A stretch of 63,960 nt of DNA, filler included. It is 8 parts of 8 records of this genome, joined end to end, with 100 filler letters (N's around TTAATTAATTAA, not from the genome) between each part and the next. Parts side by side here need not be neighbours in the genome. Positions count along the whole stretch, not along the records: positions 58,473 to 63,960 come from DRR723986_9691; 7 more parts are not named here. The stretch is one strand, 5' to 3'. Positions 1-63,960 of this stretch are shown here, one piece after another. A program made the translations under genes and the position numbers. Each line of letters begins with the position of its first letter. Position 1 is the first letter of the stretch. The notes beneath the pieces were generated by a model. It had not been told where the DNA came from and did not search any database. It saw only the letters and a list, made by a program, of their open reading frames with translations.

Positions 1-81
1 GTGCCAAACAAAACAATCAAAAAGCCTGAGGTGCGCAACGTGAGTGAAGCGGCTCAAAGCGGTCAAGCCTGCAAGTACTTT

Positions 82-124
82 AAAAAGCAGCCAGCAGAAC
101 GTACACTGTCCTGGTGGCTGCTTT
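82..124 (-). terminator. Rho-independent terminator after the 210-782 gene
   Basis: Minus strand AAAGCAGCCA...TGGCTGCTTTTT forms a long hairpin with a U-run. Confidence 0.7.
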
Positions 125-209
125 GTTGAGTTGAATGTACAAAAGATCGCCATCTCGTACACAGTCAGAATAACTCAGTGTGTTAAGTTGTTAACTCCGT
201 TGTGTGGAT

Positions 210-782
210 TTATGAAGCGACTTCACTGTCCATTGGATCTCCATAACCAAAGACAATTTCAACCTGATTACCGTTAGCTACAACAGTATTTTGGCCATTG
301 TACGTCATCGACCACTTGTACACGTAATTATTTAACGTGCCACGCGAAGCCGGCTGGAGCTTGAATGTAGCTTTTGTTGGCTGGGCATTGTAGAAGATAT
401 CAGTTGGTTTGGGAGGGATTGGCGTTGTGTTCGGTGGTACCGGCCCAGCTAAAATGTGAGCCGTGGAATGGCTGCCAAGTAACTGACCTGGATCGCCATA
501 CGGCAGTGTTTTAGCCTGTTTGACAAGTGCCGCAATCGCAGCTGCATCAGTCGTACTGCATGCACCGACGCAGAGGCCGGCGTACTGACGTGCCGGTGGT
601 AAGGGGCTAACGTCAGGAGTGAGATTAAATGTGCAGGTTACATGCAGCTCATCACCATCGGCCCAACCGCCATTGTCTTCCGGGTTCATGGGAGACCAAA
701 TGACGTCTTCAACATTACTGCCTTTGTAGATGTTGTTACGAAAAGTGATGTTGCCTTTGGGGAGTGTTAAGGTATAAACCAC
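210..782 (-). CDS. Hypothetical 190-aa protein, no signal peptide, likely beta-rich
   Basis: GTG start with GAGG RBS, own terminator, protein-like composition; ends FGYGDPMDSEVAS. Confidence 0.75.
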   Translation of the reverse strand: MVYTLTLPKGNITFRNNIYKGSNVEDVIWSPMNPEDNGGWADGDELHVTCTFNLTPDVSPLPPARQYAGLCVGACSTTDAAAIAALVKQAKTLPYGDPGQLLGSHSTAHILAGPVPPNTTPIPPKPTDIFYNAQPTKATFKLQPASRGTLNNYVYKWSMTYNGQNTVVANGNQVEIVFGYGDPMDSEVAS

Positions 783-1166
783 GATAAACCTCTTGAAATG
801 GAAAGTAGAGAAATTTGCATGGAATGTTAAATGTCGGGCGCCGCCTTTAGCGGTTGGCTGCCCCGCTTAACATTCGGTAGCAGTTGTTGTTAAATGCTGA
901 AACAAAAGTACGGCGTGGCAGATGCTGACTCAATCCCAATGCTGCATGTGTTTTACAGTTCCAGTGGGTCTTAAATTGCTCGGCATGTTTAATGTGAGTG
1001 CTGTGAATGCGCATGGATACTGGTGTGGATGGTGGCCTGGCTGTATTGAAGTTTACAAATCAAGCAATTCCTTTTTGTTGTGATGTGAGTTGTTGGGAGT
1101 ACTACCATTGTGTAATTGTGGAGCGTGTTTAAAGGTGCTTTTTGAGCGGGTGTGAAATACTGTGGT

Positions 1167-1209
1167 AAAAAAATGCCCACTAACTGTCTGCTTGGACGGT
1201 TAATGGGCA
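1167..1209 (-). terminator. Rho-independent terminator after the 1296-1802 gene
   Basis: Minus strand TGCCCATTAAC...GTTAGTGGGCA followed by T7. Confidence 0.75.
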
Positions 1210-1295
1210 GGAGCAAGTCAGGAATGTAGGCCTGACAAGCTTTCCGGGTCTGTCTAATGTGTCACATGTTGTTCACACAACATAGCATTTATGAC

Positions 1296-1802
1296 CTATT
1301 GCGGGTCGGTTAAGTCTATGAACCCAAGGAATAGCTCCGTATTACCTTCATCACTGATTGTGTAAATGCTAATTCGGTTGGGGAAGCCCGCTTCACCTGC
1401 CACTCTTGCCTGGCCTGTAATGCCGAGTGTGAGCCACGTGCGTGTTTGCGGATATTCACCATAGAGAGTGTTAAACGCGTCGGGCGGAATGGTCGTTGTC
1501 TGGCCGATGTTTGGAATGCCAATCTGAAATGGAATGCGGTTAATCCAGGCAGTCAGCTGAACAAACGCTGAGTTTGTGTTCTCACCTGGCTGTGCGGCAA
1601 AACAATTGGACTCGTAAACCAAGCCCGAGACGTAACACCATTCGCTAGCATTGACGGGTTTTAAGCGGTAGGACTTCACCAACTGCGGGCCGTTGACAAT
1701 TACCTCCAGCAACCAGTTTTCTACTGCGGGTTTTGCCATTACATTTGCGCTGTTGGGCGTTGCGACATCGGAGGCCACGACATCATTCATTGATACATTC
1801 AT
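1296..1802 (-). CDS. Hypothetical 168-aa protein, no signal peptide
   Basis: ATG with AAGGAG RBS, own terminator; ends LGFIDLTDPQ. Confidence 0.75.
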   Translation of the reverse strand: MNVSMNDVVASDVATPNSANVMAKPAVENWLLEVIVNGPQLVKSYRLKPVNASEWCYVSGLVYESNCFAAQPGENTNSAFVQLTAWINRIPFQIGIPNIGQTTTIPPDAFNTLYGEYPQTRTWLTLGITGQARVAGEAGFPNRISIYTISDEGNTELFLGFIDLTDPQ

Positions 1803-2187
1803 AACTTACTCCTTTAGAATAACAGGAATGAGCTGCGCGGAAGGCGCATGGCTCGGTTGTTTTTCCAGCAGGAAAGTTAATTTGCCGGTGGCCCAACTGC
1901 TAAACTGATCGGCCTGCACTTTTACATTTCCAGATGCGTTTTAGTGTGGCAAAGAACTGCCTGGATTTGCAGTCGAAGTGCTGATGAATGCCGAAAAACA
2001 GCGAAAACAGCAACAAAATTACAAAGGCGAGTAAAGTCTGCCGGGAAATTCTTACATTTCTACACTGCCAAACCAGCATGAGACTATTTGTTGCTGGAAC
2101 AAAACCACTTCGTGGGAATGTCGCGGAGCTTAAAGGCACTGCAGAAGCAAGCAGCGTGCACATGTTGCCACACAAGTATGAACGATT

Positions 2188-3762
2188 GTGAGTCGAATGA
2201 AAAGTAAGCAGGATTTGGGCCGGCTGATCGAGTCAATGTCAAAAGCAGAGAAGCGCTACTTCAAGCTGCACTGCACACGCCATAAGAGTACGGCCTCCAC
2301 ACGCAATTTGCAGCTGCTGGCGCTGTTTGAGCGCAGGGGCAGCCTTAACGCTGCTGATTTAAACGATTCCGACGATGCGGCAGACCTGATAAAACATTTC
2401 TCAGTACACAAGAACAGGCTGTACAAAGCTTTGCTTAGCAGTCTGCAGGAGTTCCGTTCGGCGGACTGTGTTAAGACCGCTGCAGCCTCGATGATTCGGC
2501 AGGTGGAGTTGTTGTATGAACGCGGCCTGTTTAATCAGGCGCGTGCAATGGTTGAACGTGCGCGTGAGTTCACGGATAAACACGAGTTACTGCCACAGAA
2601 GCTGGACTTGCTGGAAGTTGAGCGTCGCATCCTCGAGAATTCAGCGGTGTCAAGCCAAATTGAAGATTTGCATGCGGCGGTTGACCGTTCGCAGACGGTG
2701 CTGCAGCAGCTGAGTAATCGCGAGGAATATGCCACAATCCGCGTACGTATGATTGCGCAGCGCAAAGCGACGATGGACAGCCGCGACGTTGACAGTCAGG
2801 GGCAGCTGGAAGACATGTATACTCTGCCGCTGCTGTGGGAGGAAGACAAAGCCTTGACGCGTGGTGCACGATTACAGATGTACCGCCTGCGCTCCGAGCT
2901 GGCCCTTAGCTGCGGTCAACGCAGGCAGGCAATGTTAGATTATCGACTTCTGATTGCACTTTGGGACAGTTCGCCGGTGCGCAATGAAGGCGAGCAGGAA
3001 CGCCACAGAGTTGATTTGATTAACTACTTAAACGCTTGTTTTGCGGCGGTGGAGTACGGTGATGTGGAAGCTACGATTAAAAAGATAAAATCCTATAAGC
3101 CGCACTCGCGCCATCAGGAAGTCAAACATTTTCAGGATGTATCACATGTAGAACTCTTGTTTTACCTGAACCTGGGTGCACTTGAAAATGGACTGCAACT
3201 CCTGAAAGACATTGACGCCGGCTTAAAGAAATATGGCGCGGATATCTCAGCTTCACGCAGGTTGACAATTCACATTAATGCTGCGCTGATCTGTTTTTTG
3301 GCGGGCGAGTTTCGCGCTGCACTGCGCTGGACGTCCGCGATTATCCAATCTGCGGGCGGTGGTTTGCGGCACGATATTCGCCGATTTACGCGCGTGTTAA
3401 ATATCGTGATTAACTACGAACTCGGTGAAATTGAGCATTGTCTTTCTCTGATGCGTTCGGCTAAACGATTTCTGGAAAAGGACGACGCGCAGGACTTTGA
3501 GTACACATTGGTTAAAGTCTTGCCGCGCATCGTTGATGCGCGTTCGCCCGCGGAGGTGCGCGCGGGATTTGAGGATTTGCACCTGGAGCTGCGCAGCCGG
3601 CGTGCGGCACTCGAAGCGGCAACGCCTGCGGGACTCGACGCTGTGTTGCTTTGGACGGCCAGCAAGGTGGAACGCAGTGATATTTTGACGGTCTACCGCG
3701 CCGCGCTTAAACAGCGTGACGCAGCCCAAAATGTTAAAAGGGAGACGGCTGCATTGCAGTAG
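2188..3762 (+). CDS. Uncharacterised alpha-helical/TPR-like protein, possible regulator
   Basis: 524-aa ORF; N-terminal LIESMSKAEKRYFKL and KNRLYKALLSSL motifs resemble a hypothetical family I recall from Bacteroidota; helical repeats follow. Confidence 0.7.
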   Translation: MSRMKSKQDLGRLIESMSKAEKRYFKLHCTRHKSTASTRNLQLLALFERRGSLNAADLNDSDDAADLIKHFSVHKNRLYKALLSSLQEFRSADCVKTAAASMIRQVELLYERGLFNQARAMVERAREFTDKHELLPQKLDLLEVERRILENSAVSSQIEDLHAAVDRSQTVLQQLSNREEYATIRVRMIAQRKATMDSRDVDSQGQLEDMYTLPLLWEEDKALTRGARLQMYRLRSELALSCGQRRQAMLDYRLLIALWDSSPVRNEGEQERHRVDLINYLNACFAAVEYGDVEATIKKIKSYKPHSRHQEVKHFQDVSHVELLFYLNLGALENGLQLLKDIDAGLKKYGADISASRRLTIHINAALICFLAGEFRAALRWTSAIIQSAGGGLRHDIRRFTRVLNIVINYELGEIEHCLSLMRSAKRFLEKDDAQDFEYTLVKVLPRIVDARSPAEVRAGFEDLHLELRSRRAALEAATPAGLDAVLLWTASKVERSDILTVYRAALKQRDAAQNVKRETAALQ

Positions 3763-3788
3763 CGCGCAGTCATCTGCATAGGGCACAA

Positions 3789-5384
3789 TTAGTTAAACTT
3801 GCTGAGCGCCTGTTTAAGGTCCGCGTCCGATTCATGTGCATGTGCTGTTTTAGCTGCAGCGAGTATCTCCGGCGTCCAATATGCCTGCCCCCAGGTTTCG
3901 AGAGTCTTGATTGCTGTTAACCGATCACTTGCGGCAGTGCTGGAGAAAGCCGCTACCACGAAATCAGCCCCCTTGCCCGGATAGCCTTCAAGCCTGAACA
4001 AAACCATGCCGAACTTGTGGTGTGTGTCGAACTCAGGCCCGTGGTCAAAAATACTTGGGGCCGGTTTAGTCAATTCTCTAAGATCGAGCTGTGCGCGCGC
4101 AAAATCAAGTAACTGATCGATGCGCTCAACATTAACAAACCTGGCCGCCAAATTCCAGGAAAGTACCGCATCCGGAGCCTCTATTAACCTGGGCCAAAAA
4201 GTGTCCCAGAGGTCAATGTTAAATCGTTCGGCTATTCCAAGGAATGGCCAAACATTACCCTCAAGTGAATCCGGGATATTCTGCTCAACATACCTGATCC
4301 AGCTTTTATCTGCCAGATAGTGCTCCAGCGTTGTTAATACTTCTGCGCAGAGTTCCTCAGTCCAGCCTTGGCCACGTAGGTGTTCCCAATTGGCTTCCTC
4401 ATTTGTCAGGAAAGTCTGCAGGGCCTGCGCCGCCAGGAATGCTTCGGCAAAATGTTTGCCGGATGTATTCAGATGTTGAACATAAAGCGCGACGGCCTGG
4501 GGGGCGTCATCGTAATTGTGAATATTGCCGGCCGGCCCGTCTTCTTCGAGCAGGGCTTTGAAAATATCACTGGCAGCTTTGAGTAATTGCAGGCTCACTT
4601 GCGGATTTTGGAGCTCGCCGTATAAGTCGCCGACAATTGCGCAGTCGAGCGCCAGATACTCGTGCATTACGTAGTTGTCGTAGCCTTCCAGCAGCAACCA
4701 CTTTTTAATCTGCGGATCATCGGTTCGCAGCAAGCGCTCAACCAGGTGAATGCGTCCCCAGCCTTTGACACCTTTGGCAAGTTCCCAGATATCCACTTCG
4801 CCATTGTCCGGATGGTTGCCGATTGCGACCGCAGCGAAGAGTGTGAATTCATCGTGTTTGCCGAGAGTCAGCAATTTTTCCTTTTCTGAATTGGAATTCA
4901 GCCTGCCGAGTAATGCAATGCCGAATTTAACGGGACCACGGTCCGGGCTTTTAAATGCCAGCCAGTGCACAAAGTCATAAAGATGCGGTTGCACTGGTGG
5001 TGATTGCTCGGAAATCCTGCGCAGCGCACTGTCGAGGAAGGCTAGTAGATTATCCTGCAGCAATAGATTGTACAACTCAATCTTTTTGGACTGATTGTCC
5101 GTCCTGGCGATAGCGCCGACCAGCTTGGTGACCTGCTGGACCAGCTCTTCTTTTTCGGACTTCTCCACGTGATGTGAAGCAATGCCGTCTCGGGCACCCG
5201 GCGCAAAACCCACACCTGAGATTTTGGGAATCCTATCGTTATCGGGAAGAGTTAACCCCACGGAATTTAGCGTGCCGTCTGCATTTTGATTCGCTGCCAG
5301 GTGCGCATAAATCGAGGGGCGACCGTACCAGGGCAGCTCTTTCGTGGAACCGCCTTTTTTGCCAAAGAGACCAAAGAGTTTCAT
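3789..5384 (-). CDS. Hypothetical HEAT/ARM-like helical protein
   Basis: 531-aa ORF; VKFGIALLG, LGKHDEFTLFAAVA and GWGRIHLVERL motifs; convergent with the previous gene. Confidence 0.65.
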   Translation of the reverse strand: MKLFGLFGKKGGSTKELPWYGRPSIYAHLAANQNADGTLNSVGLTLPDNDRIPKISGVGFAPGARDGIASHHVEKSEKEELVQQVTKLVGAIARTDNQSKKIELYNLLLQDNLLAFLDSALRRISEQSPPVQPHLYDFVHWLAFKSPDRGPVKFGIALLGRLNSNSEKEKLLTLGKHDEFTLFAAVAIGNHPDNGEVDIWELAKGVKGWGRIHLVERLLRTDDPQIKKWLLLEGYDNYVMHEYLALDCAIVGDLYGELQNPQVSLQLLKAASDIFKALLEEDGPAGNIHNYDDAPQAVALYVQHLNTSGKHFAEAFLAAQALQTFLTNEEANWEHLRGQGWTEELCAEVLTTLEHYLADKSWIRYVEQNIPDSLEGNVWPFLGIAERFNIDLWDTFWPRLIEAPDAVLSWNLAARFVNVERIDQLLDFARAQLDLRELTKPAPSIFDHGPEFDTHHKFGMVLFRLEGYPGKGADFVVAAFSSTAASDRLTAIKTLETWGQAYWTPEILAAAKTAHAHESDADLKQALSKFN

Positions 5385-5650
5385 GTTGTTTGCACTGAAT
5401 GGATCTACAAGAATTTCGCGTTGGGGGGAGCCAATATTACAAAAATTCTGGCTGAGCCGGTGTATGCTCCTGGGCGGTAATTGGGCAAGGCTGTTAATTG
5501 AGTTATCGACAGTTGGTCAGAATTCTATCGCTACAGTATGCGGTGCACAATTCCGTTGGCGAACATTGTGCCTTGCGTAAGACGCGCAAGTCCAATGATT
5601 TGCAAGGTTTGTAGCTCTGAATCTTTTTGCCTTGCTTTGAGTTTGTGAAT

Positions 5651-5750
5651 NNNNNNNNNNNNNNNNNNNNNNNNNNNNNNNNNNNNNNNNNNNNTTAATT
5701 AATTAANNNNNNNNNNNNNNNNNNNNNNNNNNNNNNNNNNNNNNNNNNNN
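5651..5750. other. Artificial contig linker (also at 11906-12005, 25255-25354, 33941-34040, 41050-41149, 49041-49140, 58373-58472)
   Basis: N-run + TTAATTAATTAA (stops in all six frames) + N-run, identical each time. Confidence 0.98.
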
Positions 5751-6071
5751 GATCAGGTCGATCCGGCTGATGTGGCTGTCGAGATTGACGCGCACCGCAG
5801 GCCAGTTCAGGCGGCTTGCCACCTGTTCGATATGGGTCGATTTGCCCGTACCGTGATAACCCTGGATCATCACGCGGCGGTTGTGGCTAAAGCCTGCAAG
5901 GATCGCCAATGTCGTATCGGGATCAAACTTGTAGGTGCTATCAAGATCCGGCACGCGGTTGGTGCGTTCGGCAAAGCCTTTCACAACCATGTCCGTATCA
6001 ATACCGAAAACCTCGCGGACGCTGATTTCTTCGGTTGGTTTGGTGTCGATATCCAGCGCGCCGTCGGCCAT
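5751..6071 (-). CDS. cobS: Cobaltochelatase subunit CobS (3'-truncated)
   Basis: SVREVFGID, Walker A GYHGTGKST, VRVNLDSHISRIDLI. Confidence 0.93.
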
Positions 6072-6187
6072 CTGTCCTGTCCTTTTCTCTGGTGCGCCCC
6101 AAAGGGCGGCTCAAGCCGGACCGTTGTTCACCATTCGTCCGATGGGTGCAAGGGTTGGGCTAATGGTTTGTCAGACTTTAAGGCCAG

Positions 6188-7855
6188 TTATTTGGTGCAA
6201 CATTGCGTCACGGCAACCTGGGCACATCCGCAGGCCGCCAAAATGGGCCGATCCGCGCGGGCATTGGCCAGATCAAGGCGCAGTTTGATATGGGGTGCCT
6301 CTTCGGTTTTTCCCTGCGCGATCAGACAGTCATACAGCCCGCGCAGCGCCCAAACGTTGTCCGGATGCACACAAGCGCGGGGCAGGCCGGGGGCAAGCCC
6401 AAGATCCTCGCGAAACACCTGTTCCGCCTCGGCATATTGCCCTTGTTCATAAAGCAATGCGCCGAGGGCATGGCGGGTGGGCTGAATCCAGCCCCAGGGT
6501 TCGTCATAGGGCAGGGCATCATCCAGCGCCACGGCCCGGCGCAGATGCGCAAAGGCGGTGTCATAGTCGCGCTTGCGATAGGTAAGCTCCCCGCGCAGCA
6601 TCGCCTCGGCCACTTCCAACAGATCCACACCGCGCACATTATGCGACAGGCGGCTTTCCGGCACACGCGCCTTGGCGGCCAGAAACACCTCAAGCTGCGC
6701 CTCGGCCTGCGGTACATTGCCAAGGGCAGAATGGGCCAGCGCCTTGGCATATTCGATAAAGGCCGTGGTCATACAATAAAGTTCGGTGTCGGCAGGCAGA
6801 TCCAGTTCCAGGATCTCGTTCCACATGCCAAAGCGGATCAGGACATGGGGCTCTTTTCCCAAGGCCGTTTCGAAATAATCGGCCATCGGGGGTGATTTGA
6901 TCTCCAACAGCTCTGGCGGGATGGTCTCTGCCATTTGCCGCACGGCCTGCATGGCTGGCTCAAACTGGCCCAGAAACATCGCGCCGTAGATCACAAAGTG
7001 ATAATTGTGCTGCCGGTAGCCGGTGTAGATGTTGAACGCGCCTTGCGCCTCGTAATACTTTAGATCCGCCTCAATCGCCTTTTCGTTCCAGCGCACGACG
7101 TTCTCATAATGCCCGCACAGCACGTCGATATGGGTGGGCATATGCACCAGATGGCCCGCGTCGGGCACCAAAGTGCGCAGGACATCCCCCGCCTTGAGCG
7201 CCTTTTCGGGGAAAGGGGACATCTCCATCAGGTGCACATAAAGATGCAGAATGCCGGGATGCGCCATGCCGCCGGGCAGGGCCATGTGCCGCTCAAGCAC
7301 CTCCTGCGCCTCTTCGGTGGCCGCGTCAAAGGCCACTGCGCCGGTTTCAAGGTTCCACATGTTCCATGGGGTCAGGTTCATCAGCGCATCGACAAAGATG
7401 GTTCCGATATCGGCGTCATCGGGAAAGGCATGATGGGCAACGCGCATGGCATCGGCAAAGTCATAGTCCCATTGGTGCATGTCCTCGGTCACGTCCCGCT
7501 GCGGATAGCGGGCGGTCAGCGCGTTGATCAGGGCCGCTTCGGGCGCTGTGACATGGGCAATCTGCGCCAAGGCGGCTTGGGTGGCGTCGTAGGCGGCGGC
7601 AAGGGCCTCGGCCCGGCCTTTGTCATCGAACAGGTCCCAAGACATGTTGTAATTTGGGCCAGCCGCATAACCATGGCCCCAAAAGGCCATGGCACATTGT
7701 GGATCTGCGGCGGCGGCTTTGATAAAGCAGGCCGCTGCCTCTTCGTGGTTGAACCCGTAGATCCAGTTGAGACCGCGATCGAACCATGTCTGCGCATCTT
7801 CCGCGCTTGTCGTCACGGTGCGGCCATAGCGGCCCAGATCATAGGGGTAGTCCAT
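6188..7855 (-). CDS. Tetratricopeptide-repeat protein
   Basis: AQTWFDRGL..YGFNHEEA, HLVHMPTHI and PYDEPWGW motifs with TPR-like helices. Confidence 0.8.
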   Translation of the reverse strand: MDYPYDLGRYGRTVTTSAEDAQTWFDRGLNWIYGFNHEEAAACFIKAAAADPQCAMAFWGHGYAAGPNYNMSWDLFDDKGRAEALAAAYDATQAALAQIAHVTAPEAALINALTARYPQRDVTEDMHQWDYDFADAMRVAHHAFPDDADIGTIFVDALMNLTPWNMWNLETGAVAFDAATEEAQEVLERHMALPGGMAHPGILHLYVHLMEMSPFPEKALKAGDVLRTLVPDAGHLVHMPTHIDVLCGHYENVVRWNEKAIEADLKYYEAQGAFNIYTGYRQHNYHFVIYGAMFLGQFEPAMQAVRQMAETIPPELLEIKSPPMADYFETALGKEPHVLIRFGMWNEILELDLPADTELYCMTTAFIEYAKALAHSALGNVPQAEAQLEVFLAAKARVPESRLSHNVRGVDLLEVAEAMLRGELTYRKRDYDTAFAHLRRAVALDDALPYDEPWGWIQPTRHALGALLYEQGQYAEAEQVFREDLGLAPGLPRACVHPDNVWALRGLYDCLIAQGKTEEAPHIKLRLDLANARADRPILAACGCAQVAVTQCCTK

Positions 7856-7986
7856 GTGCGCGGCTCCTGCTGTTTGGCGCAGGATGGCAATTGCAGTGGG
7901 ATTTGCCTAGACCCAGCAGATCAAAAAGCAAAAGGACCGCCAAAGCGATCCCTTAAGGTATTGTTGTCAAACTGCTTTTGTTCGGA

Positions 7987-8613
7987 TCAATCCTTGAAGT
8001 TCCGGCTGCCCTTGATCTGATCCCATGCCCATACAACCTCTTGCAGCTGCTCTTCCTGGGATCGGTCCCCGCCGTTCATATCGGGGTGCAGCACCTTGAT
8101 CAGCGCCTTATAGGCCTTGCGCACTTCGGGCTTGGTCCATGTGTCCTTGGCCTCAAGTATCTCGATGGCGCGGCGTTCGGTGGGCGGCAGGCGGCGACCC
8201 GCCTGTGGGCCGCGTCCGGGGTTCTGGGTGGCGTTTTTGCCCAATACCTGATGCGGATCTTCGATGCCAAGACGCGCCCATGCGCGGGCCTCGGGATCGC
8301 CCAGCGGCTTGGTCTTGCGCTCCCACACCTTGTCTTCGGACAGTTGTGCATTCATCTCGGCCTCAGTGGTGCCGTCAAAGAAGTTCCACTTGAGATTGTA
8401 TTCGCGCACGTGCTGCTGACAGAACCAGAAATAATCATCCAATACATCGGGCGCTTTGGGCGCGCGGAACTTGCCCGCCTCTTCGCAGCCCTCATGATCG
8501 CAGATCCGTGTCGATGTCTCGGACGCGCCGGACATGCCACGGCGACCGCGCGGATTTTTCTTTTTCGATGTGGACACGGACATGTCAAATCCGAACGGAT
8601 CTGGTTTGGGCAT
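7987..8613 (-). CDS. DnaJ-domain protein
   Basis: C-terminal J domain with HPD; N-terminal CDHEGC...WFCQQHVREYN. Confidence 0.9.
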   Translation of the reverse strand: MPKPDPFGFDMSVSTSKKKNPRGRRGMSGASETSTRICDHEGCEEAGKFRAPKAPDVLDDYFWFCQQHVREYNLKWNFFDGTTEAEMNAQLSEDKVWERKTKPLGDPEARAWARLGIEDPHQVLGKNATQNPGRGPQAGRRLPPTERRAIEILEAKDTWTKPEVRKAYKALIKVLHPDMNGGDRSQEEQLQEVVWAWDQIKGSRNFKD

Positions 8614-8688
8614 AGTGATAGACCTTTAAGACTCAGGCGGCAGAGTTTAGACTTTGTGCAGCGAGATTGAAGGGGCTTCGGAAAAAAA

Positions 8689-8946
8689 ATGTCGAAAACG
8701 CAAGAGATCGAAGACCGGCTGACAGCGGCCTTTCCCGGCGGCGAGGTTCTGGTGGTGGATGACAGCGAAAGCCACCGGGGTCATGCGGGGTATCAGGACG
8801 GCGGCGAGAGCCATTTCAATGTGCGCATCCGGTCGCAAGCCTTCGAGGGCAAAAACCGGTTGGCGCGGCACCGTGCGGTGCATGCTGCCCTAGGGCCGGA
8901 TCTGATTGCGCGTATTCACGCGCTGGCGCTTGATCTTGACGTTTAA
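8689..8946 (+). CDS. bolA: BolA family protein
   Basis: DDSESHRGHAG, ESHFNVRI, RHRAVH, IHALAL. Confidence 0.9.
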   Translation: MSKTQEIEDRLTAAFPGGEVLVVDDSESHRGHAGYQDGGESHFNVRIRSQAFEGKNRLARHRAVHAALGPDLIARIHALALDLDV

Positions 8947-8955
8947 GAAAGGCTC

Positions 8956-9486
8956 TTAATCATCTGATTTCGTTTTGTTTCTCGCTTTTGCAAGAACCTC
9001 AAGCGGTGACCCGATCCCGGCCACATCATCCGTGTCTTCCACGCCGTTATCCACCGGGTTATCCACAGGATTTTCTGGCTGATCCTCGGGGGCGTCTTGA
9101 GCCTCGTCCCCGGTGTTTTCGGGCGGGTCTTCCGCGGGCTTTTCCGCTTTGGAAACTTCGGCTTTTTGGGGCGTTTCGGGGGCAGGTTTCTGGGGCAATT
9201 CCACGGCCACAGGGGCCGGCAGCAGCTCGGGCTTAAAGGTTTCGGTTTGGGTTTCTAATGCGCGGCGGAACACCAAAACGTGACGCCACTCCGTTGTCGA
9301 AGAGGTGAGCCCGGAGCGTTCAACGCTCGGCAGGGTTTCTGCACGTTGATATTCCCAACCATCGCCGCCAAGTGTGTTCATCAGCGCCTGAAGCGCATTG
9401 GAAAACCGCGCCTCGGGTGTCTTGAGACCCTTGGCTTTGAGACCTTTGGTGGGGGCGGGCACAACTTTGTATTCGTAACGGGGCAT
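8956..9486 (-). CDS. DUF4177-like protein with acidic/Pro-rich tail
   Basis: YEYKVVPAP...LGGDGWEYQRAE...LVFRR. Confidence 0.75.
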   Translation of the reverse strand: MPRYEYKVVPAPTKGLKAKGLKTPEARFSNALQALMNTLGGDGWEYQRAETLPSVERSGLTSSTTEWRHVLVFRRALETQTETFKPELLPAPVAVELPQKPAPETPQKAEVSKAEKPAEDPPENTGDEAQDAPEDQPENPVDNPVDNGVEDTDDVAGIGSPLEVLAKARNKTKSDD

Positions 9487-9551
9487 ATGAACGTCTCTTT
9501 AAAATCTGGGCGCTGTCTACCTTATGGCGCGCCCAAAGGGAATGTTGCTGT

Positions 9552-9980
9552 TCAAGGGGCAAGCAAGCCGGCCAATGTGCCGCGATTGGCCGAGACCTCA
9601 GCGAGGCTGTAGGGATCCAACGCGGCAAAAAAGGCTTCCTTGGCCTGAGCCAACGGTTCGCGCAGACCGCAGGCAGATTCGATCCGGCAATGGCAGTTGG
9701 GGCCAAAACACTCCACCACTGGTTCATCCGCCTTGAGGTGACGGATGACCGCCCCGATGCTGATTTCATTTGCCGTTCTGGCCAGCGTCAGCCCCCCTGC
9801 GCGACCCCGCTCGGATTGTAAAAACCCGCCCCGAACGAGGGCTGAGGCCACCTTGGACAAGTGGTTTTCTGACAGGTCATACACCTTGGCGATGCGGGCC
9901 ACGGGCATCTTTTCGGGGTGATGCACGGCCAAAGCCATCAGGATGCGCAGTGCGTAGTCTGAGAATTTATCGAGCTGCAT
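9552..9980 (-). CDS. Rrf2-family regulator, NsrR-like
   Basis: MQLDKFSDYALRILM, SERGRAGGLTLAR, three Fe-S Cys (VECF..NCHCRIESAC); divergent from a globin gene. Confidence 0.85.
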   Translation of the reverse strand: MQLDKFSDYALRILMALAVHHPEKMPVARIAKVYDLSENHLSKVASALVRGGFLQSERGRAGGLTLARTANEISIGAVIRHLKADEPVVECFGPNCHCRIESACGLREPLAQAKEAFFAALDPYSLAEVSANRGTLAGLLAP

Positions 9981-9991
9981 GGCTTTATTTA

Positions 9992-10041
9992 GCATTTACA
10001 ATGCGCATTTAGAAGCGTTATAAAACCCGCATCAAAAATAC
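9992..10041. promoter_or_regulatory. Two putative Rrf2/NsrR operator boxes
   Basis: GCAT-N5-ATGC (9992-10004) and GCAT-N5-ATAC (10029-10041) in the divergent intergenic region. Confidence 0.55.
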
Positions 10042-10057
10042 CGATTATAGGTGCGAC

Positions 10058-10213
10058 ATGACTTTGGCAGATCTGATCCTTTGGCCCGGAACGCAATTTT
10101 GCAAATGGATCGGTGTGGAGCCGACCTCTGACGCGGGGTTGATCCGCTGGATGATCAACACATTGGTCTATACCGTCGTGATGTTGATCGCGGTTTGGGT
10201 GTTTTCGGTATGA
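10058..10213 (+). CDS. Small 51-aa membrane protein (not in ORF track)
   Basis: AGGTG RBS; MTLADLILWPGTQFCKWIGVEPTSDAGLIRWMINTLVYTVVMLIAVWVFSV; stop overlaps the globin start (ATGA). Confidence 0.75.
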   Translation: MTLADLILWPGTQFCKWIGVEPTSDAGLIRWMINTLVYTVVMLIAVWVFSV

Positions 10214-10614
10214 GCCTGCCTCCGAGATTTGATGTGAATGCCGATGACATCACCCGTGTTGTGCGCAGTTTTTACAGCGCTGTGCGGGGCGATCCGGTGC
10301 TTGGCCCGGTGTTTGGCGGACATGTTGCCGACTGGCCAAGCCACGAGGACAAAATTGTGCTGTTCTGGCGCAATGCGATCTTGGGAGAGCGGTGTTATTC
10401 CGGCAATCCGATGCAGGTGCATCTCAAGGCAAAAACGGTGGACCCGGATCATTTTGCCGGATGGCTGGCGCTGTTTGATGAGGTGCTGCACCGCGAATTG
10501 CCGCAAACCCCGGCGCGGGCTTGGTCTGCGCTTGCGCACCGGATCGGGCAGGGGCTGCGGTCTGGTCTGTTGGCGCAGCGCGGCGGGTTCGGGGCGCTGC
10601 CAGATCTGGGGTGA
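10210..10614 (+). CDS. Group III truncated haemoglobin
   Basis: FYSAVRGDPVLGPVF, DWPSHEDKI..FW, YSGNPMQVH, HFAGWLALF, AHRIG. Confidence 0.9.
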   Translation: MSLPPRFDVNADDITRVVRSFYSAVRGDPVLGPVFGGHVADWPSHEDKIVLFWRNAILGERCYSGNPMQVHLKAKTVDPDHFAGWLALFDEVLHRELPQTPARAWSALAHRIGQGLRSGLLAQRGGFGALPDLG

Positions 10615-11088
10615 TCAGGTCTTGCGCTTGATCCCGATGCTGCGGCCCACACGGTCTGGCAAAGGCATATCGCCCTGCGCCGCCTTGAACGCCGCCAGCT
10701 TTTGTCGAATGTCATCCGGCATCGGTGCGACGCGCGGGCCGGATTGATCCACATGCAGGGTCAGCCCCTCGGCGGTGGCGGCACACCAGCCATCCGCATG
10801 CCACATCTCTTGATAATAGTGGAAACGTTTCTCATCATAATCAATGAGTTGCAGCGTGACCGTCACCTCGTCACCCTCATGCAACTCACGCAGATAACAG
10901 ATGTGAAACTCGGCCACATAGGTGGTGCAGCCGGTCTTTTGATACTCTGGCCCAAAGCCCAGCTGTTCGTAGGCGTGATCCACCGCGTGATCAAACAACA
11001 CATTGTAATAGGCCATGTTGAGATGGCCGTTGAAATCAATCCACTCTGGCAAAACCCTGAGCGGACGGGATCGGAAAAGCTGGGTCAT
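10615..11088 (-). CDS. Thioesterase family (hotdog fold) protein
   Basis: WIDFNGHLNMAYYNVLFD, HICYLREL. Confidence 0.85.
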   Translation of the reverse strand: MTQLFRSRPLRVLPEWIDFNGHLNMAYYNVLFDHAVDHAYEQLGFGPEYQKTGCTTYVAEFHICYLRELHEGDEVTVTLQLIDYDEKRFHYYQEMWHADGWCAATAEGLTLHVDQSGPRVAPMPDDIRQKLAAFKAAQGDMPLPDRVGRSIGIKRKT

Positions 11089-11112
11089 TGGCGCTCCTGC
11101 GGGTGGCCCCGT

Positions 11113-11905
11113 TTATGAGTTCAGCTTTTTCGCGACCAGTTGGTTCACGGCCTTTGGGTTGGCTTTGCCGCCCGTGGCTTTCATCACCTGACCCACAAAC
11201 CAGCCTGCCAACTTGGGGTTTTCCTTGGCTTTGGCGACCTGATCGGGGTTGGCGGCGATGATCTCGTCCACTGCGGCCTCGATCGCGCCGGTGTCGGTCA
11301 CCTGTTTCATGCCTTCGGTCTCGACAATCTCGCCCGGCTCGCGGCCTGTGGTATAGCTGATTTCAAAGACGTCCTTGGCGATTTTGCCAGAGATTGCGTC
11401 AGAAGCGATCAGATCCACGATGGCACCCAAATGTGCAGGGGACACCGGGCTTTGTGTGATGTCTTTGTCGTCTTTCTTCAGACGGCCAAACAATTCGTTG
11501 ATCACCCAGTTCGCGGCCATTTTGCCGTCGCGGCCCTTGGCCACGGCTTCGAAATAGCCTGCCGAATCCAGATCGGCGGTCAGCACCGAGGCGTCATAAT
11601 CGCTGAGGCCAAAGTCATTGATAAAGCGGGCCTTTTTGGCGTCAGGCAGTTCGGGCAGATTGACCGCGATGTCATCCACCCAGGCCTGTTCAATCTCAAG
11701 CGGCAGCAGATCGGGATCCGGGAAGTAGCGATAATCATGCGCCTCTTCCTTGGACCGCATGGAGCGGGTTTCCTGTTTGTCGGGATCAAACAGGCGGGTT
11801 TCCTGCACCACTTCGCCGCCCGCCTCGACAATTGCGATCTGGCGGCGGGCTTCGACTTCAATCGCCTGCTGGATAAAGCGCATGGAGTTCATGTTCTTGA
11901 TCTCG
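11113..11905 (-). CDS. gatB: Asp/Glu-tRNA amidotransferase subunit B (5'-truncated)
   Basis: [33 protein letters not shown]. Confidence 0.97.
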
Positions 11906-12005
11906 NNNNNNNNNNNNNNNNNNNNNNNNNNNNNNNNNNNNNNNNNNNNTTAATTAATTAANNNNNNNNNNNNNNNNNNNNNNNNNNNNNNNNNNNNNNN
12001 NNNNN

Positions 12006-13136
12006 CTCTTCGTAACCCGTGGTGCCATTGATTTGCCCCGCCAGAAACAGGCCCGGCACATCGCGCACAGCCAGCCGCATATCCAGCGCGCGCGGATCGA
12101 TATAATCGTATTCAATGGCATAGCCCGGCTGGACAATGCGCGCGTTTTCCAAGCCGTAAATCGAATTTACATAGGCGTGCTGCACATCCTCGGGAAGCGA
12201 GGTTGAAATACCATTGGGGTAAACGGTGGTATCATCCAGCCCCTCGGGTTCGAGAAAAATTTGATGCGCCGTTTTATCGGCAAATCGCACAATCTTATCT
12301 TCGATCGAGGGGCAATACCGCGGGCCCACGCCCTCGATATGGCCGCCATACATGGCCGATCTACCCAGATTTTCACGTATAATTTCATGGGTTTGCGCGT
12401 TTGTATGGGTAATGCCGCACGCCACCTGCCGGGCACTGGGGCCTTTGGACAGGAAAGAAAACATCACCGGCTCTGTATCGCCGGGCTGCGATTCCAGCTT
12501 ATCCCATGCTATTGTGCGGCCATCCAGCCGCGGTGGTGTGCCAGTTTTCAGGCGACCCAGGGGCAAGCTGAAAGAATCGATGCGCTGCGCCAGCTTGACC
12601 GAGGGCTTATCGCCCATCCGCCCACCGGGGCGTTGCTGATCGCCAATGTGAATAACGCCCCGCAGAAAGGTGCCCGTTGTCAAAACCACAGCATGGGCGC
12701 GCAGCTGCGCCCCATCAGCCAGCTCTACCCCCGCCACGCGGTGGCCATCCATGATGAAATCGGTCGCTTCACCCTCGACAATTTGCAGCCCGGGGCAAGC
12801 CTGCATTTCCGCCAACATCGCTGTTCTATAAATCTTGCGGTCCGATTGCGCCCGCGGGCCTTGCACAGCCGGGCCTTTGCGCCGGTTGAGAAGACGAAAT
12901 TGAATACCGGCCTTATCAGCCACACGGCCCATCACACCATCTAGCGCATCGATCTCGCGCACCAAATGGCCTTTGCCCAGCCCACCAATGGCAGGGTTGC
13001 ACGACATCACGCCGATAGATGCTTGGGTAAGCGTAACCAACGCAGTGCGCGCACCCATGCGGGCAGCGGCGTGGGCGGCATCGGCGCCCGCATGGCCGCC
13101 CCCCACAACGATGACGTCGAAATCAAAATGTTTCAC
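12006..13136 (-). CDS. mnmG: tRNA uridine-5-carboxymethylaminomethyl modification enzyme (3'-truncated)
   Basis: [49 protein letters not shown] start 8 nt after AGGAG. Confidence 0.97.
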
Positions 13137-13144
13137 GTGAAACA
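13129..13144. promoter_or_regulatory. parS centromere site
   Basis: Perfect palindrome TGTTTCACGTGAAACA (canonical ParB site), ~3 kb from the predicted oriC. Confidence 0.9.
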
Positions 13145-13148
13145 CTCC

Positions 13149-14432
13149 TTACTTGCCCAAGCAGAAACTTGAAAAAATCTCGTCGAGAACCGTTTCAACA
13201 TCGATCCGCCCCACCAGCGATTCTAGCGTGCGGATCGCGTTTCGTAAATTCTCTGCCGCCAGATCATACATATCCGGGCCGATTCTGACAGTGCCGATCG
13301 CCGCCTGCAAATCGGCAACCGCGCGTTCCATCGCCTGCCTGTGGCGTGCACGCGTGGCCAGGCCCGCACCACTGGCCTGGGTGGCTAGCACCGCGCTGAT
13401 CTGCGACACCAACCGCGAAACGCCATGCCCGGTTTTGCCTGAAATGCCGTTTTCTAACCCATCATCTGTGTCAATTTTGGGCCGCAACACAATATCCTGT
13501 GTTTCGGGCTGCAAATCTAGATCTGTGGCATCGCCAAGAAACACCCGCAAATCGGCCTGCATTGCGCGCTGCTTTGCGCGCTCTATGCCAATCCCTTCGA
13601 CATGATCTGTGGTTTCGCGCAGGCCAGCAGTATCGAGAATAGTGACAGGCAGGCCCGCCAAATCCATTCGCACCTCGATGACATCGCGGGTTGTGCCAGC
13701 AAATTCTGATGTGATTGCCGCCTCGCGCCCCGCAAGCGCATTCAGCAGCGTAGATTTACCCACATTTGGTGCGCCCACGATTGCCACCTCGAACCCTGTT
13801 CGCACACGTTCTGCTGCGGCACTGCCAGCAATTTCTGCGCTTAGCGATAAAAGCGTGCCCTCGATCAGGTCTAGCACCTCATCCGATACATCTTCGGGCA
13901 CGTCTTCGTCTGCGAAATCTATCGTGGCTTCCAATAATGCGGCGGCGCGCACCAGATTGGCGCGCCAGCTTTCCGTTTTTGTGCCCAGCTCGCCAGAAAA
14001 CACACGCAACGCCTGTTTTCGCTGTGCTTCTGTTTCGGCATCAATCAGGTCGGCCAGCCCTTCGACCTGGGCCAAATCAAGGCAGCCATTTTCCATGGCG
14101 CGGCGGGTAAATTCACCGGGTTCTGCCAGGCGCAACCCTGGCTGTTTGCCCAATTCAGCCAACAAGGCCGCAATGATAGCCGGTGCGCCGTGGCATTGAA
14201 ATTCAACAACCGGCTCGCCCGTAAAACTGCGACCTTGGGCAAAGGCCAAAACCAAGGCCTGGTCTAGAAATGTGCCATCGCCTGCATAAAGGTTGCGCAG
14301 GCTGGTGCGCCCCGGCGCCGGGGTGGCGCCTGCAAGGGCTGCACAGGCGGCATAGGCCTGTGGCCCCGATACGCGCAACACCGCAACGCCAGCCTTACCA
14401 AAGGCTGTTGCTAAGGCAAAGATGGTATCCAT
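13149..14432 (-). CDS. mnmE: tRNA modification GTPase
   Basis: [32 protein letters not shown]-terminal FCLGK. Confidence 0.97.
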
Positions 14433-14459
14433 GGTGCACCCCCTGGCGCCGCCGCGGTA

Positions 14460-15731
14460 TTAGCTGTTCATCGAATCGAAGAAATCGGAATTCGATTTGG
14501 TTTGTTTCAGCTTGCCCAACAGGAATTCGATGGCATCGGTTGTGCCCATCGGGTTCAAGATACGGCGCAAAACAAAGGTTTTTTGCAAATCAACCTTGTT
14601 GACCAGCAAATCCTCTTTCCGGGTGCCAGATTTCAAAATATCCATCGCCGGGAACACGCGCTTATCGGCAACTTTGCGATCTAGCACGATTTCCGAGTTA
14701 CCGGTGCCTTTGAATTCCTCGAAAATCACCTCATCCATCCGGCTGCCGGTGTCGATCAGCGCGGTTGCGATAATAGTCAGCGATCCGCCCTCTTCTACGT
14801 TACGCGCGGCACCAAAAAAGCGCTTTGGCCGTTGCAGGGCGTTTGCATCTACACCGCCGGTCAGCACCTTGCCAGACGAGGGCACAACAGTGTTGAACGC
14901 GCGGCCAAGACGGGTGATTGAATCCAGCAAAATCACCACATCGCGTTTGTGTTCCACCAGGCGCTTGGCCTTTTCAATCACCATTTCCGATACGGCCACG
15001 TGCCGCGTGGCAGGTTCATCAAAGGTCGATGAAATCACCTCGCCCTTCACCGACCGCTGCATATCTGTCACCTCTTCGGGGCGTTCATCGATCAGCAAAA
15101 CGATCAGGTAACATTCTGGGTGGTTCACCTCGATCGAGCGGGCGATGTTTTGCAACAACACAGTTTTACCCGTGCGCGGGGGCGCCACGATCAGGGCGCG
15201 CTGGCCTTTACCGATGGGCGAAACCAGGTCGATCACCCGGGCAGAGCGGTCTTTGATGGTGGGGTCTTCGATTTCCATCTTCAGCCGCTCGTCAGGGTAC
15301 AGCGGTGTCAGGTTATCAAAGGCAATTTTGTGGCGCGCTTTTTCGGGATCTTCAAAATTGATCACCCGCACATCCATTAGGGCGAAATACCGCTCGGCCT
15401 CTTCCGGGGCTTTGATAACCCCTTCAATAGTGTCACCCGTGCGCAGCGCATATTGGCGGATCATATCGGGCGAGACGTAAATATCGTCAGGGCCCGGCAG
15501 ATAGTTTGCCTCGGGCGAGCGCAAAAAGCCAAACCCGTCTTGCAGCACCTCTAAAACGCCATCACCGCCGATTTCCCACCCTTCATCCGCCATTTCGCGC
15601 AAGATCTGGAACATCATCTCGCCTTTGCGCATGGTCGAGGCGTTTTCGATTTCCAGCTCTTCGGCCATCGCCAAAAGATCTTTGGGGCTTTTTGCCTTTA
15701 GGTCAGACAGGTTCAAGCGGTTCTCGGGCAT
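14460..15731 (-). CDS. rho: Transcription termination factor Rho
   Basis: [34 protein letters not shown]. Confidence 0.98.
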
Positions 15732-15850
15732 AATATATCCAGCGGTTCTGCCACAGGCCGTGGCGCGATGTCAGCATTTATCAAGGAAAGCACATACCCG
15801 GACGGGCAGTTGGGGCCTTTTACGCGCTGTATCTGGCCGAGTCAAACGAT

Positions 15851-16300
15851 CTAAAATTTCAAAACCACTGCAAAAACGATAGCTATCATCAGAACGGTGG
15901 GCACTTCGTTCATCATCCGGTATTGCCGGCCGGTCAGCGTAGCACCCGATTGTGCAAAAAGGCGCACATGTTTGCCGCACCAGATATGAAACCATGTCAT
16001 GCCCAGCACAGACAGCAGTTTCACCCAGGGCCAAACACTGCCCCAATCCACCAGCCCCGGCACCATAACCAAAGCCAGCCCAAAGGCCCAAACAACCATC
16101 ATCGATGGCCGCATGATGTAGCGAAACAGCTTATATTCCATAACCTGAAACACCTGGTCGCGTGCATCGCCGGGTTTGGCCTGCTCGGCATGGTAGACAA
16201 ACAACCGGGGCAGATAAAAAATGCCCGCCATCCAGGTGATCACTGCCATAATGTGAATGGCCTTGATCCAAAGATACGCGGTGGCAAGCAGATCGGTCAT
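15851..16300 (-). CDS. hemJ: Protoporphyrinogen oxidase HemJ
   Basis: WIKAIHIMAVITWMAGIFYLPRLFVYH, RMMNEVPT. Confidence 0.9.
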   Translation of the reverse strand: MTDLLATAYLWIKAIHIMAVITWMAGIFYLPRLFVYHAEQAKPGDARDQVFQVMEYKLFRYIMRPSMMVVWAFGLALVMVPGLVDWGSVWPWVKLLSVLGMTWFHIWCGKHVRLFAQSGATLTGRQYRMMNEVPTVLMIAIVFAVVLKF

Positions 16301-16319
16301 GTTGGGTTCTCCAGTTCCC

Positions 16320-16670
16320 TCTTTAAATAATAAATATAAGAAGAAAAAAAGATGATTATGTAGGCAGGCCCCTTTCCTGTGGATTATCGGCTTATCCCCA
16401 ATTTACCCCAAGGTGGACAAATTTTTTTGCCATCATAAAGATTTAAAATTAAATATTTAATATCAATACCTTATAGAAATTAACCTTGTGGATAACCAGC
16501 TTGAAAACCGCATGATTTTGGTTTGTTCACAGGGCAACACTTATCCTGTCCATAGGGGGACAGTGCAGGATAAACACAGCACTTGCCCACCTTTTGTGTG
16601 GCCCTTGCGAAGCCTGCCTTAATTTCGCAGTAATCTTCCCTAACAAGTTCTTTAACTTATCCACGGGTCT
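16320..16670. other. Predicted chromosomal replication origin (oriC)
   Basis: AT-rich intergenic region between hemJ and maf with DnaA boxes TGTGGATTA (16378), TTATCCCCA (16392), perfect TGTGGATAA (16487) and TTATCCACG (16657); parS nearby. Confidence 0.8.
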
Positions 16671-16676
16671 ATCCTC

Positions 16677-17276
16677 ATGCCGCAAAAACTGGTTTTGGCG
16701 TCAAGCTCGGGCATACGCCGGCAGATGCTGGAAAACGCAGGCGTTTCATTCGAGGTGTCGCTGCCCCGGGTTGATGAAGATGCCGTGCGCCAATCGCTGT
16801 TGGCCGAGGCAGCCAGCCCCCGCGATATCGCCGATGCCCTGGCCGAACTTAAGGCGCGCAAGGTCAGCACACGCATGCCTGGTGCGCTGGTTTTGGGCTG
16901 TGATCAGGTGCTGTCGTTTGACGGGCAGATCATGGCGAAACCGGTATCGCGCGCTGATGCAGAACACCAATTGCGCCAGTTGCGCGGTGCGCGCCATCAG
17001 TTATTATCTGCCGCCGTTATTTACGAAGATGGCCAGCCGATATGGCGGTTTGTGGGCACAGTGCGGCTACAGATGCGCGATTTTTCCGATAGTTTTCTGA
17101 CCACTTATCTAGATCGAAACTGGCCCGATATTTCCAACAGCGTGGGTGGCTACAAGCTGGAATCCGAGGGCGTGCGCCTGTTCACCCGCGTTGATGGTGA
17201 TTATTTCACCGTTCTCGGCATGCCGTTGCTGGAAATCTTGTCTTACCTCACCCTACGCGGGGATCTGCAACAATGA
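16677..17276 (+). CDS. maf: Maf nucleotide pyrophosphatase
   Basis: LVLASSS..RR, LGCDQVL, GGYKLE, VLGMPL. Confidence 0.92.
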   Translation: MPQKLVLASSSGIRRQMLENAGVSFEVSLPRVDEDAVRQSLLAEAASPRDIADALAELKARKVSTRMPGALVLGCDQVLSFDGQIMAKPVSRADAEHQLRQLRGARHQLLSAAVIYEDGQPIWRFVGTVRLQMRDFSDSFLTTYLDRNWPDISNSVGGYKLESEGVRLFTRVDGDYFTVLGMPLLEILSYLTLRGDLQQ

Positions 17277-18106
17277 GCTTACCACAAATACCGCTTGCTG
17301 GCGTAATTGGCCACCCGATTGCACATTCGAAATCGCCGCAGTTACAGCGCCATTGGCTGAAAACCTTAGGGTTATCAGGCTATTACATACCCATGGATGT
17401 CAACCCAGACAATCTGGCACAGGTTCTAGACACCCTGCCCAAAGCGGGTTTCGTGGGGGTGAATGTAACCGTGCCCCATAAAGAGCGGGTTATGGAACTG
17501 GCCCACCAAATCACCGATCGCGCGGCATTGATTGGTGCGGCAAACACGCTGGTGTTTCGTGATGATGGCACCATTCATGCCGATAATACCGATGGGTATG
17601 GGTTTATCGAAAACCTGCGCCAAGGCGCGCCCAACTGGGTGCCAAACGCCGGGCCAGCGGCGGTATTGGGTGCGGGCGGTGCTGCGCGGGCGGTGGTATC
17701 GGCGCTGCTAGATGCGGGTGTGCCCGAGATCTTGATCTCGAACCGCACGCGATTGCGCGCTGAGCTGCTGCAAAACGATTTTGGCAAGCGGCTGAAAGTC
17801 ATCGATTGGGTGCAGGCTGGCAACATGCTGGAAGCGGCCACAACAGTTGTAAACACCACATCATTGGGCATGATCGGCAAACCCGAGCTGCGCGTGCCCC
17901 TGGATGGGTTGCAGCCCGGTGCTGTGGTGACAGATCTGGTTTATGCCCCCTTAAAAACCCGCCTTTTGGCCGAGGCCGAGGCCGCAGGCTGCACCACGGT
18001 AGATGGCTTGGGAATGCTACTTTATCAGGCGGTGCCGGGTTTTGAGCGTTGGTTTGGCCAGCGCCCCACCGTTGATGCAGCCACGCGCGCGGCGGTGCTA
18101 AGATGA
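17273..18106 (+). CDS. aroE: Shikimate dehydrogenase
   Basis: HSKSP, NVTVPHKE, NTDGYG, LGAGGAARA, DGLGML. Confidence 0.95.
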   Translation: MSLPQIPLAGVIGHPIAHSKSPQLQRHWLKTLGLSGYYIPMDVNPDNLAQVLDTLPKAGFVGVNVTVPHKERVMELAHQITDRAALIGAANTLVFRDDGTIHADNTDGYGFIENLRQGAPNWVPNAGPAAVLGAGGAARAVVSALLDAGVPEILISNRTRLRAELLQNDFGKRLKVIDWVQAGNMLEAATTVVNTTSLGMIGKPELRVPLDGLQPGAVVTDLVYAPLKTRLLAEAEAAGCTTVDGLGMLLYQAVPGFERWFGQRPTVDAATRAAVLR

Positions 18107-18696
18107 GCTTTCGCTTGGGGTTAACCGGCTCGATCGGTATGGGCAAATCCACGACAGCCACGCTTTTTGCCCAACAGGGCTGCGCGGTATGGGATGCAGA
18201 TGCAGCAGTGCACCGCCTTTATGGCCCCTGTGGTGCCGCTGTGGCGCCAATGGCTGCGCTTTTCCCTGATGCCGTTATCGATGGCGCCGTATCGCGCGAT
18301 GCGCTCAAGGGCATTATTGCCCAGGATCCGCAGGCGTTGAAACAGATCGAACAGGTCGTGCACCCACTGTTGGCCTCAGATCGCGCGGATTTTATTGAAA
18401 ATGCCAAAAGCGATATTTTGGTTTTTGACATCCCATTGCTGTTTGAAACCGGCGGCAACGCAAGGATGGATGCGGTGGTGGTTGTGTCTGCCCCGGCAGA
18501 TGTGCAGCGCAGCCGCGTGCTGCAGCGCGGCACGATGACCGAGGCGCAATTTCAGGCGATTTTGGCAAAACAAATGCCCGATGCCGAAAAACGCGCGCGC
18601 GCCGATTTTGTGATAGAGACCGATACGCTTGATCATGCCCGCCAACAGGTGGAAAAGATTGTGCAGCAGATCAGAAAAGGCCAGGCCGATGCGTGA
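18103..18696 (+). CDS. coaE: Dephospho-CoA kinase
   Basis: [19 protein letters not shown]. Confidence 0.95.
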
Positions 18697-19426
18697 GATT
18701 GTTCTAGACACTGAAACCACCGGTTTCGAGCCTGAACAAGGCGATCGTATCGTAGAAATCGGCGCGATCGAGCTGTTTAACCACATGCCCACGGGCAATA
18801 CATTTCACGTCTATATCAACCCCCAGCGCGACATGCCGCAAGCCGCCTTTGATGTGCACGGCATCGGCCCCGATTTGTTGGCCTCGCCCCGGCCGCCGCA
18901 GGGGGGCGAGGTAACGCTGAAAGACAAGCCGCTGTTCAAAGAGGTGGGGCAAAAATTTCTCGATTTCATCGGAACTGATGCAAAACTGGTGATCCACAAC
19001 GCCGCGTTTGATATGAAATTTCTAAACGCCGAACTGCGCTGGCTGGGTTTGCCACAAATCCAATGGGAACGCGCCATCGATACCTTGGCCATGGCGCGGC
19101 AAAAATTCCCCGGCTCGCCCGCCTCGCTTGATGCGCTGTGCCGCCGGTTTGGTATAGATAACACCGCACGCACGCTGCACGGCGCCTTGCTGGATTCCGA
19201 GATTTTGGCCGAAGTGTATCTAGAGCTGATCGGCGGCCGCCAGCCTGATTTCGGCTTGGCCGAAACCAGCACAGGCCCGCAAACCAGCGCCACCACCCAA
19301 TGGAAACCGCGCCCCCGCCCCACGCCTTTGCCCCCGCGTATCACCGAGGCCGAAGAACAGGCGCATGCCGCTTTTGTGGAAAAGATGGGCCCTGATGCCC
19401 TGTGGCAAAAATTGGCCCAGACCTAA
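18689..19426 (+). CDS. dnaQ: DNA polymerase III epsilon subunit
   Basis: [23 protein letters not shown]. Confidence 0.95.
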
Positions 19427-19446
19427 GCAGACTGGGCCAAAAATGC

Positions 19447-19938
19447 TTAGTTTGCAGGCGCTTCTGCAGCAGCGGCCTGTTGGCGGCGCAGCAGTTCCTG
19501 GCGATAGAGCTGAACGAAATCGATATTTTCCAAATTCAGCGGCGGGAAACCGCCATCGCGGGTCACATCCGATACGATGCGGCGCGCAAACGGGAACAGC
19601 ATGCGGGGGCATTCTATCAGCAAGAAGGGGTGCAGCTGGTCATCTGGGATGCCTTCGATATGAAAGATGCCGCCGTAATCCAGCTCTAGCAGGAACAGCT
19701 TGGTTTGCTTGTCTTTCGATGACGAGTCGATCACCAGCTTCATAGACACCTGATACTGATGCTCTTGCGCACGCTTTTGCGCATCCAGGTTCACCTGCAC
19801 GTTCACATCAGGTTGCACCTCGCCGCTGACACCTTTTTGGGCCATGACATTCTCGAACGACATGTCGCGGATAAACTGCGTAAGAACGCTCATTTTAATC
19901 TGTGGGGCTTGCGCCTCGGCTGCGCCATTTTCGGCCAT
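19447..19938 (-). CDS. secB: Protein-export chaperone SecB
   Basis: QFIRDMSFEN, ECPRMLFPFARR, GGFPPL. Confidence 0.95.
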   Translation of the reverse strand: MAENGAAEAQAPQIKMSVLTQFIRDMSFENVMAQKGVSGEVQPDVNVQVNLDAQKRAQEHQYQVSMKLVIDSSSKDKQTKLFLLELDYGGIFHIEGIPDDQLHPFLLIECPRMLFPFARRIVSDVTRDGGFPPLNLENIDFVQLYRQELLRRQQAAAAEAPAN

Positions 19939-19992
19939 ATCACTCTCCAACATATCTGCCTGTCTGGCACATAGCAGGATGACAGCGGGTCC

Positions 19993-20517
19993 TCAATGCT
20001 TGGTCCACCCCGATGGGCCGCTGCCGCCGGCATTTGCGCCCTTGGGCGGCATATCTGCATCATCCAGCGCGGAAAATTCGCCATCGATCACCGTGCCATC
20101 GTGATAGCTGTTGTGCGGTCTTTGGTTGTGCGCCGCTTGGCCATGCATAGTGTGGCTGGCAAAGCTGTGCACCTGCACCTTTGCGCGCAGATAGGCCAAA
20201 ACCCCCCTGCGCACGCCGGGCACCAACAGCGCCAGCCCCAGCGCATCGGTGAAAAACCCAGGCGTCAGCAGCAAAACGCCCGAAACCAAAATCATGGCAC
20301 CATGGGCCAATGGCTCGGTCGGGTCGCGCATATCGGAAAACGAGCGTTGCACATCGCGCAGCGCCAGCGCGCCTTGCGCCTTCATCAGCCGCGTGCCGGC
20401 AAAGGCTGTCAGCACCACGATGGCCAGCGTTGGCCAGGTGCCAATCAGCCCGCCCACCTGTATGAAAAGGGCGATCTCGATGATGGGCACCATCACAAAC
20501 GCCAGAAACAGCCACAT
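19993..20517 (-). CDS. fxsA: FxsA family membrane protein
   Basis: PIIEIALFIQVGG, LLLTPGFFTDALG, VIDGEF. Confidence 0.9.
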   Translation of the reverse strand: MWLFLAFVMVPIIEIALFIQVGGLIGTWPTLAIVVLTAFAGTRLMKAQGALALRDVQRSFSDMRDPTEPLAHGAMILVSGVLLLTPGFFTDALGLALLVPGVRRGVLAYLRAKVQVHSFASHTMHGQAAHNQRPHNSYHDGTVIDGEFSALDDADMPPKGANAGGSGPSGWTKH

Positions 20518-20623
20518 TTCCCTCTCCTTATTTCCTAGGCTGCATGGTGGACTTGGCCCCATGCAGCACCTACATAAGGTGGCACAGGCCAAGATACCAC
20601 TTTTGACCGCCGAGAGGATAGTA

Positions 20624-21286
20624 ATGAACAACCCCATTCTTCAGCTTCTGGTTTTGGCAGCCATCGCTGTTTTTTTGATCCTGCGGCTCAAAAACGTGTT
20701 GGGCACCCGCGAAGGTTTTGAAAAACCTCCCCTGCCCCAACAGCCCACCCCCGACAGGGCTGCGCGCACCGATTTCGAGGTGATCGAAGGCGGCCCCGAC
20801 CGTGATATTGTTGATCATGTCGAACAGGGCAGCCCCGCAGCCGAGGCACTGGCCGCAATGAAAGGGGCCGAGCCCAGCTTTAACGTGGCCGAATTTCTGC
20901 AAGGTGCGCGTGGCGCCTACGAGATGATCTTGATGGCCTTTGAAAAAGGCGAGATCGAGCCGGTGATGGGGTTTCTCTCGCCCGAGGTGTATGAAACCTT
21001 TGCCCAGGTGATTGACGCGCGCACCGAACAGGGCCTGACCGTTGAAAGCGAATTCATCGGCATGCGCGAATTGGCACTGGCCGATGCGACATTTAATAAA
21101 ACCACCGGCGAGGCCGAGGTTTCTGTGCGCTATGTCGCTGAAATCACCTCGGTTGTGCGCGATGAAAGCGGCACGATCGTGGAGGGTGCGCCAAATGAAA
21201 TCAAACGCCAGCGTGATACTTGGACATTTGCCCGTGTTATGGGCAGCAACGATCCGAACTGGCAATTGGTTGCTACGGGCGAGTGA
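20624..21286 (+). CDS. Tim44/TimA family protein
   Basis: LRLKNVLGTREGFE, FLQGARGAYEMI, WTFAR..GSNDPNWQL. Confidence 0.9.
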   Translation: MNNPILQLLVLAAIAVFLILRLKNVLGTREGFEKPPLPQQPTPDRAARTDFEVIEGGPDRDIVDHVEQGSPAAEALAAMKGAEPSFNVAEFLQGARGAYEMILMAFEKGEIEPVMGFLSPEVYETFAQVIDARTEQGLTVESEFIGMRELALADATFNKTTGEAEVSVRYVAEITSVVRDESGTIVEGAPNEIKRQRDTWTFARVMGSNDPNWQLVATGE

Positions 21287-22323
21287 TGAAGGCCGGGCTA
21301 AGGGCCATTTCCCTTGCCCTGGGGCTATGTGCAATGGCACCAGCGCAGGCCGAAGTTTCCTATAAGATCGCCGATTTCGGCGATCTGCAGGGCTGGGCGC
21401 AGGATGATCACGCCGCAGCCCTGGCTGTGTTTCAGGAAACCTGCCCCGATCTGGATGATCCAGATTGGCAAAGCCTATGCGCGATCTCTGCCAATATCGA
21501 TGATGCGCGCGCTTTTTTTCAGCTGTTTTTCCGCCCTGTCCTGATCGAAGACGGGGCAAAGCCGCTGTTCACCGGCTATTTCGAGCCGGAATTAAACGGT
21601 GCTTTGCGCCCCGACAGCCGGTATCGGTTTCCGCTGTATAAAATGCCACCCGAGGCGCGCAGCGCGCCCAGCTGGCTGTCGCGGCGCGAAATTGAAACCA
21701 CCGATGCATTGGTGGGCCGTGGGCTGGAAATTGCCTGGGTCGATGACCCGGTCGAGCTGTTTTTCCTGCAGGTCCAGGGCTCGGGCCGCATTCGCCTGCC
21801 AGATGGGCGCAGCCTGCGCGTGGGCTACCAGGGCGCCAATGGCCATCAATACCGTTCCGTGGGCACAGAATTGGTGCGCCGCGGCATTTTCGATGCGCAT
21901 CAAGTATCGGCGCAGGTCATCAAAAACTGGGTGCGGCGCAACCCGATTGATGGGTTGGAATTGCTGCGCCATAACCCCAGCTATGTATTCTTTCGTGAAA
22001 TCGGCGATGTTCCCGCCCACAAAGGGCCGCTGGGTGCGATGAACCGTTCCGTTACCGCATTGCGCAGCGTGGCGGTAGACCCGCGCTTTGTGCCGCTGGG
22101 TGCGCCGGTTTGGCTGGAAAAAGCGGGGGAAACCCCCATGAACCGCCTGATGGTGGCCCAAGATACCGGATCGGCCATCAAAGGCGCGCAGCGGGCAGAT
22201 ATTTTCTTTGGCACGGGCGATGAAGCAGGCCGTCAGGCCGGGCGCCTGCGCGATGATGGCCGCATGTATGTATTGCTGCCCATCCAGCGCGCCTATGCTT
22301 TGTTACCCGAGGCCCAGCAATGA
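21286..22323 (+). CDS. mltA: Membrane-bound lytic murein transglycosylase A
   Basis: FTGYFEP, LQVQGSG, NPSYVFF, AQDTGSAIKG..RADIFFG. Confidence 0.92.
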   Translation: MKAGLRAISLALGLCAMAPAQAEVSYKIADFGDLQGWAQDDHAAALAVFQETCPDLDDPDWQSLCAISANIDDARAFFQLFFRPVLIEDGAKPLFTGYFEPELNGALRPDSRYRFPLYKMPPEARSAPSWLSRREIETTDALVGRGLEIAWVDDPVELFFLQVQGSGRIRLPDGRSLRVGYQGANGHQYRSVGTELVRRGIFDAHQVSAQVIKNWVRRNPIDGLELLRHNPSYVFFREIGDVPAHKGPLGAMNRSVTALRSVAVDPRFVPLGAPVWLEKAGETPMNRLMVAQDTGSAIKGAQRADIFFGTGDEAGRQAGRLRDDGRMYVLLPIQRAYALLPEAQQ

Positions 22324-22901
22324 CACGCCGCCGCCTGCGCCCAGATGAGATAGAGCTTTGGCACAAGGTGGCTGAAACGGCGCAAAAAATGCACCTCGAA
22401 CGCAAGGTGCCAGCGCCTGTGGCGCCCAAACCCAAGCCGCGCAAAACCCCACAGGCCCGGATACCCGAATTTAACCTGGGCCAAGCGGCCAAACACAGCA
22501 CGCCGCCGCATCAATTGGCCCCCGCCATTTCTGATGCGCTGCGCGCGCGCCCCGTGGCGATGGACCGCAAAACATTCACGCGCATGTCAAAGGGCAAACT
22601 GGTGCCCGAAGGGCGCATCGATTTGCACGGCATGACGCTGGAACGCGCGCATAACGCGCTGGTGCGGTTTATGCTGATGTCGCACAGCCGCGGGCGGCGT
22701 TTGGTTTTGGTGATCACCGGCAAAGGCAAAGACCGCGACGAAGGCGGGCCCATCCCGGTGCGCCGCGGTGTCTTGCGCCACCAAGTGCCCCACTGGCTAG
22801 AGGTGCCGCCGCTGGCGCAGGTGGTGTTGCAGGTAATTCCCGCCCATATCAGCCATGGGGGCGAGGGCGCTTATTACGTGTATCTCAAACGCAGCCGCTA
22901 A
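22320..22901 (+). CDS. Smr/MutS2 domain protein
   Basis: IDLHGMT, LVITGKG, HGGEGAYYVYL. Confidence 0.9.
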   Translation: MTRRRLRPDEIELWHKVAETAQKMHLERKVPAPVAPKPKPRKTPQARIPEFNLGQAAKHSTPPHQLAPAISDALRARPVAMDRKTFTRMSKGKLVPEGRIDLHGMTLERAHNALVRFMLMSHSRGRRLVLVITGKGKDRDEGGPIPVRRGVLRHQVPHWLEVPPLAQVVLQVIPAHISHGGEGAYYVYLKRSR

Positions 22902-24031
22902 TTGGCTGTGCTGGCCAGATGCGGCGATAAAATCAGCTGCGTGGCTTTTTGAACGGTAATCACAGTGCCCGGCAACAGCCCGGCGCGCCCGGCCCTGTCG
23001 GTTTCAAAGGTGCGGTTCAATTCTTGGCTGCGCCCCAGCAACTCGATCAAGACGGGCGAGCTGCCAACCGTGAAATGCCCGCCATCGGATAGGCTGGAAA
23101 AGGCGCTGACATCGATAATCGTCACAGGGTATTGGGCCAGCTTTTCTACCGCCTCCAGGCTGCCCAGCCGCACAGACGAGCCATTGATACGCGCCGATAA
23201 TTGCAGCGCCCGATCGCGCGAGCTGACAAAAATGGCAAAGGGTGCGGGTAGGCTGTGAAACCGCGCCATCTGGCTTTGAAACACCTCGATATCCAGATCG
23301 GGGGCAATCAACACAACACCGTCTAAATGCCGCCTCGACCAGCCGCTATTGGCAATTTCGATTTGCCGCAATGTCTCGATCGTCAGCATCGCGCCCATGG
23401 AATGGGCCACCACCACCACGCGTTTTGCACCTGTTTTGTGCAGATCGCGCAGCAGCTGTTCCAGCCCATCGCGGGCAAACAGCACGCTGTCGCGATCATA
23501 GGTATAGCCCAGCGGGCTGGCGGCGCTGGGCCATGCGTAATGCACGGCCAGGCCCGGCAAGGCAAAATCATGGGCCAGTTGCGCCGTGCGGTAAGTGCCC
23601 TCTAGGTAGCTGTTGTTATAGCCATGGATATACAGCGTTATATCGCGCTGGCGGCTGGGCAGTTGCGCCAGATCAGTGGTAAGGCGGGCCAGAAAGTGCT
23701 GGCGATTATCCAGCGTGCTGCGGGCGGTTACGGCAAATTGCCGGTTCGGGTTTACCCGGGCAAAGCCCGCGCGCAGCTGGCCAAGCTGGCGCTGTTTGGG
23801 CACCGCCACCTTTAGCTGTGCATAGCTTGTATCGCTGCTGCGCCCAGGCCCAAACCAGCTGCTTTCATTGGCTTGGCGCGTGGTGGCCACATAAACGGTT
23901 TGCACCTGCCCGGGCTGTGCGGCGCCCGGCACAACGGTGGTTGTGCCCCGGTCGGTGCAGCCGGCCAAGGCACATGCCAGCGCCAGCGCCCCCAATACGC
24001 TGTGGCGCAGGCTAAACCCGGCCCGCACCAC
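22898..24031 (-). CDS. Alpha/beta hydrolase lipoprotein (DUF900-like)
   Basis: LAGC lipobox, YIHGYNN, AHSMG, APDLD. Confidence 0.85.
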   Translation of the reverse strand: MVRAGFSLRHSVLGALALACALAGCTDRGTTTVVPGAAQPGQVQTVYVATTRQANESSWFGPGRSSDTSYAQLKVAVPKQRQLGQLRAGFARVNPNRQFAVTARSTLDNRQHFLARLTTDLAQLPSRQRDITLYIHGYNNSYLEGTYRTAQLAHDFALPGLAVHYAWPSAASPLGYTYDRDSVLFARDGLEQLLRDLHKTGAKRVVVVAHSMGAMLTIETLRQIEIANSGWSRRHLDGVVLIAPDLDIEVFQSQMARFHSLPAPFAIFVSSRDRALQLSARINGSSVRLGSLEAVEKLAQYPVTIIDVSAFSSLSDGGHFTVGSSPVLIELLGRSQELNRTFETDRAGRAGLLPGTVITVQKATQLILSPHLASTAN

Positions 24032-24032
24032 C

Positions 24033-25254
24033 CTACAGCACGTAGCGGCTGAGATCGCTAGATTTGGTCAAGGCGCCCAAATTGCTTTCCACAAAAGCCG
24101 CGTCAATAACCACGCTTTGCCCGGCACGATCGGGGGCGGTAAAGCTGATTTCCTCGAACACTCGCTCGATCACCGTATAAAGCCGCCTTGCGCCGATATT
24201 CTCGATGCTTTGGTTCACATCGGCGGCAATGCGCGCCAGGGCGGCAATGCCATCATCGCTAAAGCTGATTTCCAGTTCTTCGGTTTTCATCAGCGCCACA
24301 TATTGCCGGGTGAGCGCGTTATCGGTTTCGGTAAGAATGCGCACAAAATCGCCTTCGGTCAGGGGGCGCAATTCAACCCGAATAGGCAAGCGCCCCTGCA
24401 ATTCGGGCAACAAATCTGATGGTTTGGCGATGTGAAAGGCGCCCGAGGCGATAAATAAGATATGGTCGGTTTTGACCACGCCGTATTTGGTGGAAACGCT
24501 GGTGCCCTCGATCAGCGGCAGCAGATCGCGCTGCACACCTTCGCGGCTGACATCACCGCCGCGCGCATCAGCGCGGGCGCAAACTTTGTCGATTTCATCA
24601 ATGAAAACAATGCCGTTTTGTTCCACCGCTTCCAGCGCTGTGGTTTTTATCGCCTCTTCATCCAGCAGTTTATCGGCCTCTTCTGCCAGCAAAATATCGT
24701 GGCTTTCGGCCACGCTAAGGCGGCGGCGTTTGGTGCGCTGGCCAAAGGCCTTGCCGAAAATTTCGCCCAAATTCATCATGCCCATCTGCCCGGGCTGGCC
24801 TGGCACATCCATCATACCCATCGGGTTCGAGGTATCGGCCACATCCAGCTCGATCATGGTGTCGTCCAGCTCGCCCGCCAGCAGCTTCTTGCGAAACATC
24901 TCGCGGGTGCCGCTGCGGGCGTCTTCGCCGGCAATTGCGGTGATAACCCGGTCTTCGGCGGCTTTTTCGGCGCGCGCCTTTACATCTTCGCGCATATGGT
25001 CGCGCACCATGGCGATGGCCGCCTCTACCAGATCGCGGATGATCTGTTCGACATCGCGGCCAACATAGCCCACTTCGGTAAATTTCGTCGCCTCAACCTT
25101 GATAAAGGGTGCGCGCGCCAGTTTTGCCAAGCGGCGGCTGATTTCGGTTTTGCCAACGCCGGTTGGCCCGATCATCAGAATGTTTTTTGGGTAAACCTCG
25201 TCGCGCAGATCATCGGGCAGCTGTTTGCGCCGCCAGCGGTTGCGCAGCGCCACG
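24033..25254 (-). CDS. hslU: ATP-dependent protease ATPase subunit (5'-truncated)
   Basis: [41 protein letters not shown]. Confidence 0.97.
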
Positions 25255-25565
25255 NNNNNNNNNNNNNNNNNNNNNNNNNNNNNNNNNNNNNNNNNNNNTT
25301 AATTAATTAANNNNNNNNNNNNNNNNNNNNNNNNNNNNNNNNNNNNNNNNNNNNCCAGACGTGTGTAATTACGGCACGTTAAATTTATTTGGCTTGTTTT
25401 ACGTGGGTAAAAGCTTGCAAATTGTCGGTAGGGGGCTGTTTCCAGCCCCAAGCCTCCGAGACAGGTCCTAAAGACCCCAAGCGTGGTTCACTAGATAATA
25501 GACTTGCGGCCGCGAACTTCAAGCTACGATATCCGAGGCAATTGCTGAATTTCACATCTTAACCA

Positions 25566-26591
25566 CTAGAACCTAAGACTGATAATCGGCAAGTGAATAC
25601 CGTCACTCAGTGGCGCGTACTGGCCGAAGTTGGAGCGCAAACTGCTGTTAACAAGTCCTTCCTTTGTGCCGTAGTCAGAGATAAACCCATAGTCACTTCT
25701 TTTCCAGAGCACGGACGGCTGCGGTCTTGAGCGTTCATAGGCCGTCTTGCCAAGATAGGGCGGTACAAATGCGAGAGTTACAAAAAATGCAGCCAGCGCC
25801 ACTTCTTCCGAAAAATAGGCGATTGGAGTGACTACAGCAAAGGCACCGGCCGACACCATTACGGCGCCCAGCATCGTGCCACCAAACCCAGCTGAGAAGT
25901 CGCCGGAGCCTGCACCACCGCCATCCACCAGGGACATAAAACTCGCCGATCCAAGTGGCCCGGTAATGAAAAGTCCCAAAGCGAACAGGTTGAGATTATT
26001 GTCAAAACTCACGTCATTCCGTGCGGCAAGTACAACCGGGATACCGAAACCGAGCGCCCAACCTGTAAACGACGAGAGATAGAGCGATTTGCCGCTCTTG
26101 CGTCCGCCATATTCGTCCAGGTATTCATTGAGCGCCACCTGCTGCGGGGTTAACTCAATCGGGCTACCGGAATAAGGCATTTCGGTGTATTCCAGATCGT
26201 CCGGTGGAATCAGCAGCATGACGTTGTCAAAGTCATACCATGACTGCGTCAGGAAATCTACGGCCAGCGGGAATCCCAATAGTGCATCGGGCAGGAGCCA
26301 GGCCGGTTGGAAGCGCGACTTTATGTTGACGGTGCGTTGGCGGTCGCCATTGCGGAAAACCAGTGTATGGTCACGGTCGCAAGGCAGGTCAACTTCAAAT
26401 TCACCGTTGCCTTTCCAGCGTTGTTTCAGTTGCTGCCCGCTCTCATCAAACACTTCTGTTTCAGCGGGGGCCACGACCCGCACCGCGCTGTGCGATCCTT
26501 TGAAGATAGAAGCACAGCCAATCATTTGTGTGCTGATGGCGCAAATAAAAACAAAAAAACACCAGCGTTTTACATTAGTAGAATAGCGCAT
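25566..26591 (-). CDS. Hypothetical lipoprotein with PEGA-like N-terminus and C-terminal membrane helices
   Basis: IGC-ASIF lipobox; several hydrophobic segments; start uncertain. Confidence 0.6.
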   Translation of the reverse strand: MRYSTNVKRWCFFVFICAISTQMIGCASIFKGSHSAVRVVAPAETEVFDESGQQLKQRWKGNGEFEVDLPCDRDHTLVFRNGDRQRTVNIKSRFQPAWLLPDALLGFPLAVDFLTQSWYDFDNVMLLIPPDDLEYTEMPYSGSPIELTPQQVALNEYLDEYGGRKSGKSLYLSSFTGWALGFGIPVVLAARNDVSFDNNLNLFALGLFITGPLGSASFMSLVDGGGAGSGDFSAGFGGTMLGAVMVSAGAFAVVTPIAYFSEEVALAAFFVTLAFVPPYLGKTAYERSRPQPSVLWKRSDYGFISDYGTKEGLVNSSLRSNFGQYAPLSDGIHLPIISLRF

Positions 26592-26971
26592 TATTGTATC
26601 CGGAAGAGATGTAAAGTCATCCGGCCGCGCCGGGTGTGCGGGTGCCGGTGACATGAGCAATGCCGACAAATTAAGAACAAAATCATAACAATTAGAAAAA
26701 TAATGCAGCTTTTTTTAATCAGTGGTATGCGTGCTACTCTTAATAGTCACGCATCACCTGTAAATTTCAGCACTTTTCCTCATTGCATTTTTGGAGTTAT
26801 TTACTGCGCTTGAACAGGTTTTATGGTGTCCTGGTGGCAGCCAAATTTGCGTAACAAATCTGTACTACAGCCTTCACAGCAGTTTTACGACGCGGTCACA
26901 TTCAGGTAATGACTTATTGTTAACATGCAATTGCGTTCAAAACAATGCTGATGTAATCAATTATTAGAGAA

Positions 26972-28858
26972 ATGTTGATGTTTAATAATACACTTGTTAA
27001 ACCTGCGCTTCAAATACCACCACACCACAAATTGATAGACCTGCGCAGCTTCTCCAGCCATCCCATCCTGCAGCCAATACTTAAACTAAGTGCAGCACCA
27101 ATTGAATTTTTGCTGGGCATCAAGGACTTAAACAAAATGTATGCTCGGATTGTGACAGACTCTGTGGATAGCGGGCGGGATGTCTTTGAGTCTACCCTAA
27201 ACGTCATGCAGGCTGAAGTCAGTGTCACCGAGCAGGACCTGCGTAAAATCCCCAAACACGGCCCCTTGACAGTGGTAGCCAACCATCCCTTCGGCGGTTT
27301 TGAGGGGGTAGCGCTTGCACAAATGCTGGCAAGGCTGCGGCCGGATGTTAAAATATTGGGCAACTTTCTGCTTAATCAAATTCACGGAATTGGGGATCGT
27401 ATTATTGCTGTTGACCCTTTTGACAACTCCAGCTCCATACGCCGGAATGCTGCGGCCTTGCGTGAAGCGCTCGATTGGCTCACTACCGGCGGCGCGCTAC
27501 TTGTTTTTCCGGCCGGCGAGGTATCGCACTTCCACCGCGCGGCCGGCGCAGTTGTGGACCGCGAGTGGAGTCCACACATCGCCTCACTGATTCAGCGCAG
27601 TTCCTGTGCGGTTGTACCTATCTATGTTGAGGGTCACAACAGTCTGCTCTTTCAGCTGGCCGGGATGGTACATCCGCGCCTGCGCACGGCTCTGCTGCCC
27701 CGCGAGTTGTTAAACAAACGCGGCAGCAAACTTCACATTCGCATCGGTAATACAATCCGCAGCAGTGAGTGGCAGGGGCGCGGCGCGCGTCGGCAACTAA
27801 GTGCCTATCTGCAGGGTCGGACCTATTTCCTGAGGCAGCGTCAAACAGCAGAGGCGGCCGCGCCGTGCAGCAGTCAAGCCGAATTACTACTCGAACCCCT
27901 GGCACAAGCCCAGCCTTCTGAAATGATAGACGCAGAAGTTGCAGCCCTGCCGGACAGTGCACGCCTGGCCTCACAATCGGATTTTGATGTCTTTCTGCTC
28001 GCTCCCGGGCAGTCGGCTGTTTTGCTGGAAGAAATTGGGCGCCTGCGCGAATATACCTTCCGTCAGGTGGCCGAAGGCTGCGGCCGCGCGCTGGATCTGG
28101 ATGAGTTTGATGAAACCTACTACCAATTGTTTCTCTGGAATCGCGCACGCGCTGAAATTGCCGGCGCATACCGCCTGGGCTGCTGTGACACTTTGTTAGA
28201 GCGTGGCGGACTAGAGGCTTTGTATACCAGCAGCCTGTTCAAGTTTGCGCCCGAATTCGCAGAACATCTGAATCATACCGTAGAGGTTGGCCGCTCCTTT
28301 GTACGCCCGGAATACCAGCGCCACTTTGCCAGCCTGGCTCTGCTCTGGCGGGGCATAGGTGAGTTTCTGGTCCGCAATCCACGCTACCGGACCTTGTTCG
28401 GCCCGGTAAGTATCAGCAAGAGCTATCATCCGCTTTCGCGTGCAATTATTGTGCGTTACCTGCGCCGCCACAAGCTGCATGCGCGCTTGGCCGGCCTGGC
28501 ACAGGCGCGCACGCCTTTTGACGGCACGGTTGCAGAGTCGGCCGAAATTCTGGCGCTTCAGGACAACATCATGAACTCAACGGATGTTTCGCACCTGATC
28601 AGTGATATCGAGGCTGATGCCAAAGGGATGCCGATTCTCCTGCAGCACTACCTGAAACTCAATGCGCGCGTCCTGCAGTTTAACCTGGATGCGCGCTTTT
28701 CTGATGTTCTCGACGCGCTCATCTGGCTCGATTTGGAAACAACCGAAGCGCGATTCCTCAAGCGCTACATGGGCGCGCAGGGATTTAGTACTTACAGCGG
28801 GTTTTACGGTGCAGCGTCTCGACCCTCAGCGGAGGGCTACTGTTCATTGAATGATTGA
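26972..28858 (+). CDS. PlsC acyltransferase-GNAT fusion, OlsF-like bifunctional amino-lipid synthase
   Basis: VANHPFGG and FPAGEV (PlsC) plus EIGRLRE, LDLDEFD, EVGRSFV and FGPVSIS (OlsB-like GNAT). Confidence 0.8.
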   Translation: MLMFNNTLVKPALQIPPHHKLIDLRSFSSHPILQPILKLSAAPIEFLLGIKDLNKMYARIVTDSVDSGRDVFESTLNVMQAEVSVTEQDLRKIPKHGPLTVVANHPFGGFEGVALAQMLARLRPDVKILGNFLLNQIHGIGDRIIAVDPFDNSSSIRRNAAALREALDWLTTGGALLVFPAGEVSHFHRAAGAVVDREWSPHIASLIQRSSCAVVPIYVEGHNSLLFQLAGMVHPRLRTALLPRELLNKRGSKLHIRIGNTIRSSEWQGRGARRQLSAYLQGRTYFLRQRQTAEAAAPCSSQAELLLEPLAQAQPSEMIDAEVAALPDSARLASQSDFDVFLLAPGQSAVLLEEIGRLREYTFRQVAEGCGRALDLDEFDETYYQLFLWNRARAEIAGAYRLGCCDTLLERGGLEALYTSSLFKFAPEFAEHLNHTVEVGRSFVRPEYQRHFASLALLWRGIGEFLVRNPRYRTLFGPVSISKSYHPLSRAIIVRYLRRHKLHARLAGLAQARTPFDGTVAESAEILALQDNIMNSTDVSHLISDIEADAKGMPILLQHYLKLNARVLQFNLDARFSDVLDALIWLDLETTEARFLKRYMGAQGFSTYSGFYGAASRPSAEGYCSLND

Positions 28859-29061
28859 TGTGCTTGGGTCTTTGAAAAATAAACTGCGCGCTGCTGCCGA
28901 TTCTCGTATCAGAAGCTCAGGGTTATCAGGGCATTTCGCGCTAAAAATTGACCCTGCCGGCGCATTTGTTCTTTTTCCATGTGCTCCAGTCCGAATGTCT
29001 TTATGAAGTTTTGCTTATCTTTAGCGCTTTATTATCAAAAACTTATGAGTACGTGAAGCCG

Positions 29062-30207
29062 GTGAGTGAAGAGTCGGTCAACAACAATACCGTGTTGGTT
29101 GTAGATGACAATCAGGTCAACGTAGGTATTATCCGCCAGATGTTGCGTCGGCGCGGTTTTTCCGTGTTGACTGCCAATTCAGGGCCTGAGGCTATAGAGA
29201 TTGCCACCAAAGCCAAGCCCGGAGTAATTCTTCTCGACATTATGATGCCGGAAATGGATGGTTTTGAAACCTGCCGTCGCCTCAAAGCCGAGGAGACGAC
29301 AAAGGATATTCCGATTATTTTCCTGTCGGCATTGGATGATACTGAGAACAAAGTACATGCCTTTGAAGTCGGTGGCGTAGACTACATCACCAAACCATTC
29401 CAAAAAAACGAAGTCCTGGCGCGTGTAGATGTCCATCTGCGCATGCGCAAGCTGGAGATGCAGCAGCGTGCAAATATCGAAGAGTTGCGCGAACTGAATG
29501 AAGAGAAAGACAAGATGATGCAAATCGTTTCACACGATTTGCGTTCGCCGCTGGGTGGCATTAAAGGCCTGGCAGAAATCATGCGCGATGGCGAAGAAGC
29601 CTCAGACCCCGAGACGGTGCGCGAATTCACCGCTATGATCTGCGACTCCGTAGAATCGCTTGTTGGGCTGGTAAATGACCTGCTTGATTTGGCCAAAATC
29701 GAATCCGGCGCCATGTCACTCAACTACTCCGACTACGAGATTCGTGAGTTGGTCCTGAGCTGTGTGGAATCGATTCAAATGATTGCGCTTAAAAAGGGCG
29801 TTCAGATTGAAATGGTGTACCCCGATGACGAAGTCATGGTACATGGTGACCGCCCCAAAATGATGCAGGTTATCAATAACCTGCTGTCAAACGCCGTTAA
29901 GTTTACACCCATGCAACGCAAAGTCTACGTCATCATCAAACTCGATGGTGATTCGATAGTTCTTATCGTGCGTGACGAGGGCATCGGCATGCCGCAAAAC
30001 ATGCTGCCCAACCTGTTTGAAAAGTTTGGCAAACACCAGCGTGCCGGCACCAATGGCGAAAAAGGCACCGGCCTTGGAATGCCAATTGTCAAACGTTTTG
30101 TTGAACTGCACGGTGGCAGTGTTCAGGTTGCCAGTACAGTAGATGTTGGAACCACGTTTACACTACACCTGCCACAACGCGCAGCAGCCGCCGATTCACA
30201 GATGTGA
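29062..30207 (+). CDS. Hybrid response regulator / histidine kinase (REC-HisKA-HATPase)
   Basis: VVDDN, LDIMMP, SHDLRSPL, NLLSNAVKFT, DEGIG, GTGLG; start uncertain. Confidence 0.9.
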   Translation: MSEESVNNNTVLVVDDNQVNVGIIRQMLRRRGFSVLTANSGPEAIEIATKAKPGVILLDIMMPEMDGFETCRRLKAEETTKDIPIIFLSALDDTENKVHAFEVGGVDYITKPFQKNEVLARVDVHLRMRKLEMQQRANIEELRELNEEKDKMMQIVSHDLRSPLGGIKGLAEIMRDGEEASDPETVREFTAMICDSVESLVGLVNDLLDLAKIESGAMSLNYSDYEIRELVLSCVESIQMIALKKGVQIEMVYPDDEVMVHGDRPKMMQVINNLLSNAVKFTPMQRKVYVIIKLDGDSIVLIVRDEGIGMPQNMLPNLFEKFGKHQRAGTNGEKGTGLGMPIVKRFVELHGGSVQVASTVDVGTTFTLHLPQRAAAADSQM

Positions 30208-30234
30208 TTCCAGTACCGACCGGTAAATCATTCT

Positions 30235-30723
30235 CTAGCCATTGATTAACAAGTCTGGCGGGCAATACCAGCGCAAACCGGCCTGCAGCGGGTGAATGCG
30301 GTAGAGATCAACACATGCCATCGCCCCCGGCTCAAAATGCGCCTGCAGGCGTCCTTCAGCACAAAGCAGCGAAGTCAGAATACTTACCAGTGGGTTGTGG
30401 CTCACCAGGAGAATTGTGGGGTGCTCGTCCAGTTCGCGCAGCAGGTCCAAAACCTCGTGTGGGTGATTGTTTGGTCGCAGACGCTTGTCGGTCTGGATTG
30501 CAGCCGGCGAATCCCAGGCTGTAGCCAGGATATTGGCCGACTGCTGCGCACGAACGTAGGGGCTGGCACAAATATGTGCTTCTTGCAGTTTCCAGCCGCG
30601 CAGGGTAGCAGCGCTGCGCCGCAGTTTGTCTCTGCCGATGGCACTCAGTTCACGATCTTTATCCTGCGAATACAAGGCTGGAGATTCAGCCTCTCCGTGG
30701 CGGGCAAGGTAGAGAGTTTGCAT
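30235..30723 (-). CDS. Phosphohistidine phosphatase, SixA-like
   Basis: LARHGEA, SPYVRAQQSA, VSHNP. Confidence 0.85.
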   Translation of the reverse strand: MQTLYLARHGEAESPALYSQDKDRELSAIGRDKLRRSAATLRGWKLQEAHICASPYVRAQQSANILATAWDSPAAIQTDKRLRPNNHPHEVLDLLRELDEHPTILLVSHNPLVSILTSLLCAEGRLQAHFEPGAMACVDLYRIHPLQAGLRWYCPPDLLING

Positions 30724-30726
30724 AGT

Positions 30727-31572
30727 TCAGCGTGCAACAGTCAGGTGGATAACGGCTTCGGGCTCAACCTGTTCGGCCCCAGCCGGAAATTGCTCAATCA
30801 CAGTTCCGCTCATGAAAGTACCGTCTTCGCTGCTTTTGTTAACAAAACCAAGCGTCAGGCCGGCTTCCTTCAGTATGCGTTGTGCTTCGGGCAGGGTTTT
30901 GCCCAGTAAGTCAGGAACTTCTACCAGTTGAATTTCAGGTCCCAGACTCACAACCAGGTCAATTTCGTCGCCGCGTTCCAGGTCGCTGCCCGCATTGGCA
31001 CTTTGGGTCATTACCACGCGAGCGTCAAAACGTTCGCTGTGGACGAACTCTACCTCGCCTATTTGCAGGCCCAGACGCAACAGCTGGATGCGCGCCTCAC
31101 GTAGTGGCGTGCCGACAATCTGTGGCATTTCCAGGCGGTCCGGACCGCGGCTGGCTACCAGGTAAACACGTCTGCCGGCTTTAACTTTTGAGCCCGGCTG
31201 TGGCGTTTGGTTGATGACCTGGCCCGCCGGAATCGTCTGGCTCATGAGCCTCTCAGTGATTTCGGGGGTCATGTTTTGATTGCGTAGTTCGGCAATCGCA
31301 TCCAGCGTATCGGTCAGCAGTACATCCGGGACGTTAAGGAGGTCCTCGGAGCCAACGTAGGACGGCATAATTATTTTGTCTGCAGTTAATCCCACCAATA
31401 CTATAAATGCAAACAGCGCCAGGATCAGGATCCAGTAGCGTCTCTGTTCTTTCTTCAAGGATTCTGCGGCTTTTGAGTCCGGGTTTTTGCCGGCTTTGGC
31501 GCGCTCGGCTTTTTCACGGTCCTCAATTTCGCGCATCATTTGCTCGACGTTATTGGTCGGCTCAAGGGACAT
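30727..31572 (-). CDS. PASTA-domain membrane protein (3 PASTA repeats)
   Basis: One TM helix then VPDV/MPQIVG/VPDLLG repeats with VINQTP-type motifs. Confidence 0.88.
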   Translation of the reverse strand: MSLEPTNNVEQMMREIEDREKAERAKAGKNPDSKAAESLKKEQRRYWILILALFAFIVLVGLTADKIIMPSYVGSEDLLNVPDVLLTDTLDAIAELRNQNMTPEITERLMSQTIPAGQVINQTPQPGSKVKAGRRVYLVASRGPDRLEMPQIVGTPLREARIQLLRLGLQIGEVEFVHSERFDARVVMTQSANAGSDLERGDEIDLVVSLGPEIQLVEVPDLLGKTLPEAQRILKEAGLTLGFVNKSSEDGTFMSGTVIEQFPAGAEQVEPEAVIHLTVAR

Positions 31573-31755
31573 AAAGACTCTTGTTTGATCCTGTTTGTGA
31601 ACACTTGTTGCTGCAATATACGAAGAATGCGTCAGGAGTTACCGCCCGCCTGTGTATCTTGCCGCTTGCTTTTAACACAATTCAGGCTCGGCTGCGGACA
31701 AGCCCGCGCGTAAACAAAGCGAATTGTTAATGTTAAACCCTCAAAGGGAAATCGC

Positions 31756-32802
31756 ATGGCTACTGTGCCTGATTCTTATTCTACGGTCAAACAGCTCCCT
31801 GATTATACTGCTGCGCTCGCTGATGTGGCCGGCCGGCTGCAGGATGATGCGCAGAATTACGTCCTCACCACACATGTTAACTCCGATGGCGACGCAATCG
31901 GCTCGCAGCTGGGACTCTATCATGTTTTGGCAGCGGCCGGCAAAAATGTCACAATGATAAATCCTTCACCCGTGCCGGAAAACATGCTCTTTCTCGATGG
32001 CGCCGACCGCATCCGCGTCATTGATTCCGCACGCGACGGCAGTTTAATCGAAAGTGCAGATCGTATTGTCATATTGGATGTTAACACACCCAAACGCCTG
32101 CCTGGACTTGAGGTGCACATTCTTGCGTCCACGGCACACAAAATGGTGATTGACCATCACATGTATCCCGCCGATTTTGCCGATCAATATTTGGTTCAAA
32201 CCGACGCCGTTGCCACAGCTCAAATTCTGTGCGATCTTTTTAGGCACATGCAGCTTACACTTTCGGCCGCGAGCGCCGCGGCTTTGTACACGGCTATCAT
32301 GACCGACTCCGGTAACTTTCGTTTTCCACGTGTTGACGCCGCTCTGCACGTTCAGATTGCGGAGCTGCTCAATGCCGGCGCGCAGCCGTTTGAGATTTAC
32401 GAACAGGTCTACAATCAGGGCAGCCTGGAGCGCACACGTTTGTTGGGGCGCGCTTTGGCGGGCATCGAATTGTTCCACGAAGGGCAGGTAGGTGTCATGC
32501 GCGTATCCGCCGAAATGAACTCGGGCGAGTATCCCACAGGTGCATTAACCGAAGGATTTGTCAATCACATTCTTAGCCTGCGCGGCGTCGTAATCGGCGC
32601 ACTCATCACCGAACGCGAGGACCAGATAAAACTCTCGATTCGTTCCAAGGGCGCGCGTCACATCAACGAATTGGCCGGTACGTTTAGCGGTGGCGGCCAT
32701 AAAAACGCAGCGGGTGGTCACGTCCCCGGCGGCAGCCTGGATCAGGTCGTCAGCGACTTCGTCACACGCGTAGGCGACTACGTTAATGAGCGGGAAGAGT
32801 AG
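31756..32802 (+). CDS. nrnA: DHH-family oligoribonuclease/PAP phosphatase
   Basis: HVNSDGDAIGS, IDHH, TDSGNF, SIRS, GGGHKNAAG. Confidence 0.88.
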   Translation: MATVPDSYSTVKQLPDYTAALADVAGRLQDDAQNYVLTTHVNSDGDAIGSQLGLYHVLAAAGKNVTMINPSPVPENMLFLDGADRIRVIDSARDGSLIESADRIVILDVNTPKRLPGLEVHILASTAHKMVIDHHMYPADFADQYLVQTDAVATAQILCDLFRHMQLTLSAASAAALYTAIMTDSGNFRFPRVDAALHVQIAELLNAGAQPFEIYEQVYNQGSLERTRLLGRALAGIELFHEGQVGVMRVSAEMNSGEYPTGALTEGFVNHILSLRGVVIGALITEREDQIKLSIRSKGARHINELAGTFSGGGHKNAAGGHVPGGSLDQVVSDFVTRVGDYVNEREE

Positions 32803-32815
32803 TTCTTAAACATGC

Positions 32816-32867
32816 TCATGTTCAGGTCTGCAGTTTCATGTTCAGGCCTGCAGTTTCATGTTCAGGC
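32816..32867. repeat. 20-bp tandem repeat, ~2.6 copies
   Basis: TCATGTTCAGG(T/C)CTGCAGTT units. Confidence 0.85.
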
Positions 32868-33103
32868 TTATCGTTTTTGGTGGTTTTGTCTTCAGCTCAA
32901 TTCTATGAGGCGGACGGCTGTTAATCATGATCGCTTTGAGTCCCTTGGCTTTGCCTGCGGCTGCGCCCGGTCCTCAGGCTTTCATAGCCATTTTGCTGGT
33001 TTTTGAGTCTGGAGATGGAAGTTTTTGCGGCTGTTTTGAGTCTGTGATTTGTTGTACTGGGAGTCTGGGATTGGCAATTCTGCGGCTAGTCTTACCGCAA
33101 GAC

Positions 33104-33130
33104 TCCCCACTAGCTCACAGCTAGTGGGGG
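33104..33130. repeat. REP-like palindrome
   Basis: CCCCACTAGCT-CAC-AGCTAGTGGGG. Confidence 0.6.
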
Positions 33131-33917
33131 AAAACTTTTTAGCTCAAAATCTTGCCGTTCAGCGGCGAAGACTTCCCGCTGGAGTTCACTGCAGGGACAT
33201 TGATTCGAAGTTCTTAGGAAATTGAGTCAATTTTACTCCCCTCGGGCCGAACAAGATTTGACAGCTCAGATCAATCAAGTTGGGCGCTGTGCGGCAACTG
33301 CGAGTACCCGGGATGTTATTTTGGGGCGGTCAGCCGTAATCCGCCAGGTTGTGGGGGTTCAGAGATCTTGAATTTTATCTTCTAGAGAGAAATCTTCGGG
33401 TCATCCAAGTTCCAAAGTTGGCGAATTTTTGGCCCAGCCATTTGCGAAAATGCATGCGACTCAGTTTTCTTGCAGTTGACGTTTTAGTATGGAATCTGCG
33501 CCCAAAATAATTTAACCTGTACTGGTAGTCAAAAATCTCCGAATCGCCATTTAGAATCACTTAAGTGACTTGTAATTGTTTGTTCGATCGCATTCCAGCA
33601 AGTGGACCATTCCAGCACACCTGATCTTTAATCACATCTGCCAAAGTCAGTTTCCTGCAGCGCAAAATGCAACAAACTAAAACTGACCGAGGAAAGCAGG
33701 TGATTGTCAGGTCTTAAACCAATTGCCACACTGTCGATGAACTCAAATTGCTCTCCTGTTTCAGCCAGAATCAAGATAACATCCAAGCCGATTCTCTTAC
33801 ATGGCAGAGAATTTACAAATCCGAGCCAAATCGGCTGCGCGGGAAGTAACTGAGTCCAAGCGTGGCGAATCATTGATTTTGCGTCCAGAAATTCACACGT
33901 GAATTTTCTGACAACCG

Positions 33918-33940
33918 GGTCGAGCCCTTAGGGCTCGACC
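33918..33940. repeat. REP-like palindrome at contig end
   Basis: GGTCGAGCCC-TTA-GGGCTCGACC. Confidence 0.6.
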
Positions 33941-34081
33941 NNNNNNNNNNNNNNNNNNNNNNNNNNNNNNNNNNNNNNNNNNNNTTAATTAATTAANNNN
34001 NNNNNNNNNNNNNNNNNNNNNNNNNNNNNNNNNNNNNNNNTTAGCATAGCTGTTAGCCTAAGGCTGTTAGCTTGCCGGGTC

Positions 34082-34837
34082 CTAGCCCGGCCGCTGGGTA
34101 TACTGCCGCACACGCTGCCACAATCGTTTGATAATCGCAAACGGTGGCACGCTGAGCCCATTTTCTTTCCATGCACGCACAATTTCGCGGTTACCGCGCA
34201 AAATATTGCCAAAACTACTGTTGGAATCACCACCCAAACGCATGCGCACAAGCACCTTCGGAATGTAGTGTCCGGCCTTGCGTTGTATCCGGAAAAGCCG
34301 CAGCATAAACTCGTGGTCGGCTGCCAAACTAAAACTCGTGTCAAACTTGCCGACTTCGGAATACACCTTCCTGCGCACAAACAGGGTCGGATGCGGCGGG
34401 ACGTTGCCGTCTTCAAAGAAGCGCGGATACATCTGCCCTGAGCGCCAGTAACGCACTACTTTTTCAGGCTGCCCGGCATCAACGTAGACCAGGTCGCCAT
34501 AGACCGCATCAACCGCAGAATCATGGAAACTGTTGGCGACGGTATCTAAAACATGCTCGTCGGTGTAGAAGTCGTCAGCGTTGAGTATTCCAATTATGTC
34601 GCCCGTAGCCAGCTCCAGGCCTTTGTTCATGGCGTCGTAGATCCCATTGTCGGGCTCCGATACAAAGACGGAAACCGCATCTCCAAAGGACGTAACGATG
34701 TCCTGCGTGCCGTCCGTTGAGCCGCCGTCAACTACAATGTATTCGACCTTAGCGTAGCGTTGGGCGGCAACGGAACGAATGGTGTCGGCGATTGTGGAAG
34801 CGCCGTTGTAGACAACGGTAATAATCGAAAGTTTCAT
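34082..34837 (-). CDS. Glycosyltransferase family 2 (WcaE-like)
   Basis: SIITVVYN, VDGGSTDGT, EPDNGIYDAMNKG, LNADD. Confidence 0.92.
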   Translation of the reverse strand: MKLSIITVVYNGASTIADTIRSVAAQRYAKVEYIVVDGGSTDGTQDIVTSFGDAVSVFVSEPDNGIYDAMNKGLELATGDIIGILNADDFYTDEHVLDTVANSFHDSAVDAVYGDLVYVDAGQPEKVVRYWRSGQMYPRFFEDGNVPPHPTLFVRRKVYSEVGKFDTSFSLAADHEFMLRLFRIQRKAGHYIPKVLVRMRLGGDSNSSFGNILRGNREIVRAWKENGLSVPPFAIIKRLWQRVRQYTQRPG

Positions 34838-35109
34838 TCAAGTCTGTATCAAAAACGCGCTGCAATTTTGTGTGCCGCAGGTTCCCGACGAAATTAATGC
34901 GACAGGCTCAGAACAGCTGCAATCTAGCTATTTTTCGGCTAAAGCACCTGTGAACATCGTGGATACGCTACAGCAATTTGCGAGTGCGTGTCGCAGTTTT
35001 CCAGAGCATTTGCTTCGTCAATTTGCTGCCCACTTCCGGGCTGTACGGCAATTCATTCGTACATTGCATTGCATTCTGCCCAGATTGGGCTCAAATTCTA
35101 TGAAAGCGG

Positions 35110-37098
35110 TTGCTGCAATTGATTTCTCGCGAAGCTGATCGTCCCGACGTTAGCGTTGTGATTGTTAATTACAACGTCAAAGATTTTCTCTTCAACTGCC
35201 TGCAGTCCCTGAGTGACGCATTCGGCAGCTTGACGGGGCAGGTGATCGTGGTTGATAACAACTCTACCGACGGCTCGCTTGAATATCTGACACCACTATT
35301 TCCGGACGTTGAGTTTGTAGCTCTGGACGAAAACCTGGGATTCGGCAAGGCCAATAATCTTGGGTTTGAGCTTTCACGCGGTGAGTTTGTTTTATGCCTG
35401 AATCCCGACACGCTGGTTAGCGAAGACACAATCGACCACATGGTCGCGTACATGCGCGCCAACCCGGATGTGGGCCTGAGTGGCTGTAAACTGTTAAATC
35501 AGGACGGCAGCTTTCAGTTGCCCTGCCGCCGTGGATTCCCGACGCCCTGGGTTTCATTCACCAAAATATTTGGGCTGCAGGCCTTGTTTCCGCGTTCCAA
35601 AGTTTTTGGGCGTTACAATCAAACCTTCCGCGATGAGAATGAGACTTACCCGGTTGATGCCGTCAGCGGCGCATTTATGTTTATGCGCAATGATGCCTTA
35701 AAACAGTCGGGTGGTTTTGATCCTGAGTTTTTCATGTATGGTGAGGATCTGGACCTGTGTTTCCGCATCGGCAAGGCCGGCTGGAAAGTGGTGTATGTTC
35801 ATTCCACTTCTGTGATTCACTTTAAGGGCGAAAGCACGCGCCGTTCCTCACTCAATGACGTGCGCGAATTTTACCGGGCGATGGAAGTATTTGTTAAAAA
35901 GCACTTCTCCTCGTCTTTTATCTTCCTGCTGTTTTTGCGGATTGGTATAACGCTGCGCTCCCTGATTGCCTATCTGTGGCAATATCGCCGGCAGTGGGGC
36001 CTGGCGCTGTTTGACTTTTTGCTGGCGAATGCGGCCCTCCTGGTTGGCATTAAATTGCGTACGGGTGAGTTTTCCGGTTTTCCGGCTTATGCTTACCCCG
36101 AAATCCCGATCGTTCCCGCGTTGATGCTGATTGCCTCGCTTCTGTATGCGGGTGAGTACTCAACTTATCAGCGCTCGTCGATCCGCAATGTCGTCACAGC
36201 TCTGATGATTTCCTTCTTTTTGCTGTCCACCTTGCCGTACTTCTTTGAAGACTATGCGATTTCGCGTGGTGTTCTCGTGATGTTCCTGGCTTTGAGTTTT
36301 GCAGGACTTGGGGCTGTGCGACTAGGGCTTTCCATTTTTGAGAAGGTTCTGGGGCGCGAGGCCGATAAGCGCATCGCAATTCTTGGTGTCAACGATGTGG
36401 CGCGCCAGCTGATGGGCGACCTGCACACAGCCGAAGCGCGTAATACAAACCTGGTGGGGCTGGTGCGCACGCGCCCCGATATTCCCGTGCCGGACTGGGC
36501 CGATCCCGTGCTGGGCGACATCACCTACCTGAACAAGATTGTGCGTGACCACGGGATAGATGAACTGATTGTAACTGACGCTGAGGTTTCGCGGGCGGAG
36601 ATGCTGCGACACATGACCGAGCTTTCCGGGCATGCACGCCGCTGGCGATTCGCGCATAGCTACGACGAAGTTATCACATCGCGAATCATTGAAAGTATAA
36701 CAGGTGTGGCTCCCGCTGCAGCGCAATATAAGATTACACGCCTTAGCAATCGTATCCTGAAACGAGTCATAGACTTGCTCGGCTCAGTTTTCCTTTTGAC
36801 AATTGGGCTACCTATCGTATATTTGACGTCCGCTGATCCGAAGATTGCGAGGCGTAAGCTGGTGCTGGTCCTCAAAGGTGACTACAGCCTCTTTGGTATT
36901 TTTCCCATGGAAGGCGACTCAAATTCGAAAATTGGCAAGATTGGATTGACGGGCCTGGCGCACATTAATAGAACCGAACAGATATCCATCCAGGCCTTAC
37001 ACAGCTTAAACGATTACTACATGCGTCACTATTCACTGGCGCTTGACTTCGAAATTTTCATCAAATTTTTCTTCCGTAGAAACAGTGGCATCGGGTAA
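35110..37098 (+). CDS. GT2 glycosyltransferase fused to membrane and degenerate sugar-transferase domains
   Basis: [30 protein letters not shown] helices; KRVIDL...GLTGLA remnant. Confidence 0.85.
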
Positions 37099-38071
37099 AA
37101 AGAACAACAATCCTGTATTGGATTTCGAAAAACCAATCATCGAACTTGAAGCCAAGGTTGATGAAATGCGCGCAATGGCCGACTCAATGGAAATCAATCT
37201 TGAGATTGATAAACTTGAGAACAAGGTCCAATTGCTGCGTAAGGAAGTGTATTCCAAGCTGACCAGATGGCAACGTGTTCAGATCGCACGCCATCCGCAG
37301 CGCCCGCAGACCCTGGACTACATAAACAGTGTGTTTACTGAGTTTGTAGAACTCCACGGCGATCGCTTCTTCCGCGATGACCCCGCAATCGTTGCCGGGC
37401 TCGCCAAGCTGGAAGGGCAAAGTGTCGTTGTTGTTGGGCACCAAAAGGGACGGGACACAAAGTCTAACGTTGAGCGCAACTTTGGTATGCCAAACCCGGA
37501 AGGCTACCGCAAGGCGCACAGACTATTTGAATTGGCTCAGAAGTTTAACAAACCGGTAATATGTTTGCTGGATACTCCAGGTGCATATCCTGGGATGGAA
37601 GCTGAAGAGCGCGGCCAGGCCGAAGCAATTGCCCGCAACCTGAAACTGATGGCCAGGCTTAAAGTGCCAATCCTCATCGTCATCATCGGCGAAGGTGCTT
37701 CCGGTGGAGCTCTGGGTGTTGGAATTGGGGATAGAATTCTGATGCTGGAAAATGCCTGGTACTCCGTCATTGCCCCAGAATCCTGTTCAAGTATTCTCTG
37801 GCGCAGCTGGGAGTACAAGGAACAAGCCGCTGAAGCGCTTAAACTGACCGCCAATGATCTCAAAAAGGTCGGGATAATCGATCGCATCGTGCCCGAGCCG
37901 ATCGGTGGAGCACATGCAGACCACGCAGCAATCTTTGCAACTATGCAGCGTGTCTTAACTGAAGAACTTCGTAACCTGGTTCAATACGACACCACGGACT
38001 TACTGGAGCAGCGACTGGATAAATTCAGCGCAATGGGGATCTGGACAGAAGTTGGCACAGCGCCGGCTTAA
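37085..38071 (+). CDS. accA: Acetyl-CoA carboxylase carboxyltransferase alpha subunit
   Basis: [34 protein letters not shown]. Confidence 0.97.
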
Positions 38072-38155
38072 TGTGGACAATACAAGTAGTTGAGTCCGGC
38101 CAGATGCGTCGGCGCGAATCTTGTCTGGTATGTCACAGTAAGGAAGTGTAAAGTA

Positions 38156-38755
38156 GTGAAAGCGATTTTCCGCTGGTTACGAAGCCTGAAAGATTGGATG
38201 GAAAGTTTTGCGGAAAAACCGTCCGCAATGTACGTTTTGTTCTTTTTAGCTTTGGCAGAGTCTTCTGTATTTCCGATTCCTCCGGATGTACTGCTAATCG
38301 CCATCGCCGTCTCGCAGCCTAAGAGGGGACTTCAGGCCGCGTTATGGTGCACCTTGGGTTCGCTGGCAGGCGGAATTATCGGATACTACATTGGATTTGG
38401 TTTGATGGAAACCATTGGCGATCCCATCATCTCTTTGTACGGGGCGGAAGCTCAGTGGGAGAAGTTCAGATTGGCATATGAAGAATATGGCAACCTGCTC
38501 CTCCTCGGCGCGGCCTTCACACCCATACCCTACAAAGTGGCTACAATCGCTTCTGGTGCCTTCGAGATGCCTTTTATACCGTTTGTTCTTATTTCAACGG
38601 TCGGTCGCGCGGGGAGATTTTTCCTCGTTGGGGGCTTAATTCGCTTATACGGAGCACAGGTCAAGGTGTTTATCGATAAGTATTTCGATATCCTGTCTAT
38701 CGTATTCATTGTACTTCTGGTGCTTGGATTCTACGTATTTAAAGTCCTACTCTGA
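38156..38755 (+). CDS. YqaA/DedA family membrane protein
   Basis: AESSVFPIPPDVLL, FTPIPYKV, GRAGRFF. Confidence 0.9.
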   Translation: MKAIFRWLRSLKDWMESFAEKPSAMYVLFFLALAESSVFPIPPDVLLIAIAVSQPKRGLQAALWCTLGSLAGGIIGYYIGFGLMETIGDPIISLYGAEAQWEKFRLAYEEYGNLLLLGAAFTPIPYKVATIASGAFEMPFIPFVLISTVGRAGRFFLVGGLIRLYGAQVKVFIDKYFDILSIVFIVLLVLGFYVFKVLL

Positions 38756-38874
38756 AGTCGCCTCGGTCCAAACCTCAGGTGCCAATCACAGCCCACACTC
38801 TGGCGTGAAATGCCTGAACAGTTACAGAATTTGAATATAACTCATGTAAAATAGTTTGAAGGGAGATACCCTAT

Positions 38875-40761
38875 ATGAATGGCAAAAATCGAATACCACG
38901 GCGCGATAATACGCGTTCCGGAAGGGTCTGGAAAAATCAACAATGGCAGCAGGAAGATTCCAGAGAACCCGAAGAAGAGCAAGGTGAAGAACAGCAGCCC
39001 GACTCACCCAATCCACCTGCCTCACCGCAGGAAGCAGCAAGCCGCCTGCCCAAGCGCAATTATGACTATGACTACGACTACGATTATGAAGATCAGGATG
39101 AGCACCAGTGGAACCGCGAAGGTGCCAATGTAGGCAATCCAAAAATTTACAGTGACCAAAACCCAACTTATGGCGGTGGTGGCGGAAACTACAATCGCCA
39201 AAAAGGTGGCGGCGGCGGTGGCGGTGGATACGGCAATCAGTCCTATCAGCGCCGTTCCTCCTATCAGCCGCGCCAACAACAGCAGTTTGAAAACCGTCAG
39301 CCACGTGAAAACTATCGTGAGCGTAGCTCCGATCGTCCAAGTGAGCGTGATGGATACCGTGATCGCGGTGCAGATCGAAGCGCCGATCGTGGTGCCGATC
39401 GCGGTGCCGATCGCGGTGCCGATCGTGGCTACAGCCGTGATTCCGCGCAGTATGAATCACGCCAACCGCGTGACAACTATCGCGCGCGTGGTGGTGACGA
39501 CTACGGTCGTGACAGAGATCGCGGTGATCGTGATCGTGGTGATCGCGATGGTGGTTACCAGCAGGATCGTGGCCAGGAACCGCGTCCACGCCGCATGATC
39601 AAACGCCGTCCGCCAGGTCCGGTACAACATTCGCATCGTGGTGGTAGTGACCAGCGTCCGGAACGCGGTGGTGATCATCGTTCGGATCGCGGTGGCTCGG
39701 GCCAGCCCTTCCATCGTCGCGACAGCTACCAGCAGGATCGCGGTGGTCAGGACCGTCGTGGTGGAGAACCACAGGCGCGTCATCAATCCCGTGGTGGTGA
39801 TCAGCCACAGGCGCGCCATCAGAACCAGCGCTTCCAGAAGCCGCGCAAACCGCAAATTACGCGCAAGGAAGCCCAGAAAAACTTCCAGAAAAAACGTCGC
39901 AACCTGCAGATTGTCTCTTTGCCACGTGCAATGGCCAAGCTGCAGTTCGGTGCTCGTAATGTAACGATCGACTTTATCCGCAATTCGCGGGTTTCAGTAA
40001 ACAACACGATTGTGTCGGACCCGAACAAGCGCGTTATTCTGTTTAAGGACCGTGTGTCGGTTGACTACATGCCGCTCAAAGCCAATCGTGCCGGCAACTT
40101 TGTAGTTCTGCACAAACCAGCAGGCCTGGTGCCGTCCAAAGAACCCAACGTCCGCACTGTGCACTCGCTGGTGCCAAACTCGGAACATTGGTACTTCCCG
40201 GCCGGCCGCCTCTCCCGCCCGATGAGTGGACTGGTAATTACTACCAATCACGAAGACCATCGCAATTCGGAGACTTCGGAGTTTAACAACCTCGAAAAAG
40301 AATATCACATTAAGGTTAACCGCATTCCCAAGCGCACGGAAATAACGGCACTTAACAAAGCGCTGCGTGCTCTTCACGACGAGAACGGCAAAGAAAGCAA
40401 AGCGACTATTCATCAGAAGAATAAACGCTCATGCTGGCTGGCTGTAATTGTTAAGCGCGGTGGCGTCAGTGATATTAACAAAGTTCTCAAGAATGCTGAC
40501 CTCGAAGTCCTGTCAATGCACCGCTATCGCATCGGAACGTTAAGCACCGATACGATTAAGGAAGGTTCATGGAAGCAGATGAATGAAATCGAGCTTGCCG
40601 AACTTCTGGGGCACGACACGACCGAGTCCTCGTACTTCTACCAGCGCCCGAGCAACGCCGATGCCGATGATGAGGATGATCACGGCCACGACGATGAGGA
40701 TCTGGACGATCTGATGGACGACGAAATCGATGAGGACATCGAAGAGGAAATGGAAGCGTAA
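38875..40761 (+). CDS. RsuA/RluB-like pseudouridine synthase homologue with long disordered N-terminus; catalytic Asp absent
   Basis: S4-like domain, LHKPAG, FPAGRLSRPMSGL (GRLD expected), KEYHIKV, HRYRIG; DRG-rich N-terminus; acidic tail. Confidence 0.8.
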   Translation: MNGKNRIPRRDNTRSGRVWKNQQWQQEDSREPEEEQGEEQQPDSPNPPASPQEAASRLPKRNYDYDYDYDYEDQDEHQWNREGANVGNPKIYSDQNPTYGGGGGNYNRQKGGGGGGGGYGNQSYQRRSSYQPRQQQQFENRQPRENYRERSSDRPSERDGYRDRGADRSADRGADRGADRGADRGYSRDSAQYESRQPRDNYRARGGDDYGRDRDRGDRDRGDRDGGYQQDRGQEPRPRRMIKRRPPGPVQHSHRGGSDQRPERGGDHRSDRGGSGQPFHRRDSYQQDRGGQDRRGGEPQARHQSRGGDQPQARHQNQRFQKPRKPQITRKEAQKNFQKKRRNLQIVSLPRAMAKLQFGARNVTIDFIRNSRVSVNNTIVSDPNKRVILFKDRVSVDYMPLKANRAGNFVVLHKPAGLVPSKEPNVRTVHSLVPNSEHWYFPAGRLSRPMSGLVITTNHEDHRNSETSEFNNLEKEYHIKVNRIPKRTEITALNKALRALHDENGKESKATIHQKNKRSCWLAVIVKRGGVSDINKVLKNADLEVLSMHRYRIGTLSTDTIKEGSWKQMNEIELAELLGHDTTESSYFYQRPSNADADDEDDHGHDDEDLDDLMDDEIDEDIEEEMEA

Positions 40762-40797
40762 GCAGGTCTGTTAACATACGCAGCTGCTCAAGGAATT

Positions 40798-40832
40798 AAA
40801 GCGCGGGTCATTAATTTGACTCGCGTTTTTTT
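40798..40832 (+). terminator. Rho-independent terminator
   Basis: GCGCGGGTCA-TTAATT-TGACTCGCGT followed by a T-run. Confidence 0.8.
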
Positions 40833-41149
40833 GTTTAAACAATTGGGGCTGCGTGCGAACGGACTTTACAAGCGTTGCGGGCTTGAGCTGCGCTCGCCCT
40901 GTTACAGCCATTTTGTTCGTTAGTGGGTGTCGGGCTAGAATTGATTTAGTCTGTCGCTGAGCGCTAATTTGCAGTCAAAAGACCTCCAGTCTTTGCATCA
41001 AAAATCCACCAACCCCCACCAGCTGTTAGCCGTAAATGCACAGGTCTTTNNNNNNNNNNNNNNNNNNNNNNNNNNNNNNNNNNNNNNNNNNNNTTAATTA
41101 ATTAANNNNNNNNNNNNNNNNNNNNNNNNNNNNNNNNNNNNNNNNNNNN

Positions 41150-42407
41150 GACCGCCTATGAAATGATGCTGTCGGAATCCCAGGAACGGATGTTGATGGT
41201 GCTGAACCCCGATTTGGAGGCCGAAGCCCGCGCCGTGTTCGAAAAGTGGGATTTGGACTTCGCTATTGTGGGTGAAACGATTAATGAAGATCGGTTTTTG
41301 ATAATCCACGGCAACGAGATTATGGCCGATTTGCCGCTTTCGAAGCTGTCTTCCACCGCCCCGGAATACGACCGCCCCTGGGTCGAGACACCCGCCGCCG
41401 CCGCGATGGAACCGGTGCCGGGCATCGACCCGATTGACGGGCTGAAGGCGCTGATCGGTTCGCCCAACTACGCTGCCAAGCAGTGGGTTTATGAACAGTA
41501 TGACCATATGGTCATGGCCGACACGGTGCGCGCACCGGGGCTTGGCGCGGGCGTGACCCGCGTTCACGGAACCGACAAGGCGCTGGCCTTCACCTCCGAT
41601 GTGACCCCGCGCTACGTCAAGGCGAACCCGTATGAGGGCGGCAAGCAGGCGGTGGCAGAGGCATATCGCAACATCACCGCCACCGGGGCGCTGCCGCTGG
41701 CCACCACCGACAACCTCAATTTCGGCAATCCCGAAAAGCCCGAGATCATGGGCCAGCTCGTTGGCGCGATCAAAGGCATCGGCGCGGCAGTTGCGGCGCT
41801 GGATGTGCCGATCGTGTCGGGCAACGTCTCGCTTTACAACGAGACCGATGGCCAGGGCATCCTGCCCACCCCCACCATCGGGGCCGTGGGTCTGCTGGAC
41901 AACGTGGCAGACCTGATCGGCGGCACCGCCCGTGACGGCCATGTCGCGGTTCTGGTGGGTGAAACGGCCGGGCATCTGGGCCAGTCGGCGCTGCTTTATG
42001 AGGTGTTCAGCCGCGAAGACGGGGATGCGCCGCATGTGGATCTGGCCGCCGAGAAACGCAACGGCGACTTCATCCGTGCCAACCGGGGCTTGATCGACAT
42101 GTGTTCGGACCTGTCGGATGGCGGCTTGGCACTGGCGGCCTTCGAGATGGCGGAAGCGTCTGGCGTTGGTGTCACCCTCGATGCCGGCGACACCCCGACC
42201 CTGTTCGGTGAAGATCAGGCGCGCTATCTGATCGCCTGCTCCTTCGACAAGGCAGAGGCGCTGATGGTCGCGGCAGGCCATGCGGGTGTGCCGATATCCA
42301 CAGTTGGCCGGTTCGGCGGCGACATTGTGCGCATGGGTGGGTCCGAAGCACCCCTGGTGGACCTCTCCGCCACATATCGCACCGCCTTCGCGGAGAAGCT
42401 CGGCTAA
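41150..42407 (+). CDS. purL: Phosphoribosylformylglycinamidine synthase II (5'-truncated)
   Basis: [40 protein letters not shown]. Confidence 0.97.
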
Positions 42408-42411
42408 CCAC

Positions 42412-42478
42412 GGGCGCAGGAAAAAAATCTTCGAAGATTTTTGACAAGGATCTTCGAAGATCCTTTCGCGTCGCGCCC
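42412..42478. repeat. Double-palindrome intergenic element
   Basis: AAAAATCTTCGAAGATTTTT and AAGGATCTTCGAAGATCCTT enclosed by GGGCGC/GCGCCC. Confidence 0.7.
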
Positions 42479-42533
42479 TTGCGGGAACCTTGGGTGCGAA
42501 CTATGTCTTGGATGACTGACAGGAGAGCCCATC

Positions 42534-42770
42534 ATGCCCATATCGGCACAGGAAATCGAAGACCTGATCCGGGAAAGCTTCCCCCATGCGAAGATCATCG
42601 TCGAAGGCGATGACGGTGCCCATTTCGCGGCGCAGGTCGTGGATGAAAGCTTCAAGGGGATGAACCGTGTGCAACAACAGCGCGCGGTCTATGCGGCGCT
42701 CAAGGGCAAGATGGACGGGTCGCAAGGCGATCTGCATGCGCTGGCCCTGACGACGAAGGCGCCGGAGTGA
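42534..42770 (+). CDS. BolA/IbaG family protein
   Basis: GDDGAHF, RVQQQRAVY, LHALALTT; adjacent to grxD. Confidence 0.9.
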   Translation: MPISAQEIEDLIRESFPHAKIIVEGDDGAHFAAQVVDESFKGMNRVQQQRAVYAALKGKMDGSQGDLHALALTTKAPE

Positions 42771-42819
42771 CCCCCGAGGGCTTCCAGGACGAAACATCAG
42801 GAAATCAAGGAACGCTGAG

Positions 42820-43179
42820 ATGAGCGCAGAAACCCAGATCAAGGACACCATCGAAGCCAATGACGTGGTGCTGTTCATGAAGGGCACAAAGGCCATGCCG
42901 CAATGCGGGTTTTCGTCCCGCGTGGCAGGGGTGCTGAATTTCATGGGCGTCGAATTTGCCGATGTGAATGTGCTGGCCGATGAAGGGATCCGTCAGGGCA
43001 TCAAGGAGTTTTCCGACTGGCCGACGATCCCGCAGCTTTACGTGAAGGGTGAATTTGTCGGCGGTTGCGACATCATCACCGAGATGACCCTGTCGGGTGA
43101 GCTGGATACCCTGCTGGAGAGCAAGGGGGTCGGCTATTCGAAAGAAGCCGCTGACAAGATCCGGGCTGCAAACGCCTGA
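42820..43179 (+). CDS. grxD: Monothiol glutaredoxin Grx4
   Basis: FMKGT, PQCGFS, WPTIPQLY, GGCDI. Confidence 0.95.
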   Translation: MSAETQIKDTIEANDVVLFMKGTKAMPQCGFSSRVAGVLNFMGVEFADVNVLADEGIRQGIKEFSDWPTIPQLYVKGEFVGGCDIITEMTLSGELDTLLESKGVGYSKEAADKIRAANA

Positions 43180-43217
43180 TCATATAGGGAATTCGCCACG
43201 CGTTCCGCGCGTCGACC

Positions 43218-43303
43218 CGCGCGCGACCCTGCGGGTCGCGCGAAAGGGGCTCTGCCCCCGTCGCCTTTCAGGCGTCTCCCCCGAGGTATTGGGACCAAGC
43301 TGA
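43218..43303. repeat. GC-rich palindromic intergenic repeat / bidirectional terminator
   Basis: CGCGCGACCC-TGC-GGGTCGCGCG and GGGGCTCTGCCCC between convergent genes. Confidence 0.55.
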
Positions 43304-43314
43304 AAAGAACCCGG

Positions 43315-44757
43315 TCAGCTCTTCTTCGTGGCGCCTTTGCGCACGTGTTTGGTCAGCCGAGAGGGGATCGACTTCTTGCGATCCTTGTAAGGATTGGCAT
43401 CCGCCTGACTGCGCATATGCAGTCGAATGGGTGTTCCCGGCATGTCAAAGTCTTCCCGCAAGCCATTGACAAGATAGCGAGAATAGCTTTCCGGAAGTTT
43501 CTCGGGCATCGAGCACATGACCACGAAACCCGGTGGCCGGGTCTTGGCCTGGGTCATGTAGCGCAGCTTGATGCGGCGGCCGGACGGCGCGGGGGGCGGA
43601 TGCGCCTCGACCATGCCCGCCAGCCAGCGGTTCAGCGTCGCGGTCGGAACCCGGCGGTTCCACACGTCATAGGCGCGCACGATGGCCTGTTGCAGCCGGT
43701 CGAGCCCCCTGCCCGTCTTGGCAGAGACCGTTACCAATGGTGCGCCACGCAACTGCGGCAGCAGACGTTCAAATGCCTCGCGCATGTCGCGCAGTTTTTC
43801 CTGCTTGTGTTCTTCCAGATCCCATTTGTTGACCGCAACGACCACGGCCCGCCCTTCGCGTTCCGCCAGATCGGCAATCCGCAGGTCCTGCTGTTCGAAG
43901 GGGATGGCGGCATCGAGCAGCACGACCACGATCTCGGCGAATTTGACCGCACGCAGCCCGTCAGAGACCGACAGTTTTTCCAGCTTTTCCTGCACCTTCG
44001 CCTTTTTACGCATTCCAGCGGTGTCGAAGATCCGCATCGGGGTGCCGTCCCAGTCGATGGAAACGGCGATGGAATCGCGGGTGATCCCGGCTTCGGGGCC
44101 GGTCAGAAGGCGGTCTTCGCCAAGAATCTTGTTGATCAGGGTGGATTTGCCCGCATTGGGGCGGCCGATGACGGCGATCTGAAGCGGTTTGGTGCGCTCT
44201 GCCCCGTCTTCGCCGTCTTCAATGTCGATATCGGTCATGGCCTCTTCGGCGCGGGCGTCGGCCTCTTCGATCATCGGGCTCAGCACGACGGCCAGTTCCG
44301 CCATACCCTCACCATGCTCAGCCGAGAGCGCCAGCGGATCACCAAGGCCCAGACCGAAGGCCTCGATAATCCCGGATTCGGCGGCGCGGCCCTCTGCCTT
44401 GTTGGCGGCCAGAATGACGGGGGTGCCGGAGCGGCGCAGGATATCGGCGAACACCTCGTCCGTGGGCGTGATGCCGACCCGTGCATCGACAAGGAACAGG
44501 CAGGCGTCGGCCATACCGACAGCGCGTTCGGTCAGGCGGCGCATACGGCCCGGCAGGCTGTCATCCGTGGCCTCTTCGAGACCGGCGGTATCCACGACGG
44601 TAAACCGCAGGTCGCCAAGACGCGCCGCACCTTCGCGCAAATCGCGCGTGACGCCGGGCTGGTCATCGACCAGGGCCAGTTTCTTGCCCACAAGGCGGTT
44701 GAACAGCGTCGACTTTCCCACATTGGGGCGTCCGACAATGGCCAGAACGAAGCTCAT
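43315..44757 (-). CDS. der: Ribosome biogenesis GTPase Der
   Basis: Two G domains ([16 protein letters not shown]), DTAG twice, KH-like C-terminus. Confidence 0.97.
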
Positions 44758-44861
44758 TGGCCCGTAATCCTTACGTTATCCAGATCGCGCGGCATAGCGC
44801 GGCAAACCGGCAATGAAAAGCCATCGCAACCGGAAAACCGGAAATATTCTTGATGACGGCC

Positions 44862-46190
44862 TTACCGGAAGGCGTGAAGGCGTCCGTCACCGGACACGAC
44901 ATAGAGCGTTCCGCCCACCACGATGGGATGCGCCGCGGCACCACCCCGGATCTCCACTCGCGACATTTCTGCCCCGCTTTCGGGATCGAAGAACCGGATA
45001 TTGCCGTCGCCCGAGGCCACAACCAGCCGCCCGCCCGCAAGGATGGGTCCGTAATGGGTGAACACGGCCTGACGGCGACGTTCCCTCTCGTTCACGTAAA
45101 GCGGCAGTTCTGTACCCCAGATGCGGGTGCCGGTTTCAGCGTCGAGGCGGATAAGCTCGTTCCTGTCAGAGACGAAGAAGATGGAATCGCCTGCCGGAAG
45201 GACCGGCGAATAGGCACCGTCCTGCGCCGTCCACAGACGGTCGCCGGACGAGGCTTCCATCGCCACGACGCGACCGGACTGGTTTCCTGCATAAAGCGTG
45301 TTGCCGACGATGACCGGATCGCCGGTAATGTCGTTCAGATCATTATAGGCGACACCCCGGCGCGCACCCGCAACCGTCGAGCCCCAGACCCGCACACCGG
45401 ACAACCGCAGGGTCGCCACCAGTTCTCCCGAGCCGAAAGGGAAAATGACCAGGCGGTCGGTCAGGGCAGGCGACGCCCCGCCGGACAGGACTGCCGTCGC
45501 GGGTCCGGCGGGCAATTGCCAGCGGATTCGACCGTTCTCCGGGTTCAGCGACCAGGCCTGACTGTCGCGGCTGACAACATAGACAGAGTTATCGGTGACC
45601 GTCGGCGCGGTGATCCCGGCACCAAGACGCTGACGCCAGATAACCTCGCCATTCGCAGCTTGCAGTGCGATCAGCTCGCCATAACCGGTGGTTGCGTAAA
45701 CAACGCCGCCCACCACCGCAAGCCCGCCACCAGATACACCGCCGCCGCGTTCGTAACCTGCGGTGAGATCAGCGGTCCAGAGCGCAGCGCCGTCTGTGCC
45801 GATCGCAGTCAGTTGCGCATCGGAATCGAGCGTGAAGATCCGGCCATCGGCGGCAACCGGGTCGGCGGTGATCCTGGCCCGGCGGGTGTTTCCCTGGCCG
45901 ATATCGCTGGCCCAGATTTCGACCGGGGCACCGGACAACGCCAGATGCGGCACGACATTGCGCGTCGTGAGGGCGCGCATCGGCCAAGCGTCCAGATTTG
46001 TTGGCGCTGCAAGCGTGATCGGCAACGACACATCTTCCGCCACAGCCGGAGCCTCTAGCCCCGGAAATGCCTGATCCAGCGGGGTGCGGGTTCCGAACCG
46101 TTCGCCTTCAAGGATAATCTCGCGCTCTGCACAGCCAGCCAGAGCGGCAAGCAACCCGAGCCCAAGGAACCCCATGCTGATCTTGTTCAT
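44862..46190 (-). CDS. bamB: PQQ-like beta-propeller lipoprotein (BamB-like)
   Basis: LAGC lipobox, G..W propeller repeats, yfgM-bamB-der order. Confidence 0.8.
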   Translation of the reverse strand: MNKISMGFLGLGLLAALAGCAEREIILEGERFGTRTPLDQAFPGLEAPAVAEDVSLPITLAAPTNLDAWPMRALTTRNVVPHLALSGAPVEIWASDIGQGNTRRARITADPVAADGRIFTLDSDAQLTAIGTDGAALWTADLTAGYERGGGVSGGGLAVVGGVVYATTGYGELIALQAANGEVIWRQRLGAGITAPTVTDNSVYVVSRDSQAWSLNPENGRIRWQLPAGPATAVLSGGASPALTDRLVIFPFGSGELVATLRLSGVRVWGSTVAGARRGVAYNDLNDITGDPVIVGNTLYAGNQSGRVVAMEASSGDRLWTAQDGAYSPVLPAGDSIFFVSDRNELIRLDAETGTRIWGTELPLYVNERERRRQAVFTHYGPILAGGRLVVASGDGNIRFFDPESGAEMSRVEIRGGAAAHPIVVGGTLYVVSGDGRLHAFR

Positions 46191-46236
46191 CTGACTGCCG
46201 CCTCTTCAAACCGTTTCACCACCGGCCTTCCGCCCC

Positions 46237-47037
46237 TTATTCTGTGGGGGCGGTCTCTTCTGCCGGGGGCTCTTCCCCCTCAGTTGCCGGATCTTGCTCT
46301 GCCCCGTTGGTCGGTGCATCTGGTCCGGCGTCGTCTTCGGGCGCTGCATCTGTTGCGTCTGCCGCGGTGTCTTCCACCGGGGCCGGATCCTGCAAGGCAG
46401 CGCCGGATTCCAATGCCACAATCAACTGTGACGCGCGTTGTTGCAAGCCCGGCGTGGCCTCGCTGTCTTCTTCCAACAGGCGCAGAAGCGCAATTGCGGC
46501 CTCTGCGTCGCCGTTGGTGACGTGCAGCAGCGCCTGCTGTTCCATCGCCAACGGGCGATAGGGTCGACCCGGGCGCGCCAGTTGGGTCAGCTCGGCCATC
46601 GCCGTGTCGAAGTCTTGCGGGGCAAGCATATGGGCCTTGAGCAGCGCCAGGTCACGATAGCGTTCGGGCAGGTCCGAGTTGACCGCAAGGGCCCGCAAAC
46701 TGGCTGCGGCCTCAGTGGCATTGTCGCCGGTCGCCTGTTCACCCGCCAACAGCATTGCCAGAAGCAAGCGGGCCTCTTCGCTTGCCGGCGTGATCTCTGA
46801 CAAAGCCGCTTCACGAACCGATGCATCATCATTATCAAGCGCCGCAATCAGCGAGTCGCCAAAGGCCTCCGCCGCAGCGCGGTCTTGTGCCAGCGAATAC
46901 TCCCGCCACGCGGCCGCCGCAACGATCGCAATGATCACAAGGATCGGGATCCAGCCCCATTTGCGGAACATCTTGAACAGCCGGTCACGGCGAAGCTCTT
47001 CATTGACCTCTTCGATGAAACTGTCGGTATTGGCCAT
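46237..47037 (-). CDS. YfgM-like TPR membrane protein
   Basis: DSFIEEVNEELRRDRL, one TM helix, synteny. Confidence 0.8.
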   Translation of the reverse strand: MANTDSFIEEVNEELRRDRLFKMFRKWGWIPILVIIAIVAAAAWREYSLAQDRAAAEAFGDSLIAALDNDDASVREAALSEITPASEEARLLLAMLLAGEQATGDNATEAAASLRALAVNSDLPERYRDLALLKAHMLAPQDFDTAMAELTQLARPGRPYRPLAMEQQALLHVTNGDAEAAIALLRLLEEDSEATPGLQQRASQLIVALESGAALQDPAPVEDTAADATDAAPEDDAGPDAPTNGAEQDPATEGEEPPAEETAPTE

Positions 47038-47177
47038 ATCCGCCCCAAATTTTCGGCCGCTTTCGGCACGTGTGTCGTTTGTTATCGCCTCTTAACGCGA
47101 ACCGCCCCTCGGGAACAAGTCTCCGCGCGGCAAACCCGTCGTTAAGCCGTGGAAAAGCAGTTGTGAACGCAATAAAG

Positions 47178-47241
47178 TGAACGGGTCAGTTCAGTCTTGC
47201 AGCCAGAATCCACAAAAAGTAAACTAAACGGACTGGTTCAG
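47178..47241. promoter_or_regulatory. Two putative TetR-type operators upstream of the RND operon
   Basis: TGAAC-N6-GTTCA (47178-47193) and TAAAC-N6-GTTCA (47225-47240). Confidence 0.5.
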
Positions 47242-47319
47242 CGTATTTGTGGGTTGAATGAGCGGGCAAGTGCCCAGATGTAGTGTCCGACTGATTGGGC
47301 TCGCGACAAGAGGCGACAG

Positions 47320-48630
47320 ATGCGTATTTTTTCCATTGTAACGGCAATCCTCGTCTGCGCCGTGATTTACGGAGTGGTGATGGAACGCGACCGGATGGTC
47401 GAGTTTGCCAGCGGCTTCCGGGATGTCCCCGAAGATATTGTTTCCGAACCTGCTGCCGAAAACACCTCTGACATCGTTGTTGCCGAGGAAGAAAGCCCTG
47501 TGGCGCTTCCCGCTGGCACCGTGTCCGTGGTTGTACGCCGCTCGGTAGCGGAAGAGGTCGATTCTGCCGTGTTGCTGCGCGGGCGCACGGAAGCGGCCCG
47601 CCAGGTCGAAGTGCGCGCGGAAACATCGGGCCGGATCATTTCCGAGCCGATCCGCGCCGGGGCATTTGTCGATGAGGGGCAGCTGCTGTGCGAGATCGAG
47701 CCCGGCACACGCGCCGCCGCGCTGGCGGAGGCCGAGGCGCGACTGCTGGAGGCGCAAGCGCGCCTGCCCGAAGCCGAAGCCCAGTTGCCCGCCGCGCGTG
47801 CCCGGGTTGCCGAGGCACAAGCCAGTTTGACAGCAGCCGAGATCGACTCGAATGCCGCCACGCGCCTGAGCGAAAGCGGCTTTGGATCTGAAACCCGCGC
47901 CGCATCGGCCAGCGCAACGGTCAGCGCTGCTGCCGCCGGAATCGAATCTGCTGCCGCAGGCATTCAAGCCGCGCAAGCCGCCATTCAGGCCGCCCAAAGT
48001 GGGATCAGCGCCGCCGAGGCCGCCGTTTTGCGGGCCGAACAGGAAATCGAGAACCTGCAAATCTTCGCTCCGTTCGAAGGTCTATTGGAAAGCGACACCG
48101 CCGAGATTGGGTCGCTGATGCAGCCCGGATCGCTTTGCGCGACGGTCATCCAGCTTGATCCGATCAAACTGGTGGGGTTCGTACCCGAGGCGGAAGTGGA
48201 CCGCGTTGCGGTTGGCGCAGCCGCAGGGGCGCGGCTGGCGACCGGGCAACAGGTTGCCGGCACCGTCACCTTCATCAGCCGATCCGCCGATCCGCAGACC
48301 CGCACGTTCCGGGTGGAAATCGCGGTCGACAACACGGACCTGTCCATCCGGGACGGACAGACCGCCGATATCCTGATCGCGTCCTCTGGCCAGATGGCAC
48401 ATCTTCTGCCCTCCTCCGCCCTGACGCTGAACGACGAAGGTCTGCTTGGCCTGCGCATCGTGGATGACACCAACACCGCCCGCTTCGCTCCCGTCACCTT
48501 CCTGCGCGATACGATGAACGGTGTCTTGGTCGCAGGCTTGCCGGACACCACCGACGTGATCGTGGTCGGTCAGGAATTCGTGACCGATGGCGTCCCTGTG
48601 CAGCCCCACTACCAGGAGCTGTCGCAATGA
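47320..48630 (+). CDS. RND efflux periplasmic adaptor subunit
   Basis: VRAETSG, long Ala-rich hairpin, APFEG, ADPQTRTF. Confidence 0.9.
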   Translation: MRIFSIVTAILVCAVIYGVVMERDRMVEFASGFRDVPEDIVSEPAAENTSDIVVAEEESPVALPAGTVSVVVRRSVAEEVDSAVLLRGRTEAARQVEVRAETSGRIISEPIRAGAFVDEGQLLCEIEPGTRAAALAEAEARLLEAQARLPEAEAQLPAARARVAEAQASLTAAEIDSNAATRLSESGFGSETRAASASATVSAAAAGIESAAAGIQAAQAAIQAAQSGISAAEAAVLRAEQEIENLQIFAPFEGLLESDTAEIGSLMQPGSLCATVIQLDPIKLVGFVPEAEVDRVAVGAAAGARLATGQQVAGTVTFISRSADPQTRTFRVEIAVDNTDLSIRDGQTADILIASSGQMAHLLPSSALTLNDEGLLGLRIVDDTNTARFAPVTFLRDTMNGVLVAGLPDTTDVIVVGQEFVTDGVPVQPHYQELSQ

Positions 48631-49040
48631 TCGGTATGGTTGACTGGGCCGCATCACGGGCCCGGATGGTTGTTGCCTTCGTGGTCTTGTCGGTGGTCGT
48701 CGGGACCGCCGCCTATATCGGCCTGCCGAAAGAGGGCGAACCGGATATCGACATTCCCGGCCTGTTCGTCTCGGTCCCCTTCCCCGGCATCTCTGCCGAG
48801 GACAGCGAACGCCTGCTGGTCCGCCCGATGGAGGCGGAATTTCAGGATCTGGACGGGTTGCAGACCATCTCGGCCACGGCGGCCGAAGGCTATGCAGGCA
48901 TCTTCCTTGAGTTTGAGTTCGGCTGGGACAAGGACGCCACCATTGCCGAAGTCCGCGAAGCGATGGATGCCGCCGAGGCGCAGTTCCCAGACGGGGCGGA
49001 AAGCTATTCCATCAACGAGATCAACTTCTCGGAATTCCCG
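48627..49040 (+). CDS. RND efflux permease (3'-truncated)
   Basis: LPKEGEPDIDIP, FPGISAEDSE, INEINFSEFP. Confidence 0.88.
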
Positions 49041-49140
49041 NNNNNNNNNNNNNNNNNNNNNNNNNNNNNNNNNNNNNNNNNNNNTTAATTAATTAANNNN
49101 NNNNNNNNNNNNNNNNNNNNNNNNNNNNNNNNNNNNNNNN

Positions 49141-49166
49141 CTGCTCTACCGCTGAGCTACGCCGGA
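49141..49166 (-). tRNA. 5' fragment of a tRNA (probably tRNA-Asn), cut by contig end
   Basis: Minus strand TCCGGCGTAGCTCAGCGGTAGAGCAG gives acceptor stem and D-arm; anticodon not visible. Confidence 0.75.
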
Positions 49167-49214
49167 ACTGGGGGCCGTATAGCAATCCCGATTCAGGACG
49201 TCCAGAGGGTTTTG

Positions 49215-50150
49215 TCACATATTTTTCGCCCGAACGTCGATCCGGTGAAAACGGGCTTCGGCGCCGAGGGAAGGCTCGGGACGGACCATGGTTCTCTGCG
49301 TCAGATCAATCAAATGCGCGAGCACGTTGCGCTCCGCCGCGGGCAGCAGGGCGGGCGCCACGTCGGTGTAGATCCGGCGCGCCAGCCCGGTCGCGCTGTC
49401 CGGTTCCTGCGCCAGCGCCGCGAGAATTGCGGCCTCGCGCGCCTGCCGGTGGGCCAGAAGCTCGGTCAGCCGCCCCGCGGGATCCGTCACCGGAGCGCCG
49501 TGGCCGGGGTGGAAGACCCGCCAGGTGGTCTCTGCAATCCGGCGCAGCGAGGCCATGAAGGCCGTCAGGTCCCCATCCGGCGGCGAGACGAGCGAGGTTG
49601 CCCAGCCCATGACCAGATCCCCCGTGAACAGGCAATCGCCCCAGGCCAGGCAGAGGTGGTTCGCCATGTGGCCCGGGGTGTGCAGCGCGCGCAGGGTCCA
49701 GCCATCGCCGTCGATCGCGTCGCCGTCCGACAGGGTCCGGTCCGGCGCAAAGGCCTCGTCCACGCCTTCGCCTCCGCCCAGAAGACCGCTCGCTGCCAGT
49801 CCGTGCATGACCGCGCTGCGGCCCGCGTCGAAGCGCCCGAAGCCAAGGACCGGCGCGCCGGTCTGGTCCGACAGTGCGCGCGCGAGGGGGCTGTGGTCCA
49901 GATGCGCATGGGTGACGAGGATGTGAGAGATGTGCTGTCCCGGCCCAAGCGCCGCGAGAATGGCCTCGAGGTGATCCGCGCGGTCCGGACCGGGGTCGAT
50001 CACCGCCAGCCCGCGCGTGCCGAGAAGGTAGGTGTTGGTGCCGCGAAAGGTCATCGCGGAGGGATTCGGCGCCAGAACGCGGCGCAGCCCGGGGCCGAGG
50101 TCTTCGGGCTGCCCGGGGATCGGGCGGAACTCCGGTTGGGGATCGTGCAC
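49215..50150 (-). CDS. MBL-fold metallo-hydrolase
   Basis: APNPSAMTFRGTNTY, THAHLDH, HTPGH, FTGD, PGHG; GTG start after AAGGTG. Confidence 0.9.
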   Translation of the reverse strand: MHDPQPEFRPIPGQPEDLGPGLRRVLAPNPSAMTFRGTNTYLLGTRGLAVIDPGPDRADHLEAILAALGPGQHISHILVTHAHLDHSPLARALSDQTGAPVLGFGRFDAGRSAVMHGLAASGLLGGGEGVDEAFAPDRTLSDGDAIDGDGWTLRALHTPGHMANHLCLAWGDCLFTGDLVMGWATSLVSPPDGDLTAFMASLRRIAETTWRVFHPGHGAPVTDPAGRLTELLAHRQAREAAILAALAQEPDSATGLARRIYTDVAPALLPAAERNVLAHLIDLTQRTMVRPEPSLGAEARFHRIDVRAKNM

Positions 50151-50195
50151 GCGGAACACCTTTTCGACGGAGGGGGCGCGCAGTAGATGTAGACC

Positions 50196-51488
50196 ATGAC
50201 CTTTGCCTGGCTCAAACGATATATGCCCCGAAGCCTCTACGGGCGGGCGGCGGCAATCCTCATCCTGCCGGTGGTGACCCTGCAGCTGGTGGTTTCCGTG
50301 GTCTTCATCCAGCGCCATTTCGAGGGCGTGACCGAGCAGCTCAGCCGGGAACTGTCGCGGGCGGTGAACTTCGCGCTGGAAGCCGGCGGAGAGGACGACA
50401 GCGGCGAAAAGATGCTCGGGCTCGACCTGCGCCCGGTCGCCGAGGTGGAACTGCCGGCAGGGAACCTGCGGCGCTGGTACGACTTCACCGGGCTTGTGGT
50501 CATCCGCGAATTGCAGACGCGCATCCCGGGTCTGGAACGGGTGCTGCTGCCGGATGATGACCGGGTGACGCTGTATATCCGCCGCTCTGACACGCTGTAC
50601 CGGGCCGAGGCCGGGCGCGAGCGGGTCTCTGCCTCGAACCCGCACCAGCTCTTCGTGAACATGGTCTTCTTCGGGGCGCTGATGACCCTGATCGCCTATC
50701 TCTACCTGCGCAACCAGTTGCGGCCCATCACGCGGCTGGCGGCGGCGGCCGAAGCCTTTGGCCGGGGCAGGGCAGAGCCCTATTCGCCCTCCGGCGCGAC
50801 AGAGGTGCGGGCGGCCGGCCACGCCTTTCTCGACATGCGCGCCCGGATCGAGCGGCATATCGAGCAGCGCACCATGATGCTTTCGGGGGTCAGCCACGAT
50901 CTGCGCACGCCGATCACCCGGCTCAGGCTTGGGATCTCGCTGCTCGACGACGAGGACCGCGAACCGCTGGAGCGCGACGTCGAGGAGATGCAGACGCTGA
51001 TCGACGCCTTCCTCGATTTCGCCCGGGGCGACGCTGAGAAGGGGGCGGCGGAGCCGGTCGATCCGGTCGCCCTGGTGCAGTCCATCGTGGAGGACGCGCA
51101 GCGCAGTGGGCAGGCCGTCACGATGGAGCCCTGCGCGCCGGTGGGCGAGGTTCCCCTGCACCCGCGTCCGCTGCGGCGCGCGGTACAGAACCTCGTGGCG
51201 AACGCGCGGCGCTATGCGAAGACCTGTCGCGTGTCGGTGGAGGTGACGGACCGATCGCTGCGGATCCGGGTCGAGGACGATGGACCCGGCATCGCGCCCG
51301 GGGACCGCGACAAGGCGATCCGGCCCTTCGTGCGGCTGGACCCCGCGCGCAATCAGGATCGCGGGTCGGGCGTGGGGCTGGGTCTGGCCATCGCCGCCGA
51401 CATCGCCCGCGCGCACGGCGGCGTGTTGCGGCTGGGGGAAAGCCCCGAAATGGGCGGGCTGCGGGCCGATATCGTCATCGGCCTGTGA
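50196..51488 (+). CDS. Sensor histidine kinase (EnvZ-like)
   Basis: Two TMs, HAMP, VSHDLRTP, EDDGPGI, GLGLAI. Confidence 0.92.
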   Translation: MTFAWLKRYMPRSLYGRAAAILILPVVTLQLVVSVVFIQRHFEGVTEQLSRELSRAVNFALEAGGEDDSGEKMLGLDLRPVAEVELPAGNLRRWYDFTGLVVIRELQTRIPGLERVLLPDDDRVTLYIRRSDTLYRAEAGRERVSASNPHQLFVNMVFFGALMTLIAYLYLRNQLRPITRLAAAAEAFGRGRAEPYSPSGATEVRAAGHAFLDMRARIERHIEQRTMMLSGVSHDLRTPITRLRLGISLLDDEDREPLERDVEEMQTLIDAFLDFARGDAEKGAAEPVDPVALVQSIVEDAQRSGQAVTMEPCAPVGEVPLHPRPLRRAVQNLVANARRYAKTCRVSVEVTDRSLRIRVEDDGPGIAPGDRDKAIRPFVRLDPARNQDRGSGVGLGLAIAADIARAHGGVLRLGESPEMGGLRADIVIGL

Positions 51489-51649
51489 CCCGAGACGCTG
51501 ACAAGTTTAATAAATCCAGCTACTTAAGACACAATTTCAACCCAATGCCGTCGTGTTGCGGCCCTGTCCATTCCCGAATTTCCCTCCTGTGGGTGCCAGA
51601 CGCCCAGTCCGACATTTCCCGCGCTGCGCCTCTACAGGAGACACGATCC

Positions 51650-51928
51650 ATGAGCCTGACAACCCTTCTCGCCGCCGCCTCTCTGGGATTGGTGTCCCTG
51701 ACGTCGACCGAGGCAGAGACCCCGAAGGAGATGATCTTCGCCCAAGCCGCGCCCTTCGTGTCCACGCAGGGCTTCGTCGCGCCGCAGGGCGATTACATGA
51801 CCACCGCGCAGGGCTGCACGTACCGCCGCACGCAGGCGCCGGGCTATCCGGCGCGCTGGATCCTCGTGTTGAACCCCCGGCACCTCGGGCTGCCGAACTC
51901 TCCGCGCAGCTGCAAGGGAATGATGTAG
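51650..51928 (+). CDS. Small exported hypothetical protein (92 aa)
   Basis: AGGAG RBS, signal peptide, two Cys. Confidence 0.7.
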   Translation: MSLTTLLAAASLGLVSLTSTEAETPKEMIFAQAAPFVSTQGFVAPQGDYMTTAQGCTYRRTQAPGYPARWILVLNPRHLGLPNSPRSCKGMM

Positions 51929-52008
51929 GCCCCATCCGGGGAGCCGCTGCGCCACGGCGCGCGACCCAGGCGTGGGCCCCGCGCCAGTCCTACCGGCGGT
52001 GACGGATC

Positions 52009-54225
52009 CTACCGGCGGTGACTGGCGGTCTCGGCTGCGGCGGTCAGGAACTGCCCCAGACGGTGGCGGTCCAGCGGTTTCGGCAGGAATGTCAGGTCGA
52101 GCGCCTTGCAATCCTGCCGCAACTCCGGGCTGCGATCGGCAGAGACGATGGCGCAGGGCAGGGCGCCCATCCGCGCCCGCAGGGCGTGATACAGGCCGAT
52201 CCCCGTGGGGCCGGGGCCAAGCTGGTAGTCCAGCAACAGCGCGTCCGGTTCGATCTGCAGATCGTCGAGCAGCGTCAGCGCCGCTTCGGCGTTCTCGGCC
52301 TGCAGGACGCTGACGTCCCAGCTTTCCAGCATGACCGTCACCGCGCGGCTGAGTTGCGGGTCGTTCTCGACCAGCAGCACGATCAGCCCGGCCTGCGACA
52401 GGCCCGTGGGCCGGGCACTGCGCGGATGGGGGGCGATCTCGGCGGCGGCCCGCCCGGCGATCGGCACGTTCACCATGAAGCACGACCCGCGCCCGACTTC
52501 GGACCACAGCCCCAGCGGATGCCCCAGCCGTGCGCAGGCGCGTTCCACGATGGCAAGGCCAAGGCCCAGACCCTCGTTGCGGCTGGCCTTGGTGTCGAGG
52601 CGGCGGAACTCTTCGAAGATGGCGTTCTGATCCTCTTCGGCGATGCCCGGGCCGGTGTCCCAGACCTCGATCCGGGCCGAGGCGCCGCTGCGGCGCACCC
52701 CCACCAGCACGCGGCCCGCATCGGTGTAGCGGATCGCGTTGGCCAGCAGGTTCTGCACGATCCGCCGCAGATAGCTGGCGTCACTCTGCACCATCAGGTC
52801 GCTGTCCACGAAGTCTAGCCGCAGGCCCTTGCGCTCTGCCAGCACCGCCATCTCGTCGCGCAGGGGGCGAAAGATCTCGTGCAGGGCGACGGTGCGGATG
52901 TCGAAATGCAGCCCGTCGCCGTCCAGTTTCGAGATGTCCAGAAGCGCGTCGATGATCTGTTCGGCGCTGGTCAGGGCGCTTTCGGCCTTGTGCAGCACCG
53001 CCTGATCGGCGCCGTTCACCGTCCGCTCCGCCAGCGAAGAGACATAGAGCTTCGCCGCCGACAGCGGTTGCAGCAGGTCATGCGAGGCGGCGGCGACGAA
53101 ACGCGACTTCGAGGCATTGGCCCGCTCGGCGGCGGACAGCGCATCCTCCAGTTCCAGCGTGCGCTCCATCACGCGCTGCTCCAGCACCTCGTTGAGCTCC
53201 GCCAGCTTCTGCGCGGCCTCCCGTTCGGCGGTGACGTCGGTTATCGCCATGAGGAACCCGCCGTCCGGCATCCCGCGCCCGAAGATCTGCAGGACGGTCT
53301 GCGGCCCGCGGCGGATCTCGAAGGACACCGGCTCGCGCGGTTGCGCCGAGGCGGCCCAATGGCGGAAACCCTCCCGCGTCAGCCCGCGCGTGAACTGCAC
53401 CTCGTCGTCCAGCCGGTCGATCAGGGCGGCGAAATCCGCGCCGATCTGAAGGCGGCGGGCGGGCAGGGACAGAAGATCGCCGGTCTTGTGGTTCCAGCCC
53501 ACCAGCCGCCCGTGGTCGTCGAAGATGCACACGCCCTGATTCAGGTGATCCAACGTCGCGCGCACCATCCGCGCCTGCTTGTCCTTCAGCCGGTCGCGTT
53601 CCGCCCGCTCCAGCCGCATCAGGTCGGTCACGTCGGTTTGCAGCACCACCGTGCCGCCGTTGGCGGTGCGATGCTCGGACACCTGCAACCAGCGCCCCTG
53701 CGACAGTTGCACGTTGAACATCACGCGGCGGTCCTGATGGCGGCGGGTCCGCCGTTCGGCCCATGTCTCGGGGGTCAGGTCGTCCGGCAGGGCCAGATAG
53801 CGCGAGCGGCTGACCCGGTCGACGTAGTCGGAAAACGGCAGGCCCGGGCGAAGATGCTGCGACATATCCCTGAAATCGCGACAGAATCGCGAGTTGCACA
53901 TGACGAGGATGTCATCGCTGTCGAACAGGGCGAAGCCCTCGGAGACCGTCTCGATGGCATCGGCGAGGTTGCGCCGCGCGGCCTCGGTCTCGCGGTTGGC
54001 CTCGGCCAGCTGGGCGTTGGACTGGTGCAGAAGGTCGAGCGTCCGCTCCAACTCCAGCGTGCGCTCGCGCACCCGCTTTTCCAGAAGCGCCGCGCGTTCG
54101 AACTGGGCATAGGCCTCGCCCGACTGCTCCGAGCCATATTCGACGCGGTTCATCAGGGCCTCTGCGATGCGCAGCAGCTTTTCGTTCTGGCGCTCGAGGC
54201 TGTCGGCGGGGTTGACCAAAGACAT
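52009..54225 (-). CDS. PAS-domain hybrid sensor histidine kinase (NahK/ErcS-like)
   Basis: Two PAS-like domains, ASHDLLQPL, WDTGPGI, GLGLAIV, C-terminal REC. Confidence 0.9.
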   Translation of the reverse strand: MSLVNPADSLERQNEKLLRIAEALMNRVEYGSEQSGEAYAQFERAALLEKRVRERTLELERTLDLLHQSNAQLAEANRETEAARRNLADAIETVSEGFALFDSDDILVMCNSRFCRDFRDMSQHLRPGLPFSDYVDRVSRSRYLALPDDLTPETWAERRTRRHQDRRVMFNVQLSQGRWLQVSEHRTANGGTVVLQTDVTDLMRLERAERDRLKDKQARMVRATLDHLNQGVCIFDDHGRLVGWNHKTGDLLSLPARRLQIGADFAALIDRLDDEVQFTRGLTREGFRHWAASAQPREPVSFEIRRGPQTVLQIFGRGMPDGGFLMAITDVTAEREAAQKLAELNEVLEQRVMERTLELEDALSAAERANASKSRFVAAASHDLLQPLSAAKLYVSSLAERTVNGADQAVLHKAESALTSAEQIIDALLDISKLDGDGLHFDIRTVALHEIFRPLRDEMAVLAERKGLRLDFVDSDLMVQSDASYLRRIVQNLLANAIRYTDAGRVLVGVRRSGASARIEVWDTGPGIAEEDQNAIFEEFRRLDTKASRNEGLGLGLAIVERACARLGHPLGLWSEVGRGSCFMVNVPIAGRAAAEIAPHPRSARPTGLSQAGLIVLLVENDPQLSRAVTVMLESWDVSVLQAENAEAALTLLDDLQIEPDALLLDYQLGPGPTGIGLYHALRARMGALPCAIVSADRSPELRQDCKALDLTFLPKPLDRHRLGQFLTAAAETASHRR

Positions 54226-55400
54226 CAGCGGCGCGGGGCGGGGTAGATGGCGACCCCGGTCAGGGTCTGGTTGACGTGCAACCCGCCCGTCTGCTCTCCG
54301 TAGGTGGAAAAGCCCACGACGCGGTGCCTTTGCAGGATGTCCGAGATCTCGCGCCCCTTCTGAACCTGCTCGGCGTCGATGCGGCGCAGGATGCAGTCGC
54401 AGCCAAGGATATGCTCGGGCGCCGTCGTGGCCGCCAGCGCGCCAAGCCCGCTTTCGAGATGCTGCGCGATGTCCTGATGAGAGGCGAGCGTCAGCACCAT
54501 GCCCTCGTTGATGGCAGAGAAGAACACGAGGTCGCTGTTTTCGGACACCTGCTGGATGGCGCGCACGTGATGGGTGTCGCCGACCCGCACGACCACCGGA
54601 TGTGCCGCGAAGGTGAAGCTGCCAAGCTGGTTCGGGTCCTTGCCCAGCAGGCGCGCGTATTCCTGCGCGGCGGGCTCTGCGTTTATCTCATGTACGATGC
54701 GACGCTCGGGCGAGGCGCGCGTGACCACCATGCGCACGTCGGTCGGCACGAGGTTGTCGAGGCTGAAGACCTTCACCGGGCAATGGCTGCGCACCATGGC
54801 CAGCAGCGCCGCGTTGCGCCGCACCGCGCCGTTGCGCGACAGCCATGTGCCGCGGAAGGCGGTGCCATCGCCCGAAGAGCCGCCGAACAGCGGCATCGGC
54901 CCCAGCCCCGAGGCCAGCGCCGAAGCCAGACGTTCCTCGCACAGCGACAGCCCGTCGACCATGAGGAAGGCGAATTCATAGGCCTTGTCGGCCGCGTCGC
55001 GGTTCAGCTGCATCCGGTGCCGGATCAGCGCGTCCATCAACGCCTGCTCGTCGAGCTGGTCGAGATCGTCGATGGCGCAGGTGATCGCCGTGAAGAGGGC
55101 GGCAGGAAAGCCGATCGCCATGATCTGCCCGCTCTCATAGCCTTGGCGGCCAAGCTCTCCGGCGGTGGTGCAGGCCAGCACGTCGGTGCCGGGAAAGGCC
55201 TGCCGGGCGCCTTGCGTCAGCGCATGGAAATCCGCATCGGGCGAGGCAAAGAGGCAGACCATCGCGAAGGGGCCGGTGCCCAGTTGCCGGGACAGCGCCT
55301 GTGCGGGGCGGGTCAGGGTCGCAGAGACCTGCGCCACGCGCAGGGTGGTCTCGGTCTCCTGCATCTCGTCCCCGGCGGAGCCGGTGCTTGCCCCGTCCAT
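54225..55400 (-). CDS. FIST-domain sensor protein (NosP-like)
   Basis: CTTAGE, FGGSSGDG, GCDCILRR, GFSTYGEQ..HVNQTLTG. Confidence 0.9.
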   Translation of the reverse strand: MDGASTGSAGDEMQETETTLRVAQVSATLTRPAQALSRQLGTGPFAMVCLFASPDADFHALTQGARQAFPGTDVLACTTAGELGRQGYESGQIMAIGFPAALFTAITCAIDDLDQLDEQALMDALIRHRMQLNRDAADKAYEFAFLMVDGLSLCEERLASALASGLGPMPLFGGSSGDGTAFRGTWLSRNGAVRRNAALLAMVRSHCPVKVFSLDNLVPTDVRMVVTRASPERRIVHEINAEPAAQEYARLLGKDPNQLGSFTFAAHPVVVRVGDTHHVRAIQQVSENSDLVFFSAINEGMVLTLASHQDIAQHLESGLGALAATTAPEHILGCDCILRRIDAEQVQKGREISDILQRHRVVGFSTYGEQTGGLHVNQTLTGVAIYPAPRR

Positions 55401-55437
55401 GTCGATCCCCCTCAGCCTGGCCGGCAGGATAGGTCCG

Positions 55438-56136
55438 TCAGCCTTCGCTTGGCAAGACGTTGGTAAAGCGCGCCTCCTGCGCCACCAGCACCGCCTGTGT
55501 TCGGCTGTGGACTCCCAGCTTGCGCATGATCGCCGTCACATGCGCCTTCACCGTGGTCTCGGCGATCGTGAGGTCATAGGCGATCTGCTTGTTCAGCTTG
55601 CCCTCGCAGATCAGGTGCAGGATGCGCGCCTGCTGATTGGTCAACGAGGCCAGCCGCGCCAGCGCGTCGTCCGGTTCCGCCCCGGCGCCGCCCTTGGGGT
55701 CGATGTAGCCGTCGGGCACGAACATCTGCCCGGTAGAGACCGCCTCGAAGGCGCGGCGAAAGACGGACCGTTGCGAGTGCTTCGGCACGAAGCCGTTGGC
55801 GCCCGCCTTCAGCGCGTGGCTGATCATCCGGTTGTCGGCCATGGACGAGGCGATCAGGATCGCCGTCCGCGGGGCGGCATTACGCAGCCGCACCAGCCCG
55901 TCCAGCCCGTTCACGTCGGGCAGGTTGAGGTCGAGCACGATCAGCCCGACCTCGGGGTCGCGCGCCACCACGTCCAGCGCCTTTTCGAGGGTCCCCGCGG
56001 TGCGGATCTCTTCGAAGTCGGCGATGGATTGCAGCGTCAGCGTCAGCGCGTCGCAAAACAGCGGATGGTCATCGACCACCAGCGCGGTGCCGGGCCGGTC
56101 GGCGGAGAGGGTCCTGTCCTGGGCTTTCTCGATCAT
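55438..56136 (-). CDS. LuxR-family response regulator
   Basis: VDDHPLF, LDLNLPD, LNKQIAYDL..ETTVKAHV. Confidence 0.92.
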   Translation of the reverse strand: MIEKAQDRTLSADRPGTALVVDDHPLFCDALTLTLQSIADFEEIRTAGTLEKALDVVARDPEVGLIVLDLNLPDVNGLDGLVRLRNAAPRTAILIASSMADNRMISHALKAGANGFVPKHSQRSVFRRAFEAVSTGQMFVPDGYIDPKGGAGAEPDDALARLASLTNQQARILHLICEGKLNKQIAYDLTIAETTVKAHVTAIMRKLGVHSRTQAVLVAQEARFTNVLPSEG

Positions 56137-56247
56137 GGTCACGCCTGTCTTTCGGTTCACCCAGCATAGGCGGCAAAAGCCCTGCGGTCTCTTGCCCAAA
56201 GGTCTAAGCCGGGACTGCCCCGGGCGTGGACGCGCGACCCGGGCCCG

Positions 56248-56361
56248 TCAGAACCAGCCGCGCACCATGCGCGAGCCCTCCGAGATGTCCTGCCCAAGGC
56301 CATCCACGGTGCCGCAGCCCGCCAGCATCAGTGCCAATGTCAGAAGAAGTGCCTGTTTCAT
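56248..56361 (-). CDS. Entericidin EcnA/B-like small lipoprotein
   Basis: MKQALLLTLALMLAGCGTVDGLGQDIS. Confidence 0.8.
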   Translation of the reverse strand: MKQALLLTLALMLAGCGTVDGLGQDISEGSRMVRGWF

Positions 56362-56414
56362 GTCTCTGCTCTTGGTTGGGGCGGGCGCCCTCTTCGGGAC
56401 GTCCCGCCGGTTGG

Positions 56415-58232
56415 TCATTTCTCTTCCCACCACCAGACATCGGGCTGGAAGCCCAGCCAGTCGCCATAGACCGGCGTGTCGGGGGAATAGGTCAGTTCCT
56501 TCGCATGGGCGATCCGGCTGAGGTCATAGCGATACATGATCGGGATGACGTAGCGCCCCGCCGTCAGGATGCGGTCGAGCGCGCGGGTGGCGGCCACGAA
56601 ATCCTCCTGGCTCTCGGCGGCCAGCATGGTGTCGATCATCGCATCGGCCGCCGCGCTCTTGGCGCCCATCAGGTTGCGCGATCCGATCTCGTCCGCCGCC
56701 GCCGATCCGAAATAGAGCCGCTGTTCGTTGCCCGGCGACAGCGAGAGGCTGCGCTCGTAATAGACCATGTCGAAGTCGAAGTCCTTCGAGCGCGCCTCGA
56801 ACTGCGCGGAATCGGTCATGCTGACGGTGGCGCGGATGCCCATGCGCTCCAGCGCGGTCGCGTACATCAGCGCGATGGCCTCGTCCTCGCCCTTGCCCTG
56901 CCGGATCAGGATGTCGAAGGTGAAGGGCTGGCCGTCCTTCTGCATCACCCCGTCCTCGATGGTCCAGCCGGCCTCGGCCATCAGGTCCATGGCGCGGCCA
57001 AGGTTCTTGCGGTTGCGCACCGACCCGTCCGAGACGGGCAGGGCGTAGCCCTCCAGCGTGCCGGGGGGCAGGTCGTCGGCGAAAGGCTCCAGCATCTCGC
57101 GCACGCGGCCCTCGGCGGGGCCGGGCTGCATCCCGAGAACCGAGTTCCCGTAATAGGAGGTGATGCGCGGCTGGCTGCCGCCGGTCTGCACATCGTTGAT
57201 GTATTCAAAGTTGAAGGCCTGCAGCAGCGCCTCGCGCACGCGCCAATCGCCGAACTTGTCGCGGCGGGTGTTCATGGCGAAGCCGTACATGCCGAAGGGA
57301 CGCTCATGCGCGATTTCGGACTTCACGATCTCGCCCGACTGCACGGCGGGAAAGTCGTACTGCGTGCGCCATTTCTCGACGTCGGTCTCGCGGTTGGAGT
57401 TGAGAACGCCGCCCTTGAAGGCCTCGAACATGGCGGTGCTGTCGGCGAAGAACTCCATCCGGATGGTGTCGAGGTTGTGGAACCCCTGCCGCGCGGGCAC
57501 GTCCTTGCCCCAGTAGTCGGGGTCGCGCGTCAGTTCCACGAAGCGGCCCGGATCGACGCTGGTGACGGTGTAGGGGGCCGAGGAGATCGGGATGGTGTCG
57601 AGACCGGATTCGCCGAAATCCCTGTCGTCCCATTGCGCCTTCTTCAGGATCGGGCGCATCCCTATGACCAGCGCAAGCTCGCGGTTGTCCTCGTTGAAGG
57701 TGAAGCGCACCGACCGCTCGCCGGTCTGCTCCATGCTCTCGACGCTCTTCCAGACACCAAGGTAGCGCGGATGCCCCTCGGTCCCGAGCGTCTCATAGGA
57801 CCACATCACGTCCTCGACCGTGACCGGGCTGCCGTCGCTGAAGCGCGCCTCGGGGCGGAGGGTGAATTCCACCCATTCGCGGTCGGGGCCGACCTCGACC
57901 GATTCGGCGAGAAGGCCGTAGAGCGCGAAGGGCTCGTCGTAATTGCGCTCCAGCAGGGTCTCGTAGGCGAGGAACCGCAGCTGCCAGGGCGTCGTGCCCT
58001 TGAGGATATGCGGGTTGAGGCTGTCGAAGGTGCCGACTTCGCCCAGAACGATCTTGCCGCCCTTGGGCGCATCGGGGTTCGCATAGGGGAAGGACGTGAA
58101 ATCCGGGGGAAGCGCCGGGTCGCCATACATGGCAATGCCATGCTGCGGTTCCGCGAATCCCTGAACGGCCGAGAGAATCAGCGCCGGGATCGCGCAAGAA
58201 AACACCCCGGACATGGAAGATTTGATGTTCAT
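56415..58232 (-). CDS. ABC peptide solute-binding protein (YejA-like)
   Basis: HGIAMYG, ANPDAPKGG, FDSLNP, YGLLAE, SPGNEQ; start uncertain. Confidence 0.9.
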   Translation of the reverse strand: MNIKSSMSGVFSCAIPALILSAVQGFAEPQHGIAMYGDPALPPDFTSFPYANPDAPKGGKIVLGEVGTFDSLNPHILKGTTPWQLRFLAYETLLERNYDEPFALYGLLAESVEVGPDREWVEFTLRPEARFSDGSPVTVEDVMWSYETLGTEGHPRYLGVWKSVESMEQTGERSVRFTFNEDNRELALVIGMRPILKKAQWDDRDFGESGLDTIPISSAPYTVTSVDPGRFVELTRDPDYWGKDVPARQGFHNLDTIRMEFFADSTAMFEAFKGGVLNSNRETDVEKWRTQYDFPAVQSGEIVKSEIAHERPFGMYGFAMNTRRDKFGDWRVREALLQAFNFEYINDVQTGGSQPRITSYYGNSVLGMQPGPAEGRVREMLEPFADDLPPGTLEGYALPVSDGSVRNRKNLGRAMDLMAEAGWTIEDGVMQKDGQPFTFDILIRQGKGEDEAIALMYATALERMGIRATVSMTDSAQFEARSKDFDFDMVYYERSLSLSPGNEQRLYFGSAAADEIGSRNLMGAKSAAADAMIDTMLAAESQEDFVAATRALDRILTAGRYVIPIMYRYDLSRIAHAKELTYSPDTPVYGDWLGFQPDVWWWEEK

Positions 58233-58309
58233 TCTGAAGATCGCCCCGCACTGCCCTTGTTTTGTTGACCTATGAATACCTGCGCTTTTACGCCTTTTCA
58301 AACTTTTAG

Positions 58310-58338
58310 CTTGGACTCGGGCGCGAAAGCGCCTATAA
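58310..58338 (+). promoter_or_regulatory. RpoH-like promoter directed toward the contig end
   Basis: CTTG-N18-CCTATA. Confidence 0.4.
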
Positions 58339-58472
58339 CAGGGGCACTGCTCGATAGGTTTCTTGCCTGTATNNNNNNNNNNNNNNNNNNNNNNNNNNNN
58401 NNNNNNNNNNNNNNNNTTAATTAATTAANNNNNNNNNNNNNNNNNNNNNNNNNNNNNNNNNNNNNNNNNNNN

Positions 58473-58834
58473 GGTTGGCCAACCATGATTTGCCTCATCC
58501 CGATGCAGCGGCGTTGCGGCTTCAATTGGACAAAATGGCACCCAGCATGGGCTTACCGCCCAGCAAGGAAATTGAACTCATCGGGGATCAAAATCGACGC
58601 GAGATTTTCGACAAGTTCAAACCCATCAACAAGAAACTTGGAGGTCTTGTTGGACGAAGCGAATTCTTTACGGATCTTGACCAAGCTCTTGTGCCGCAGC
58701 CCGTGGCGGAACGCGACGCCTTTGATGCCTCCATTTCATATTTGAAAAATCTTCGGGGCAACGAAGACATTGATAAAAATCGTGAGTTCATAGATCTAGC
58801 ATTCAATAAGTCGCAGAGTTCTTGGATTACATAG
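58473..58834 (+). CDS. C-terminal fragment of a hypothetical protein
   Basis: Open frame from the contig start to TAG; no recognisable motif. Confidence 0.55.
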
Positions 58835-58911
58835 ACTTACTCTGCGTCGGCAAATGTTTTTGAGAAAAATGCCTGTAGTTCGCTGTTCTAATTAGTCGTT
58901 TCAACTCGACG

Positions 58912-58940
58912 TTGACTTCTTAACCTTATAAATTCAGTCT
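58912..58940 (+). promoter_or_regulatory. Putative sigma70 promoter for the C4-like leader and nuclease
   Basis: TTGACT-N17-CAGTCT immediately before the first leader hairpin. Confidence 0.5.
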
Positions 58941-58942
58941 CA

Positions 58943-58985
58943 AGCGGTACGCGCCGCTCGGGCCTTAGAACCCCCCTAAGCAAGT
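58943..58985 (+). promoter_or_regulatory. c4-a1b1-like target element
   Basis: Hairpin AGCGG/CCGCT, then a GGG/CCC hairpin exposing TTAGAAC (b1), then AGCAAGT (a1). Confidence 0.6.
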
Positions 58986-59046
58986 GGTTGGCCAGACCAA
59001 AACTGTGTCATCGACCTTGACTTCTTAGGTCTGGGTGCCTGTGGCG

Positions 59047-59112
59047 TATGCCCGGGGCGCTCGCCTAAAGGCCATGGGGACCGGGCTTGCTTCGGTTGTT
59101 CTAACTCCCGGA
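59047..59112 (+). ncRNA. C4-like antisense RNA
   Basis: Closing stem CCGGGG/TCCCGG, hairpin GCC-TAAA-GGC, hairpin ACCGG-GCTTGCT-TCGGT (a' loop) and single-stranded GTTCTAA (b'), complementary to upstream a1/b1. Confidence 0.6.
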
Positions 59113-59172
59113 TTGGGAATTCAGTCTCTCATTTTGCGGGGGCGTACCGAAGAACAGACACTGGGGGTTATT

Positions 59173-60327
59173 TTGAAAGCAGTAGGTGCACCGATTTGGG
59201 TGCGGGAGAATTCCGCGAACATCCTTCTTCAACAAAAAATCGGCAAAGGCGCTCCCTTTGATGAGCGCTGGCTTCAGGAGCTTGTGTTCAGGCATCCTGA
59301 AGCAATTCCAATGAGCCAGATTGAACCCGGGCTTTCGACGTTAATACCCGTTTGCATGGAGCTACCTCTGAGGTGCGGATTCCTTGATAGCTTCTACGCG
59401 ACTTCGGACGGCGATCTTGTAATCGTCGAAGTTAAGCTGTGGCAGAACCACGAGATGCGCCGGAGCGTCATGGCGCAAGCGCTGGACTATGCATCAGCAA
59501 TGTTCGAGCTTACCTATGAAGAACTCGATCTGGCGGTACAGAACGCGGAACAAAAGGAAGGTAAGTCTCTCTATGAAATCGTGAATCCCGCCGAAACCTT
59601 GGAAGAACGTGACTTTATCGATGCGGTTTCACATAACCTTAAAACGGGTCGCATTGTTGTGTTGGTTCTAGGTGATGGGATCCGAAGCGAGTTAGAAAAC
59701 CTGCATGGGGGGTTACAGCAGCACGCTGGATTTCAGTTCACTTTTGGATTGGTGGAATTGTCGGTCTACGAGCCTGAAACCGGAGAATACCTGTTGGTGC
59801 CACGCACTTTGGCCACAACACATCGAATTGAAAGGGGAGTTGTGAGGGTTTCTGGTGGCGTGGATCAGGTCACATTTGAACCTGCGCAATTTGTTGCACA
59901 GACTGCTGATAGCGCAGCCAAAACGATTTCGTCAGATATTTTTTTTGACGCAATGTCAGAAATTGACCGAAACTTGCCCGCTCAATTGCAGGTGTTGCTT
60001 GATGAACTGGCCAAGTTGGGCGTGTACCCAGAATATAAGAAATCTCTCATTCTTCGTTGGAATTCGCCCGATGGAGATGTTGCTAACCTCGGATATATTT
60101 ATCGCGATGGGCAAGTTTGGACTGATCATGTGTCCGAAAGCGTCAAGGACCAGAGTAGCACAGGTCGCTACCTTGCTGCGCTTGCGGAAAACTACGGATG
60201 CGAAGTAGGGGAAATTTCAGGGAGGCCGGTAGTTAAATTAAATGGCAAGGCTCCACGCGTTGAGCTGTTTTGTGCGAGAACGAGTTTGTGGGTGGAAGCC
60301 ATAGAGCGCTTCTTAGCTCATAAGTAG
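59173..60327 (+). CDS. PD-(D/E)xK nuclease, NucS/EndoMS-like domain protein
   Basis: ERWLQELV..HP, GFLDSF, VIVEVKLW, RSVMAQALDYA; TTG start after GGGGG RBS. Confidence 0.75.
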   Translation: MKAVGAPIWVRENSANILLQQKIGKGAPFDERWLQELVFRHPEAIPMSQIEPGLSTLIPVCMELPLRCGFLDSFYATSDGDLVIVEVKLWQNHEMRRSVMAQALDYASAMFELTYEELDLAVQNAEQKEGKSLYEIVNPAETLEERDFIDAVSHNLKTGRIVVLVLGDGIRSELENLHGGLQQHAGFQFTFGLVELSVYEPETGEYLLVPRTLATTHRIERGVVRVSGGVDQVTFEPAQFVAQTADSAAKTISSDIFFDAMSEIDRNLPAQLQVLLDELAKLGVYPEYKKSLILRWNSPDGDVANLGYIYRDGQVWTDHVSESVKDQSSTGRYLAALAENYGCEVGEISGRPVVKLNGKAPRVELFCARTSLWVEAIERFLAHK

Positions 60328-60622
60328 AAGTGGGCGGATTCCGGCCATTCGCTGGGGGTGCGAAAGTTTGCCATCAAAGTAGTGAAAGAAGCCTTTCCTA
60401 GGTCAATAATATTTGGCACCGATGTCGCACTCCGCCCCAAGGACAAGAAGCCACCGTAGGTTTCGGACTTTATAAAGTCATACGAACGGCTCGAAGTTGC
60501 CTTCCGTATTTGATCATCTTTATGACCGCTGCCATGTACTCAGGGCGGGCAAGAGTTTCTAATGCCTTTCATTTTCCATATTGACCATTTCAGTCTCTAA
60601 AAAGGTACCGGCACTTGATTTA

Positions 60623-61615
60623 TCAGCGATCACGCCCTCTTGTTCCCAGCAGTAGCAGAAAAACAAATACGGCCCCTACAGATGTGGTCACAATTCCCAC
60701 GGGGAGTTCCTGAGGCGCCAAGATAAGTCGAGATAGAATATCCGAACCCGTCAGCAAAATCGAACCTGTTATGGCAGCCAAAGGCAAAAGGCGGCGATGT
60801 AGAGGGCCCGCTAGTCCACGCGCGATATGGGGCACCATCAGCCCGACAAATCCGATGACGCCTGCAACAGAAACAAAGGCCGCAGTAGAGAGAGCAGCCA
60901 CCAAGAACATGCGGAACCGTACGGATCGAACTGGTACGCCAAGGCTAGAGGCGGTGATACCTCCGGCCAGCAAGGCATCCAGCCACCGATTGCGCCAGAG
61001 CGCATAGGCAAAGATCAAACCGAAGCCGGCCGCAACCAGCGGCAAGCTTTCCCAACGCGCTAGCCCCAGCCCTCCTAGCATCCAGAAGATGACAGAATGG
61101 GCCGCGCGATTATCGCCCGAAAAGATCAGGTAATTGGTAATAGCGGCAAACAGGAAAGATACAGCAAGTCCCGCAAGGATCAGCTTTTCGGGGGCGCTGG
61201 TGCGCAACGCTTGCACGAGGACAAGAACAATTCCAGAGGCAACCAAACCGCCACAGAACGCAGCGAGTGGCAGGGTCCATATACCGAAAACATCACCAGT
61301 TACGGTAATCACCAGAACCGCACCTGCAGCCGCCCCAGACGACAACCCAAACAAAAACGGATCCGCCAGATCATTCCGAGTTGTCGTCTGCAAAACTACA
61401 CCAACAACGCCCAGACCTGCCCCAATCAGCGCCGCAAAAAGCGCACGGGGTAATCTCAAATCAAAGATTATTCGGTGAATGGGTTCTGGATCGGTCACGC
61501 CGAACCCAAGACCGGTTGAAATTGCGACGAAGACGTCGCTCACGGGAATATCCGTGGTGCCATATAGCACTGACAGCAAAAGCAGGACGGCCAGGATGGC
61601 CGCCCCCAATATCAT
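60623..61615 (-). CDS. FecCD/BtuC-family ABC permease
   Basis: DLRLPR, RNDLADP, GVIGFVGL, ELPVG; start may be TTG at 61636. Confidence 0.92.
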   Translation of the reverse strand: MILGAAILAVLLLLSVLYGTTDIPVSDVFVAISTGLGFGVTDPEPIHRIIFDLRLPRALFAALIGAGLGVVGVVLQTTTRNDLADPFLFGLSSGAAAGAVLVITVTGDVFGIWTLPLAAFCGGLVASGIVLVLVQALRTSAPEKLILAGLAVSFLFAAITNYLIFSGDNRAAHSVIFWMLGGLGLARWESLPLVAAGFGLIFAYALWRNRWLDALLAGGITASSLGVPVRSVRFRMFLVAALSTAAFVSVAGVIGFVGLMVPHIARGLAGPLHRRLLPLAAITGSILLTGSDILSRLILAPQELPVGIVTTSVGAVFVFLLLLGTRGRDR

Positions 61616-61637
61616 AGAGAGCCCAAGTTTGCCCAAA

Positions 61638-62585
61638 TCAGAACAGGTCCGGGTGCATGGCCTTTGCCATTTTTTCGATGGCAACGATGTTTGCTGGCCC
61701 AGGGGTCAACTCTTCGTAACGCAATCCAATCCAGCGGCCGTTCTTGACTGCATCGGTGTGCGCCATCACCGGGTGCTCTTGCAGAAACTTAAAGGTGCCT
61801 TCGGCGCCGTCACCGTTCTGATATTCCAGCAACACAAGGAACTCTGGATTGGCTGCCGCAATGGCCTCCCACGAGGACCGGCCCCAGCTGGTGTCCAGAT
61901 CATGCGTCACGCTTGTGCCACCTGCGGCTTCGATCATGGCATCAGGAATGGCAAACTTGCCAGCGGTGAACGGCGCATCTGCTGGGCCATCCAACAAGAA
62001 CACACGAGGTTTAGGCAGATCAGCAGTTTTGGCTTCAATGTCTGACAGTTGCGCGCTCCAGTCCGCGACCAACGCCTCGGCCTTGTCTTCAACGTGCATA
62101 ACCTTGCCCAACCGCTTCACGTCGTTGAACAGCAGATCCATGCTGGCCTCGGGGCGGTCCTTGTTTAGATGCACACAGCTTTCCGTCAGGATCATGGTTT
62201 TGATACCAAACGGGGCCAGCGTATCAGGCGTGACTTCACCACCGGGTTTCATGCCATAATACCATCCGGCAAAGAACAGATCCGGTGATGCGGAAACGAG
62301 GTTTTCAACGCTTGGGTATTTTGGCGCAAGTTCGGGAATGTCCCCGCGTGCTGCATCAAACTCGGGGCTGGTCTTGTACCACCCCGTAATGCCGGTCACG
62401 CCAACAATTTTGTCCTGCAGGCCCAGTGCAAAAGCCATTTCAGACATGTTGATGTCATGCACAACCAACCGTTCGGGCTGGGTTTCAAAAACCAGTGGCT
62501 TGCCACAGTTGTCGACGGTCACTTCATCTGCAGACGCAGTGCCCACCACCCCCAGTGCCAAGAGAGTACTCAGGAAGAGTTTCAT
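61638..62585 (-). CDS. ABC substrate-binding protein (cobalamin/Fe-siderophore class)
   Basis: Signal peptide, VDNCG, EMAFALGL, YPSVE, EAAGG. Confidence 0.88.
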   Translation of the reverse strand: MKLFLSTLLALGVVGTASADEVTVDNCGKPLVFETQPERLVVHDINMSEMAFALGLQDKIVGVTGITGWYKTSPEFDAARGDIPELAPKYPSVENLVSASPDLFFAGWYYGMKPGGEVTPDTLAPFGIKTMILTESCVHLNKDRPEASMDLLFNDVKRLGKVMHVEDKAEALVADWSAQLSDIEAKTADLPKPRVFLLDGPADAPFTAGKFAIPDAMIEAAGGTSVTHDLDTSWGRSSWEAIAAANPEFLVLLEYQNGDGAEGTFKFLQEHPVMAHTDAVKNGRWIGLRYEELTPGPANIVAIEKMAKAMHPDLF

Positions 62586-62598
62586 TTCGCGGTTTCCT

Positions 62599-63387
62599 TC
62601 AAAGCTGAATGTCTGATTTTCGAATGTCGAGCGCCGGGATCAGGCGCCCTCGGTATGGCAAGCGCAGGTAGTCGACCCCAAAAGTGGTCTGAACACTTTC
62701 AGGTGTCAGAACCTCGTCAGCCGGGCCAAACGCGGTCAGGCGCGTGTCTTTCATCAGGGCAGCGTGGGTCGCAAATTCCGGGATCATGACAAGGTCATGC
62801 ACCACCATGACAACCGTTACCCCCAGTGCTGCAACCAAAGACAGCACCCGCCCTTTGGCGTCAGGGTCCAGATGGTTGGTGGGTTCATCCAGAAACAACA
62901 AAGACGGTTCCTGCGCCAGTGCGCGGGCAATATGGGCGCGCTGACGTTCGCCGCCAGAAAGCTGCGCCATAGGTTTATGTACTTTGGCTGAAAGCCCGGT
63001 CAGATCCAAAATGCGCGCCAAAGCATCGGCCATCTGCCTAGATCCTTTGCCAGACACCAATGGCATCTGCCCAAGGGCGACATAGTCCTTCAACAACAAA
63101 CGTCCCTCAGGTGTCGATTGCTGGCTAACAACAGCGATCACCCGCGCGCGTTCTGCTGCTGACATCTTGCGCAGACTGCGCCCTCCAACCAGCACATCGC
63201 CAGTCGTCAGGGGTTCAATCCCTGACAGCAGATGCAAGAGAGTCGACTTGCCAGCCCCGTTGGGTCCGGCAATGGCAAGGGTCGCCCCCCGGTCGAGCTC
63301 AAAAGAAACCCCAGTAACAAGGGCATCGCCGTTGCGCGCAAAATACGACAAATTGCGAACGCTCAAAAAGGGCTGCGTGTCTGTCAT
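62599..63387 (-). CDS. ABC ATP-binding protein
   Basis: GPNGAGKS, LSGGERQR, LDEPTNHLD. Confidence 0.93.
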   Translation of the reverse strand: MTDTQPFLSVRNLSYFARNGDALVTGVSFELDRGATLAIAGPNGAGKSTLLHLLSGIEPLTTGDVLVGGRSLRKMSAAERARVIAVVSQQSTPEGRLLLKDYVALGQMPLVSGKGSRQMADALARILDLTGLSAKVHKPMAQLSGGERQRAHIARALAQEPSLLFLDEPTNHLDPDAKGRVLSLVAALGVTVVMVVHDLVMIPEFATHAALMKDTRLTAFGPADEVLTPESVQTTFGVDYLRLPYRGRLIPALDIRKSDIQL

Positions 63388-63740
63388 CGCTGCTGTCTCG
63401 CCATGGGCCCCGGAAGCCGTGCAAGGGTCTTGTTATACAACTGCTCCGGCCGATCACTTGCGCTTGTCCAACCGGTATCGCTTTCCAGAAACTGGTGGGC
63501 AAACTGGATCAGAGCATCCGTATCGGCATCCGTTTCGATTTCACCAAACAAATACTGAGCCTTGCCGCTGGCCTGAAAACCAACCGTCACAGGACGGTCG
63601 CACCCGGCCATGCAATCCACCGCCCGCAAAACAAACTGCTCAGGAATCCTGTCAATCAAAGCATTACGCAATGACTTTGCCGCAAGCGTCCCCTTGCAAG
63701 CCGTGCAAATGAGAATTGTATGATTAGCTTGGTCCGCCAT
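63384..63740 (-). CDS. DUF1636-like metal-binding protein
   Basis: ICTAC, VDCMAGC.RP, GK..YLFG, ARLP. Confidence 0.8.
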   Translation of the reverse strand: MADQANHTILICTACKGTLAAKSLRNALIDRIPEQFVLRAVDCMAGCDRPVTVGFQASGKAQYLFGEIETDADTDALIQFAHQFLESDTGWTSASDRPEQLYNKTLARLPGPMARQQR

Positions 63741-63857
63741 GATCCGCCTCGCTGTCATGAGCGAGCGGACGGAAGGTGCCAGTTATGTAAACACGAATCA
63801 AACGTGTCATCAAAGCCTCCTTCCAGGACGCCCCGCCCTAGGTTGGTTGAACATGTG

Positions 63858-63960
63858 ATGGCAGGTCTCCTGACTCGCGGGTGATCGCTCTTCCGGCCTT
63901 CCCAGCCCTTTCGGCCAGTGGCGTATCGGTGTCGCTCTCCGCTCACAGTTGCGGGGGCAG
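63858..63960 (-). ncRNA. Cobalamin riboswitch (5' part outside window)
   Basis: Minus strand CTGCCCCCGCAACTGT, GCCACTG...GGGAAGGC and B12 box GAGTCAGGAGACCTGCC. Confidence 0.93.

Follow-up and report, generated by a model that had tools for sequence, protein, structure and literature searches.

Pseudouridine synthases that have lost catalysis, and persist as RNA scaffolds, are a known concept, with most descriptions to date concerning mitochondrial proteins. Human RPUSD3 and Trypanosoma mt-LAF3 both have the pseudouridine synthase fold with a broken motif II, work without catalysis and are proposed to be RNA scaffolds; RPUSD3 lacks the catalytic Asp, while mt-LAF3 retains the Asp, has lost the flipping Arg and is essential (10.1101/2023.02.23.529727). 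In Chlamydomonas, a protein related to these synthases, Maa2, has been recruited to RNA processing that does not depend on pseudouridine, in chloroplast intron trans-splicing, with the retention of its enzyme activity described as unclear (PMC8394491). Among the papers listed in literature searches, only organellar non-catalytic pseudouridine synthases were found. It is an open question whether rRNA-modifying enzymes are valued for their chemistry or their binding, which has been probed via engineered mutants (PMC11194073, PMC10525438). Inactive RsuA relieves some growth defects, with growth still lost at high streptomycin (PMC10525438), and inactive RlmB stimulates 50S assembly, with inactive RluC being of no help (PMC11194073). 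Hence the chaperone role indicated by some of these mutants is not general.

The locus described here provides a natural experiment, as it encodes a synthase that has remained under purifying selection in two orders after loss of its active site. The window, meaning the whole analysed stretch of 63,960 nucleotides, consists of contigs chained via N/TTAATTAATTAA linkers, and the gene is complete within the contig at 34041-41049. All features reported here are on the plus strand. The RsuA-family pseudo-enzyme gene (38875-40761) encodes 628 aa with zero internal stops, and its ATG is preceded by a Shine-Dalgarno-like element, TTTGAAGGGAGAT (38855-38867), the same 13-mer being found in the window and at three related loci (L001, L002 and L003). 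No promoter was found in a scan directly upstream of the gene. Downstream is an intrinsic-terminator-like hairpin and T run (40798-40839, with the hairpin at 40798-40829), which is a consensus match only, terminator-like sites near the gene being at chance level (four found, 3.2 expected). Upstream are a yqaA/VTT membrane-protein gene (38090-38755) and accA (37043-38071), the latter a conserved neighbour present at 37 of the 68 loci in the order.

Of the checks proposed with the initial annotation of this gene, the prediction of structure and disorder points to an intact fold flanked by a disordered arm and an acidic tail. The folded part was predicted with confidence (AF2 pLDDT 91, pTM 0.85), and its best structural matches were RluF, RluB and RsuA (Foldseek E 6e-16 to RluF). 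The catalytic fold, with its degenerate active site, spans 40096-40608 (about residues 408-578) and passes the PF00849 cut-off (E 9.1e-07; 29.6 against 26.8). It superposes on 1vio with a VIA Z of 17.9 (rmsd 2.4, 159 residues aligned) and on 3dh3 with a Z of 17.8; scores were 17-18 for RsuA-family chains, compared with 10-12 for RluA, RluC, RluD and RPUSD4 chains. The layout of S4 and catalytic domains is shared with E. coli RsuA, RluB, RluF and RluE (1ksk, 4lgt, 3dh3 and 2olw; VIA Z 17.2-17.9), despite only 17-23% identity to these enzymes. The S4-like domain (39910-40074, about residues 346-400) aligns with those of RsuA, RluB and RluF, with the Pfam S4 profile falling below its cut-off (E 0.07). 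TIGR00093 likewise did not reach its threshold (71.3 against 109.3 bits), and all NCBIfam cut-offs were missed (score/cut-off of 50.6/318 for the RluF equivalog and 50/275 for that of RsuA); no RluA-family entry was among the NCBIfam matches listed for the window protein. The retention of the S4-like domain, HKPxG and KxY noted by the initial annotation is borne out by the alignment (HKPAG at 413-417, KEY at 475-477), and the window shares with the E. coli family the GRL of motif II, the Tyr of motif IIa (Tyr477, 40303-40305, aligned with RluB Tyr140) and Arg361, equivalent to the S4-domain Arg17 that holds the RNA loop in place in RluB (PMC3919597).

Unlike the E. coli enzymes, the window protein has neither the catalytic Asp nor an intact motif III, and carries a 334-residue disordered arm and an acidic tail. 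Motif II reads GRLS (40204-40215, within AGRLSRPMSGL), such that the flipping Arg445 is kept, and the Asp is replaced by Ser447, encoded by a TCC at 40213-40215 that is two changes from GAC, as first reported. Ser447 aligns to Asp110 of RluB, Asp107 of RluF and Asp102 of RsuA. Motif III was also correctly judged degenerate: it is RGGVSDINK (528-536, 40456-40482), where RluB has EGRNREVRR, with Ser532 for RluB Arg194 and Asn535 for RluB Arg197. By motif, we equate position 535 with R181 of TruB. All seven of R445, D447, Y477, E528, G529, R532 and R535 are present in 25/25 active-looking comparators. In RluB, Asp110 is catalytic, motif III contacts the RNA major groove, and only 0.6% of activity remains in the R108A mutant (PMC3919597), while TruB R181M/A suffers a >20,000-fold loss (PMC3973310). 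As both the catalytic Asp and the motif III Arg residues are replaced, we predict that the protein has no enzymatic activity, and are highly confident that it is non-catalytic. The database labels on family members, which are either an active 'pseudouridine synthase' or '23S rRNA pseudouridine2605 synthase', are probably wrong.

This decay extends across the family. Asp is found at position 447 in only 9/68 members of the order, with Glu in another 11, and in 0/17 second-order members; 11 different residues occupy the position across the family. The five nearest orthologues read GRLS, GRLS, GRLT, GRLN and GRLT, rather than the GRLD that would have pointed to a lesion private to this strain. 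However, the emphasis of the initial annotation on the Asp stands only in part, since the Asp is indeed gone from the window, yet the family-wide lesion is in motif III. This motif is intact in 0/68 order members: none has Asn531, and none combines Gly529 with Arg532. A basic residue at 535 survives in 23/68, not including the window. The flipping Arg445 is kept in 24/68 (35%), including the window, with Cys, Pro, Val, Ala or Gly in the other 44, and is absent from 19 of the 20 members with Asp or Glu447. The GCLD subclade thus resembles mt-LAF3, and the window protein RPUSD3, although these mitochondrial proteins are of the RluA family and had an independent origin. Arg445, Asp447 and Arg535 occur together in 1/68 order members, and this Arg, Asp and Arg combination is kept in 3/52 clade proteins (P0009, P0014 and P0038). 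Tyr477 is more stable (62/68). In the S4 domain, Arg361 is kept in 45/68 and Arg/Lys351 in 96%. Further RNA contacts of the ancestor have been relaxed or lost, among them Lys355 (basic in 63%), Gly357, Arg426 and Arg445, which leaves continued binding to the ancestor's rRNA site uncertain; as motif III is lost in all 68, the ancestral binding mode cannot simply have been retained. Yet the median net charge of the domain is +13 in order members, against +12 in active ones, with conserved new basic positions at 463, 480, 483, 518, 539 and 552, and family-specific aromatic residues are conserved (Trp439 in 84%, Trp521 in 87% and Trp566 in 97%).

The gene is single-copy in 68/101 sampled genomes of the order containing Ca. 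Kapaibacterium, and in 17/21 sampled genomes of a second order. Members from both form one clade (support 97/97, IQ-TREE LG+G4), although in this LG+G4 tree alone long-branch attraction may have joined the two orders' clades; genes of both stand downstream of accA. In the IQ-TREE tree, which followed one built with FastTree, the outgroup did not fall on one side of a branch, with RluE placed among the active rows. Domain dN/dS was 0.017-0.171 in 20 of 23 independent pairs, the other three being saturated; between the window and G001 it was about 0.05, rising to about 0.11 in the arm. The suggestion of a pseudo-enzyme is therefore well supported, by the nearest orthologues, by purifying selection and by the intact RluB-type paralogue present in 18/18 carrier genomes checked, which are relatives of the window's genome. 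The gene is nevertheless dispensable, having been repeatedly and cleanly lost, in contrast to the essential mt-LAF3: of 20 non-carrier genomes inspected, at least 7 have the locus without it. Assembled genomes are the only source from which the lineage is known here. A profile search of a 5.8-billion set returned 66 new matches, of which only one was a full-length degenerate protein and one a fragment.

The nearest intact relatives are short synthases of the same class (L030, L031, L061-L071 and others), which share the S4 start SLxRALSKLG with the pseudo-enzyme, but have all catalytic motifs intact (GRLD, EGKNR), are about 245 aa long and lack the arm. They are 26-39% identical to RsuA, RluE, RluF and RluB alike and matched no NCBIfam equivalog (four tested), so that the ancestor was assigned to none of these four types, and the tree favours no single sister group. 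The usual neighbours of the pseudo-enzyme gene are accA, yqaA or a NUDIX gene, and yqaA (6) and NUDIX (8) also occur across the 25 comparator loci, indicating a neighbourhood inherited from active-looking relatives. These genes, together with an ABC transporter, give no ribosome-assembly signal, the only one coming from truA, nearby at 8/17 second-order loci. One history that would fit begins with a second RsuA-family enzyme, encoded next to yqaA/NUDIX, in which motif III was lost and the arm acquired on a single occasion, before the orders split; the Asp and flipping Arg may then have decayed separately, several times. The family hence offers a natural decay series, with the short intact relatives as controls.

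The arm is similarly a family trait, as an N-terminal extension of at least 80 aa is found in 60 of 61 complete genes, compared with one of at most 30 aa in 24/25 comparators; that orthologues both lack the Asp and keep the extension, which the initial annotation had raised as a check, holds for most of the family. In the window, residues 1-334 (38875-39876) are rich in R, G, Q, D and Y, and predicted to be disordered from AF2 confidence and composition, with the full-length model having pLDDT <50 over 1-334, 589-621 and 623-625. Residues 1-340 comprise 17.4% R, 13.8% G, 12.1% Q, 10.6% D and 5.6% Y, with only 17 hydrophobic residues, matching the first description of an R/G/D/Q/Y-rich N-terminus of approximately this length. 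It contains YDYDYDYDY, within a YD dipeptide repeat (39061-39089; 6-bp unit, 4.8 copies), two poly-G runs, and five ADR[GS] units (39361-39425; 12-bp unit, 5.4 copies). Such a long low-complexity R/G/Y/Q/N region is typical of condensate-forming RNA-binding proteins. The arm also contains a conserved WNREGAN (79-85, 39109-39129), a subclade-specific candidate binding motif, which the full-length model leaves undocked, with a pLDDT of about 30. Towards the C-terminus, the window's 17-member subclade has an aromatic motif, SSYFY (585-589, 40627-40641; mean pLDDT of 55 over 581-590), in place of the terminal amphipathic helix of other members, followed by a predicted disordered acidic tail (595-628, 40657-40758), in which 22 of the last 34 residues are D or E, as its earlier designation as a D/E tail implied. 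The notion that only the dead paralogue has a long arm was rejected, as long R/G-rich arms are also found on active RluB-type enzymes of the same phylum. Therefore the arm alone is no marker of new function, although arms in this family are rich in N, Q and Y (8.9, 8.9 and 7.6%), unlike those of the active RluB-type enzymes.

With the residues needed for modification absent, and a long arm predicted to be disordered, the protein likely organises and binds RNA, rather than modifying it. The family combines the properties expected of a scaffold: an intact fold, lost catalytic residues, selection and an active paralogue. The initial annotation had inferred an rRNA chaperone or condensate scaffold, and the reading we favour, on which our judgement is evenly divided, is of a non-essential, non-catalytic RNA-binding scaffold or chaperone, most likely acting on rRNA in assembling ribosomes. 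That the window protein binds RNA at all is probable; that it acts in ribosome assembly or maturation falls slightly short of an even chance. The S4 domain and still-basic catalytic domain would bind structured RNA without isomerising it, as the S4 domain of RsuA is described as binding a 16S assembly intermediate (PMC7356742). The loss of motif III, and the conservation of new basic positions, mean the binding mode has probably been altered relative to the ancestor. Numerous weak contacts with RNA and protein, supplied by the R/G/N/Q/D/Y-rich arm, would raise avidity and could drive condensation, while the short motifs (WNREGAN and SYFY, or the terminal amphipathic helix in most others) may dock the protein on a partner or membrane.

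It is these terminal helices that sustain the strongest alternative, which we nevertheless regard as unlikely: an anchored scaffold for RNA bodies, rather than a ribosome factor, in which the dead domain holds RNA, condensation comes from the arm, and the terminal motif ties the assembly to a partner or to the inner membrane, taking on the job of the disordered half of RNase E in proteobacteria. An amphipathic helix (hydrophobic moment of at least 0.55; median 0.68) was found at 50/67 complete C-termini, compared with 10/86 C-termini of neighbouring proteins, with 46 of the 50 being net positive and 40 exceeding composition shuffles (p<=0.05), although these counts are not independent, as the members are related. 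The same measure gives 0.84 for E. coli FtsA and 0.65 for the RNase E anchor, but only 0.48 for E. coli MinD. The RNase E/G of 4/5 carrier genomes is 534-559 aa, without a long tail, although enzymes of this length may be usual across the phylum. The N/Q/Y-rich composition of the family's arms also fits. An amphipathic helix serves as the membrane anchor of RNase E (PMC3991390), and Bacteroides Rho, from the same phylum, joins a folded RNA-handling domain to a long disordered region through which it condenses with RNA (PMC13269538). However, both are active enzymes without homology to the pseudo-enzyme, making this an analogy only; the helix is absent from the window protein, its 17-member subclade and 10 second-order members checked; and where present, its docking site may instead lie on the domain of the same protein. 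The fuller version of this proposal, in which the dead synthase grips rRNA, a prion-like arm condenses and most members use the helix at the membrane, is more doubtful again. Were it true, bacteria would have their own equivalent of the mitochondrial RNA granule, and living genomes would preserve every stage of active-site decay (intact triad, Asp without flipping Arg, Glu, and no acid).

A different role, resembling that of RPUSD3, would be that of an adaptor, which pairs with a modification enzyme, whether the active RluB-type paralogue or some other, and delivers it to its RNA. RPUSD3 is proposed to be necessary for RPUSD4/TRUB2 activity (10.1101/2023.02.23.529727), and both the ubiquity of the intact paralogue in the carrier genomes checked and the second-order truA genes are consistent with this. 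But RluB-type genes are unlinked to the pseudo-enzyme gene and occur in genomes without it, and RluB alone is active on a 21-mer stem-loop (PMC3919597), making an adaptor improbable. We assign similarly little credence to co-option of the fold for a role away from RNA, such as DNA or nucleoid binding, or as a protein-protein hub. The loss of motif III, the redistributed basic surface, the three conserved Trp residues, and the lipid and membrane genes nearby could all be read in this way, although the S4 domain and Arg361 are retained, the neighbourhood was inherited, and R/G/Y-rich arms are typically RNA-binding.

Less probable still is an enzyme that remains active, with an acid at position 533 replacing the Asp, or catalysing another RNA reaction, and a few members being ordinary synthases. 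Asp or Glu is present at 533 in 38/48 members without Asp/Glu447, including the window, compared with 5/20 with it; all 20 of the latter have a basic residue at 535, Tyr477 is widely kept, the window has its flipping Arg, and P0009, P0014 and P0038 retain the Arg, Asp and Arg combination. Yet an acid at position 533 is no innovation, since active RluB itself carries Glu195 there, and 10 of the 48 have an acid at neither position; the variety of residues at 447 and 445, and the missing flipping Arg in almost all members with an acid at 447, argue further against catalysis. Finally, the orthologues effectively rule out decay confined to this strain, as well as errors of sequencing or assembly, even though the contig measures only 7 kb and comes from a mixed assembly, and some lineages have lost the gene. 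A single read error was rightly thought unlikely from the start: G001 and G002, at 89% identity over the domain, have the same TCC as the window, the codon is ACG in G003 and AAT in G389, reading frames are open throughout, dN/dS is low, and degenerate motifs are present in 85 genomes from two orders.

Separately, searches of a plasmid collection and of records for S4-only clusters did not recover them; the four loci read from one search had GRLD, and two S4 matches read from another were unrelated or intact. The clusters themselves, listed in the ESM Atlas as 'hypothetical' proteins of 243-280 aa, mostly from Pseudomonadota (0.89-0.91), may represent another degenerate RsuA-like family.

The 628-aa protein encoded at 38875-40761 derives from the RsuA family of pseudouridine synthases, and is probably catalytically dead. 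The initial annotation had read motif II as lacking the catalytic aspartate and motif III as degenerate, with other family features retained between a disordered region and an acidic tail, and these readings withstood re-examination. Firstly, the motif II sequence is AGRLSRPMSGL, and codon 447 is TCC (40213); the base-flipping Arg445 is present, and Ser447 aligns to RluB Asp110, RluF Asp107 and RsuA Asp102. Secondly, motif III reads RGGVSDINK, with Ser532 and Asn535 replacing RluB Arg194 and Arg197. Thirdly, HKPAG, Tyr477 and the S4 domain are retained, including Arg361 (RluB Arg17). Fourthly, AF2 modelling predicts an intact fold (residues 338-592 at pLDDT 91) and, in the full-length model, a disordered arm and tail (pLDDT below 50 for residues 1-334 and most of 589-625), and the domain's top structural matches are RsuA, RluF, RluB and RluE (VIA Z 17.2-17.9; also Foldseek). 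RluB Asp110 is catalytic, motif III binds the RNA major groove and R108A has 0.6% activity (PMC3919597), and TruB R181M/A lowers activity more than 20,000-fold (PMC3973310); from these data the window protein would be expected to be inactive. It lacks the catalytic aspartate and motif III and falls below the RsuA-family score cut-off, hence an active-synthase annotation, such as JGI gives to members of its family, would be inappropriate.

The pseudo-enzyme is a conserved family, rather than an accident. A homologue search of 1.84 billion representatives returned 6411 matches, and a 155-row tree of the best 150 of these, three further proteins and two RluB-type paralogues, with a 94-aa fragment and an RluA-type protein excluded, separated 52 degenerate proteins (support 98) from 103 canonical ones. 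Asp447 is found in 101/101 canonical proteins; the degenerate proteins include nine with Asp and five with Glu. Across 301 genomes of the phylum, the clade profile matched seven at E <1e-60, confined to two orders, and the 12 next-best loci, read individually, were canonical, none being degenerate. A single copy is present in 68/101 genomes of the order holding Candidatus Kapaibacterium, with a contig-cut fragment in one more, and in 17/21 genomes of the second order, that of G052. Together these form one clade (97/97), with each order's group supported at 100/99 or 100/100 (LG+G4, 67 rows, thinned at 68% identity).

Most relatives likewise lack the aspartate, which is absent from all 17 second-order members and retained in nine of 68 in the first order, where position 447 is otherwise Thr (12), Ala (11), Glu (11), Leu (6), Pro, Gly, Ser or Asn (4 each), Arg (2) or Val (1). 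Arg445 is kept in 24/68, and position 535 is still basic in 23/68; neither Asn531 nor Gly529 together with Arg532 occurs in any of the 68. All 25 active-looking comparators have R445, D447, Y477, E528, G529, R532 and R535. The 20 order members with Asp or Glu at 447 all have a basic 535, and 19 have Cys instead of the flipping Arg; only G426 (locus L086) retains the flipping Arg, acid 447 and basic 535 together. The tree implies at least four changes in the Asp state and three or more in the flipping-Arg state, counts by which gain and loss are indistinguishable. With motif III absent throughout and motif II variable, the common lesion is motif III, and motif II decayed later, separately. Judged by sequence, motif II alone would not mark three of the 52 proteins (P0009, P0014 and P0038) as dead. 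Residual activity or reversion is most plausible in these, L086 and L139 (a G401 fragment), which have the flipping Arg, Asp and a motif-III Arg without EGxNR. Three order genomes also have an extra short intact GRLDKASEG-type synthase elsewhere (L136, L137, L138), grouping with enzymes of other lineages and possibly acquired sideways.

Domain dN/dS was 0.017-0.171 in 20/23 independent pairs, the other three being saturated and the values rough, as many dS exceeded 1; between the window and its near relative G001, dN was 0.064 and dS 1.19 in the domain, and 0.16 and 1.5 in the arm. Median net charge of the domain is +13, versus +12 in active relatives. Basic residues are lost or relaxed at 426, 445, 530, 532 and 535, and gained at 463 (85% vs 0%), 480 (100 vs 40), 518 (96 vs 64), 539 (90% vs 4%) and 552 (81% vs 24%). 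This redistribution suggests a binding surface under selection, with an altered mode. Counted from the first start codon, the N-terminal extension is at least 80 aa in 60/61 complete genes (median 213; R 16.7, G 14.4, N 8.9, Q 8.9, D 8.6, P 8.2, Y 7.6%), and at most 30 aa in 24/25 comparators. However, eight RluB-type enzymes chosen for length bear 250-496-aa R/G/S/P-rich, N/Q/Y-poor arms with motif II intact, so the pseudo-enzyme's arm should not be overread. The loci L164-L171 and L173 encode such active-looking RluB-type proteins (arms of 250-500 aa), L166 having many SKDRPF repeats. WNREGAN is frequent in the arm of the window's subclade, only some members of which have an acidic tail; another subclade (L023, L024, L027, L076, L079) has a short conserved motif of its own, DDDSQL(K)FFG, in its place.

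We give an even chance to the pseudo-enzyme being a non-catalytic scaffold, whose dead domain would bind RNA, most likely rRNA in assembling ribosomes; the missing catalytic residues, the conservation and the dispensability are shown directly, and the binding, its target and any condensation we infer. Precedents support this by analogy: RsuA contacts an assembly intermediate via S4 (PMC7356742), inactive RsuA relieves certain defects, yet growth at high streptomycin is still lost (PMC10525438), and 50S assembly is helped by inactive RlmB, not by inactive RluC (PMC11194073). If it works at all, the pseudo-enzyme would do so in the manner of the organellar RluA-family proteins RPUSD3 and mt-LAF3 (10.1101/2023.02.23.529727) or of organellar Maa2 (PMC8394491). 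No comparable bacterial family was found in the literature searched, which mostly lacked subscription papers. ESM Atlas matches (P0001, 338-595) included several 'hypothetical' 243-280-aa clusters, mostly from Pseudomonadota, with S4 and no pseudouridine-synthase Pfam match; these are possibly an independent dead RsuA-like family, hence the pseudo-enzyme may not be the only one in bacteria.

Of the alternatives, an anchored RNA-body scaffold is unlikely, though the best placed. Following a variable linker, 50/67 complete order C-termini close with an amphipathic helix of WQxLYxRWFKS type (hydrophobic moment at least 0.55, median 0.68), resembling the membrane anchors of FtsA and RNase E; 46 are net positive and 40 beat shuffles, these counts being phylogenetically non-independent. 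Only 10/86 neighbour-protein C-termini qualified, and E. coli FtsA, the RNase E anchor and MinD gave 0.84, 0.65 and 0.48. The basic helix (last 24 residues; WQxLYxRWFKS or WQKLKKQLLGG type) is seen in L075, L083, L084, L098, L101, L119 and others. However, it is absent from the remaining 17, the window's subclade, which have an aromatic motif directly after the domain (SYFY in the window protein); anchoring is therefore a lead for most members, not the window protein. Ten second-order members checked had neither feature. RNase E/G is 534-559 aa without a long tail in 4/5 carriers; that of G052 (L203) has an open frame of 924 aa, versus roughly 550 aa for the four from the other order. An adaptor for RluB is improbable; an intact RluB-type gene, a candidate for the active paralogue raised by the initial annotation, was present in 18/18 carrier genomes examined. 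A role not involving RNA is just as improbable. Catalysis rewired via an acid at 533 is less probable still: 533 is acidic in 38/48 Asp-less members, but RluB already has Glu at the equivalent position. A sequence artefact, given so conserved a family, scarcely merits consideration.

Seven 100-base N/TTAATTAATTAA linkers (5651-5750, 11906-12005, 25255-25354, 33941-34040, 41050-41149, 49041-49140 and 58373-58472) join the window's eight contigs, whose G+C ranges from 0.48 to 0.69. Pieces after 41150 (G+C 0.61-0.69; purL-like, der-like and RND efflux genes, read from translations) look like different organisms from the 0.50-G+C piece bearing the pseudo-enzyme; the assembly is hence mixed, and linker-crossing ORFs are artefacts. 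That piece (34041-41049) encodes a reverse-strand glycosyltransferase, a 662-aa glycosyltransferase/sugar-transferase fusion (35110-37098), accA (37043-38071) and yqaA/VTT (38090-38755) upstream of the pseudo-enzyme. The fusion joins family-2 glycosyltransferase and CoA-binding-like domains to part of a bacterial sugar transferase, and is kept 5' of accA in the nearest loci. These are L001 and L002 (89% domain identity) and L003 (60%; Candidatus Kapaibacterium sp., Bacteroidota in NCBI taxonomy), all of one order and with identical gene order. L002 (CAYULF010000011.1) probably carries a wrong label, Hyphomicrobiales: its genome falls in the Kapaibacterium order and shares synteny with the window.

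Within the flanks retrieved, 48/68 order loci have at least one of accA (37), NUDIX (20), yqaA (13) or a reverse ABC-transporter gene (11). In other genomes of the class, short synthases with intact motifs also adjoin yqaA (6/25) or NUDIX (8/25), suggesting that the pseudo-enzyme descends from a second RsuA-family enzyme. Among 32 order genomes without a pseudo-enzyme match, accA loci were checked in 20: 18 had no homologue there, one had the gene's start at a contig end, and in one the locus stopped right after accA. In seven of these genomes the usual flanks abut directly, so the pseudo-enzyme is dispensable in several lineages. The genomes G001-G003 have several additional PF00849 genes, including long ones in G001 and G002 (L014, L015, L017; open frames of 538-594 aa). 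L017 is an RluA-type synthase with a C-terminal part methyltransferase-like by motifs, and G002 has two copies of a long PF00849 gene with equal score.

Follow-up and report, generated by a model that had tools for sequence, protein, structure and literature searches.

The stretch of DNA analysed here (the window, 63,960 nucleotides of joined parts, filler included) carries on its + strand an open reading frame at 59173-60327 and, 5' of it, a leader region at 58943-59172. The contig is ended ~470 nt upstream of the leader RNA by a contig-joining linker (an N-run plus TTAATTAATTAA, 58373-58472), and ARAGORN found no tRNA or tmRNA in 57500-61000. The reading frame encodes a 384-aa protein with an N-terminal PD-(D/E)xK nuclease domain and a C-terminal MotA-CTD-like domain. 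That the gene encodes such a nuclease had been proposed in a previous sequence-only reading of the locus, and this is borne out by the comparisons: residues E63, D72, E86, K88 and Q102 are invariant in 35 sequences, and the best structural match is NucS (2vld_B, Z 9.6, rmsd 2.7, 108 aligned), with further matches to PaqCI (Z 8.0), SduA (Z 7.8) and FokI (Z 7.1). A Foldseek comparison to 2vld gave a probability of 1.00 with a weak E-value (0.015), and the C-terminal domain resembles T4 MotA (Z 6.6-7.1). Judged by motif and fold, the protein is a member of the PD-(D/E)xK superfamily, with an acidic-acidic-lysine motif on a conserved alpha/beta core. The PADLOC profile PDC-S11, of a candidate defence system, is matched in part (E=9e-7), over residues 76-131 only, corresponding to profile positions 63-113 of 358. 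In a relative, a homologue of the nuclease lies among integrase, methylase and reverse-transcriptase genes.

The leader opens with a 5' hairpin, P1 (AGCGG-UACGCG-CCGCU, 58943-58958), whose stem co-varies among relatives, and a second hairpin, P2 (58960-58976), closed by GGG..CCC in the window and kept as GGGG-loop-CCCC across the family. The loop of P2 holds the b1 site TTAGAAC (58965-58971), complementary to a strand further downstream, and is followed by the single-strand a1 site. All three elements had been recognized by the sequence-only reading, which gave the last as AGCAAGT (58979-58985); the word is there, and the longest complementary run is AAGCAAG (58978-58984). The a/b labels of that reading are swapped relative to the P1 phage record. 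A variable hairpin, P3 (58986-59010), is weakened in the window copy, and relatives have a hairpin at the same place. A Y-shaped domain then spans 59028-59114, the region matched by our covariance model R1. A cloverleaf had been proposed at 59052-59111; the structure is real but wider, with a closing stem formed by GGTCTGGGTG (59028-59037) and CTCCCGGATT (59105-59114) around two hairpins, A (59038-59078) and B (59079-59097). The loop of hairpin B contains a' (CTTGCTT, 59086-59092, overlapping GCTTGCT at 59085-59091), which is complementary to a1, and the junction strand b' (GTTCTAA, 59098-59104) is complementary to b1. A 3' hairpin (UUUUGCGG-GGGCGUA-CCGAAGAA, 59132-59154) lies between the Y domain and a Shine-Dalgarno (SD) sequence GGGGG (59163-59167), which precedes a TTG start codon (59173-59175) located 101 nt past the leader core; homologues begin at the same residue (MKAVG). 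The window copy has two mismatches, U-U in the Y closing stem and G-A in the 3' hairpin. All these features are on the + strand.

Upstream of P1, TATAAA (58927-58932, +) is the probable -10 element of a leader promoter, since in the family alignment, and likewise in pTiC58, it aligns with a TATA/ATGAT-like block ~10 nt 5' of the first hairpin. The letters of a different candidate, TTGACT-N17-CAGTCT, are present (58912-58917 and 58935-58940) but are not kept in the closest relatives. A promoter consensus scan of 58800-59250 called neither of them and returned no promoter-like sites.

Covariation in the leader

The folding energy of the single window sequence is ordinary (z=-0.91, 26 of 200 shuffles folding equally well). 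Evidence for a fold comes from 117 distinct full-length leader copies collected from metagenomes, IMG/VR and genomes, a collection seeded with an exact core pattern, so that invariant core columns are forced and distant members under-sampled. In the Y fold (RNAalifold and pair counts), pairing holds in 97.9% of cells, and in 11 of 24 pairs both sides have changed, a level reached by none of 500 shuffles, with slid controls only 37-53% paired. Model R1 scores 73.6 bits on the window (E=3e-13), which also has the 5' two-site module and a start codon ~100 nt downstream that characterize the R1 family.

The complementarity between the upstream sites and the Y domain, already noticed in the sequence-only reading, is clearly above chance. 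In the 117 relatives, the upstream-site region pairs at -23.7 kcal/mol with the Y loop and junction strand of its own copy vs -13.5 with non-cognate partners, and 98% of cases favour the cognate pairing (p=8e-21), a covariation that fits pairing inside one molecule or between two copies alike. With sites taken from alignment columns, perfect complementary runs of 6-8 nt for a1/a' and of 6-7 nt for b1/b' were each present in 105 of 113 elements, involving 85 and 28 distinct words, respectively. The loop of P1 (CG[C/U]) furthermore pairs with GG[G/A]CG in the loop of the 3' hairpin (105 C-G, 6 U-A, 2 U-G and 0 C-A among 113), and this contact is shown by covariation to be a third long-range link of the leader. 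The 3' hairpin itself, GCGG-GGGCGYA-CCGC, is nearly invariant across the family. The words change at different speeds: the a columns differ by 33% at 6% scaffold divergence (54 pairs) and by 51% at 12% (194 pairs), still complementary; P3, the most variable region apart from a1/a', diverges by 29-37%; and the b word changes at no higher rate than the scaffold.

It is extremely unlikely that the conserved unit acts as DNA (a recombination site, a single-strand promoter or a cassette boundary) and not as RNA. Its association with mobile elements would suit such a role, as would the direct repeats TCGAC(G/C)TTGACTTCTTA and AATTCAGTCTC, which lie on either side of the Y domain and are found again further upstream in the window. 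However, many conserved G-U pairs occur on the sense strand of the gene only (for example GU in 45/55 and 32/55 sequences), the orientation and the distance to the start codon are fixed, and the region is present in RNA-library contigs. Altogether, the comparative evidence indicates that the leader is a genuine, conserved folded RNA, similar in build to the C4 RNA of phage P1.

Distribution of the family and genes served

The leader is not specific to the nuclease. Leaders of nuclease homologues share 82-83% nt identity over 217-227 nt, where the proteins themselves share only 50-59%, and the leader was found at 9 of 78 nuclease-homologue loci. Most copies head other genes: traM, qseM-like antiactivators, GGDEF diguanylate cyclases, outer-membrane proteins and autotransporters. 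The start codon is 94-118 nt past the core in most copies. In genomes, the leader was detected in 26 of 151 sampled alphaproteobacterial species (25 of 150 without an unpublished one, G045), and a single genome had as many as 10 copies. On one contig, two copies separated by 2.9 kb have neither word in common, and close paralogues in one genome (G007) differ, by eye, in the a word. Some subgroups have CCA 3' of the closing stem, which is absent in the window.

The sequence-only reading had taken the element for one of phage-immunity type, which its distribution does not support. It was present in 367 of 72,556 plasmid records (269 of the 367 predicted conjugative) and in 2 of 50,697 phage records, both weak partial matches. 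Six IMG/VR contigs with the leader carry an IS3-type transposase and cellular-type genes, which makes their 'viral' label doubtful. We therefore reject a phage origin; the element is of plasmid/ICE type.

On both pTiC58 (~149,940-150,170) and pAt15955, the leader lies directly 5' of traM, whose product sets the threshold of a textbook quorum-sensing switch. Our literature search returned no structured leader in front of traM or qseM and no alphaproteobacterial C4-like RNA; subscription papers may bear on the point. The regulation of TraM still needs examination according to a review (PMC3907764). Altogether, the family is a large, uncatalogued group of alphaproteobacterial structured leaders, absent from Rfam 15. 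At 210 nt, with three long-range contacts that co-vary and output platforms of two kinds, the element precedes genes for quorum-sensing antiactivators, diguanylate cyclases and outer-membrane proteins; the one it precedes in the window encodes a restriction-like nuclease.

Output of the leader and candidate modes of action

What follows the Y domain depends on the lineage. GC-rich lineages, including the window, have the conserved 3' hairpin; in low-GC genomes, it is replaced by a hairpin followed by a U-run (an intrinsic terminator) directly after the Y domain, and in most of these copies the SD and ORF are 21-43 nt past the modelled region. In the GC-rich lineages, the SD region is similar in sequence to the Y closing stem's 5' strand and so can pair with the 3' strand, AAC(U/C)CCC. 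Predicted pairing of family SD regions with the closing 3' strand is -11.6 kcal/mol vs -7.95 for 498 control SD regions (p=1e-18, 82 of ~129 elements parsed), and GG[AG]GTT occurs in 16% of the family SD regions vs 2% of controls. Exact GGAGTT follows 26 of 100 AACTCC copies and the matching word follows 0 of 23 AACCCC and 1 of 8 AACACC copies, too few informative cases to establish that closing strand and SD region co-vary word for word. In the window, read from the sequence, the SD-like region GGGGGUUA is able to form a duplex with UAACUCCC, which belongs to the junction and closing strand. This SD/anti-SD link is suggested by statistics only.

On balance, we consider it probable that the nuclease mRNA has 58943-59172 as its 5' leader and that the Y-domain fold of this leader sets the expression of the following gene; the leader is most likely a cis-acting leader or attenuator. 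The Y hairpin loop and junction strand pair with the two 5' sites, as the covariation shows, and the output side would be a variable expression platform: in GC-rich lineages the ribosome-binding region would compete for one strand of the Y stem, and in low-GC lineages the terminator immediately 3' of the Y domain would act. The Y fold, locked by the 5' sites, may thus decide either whether the ribosome-binding site is hidden by the freed strand or whether transcription reads through, and in this way the leader would set the expression of any gene placed downstream. A sibling RNA, a protein or a small molecule could be what shifts the fold. TraM protein is less abundant in an hfq mutant of A. 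tumefaciens (PMC4201532), which would fit post-transcriptional control of a leader-bearing gene.

Two alternatives to this reading concern trans control and sensing. The first, a possible but minority reading, is that a stable RNA derived from the leader by termination or processing acts in trans. It would bind the two 5' sites of transcripts of the same element while these are still being synthesized and lack a Y domain of their own, and would redirect their folding. Expression would then depend on the element RNA already in the cell, naive and established cells would differ, and the variable a word would serve as an address separating paralogous copies. Such a role would account for the a columns changing fast yet staying complementary, and for the differing words of copies within one genome or contig. 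The low-GC unit, which ends at a terminator, would give a discrete RNA, and in P1, C4 acts in trans (PMC8198154). Short contigs confined to the leader were found in three RNA libraries from three studies (one of 217 nt, 58950-59165), which is a weak hint for the cis-acting leader and for trans control alike; the flanks had no cover in the three runs, but because the data are contigs, the missing flanks say nothing on transcript ends. Against trans control, P3 diverges almost as fast as the a word, so rapid change may simply reflect a constraint on pairing only, the b word is no faster than the scaffold, and pairing within the molecule would be kinetically favoured once the Y domain is made.

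A more specific form of this proposal, which we regard as speculative, is that the family is a specificity-coded self-recognition device in which the variable 7-8 nt a word and the b word of the stable RNA address nascent leaders of the same element only. If so, traM, qseM, surface-protein and defence-nuclease genes would be expressed differently in newly entered and established cells, and the family would constitute an RNA 'immunity group' system outside phages. The earlier suggestion that the nuclease is released on transfer to a naive cell is possible only as this variant, with self-recognition at the upstream sites.

The second alternative is a sensor, riboswitch-like or protein-binding, whose compact fold with three long-range contacts binds a metabolite, a second messenger or a protein, with the conserved internal loop AUGUCCAGG/CUAAAGG in the binding fold and the terminator or SD masking as read-out. 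Riboswitch classes likewise combine one fold with differing expression platforms, as the two kinds of platform after the conserved Y fold do here, and GGDEF cyclases, outer-membrane proteins, autotransporters and quorum-sensing antiactivators would be plausible clients; the Hfq dependence of TraM (PMC4201532) also suits this idea. We nevertheless find a sensor unlikely: the mixed gene set points to no ligand, the internal loop is conserved partly because the search pattern forced it, and the topology is common to antisense RNAs and not to any known aptamer.

Comparison with known RNA systems

Besides the P1 leader, three known RNAs were compared with the family. QfsR, a conserved structured RNA of repABC plasmids (~190 nt; bioRxiv 10.1101/533729), was considered for the Ti-plasmid copy; both are structured and conserved, but QfsR of pTiC58 lies at 139,075-139,262 and is unrelated in sequence, so identity with QfsR is rejected. 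The best Rfam model on family members, spanning the whole Y domain, is sRNA-Xcc1 (RF02221, from mobile elements of Xanthomonas and Xylella), with 31.6 and 23 bits at two loci (L096 and L135) and a maximum of 40.6 bits (E=8e-6) in G007. Its 53-bit gathering score was reached in none of 5 genomes, and the window gave no match even at E<=10. Like the leader, sRNA-Xcc1 is followed by a co-oriented gene (symE, in integron cassettes; bioRxiv 10.1101/2025.06.18.660453), and in Xylella its matches adjoin C4 and isrK matches (PMC12189769). The isrK model (IsrK of Salmonella Gifsy-1, RF01394) matches the P1 a1b1 region at 35 bits, which assigns the arrangement of a short 5' RNA plus a longer mRNA made by read-through to the same layout clan. 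In IsrK, the short form acts on the long form. IsrK differs from the window in host range, and its model gives no match there.

The P1/P7 immI leader (c4-a1b1 RF03163 plus C4 RF01695, clan CL00128) has the same order and topology as the leader family. In both, a 5' module of two adjacent hairpins and a single-strand site comes first: the loop of the second hairpin is complementary to a 7-nt junction strand of the Y RNA, and the single-strand site that follows is complementary to the loop of the second hairpin of the Y RNA. A spacer hairpin and the Y RNA come next, with a junction ending in ..AAC-CCC and the gene starting ~230-240 nt from the promoter. Set against the consensus of Rfam C4, the family Y RNA has the closing stem, the two hairpins and the single-strand junction before the 3' strand, and the two upstream sites, of which one lies in the second hairpin's loop, are found in 113-117 elements. 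The C4-like layout proposed by the sequence-only reading is thus confirmed as far as the Y RNA. The covariance models match in neither direction: the C4 clan (RF01695, RF03163 and RF01394) gave no match in the window at gathering score nor at E<=10 on 58700-59400, an outcome that the sequence-only reading had named as counting against its proposal, and the C4 model gave none at E<=5 on five family loci, in a setting in which P1 as positive control scored 68.8 bits for C4, 51.0 for c4-a1b1 and 35.1 for isrK.

Beyond the Y RNA, the likeness to P1 ends. C4, an RNA of ~77 nt, is reportedly processed by RNase P, a point credited to Hartmann in 1995, and icd-ant of P1 is silenced through a further copy of the two sites that covers the ribosome-binding site. 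A processed C4-type RNA could in the same way pair through a' and b' with a2 and b2 around the nuclease start and silence the nuclease, as had been proposed for this locus. The P1-like architecture up to the Y RNA speaks for it, as do two partial repeats: the words put forward as downstream sites, AGAACA (59151-59156) and AAGCAG (59177-59182), are present in the window and contain 5-nt repeats (AGAAC at 59151 and AAGCA at 59177). These repeats are, however, missing in the three closest relatives (L002, L003 and L007) and such words occur at chance level family-wide: downstream repeats of the two upstream words of at least 6 nt were found in 3/113 and 3/113 elements vs 3.9 and 4.5 for non-cognate partners, and 5-nt repeats in 20 and 14 of 113 vs 20.6 and 17.1. 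The downstream region forms no stronger duplexes with the a' or b' of its own copy than with those of other copies (swap p=0.77, 0.14, 0.35 and 0.97), and on pTiC58 the b1..a1 word pair is confined to the upstream sites and, in reverse complement, to the Y domain, with no third site. With too loose a pattern, a scan of four Rhodobacterales genomes for another b..a word pair returned fewer matches than its own control and carries no weight. As no a2/b2 copy over the ribosome-binding site was found above chance level among 113 elements, nor any in pTiC58, silencing of the P1 kind is very unlikely here.

The family, most likely of cis-acting leaders or attenuators, thus differs from the P1 leader in having no a2/b2 copy and, in its place on the output side, an additional conserved 3' hairpin or terminator; in residing on plasmids, ICE-like islands and alphaproteobacterial chromosomes instead of a phage immunity region; and in serving many unrelated genes. 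If this is true, the P1 C4-type regulatory RNA would be a common, portable alphaproteobacterial leader and not a curiosity of enterobacterial phages.

Fold and covariation of the leader

The strings named in the sequence-only reading all lie in the window where it had placed them, and its first hairpin (58943-58958) and the looped TTAGAAC (58965-58971) were both correct. Its 'cloverleaf' turned out to be a genuine structured element drawn too narrowly: a Y-shaped domain (59028-59114) in which a 10-bp closing stem (59028-59037/59105-59114) surrounds hairpins A and B. GCUUGCU (a') forms the hairpin B loop, and GUUCUAA (b') is a single strand 5' of the closing stem's 3' side. The folding energy of the single window sequence was uninformative (z=-0.91). 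Family members were collected with an exact-match pattern built on the conserved core, which gave at least 119 metagenome stretches, 7 stretches on 6 IMG/VR contigs and 6 sites in 5 genomes; with all sources pooled, there were at least 117 distinct full-length copies. In a diverse set of 55 Y domains, pairs formed in 97.9% of cells and 11 of 24 pairs showed changes on both sides, a covariation reached by none of 500 shuffles, while slid partners paired at 37-53%.

The upstream sites TTAGAAC (b1) and AAGCAAG (a1, 58978-58984) were then scored against the Y domain, with site words counted on the 113 copies among the matches listed (four aberrant rows, L151, L187, L188 and L196, were left out). 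In the listed copies (117 here), pairing of the upstream sites with the Y loop and junction strand of the same copy was -23.7 kcal/mol vs -13.5 for non-cognate partners, and the cognate was better in 98%. The loop pair formed a perfect run of 6-8 nt in 105 of the 113, using 85 different words, and the junction pair a perfect run of 6-7 nt in 105, using 28 words. A third contact joins the loop of the first hairpin to that of the last; it was C-G in 105 of these listed copies, U-A in 6, U-G in 2 and never C-A; by eye, the U-A cases fall in apparently four lineages. In 54 copy pairs whose scaffolds differ by 3-8%, the a columns were 33% different and the variable hairpin P3 (58986-59010) 29%, vs 9% for the b columns, 8.5% for the stem of the first hairpin and 5% for the hairpin-A stem. 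The a pairing thus changes quickly yet stays complementary, but the local hairpin P3 is likewise fast. The leader observed is genuine, well beyond what chance would give.

The nuclease, its locus and the other genes served

The nuclease gene (59173-60327, +) has 358 relatives at E<=1e-3, whose alignment sets a TTG start at 59173 and in which E63, D72, E86, K88 and Q102 are invariant. Its AlphaFold model (pLDDT 78.7) has an N-terminal PD-(D/E)xK fold whose top structural match is NucS (2vld_B, Z 9.6, rmsd 2.7, 108 aligned), followed at Z 6-8 by PaqCI, SduA, FokI, McrC, Can2/Card1, NucC and HamA; the C-terminal domain is similar to the DNA-binding domain of T4 MotA (Z 6.6-7.1). Foldseek was concordant, with weak E-values. 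In Tropicibacter (L002), the gene's neighbours are a tyrosine recombinase and an Eco57I-type methylase to one side, and a reverse transcriptase and another recombinase to the other. The predicted nuclease may plausibly serve in defence or restriction; the defence search that had been proposed for it, run with PADLOC, returned a partial PDC-S11 match and nothing else.

The suggestion that the leader is tied to the nuclease did not hold. We inspected 78 loci encoding nuclease relatives, and R1, the Y-domain covariance model, matched 9 (L001, cut by a contig end, L002, L003, L006, L007, L013, L030, L038 and L029); many other genes are served. In the closest of these loci, the 210-nt leader is 82-83% identical in nucleotides, although the proteins share 50-59% identity. 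In the Novosphingobium locus L029 (3225-5203), an extra ORF of ~167 aa without a Pfam family lies between leader and nuclease homologue, making a two-gene unit. In L013, a Roseovarius MAG, the homologue is seemingly split (814-1530 and 4001-4678), the leader and ~160 codons being followed ~2.4 kb on by residues 159-384.

Among the matches listed, 62 ORFs behind metagenome copies were assigned by Pfam: 16 are Prok-TraM, 3 RovC_DNA-bd (which we take to be the QseM/FseA domain), 3 GGDEF and 2 HTH_3, with one each of HTH_Tnp_1, OMP_b-brl, DUF429, DUF5818, OmdA and a weak MarR, and 32 have no Pfam family. IMG/VR copies head PAS-GGDEF, SH3_3, OMP beta-barrel (twice) and VasI-like genes. One such contig (L081/L082) carries two leaders 2.9 kb apart, with different a and b words, before an OMP beta-barrel gene and an SH3_3 gene and with an IS3-type transposase gene between. 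In low-GC genomes, the leader precedes OMP beta-barrel, autotransporter, TRL lipoprotein and 58-95-aa small-protein genes. The 1.9-Mb low-GC genome G007 has 10 model matches (loci L218, L220-L227), most of them before paralogous 58-95-aa proteins of MPDKFSK.. or MTELDKY.. type without a Pfam family.

R1 matched 26 of 151 genomes across the class of G001 (E<=1e-3; at most 10 matches per genome), including the unpublished G045. A TraM-type copy matched 367 plasmid records (188 from Agrobacterium, 79 from Rhizobium and 20 from Bradyrhizobium among them), 269 of the 367 being predicted conjugative, and the window copy 58 plasmid records at 69-72% identity; 2 of 50,697 phage records matched, both partially. 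On pTiC58 the leader fills the traH-traM gap and stops 20 nt before traM, a layout shared by pAt15955. L112 carries a sub-threshold match to the Rhizobiales sRNA Atu_Ti1 (55-152, -; 27.5 bits, cut-off 55) on the strand opposite to a TraM-type leader and ~1.4 kb upstream of it. Excerpts of the literature describe a weak TraR-dependent traM promoter with tra box IV and state that TraM regulation needs more study (PMC3907764; PMC4700958), and report that TraM protein drops without Hfq (PMC4201532). In the available extract of the qseC/qseM switch paper, a structured qseM leader is unmentioned and 'UTR' occurs 0 times (PMC8789080). Altogether, the window leader is a member of an uncatalogued RNA family that is widespread on alphaproteobacterial mobile elements.

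Local setting and expression

The window chains draft contigs by 7 N-run linkers around TTAATTAATTAA (58373-58472, and others at 5695, 11950, 25299, 33985, 41094 and 49085). It is thus a pseudo-molecule in which genes separated by a linker are not genuinely adjacent, and the leader/nuclease contig starts at 58473. GC is 38-53% over 58.2-60.8 kb and 64-73% in the preceding contig, dropping from ~66% at the 58.4-kb joint. The sole upstream feature on the contig is the cut 3' end of an ORF (58475-58834, +, 119 codons, 38-40% GC), which matches no Pfam or PHROG family and has no counterpart upstream of the leader in L002. Downstream of the nuclease, FecCD, Peripla_BP_2, ABC_tran and DUF1636 genes (-) form an operon headed by a cobalamin riboswitch (63843-63960, -, 83.7 bits, truncated by the window end).

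The promoter previously proposed was not borne out: sequence upstream of 58943 is unconserved and a consensus scan calls none. TATAAA (58927-58932) aligns with a -10-like block of the leader family. In the same region (58906-58941), TCGAC(G/C)TTGACTTCTTA (16/17) adjoins AATTCAGTCTC (exact), and both recur flanking the Y domain (59011-59027, 59118-59128). Since the repeats are side by side upstream and apart around the Y domain, the promoter region resembles the leader minus that domain. A third TTGACC-ATTTCAGTCTC follows the nuclease gene (60580-60597). The flanking repeats could reflect promoter turnover via duplication, or cassette boundaries.

The start codon is 94-118 nt downstream of the core in most copies listed. 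Pairing of the SD with the closing stem's 3' strand was -11.6 kcal/mol in 82 parsed elements vs -7.95 in 498 control SD regions, and GG[AG]GTT occurs in 16% of leader-associated SD regions vs 2% of controls; by eye, many repeat the closing-stem 5' strand CGGGGAG. In the window, GGGGGUUA (59163-59170) could pair with UAACUCCC (59102-59109). Covariation of exact words in the closing strand and the SD offered too few cases for proof. In the low-GC genomes G007 and G023, a hairpin and U-run right after the Y domain replace the conserved 3' hairpin, with an SD and ORF shortly 3'. The leader's likeliest mode of action is in cis, on either translation or termination. Leader-only short contigs occur in three RNA libraries from three studies (217 nt, 58950-59165; 152 nt, 59035-59186; and 184 nt from a relative), and a DNA run covers the whole stretch. 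Contigs do not reveal RNA ends, so the RNA contigs hint only weakly that the leader RNA is discrete or abundant.

Relation to C4, isrK and sRNA-Xcc1

The sequence-only reading had likened the leader to the C4 immunity system of phage P1, whose role is outlined in an excerpt of PMC8198154. At Rfam gathering thresholds, the cobalamin riboswitch alone was found, and at E<=10 on 58700-59400 there were two chance snoRNA matches and none from the C4 clan. On phage P1, the same tool found C4 (68.8 bits), c4-a1b1 (51.0) and isrK (35.1); the C4-clan models detect P1, so the negative on the window is real. Conversely, R1 found no match in P1 at E<=1. The likeness is therefore architectural, and homology is not demonstrable by these models.

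As architecture, the analogy holds. The P1 record annotates promoters, a1 (TTGACAG), b1, the 77-nt c4 RNA, a2, b2 and icd, and we derived the layout from its sequence and the Rfam structure lines. P1 has two adjacent hairpins, the second of which carries a1 in its loop, and a1 is complementary to the C4 junction strand. The site b1, unpaired and 3' of this second hairpin, is complementary to the loop of the second hairpin in C4. The window leader has this arrangement with the a and b labels of the earlier reading swapped, and the junction-strand ends are similar (..CAACCC in P1, ..AACUCCC in the window). The proposed C4-type silencing through second sites near the start codon fared differently, such copies being at chance level. 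Across the 113 listed copies, downstream repeats of the upstream words are no commoner than with non-cognate partners, and duplex energies of a' or b' with the region to and past the start codon show no cognate preference. A search of pTiC58 located the word pair in two places alone: the upstream sites and, in reverse complement, the Y domain. AGAAC and AAGCA in the window match over 5 nt, as happens by chance, and the icd-ant silencing step of P1 is absent from the leader family.

In excerpts of Weinberg 2010, the motifs c4 and c4-a1b1 are assigned to proteobacteria, gamma-proteobacteria and phages (PMC2864571). Among Rfam models, sRNA-Xcc1 scored highest on the relatives (31.6 and 23 bits, peaking at 40.6 bits, E=8e-6 per genome), every score being below the 53-bit cut-off. 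According to the portions available, symE is preceded by sRNA-Xcc1 in Xanthomonas cassettes (bioRxiv 10.1101/2025.06.18.660453), and sRNA-Xcc1 adjoins C4 and isrK matches in Xylella (PMC12189769). Given these scores, the gene position and the proximity to C4/isrK, the three families look like branches of one kind.
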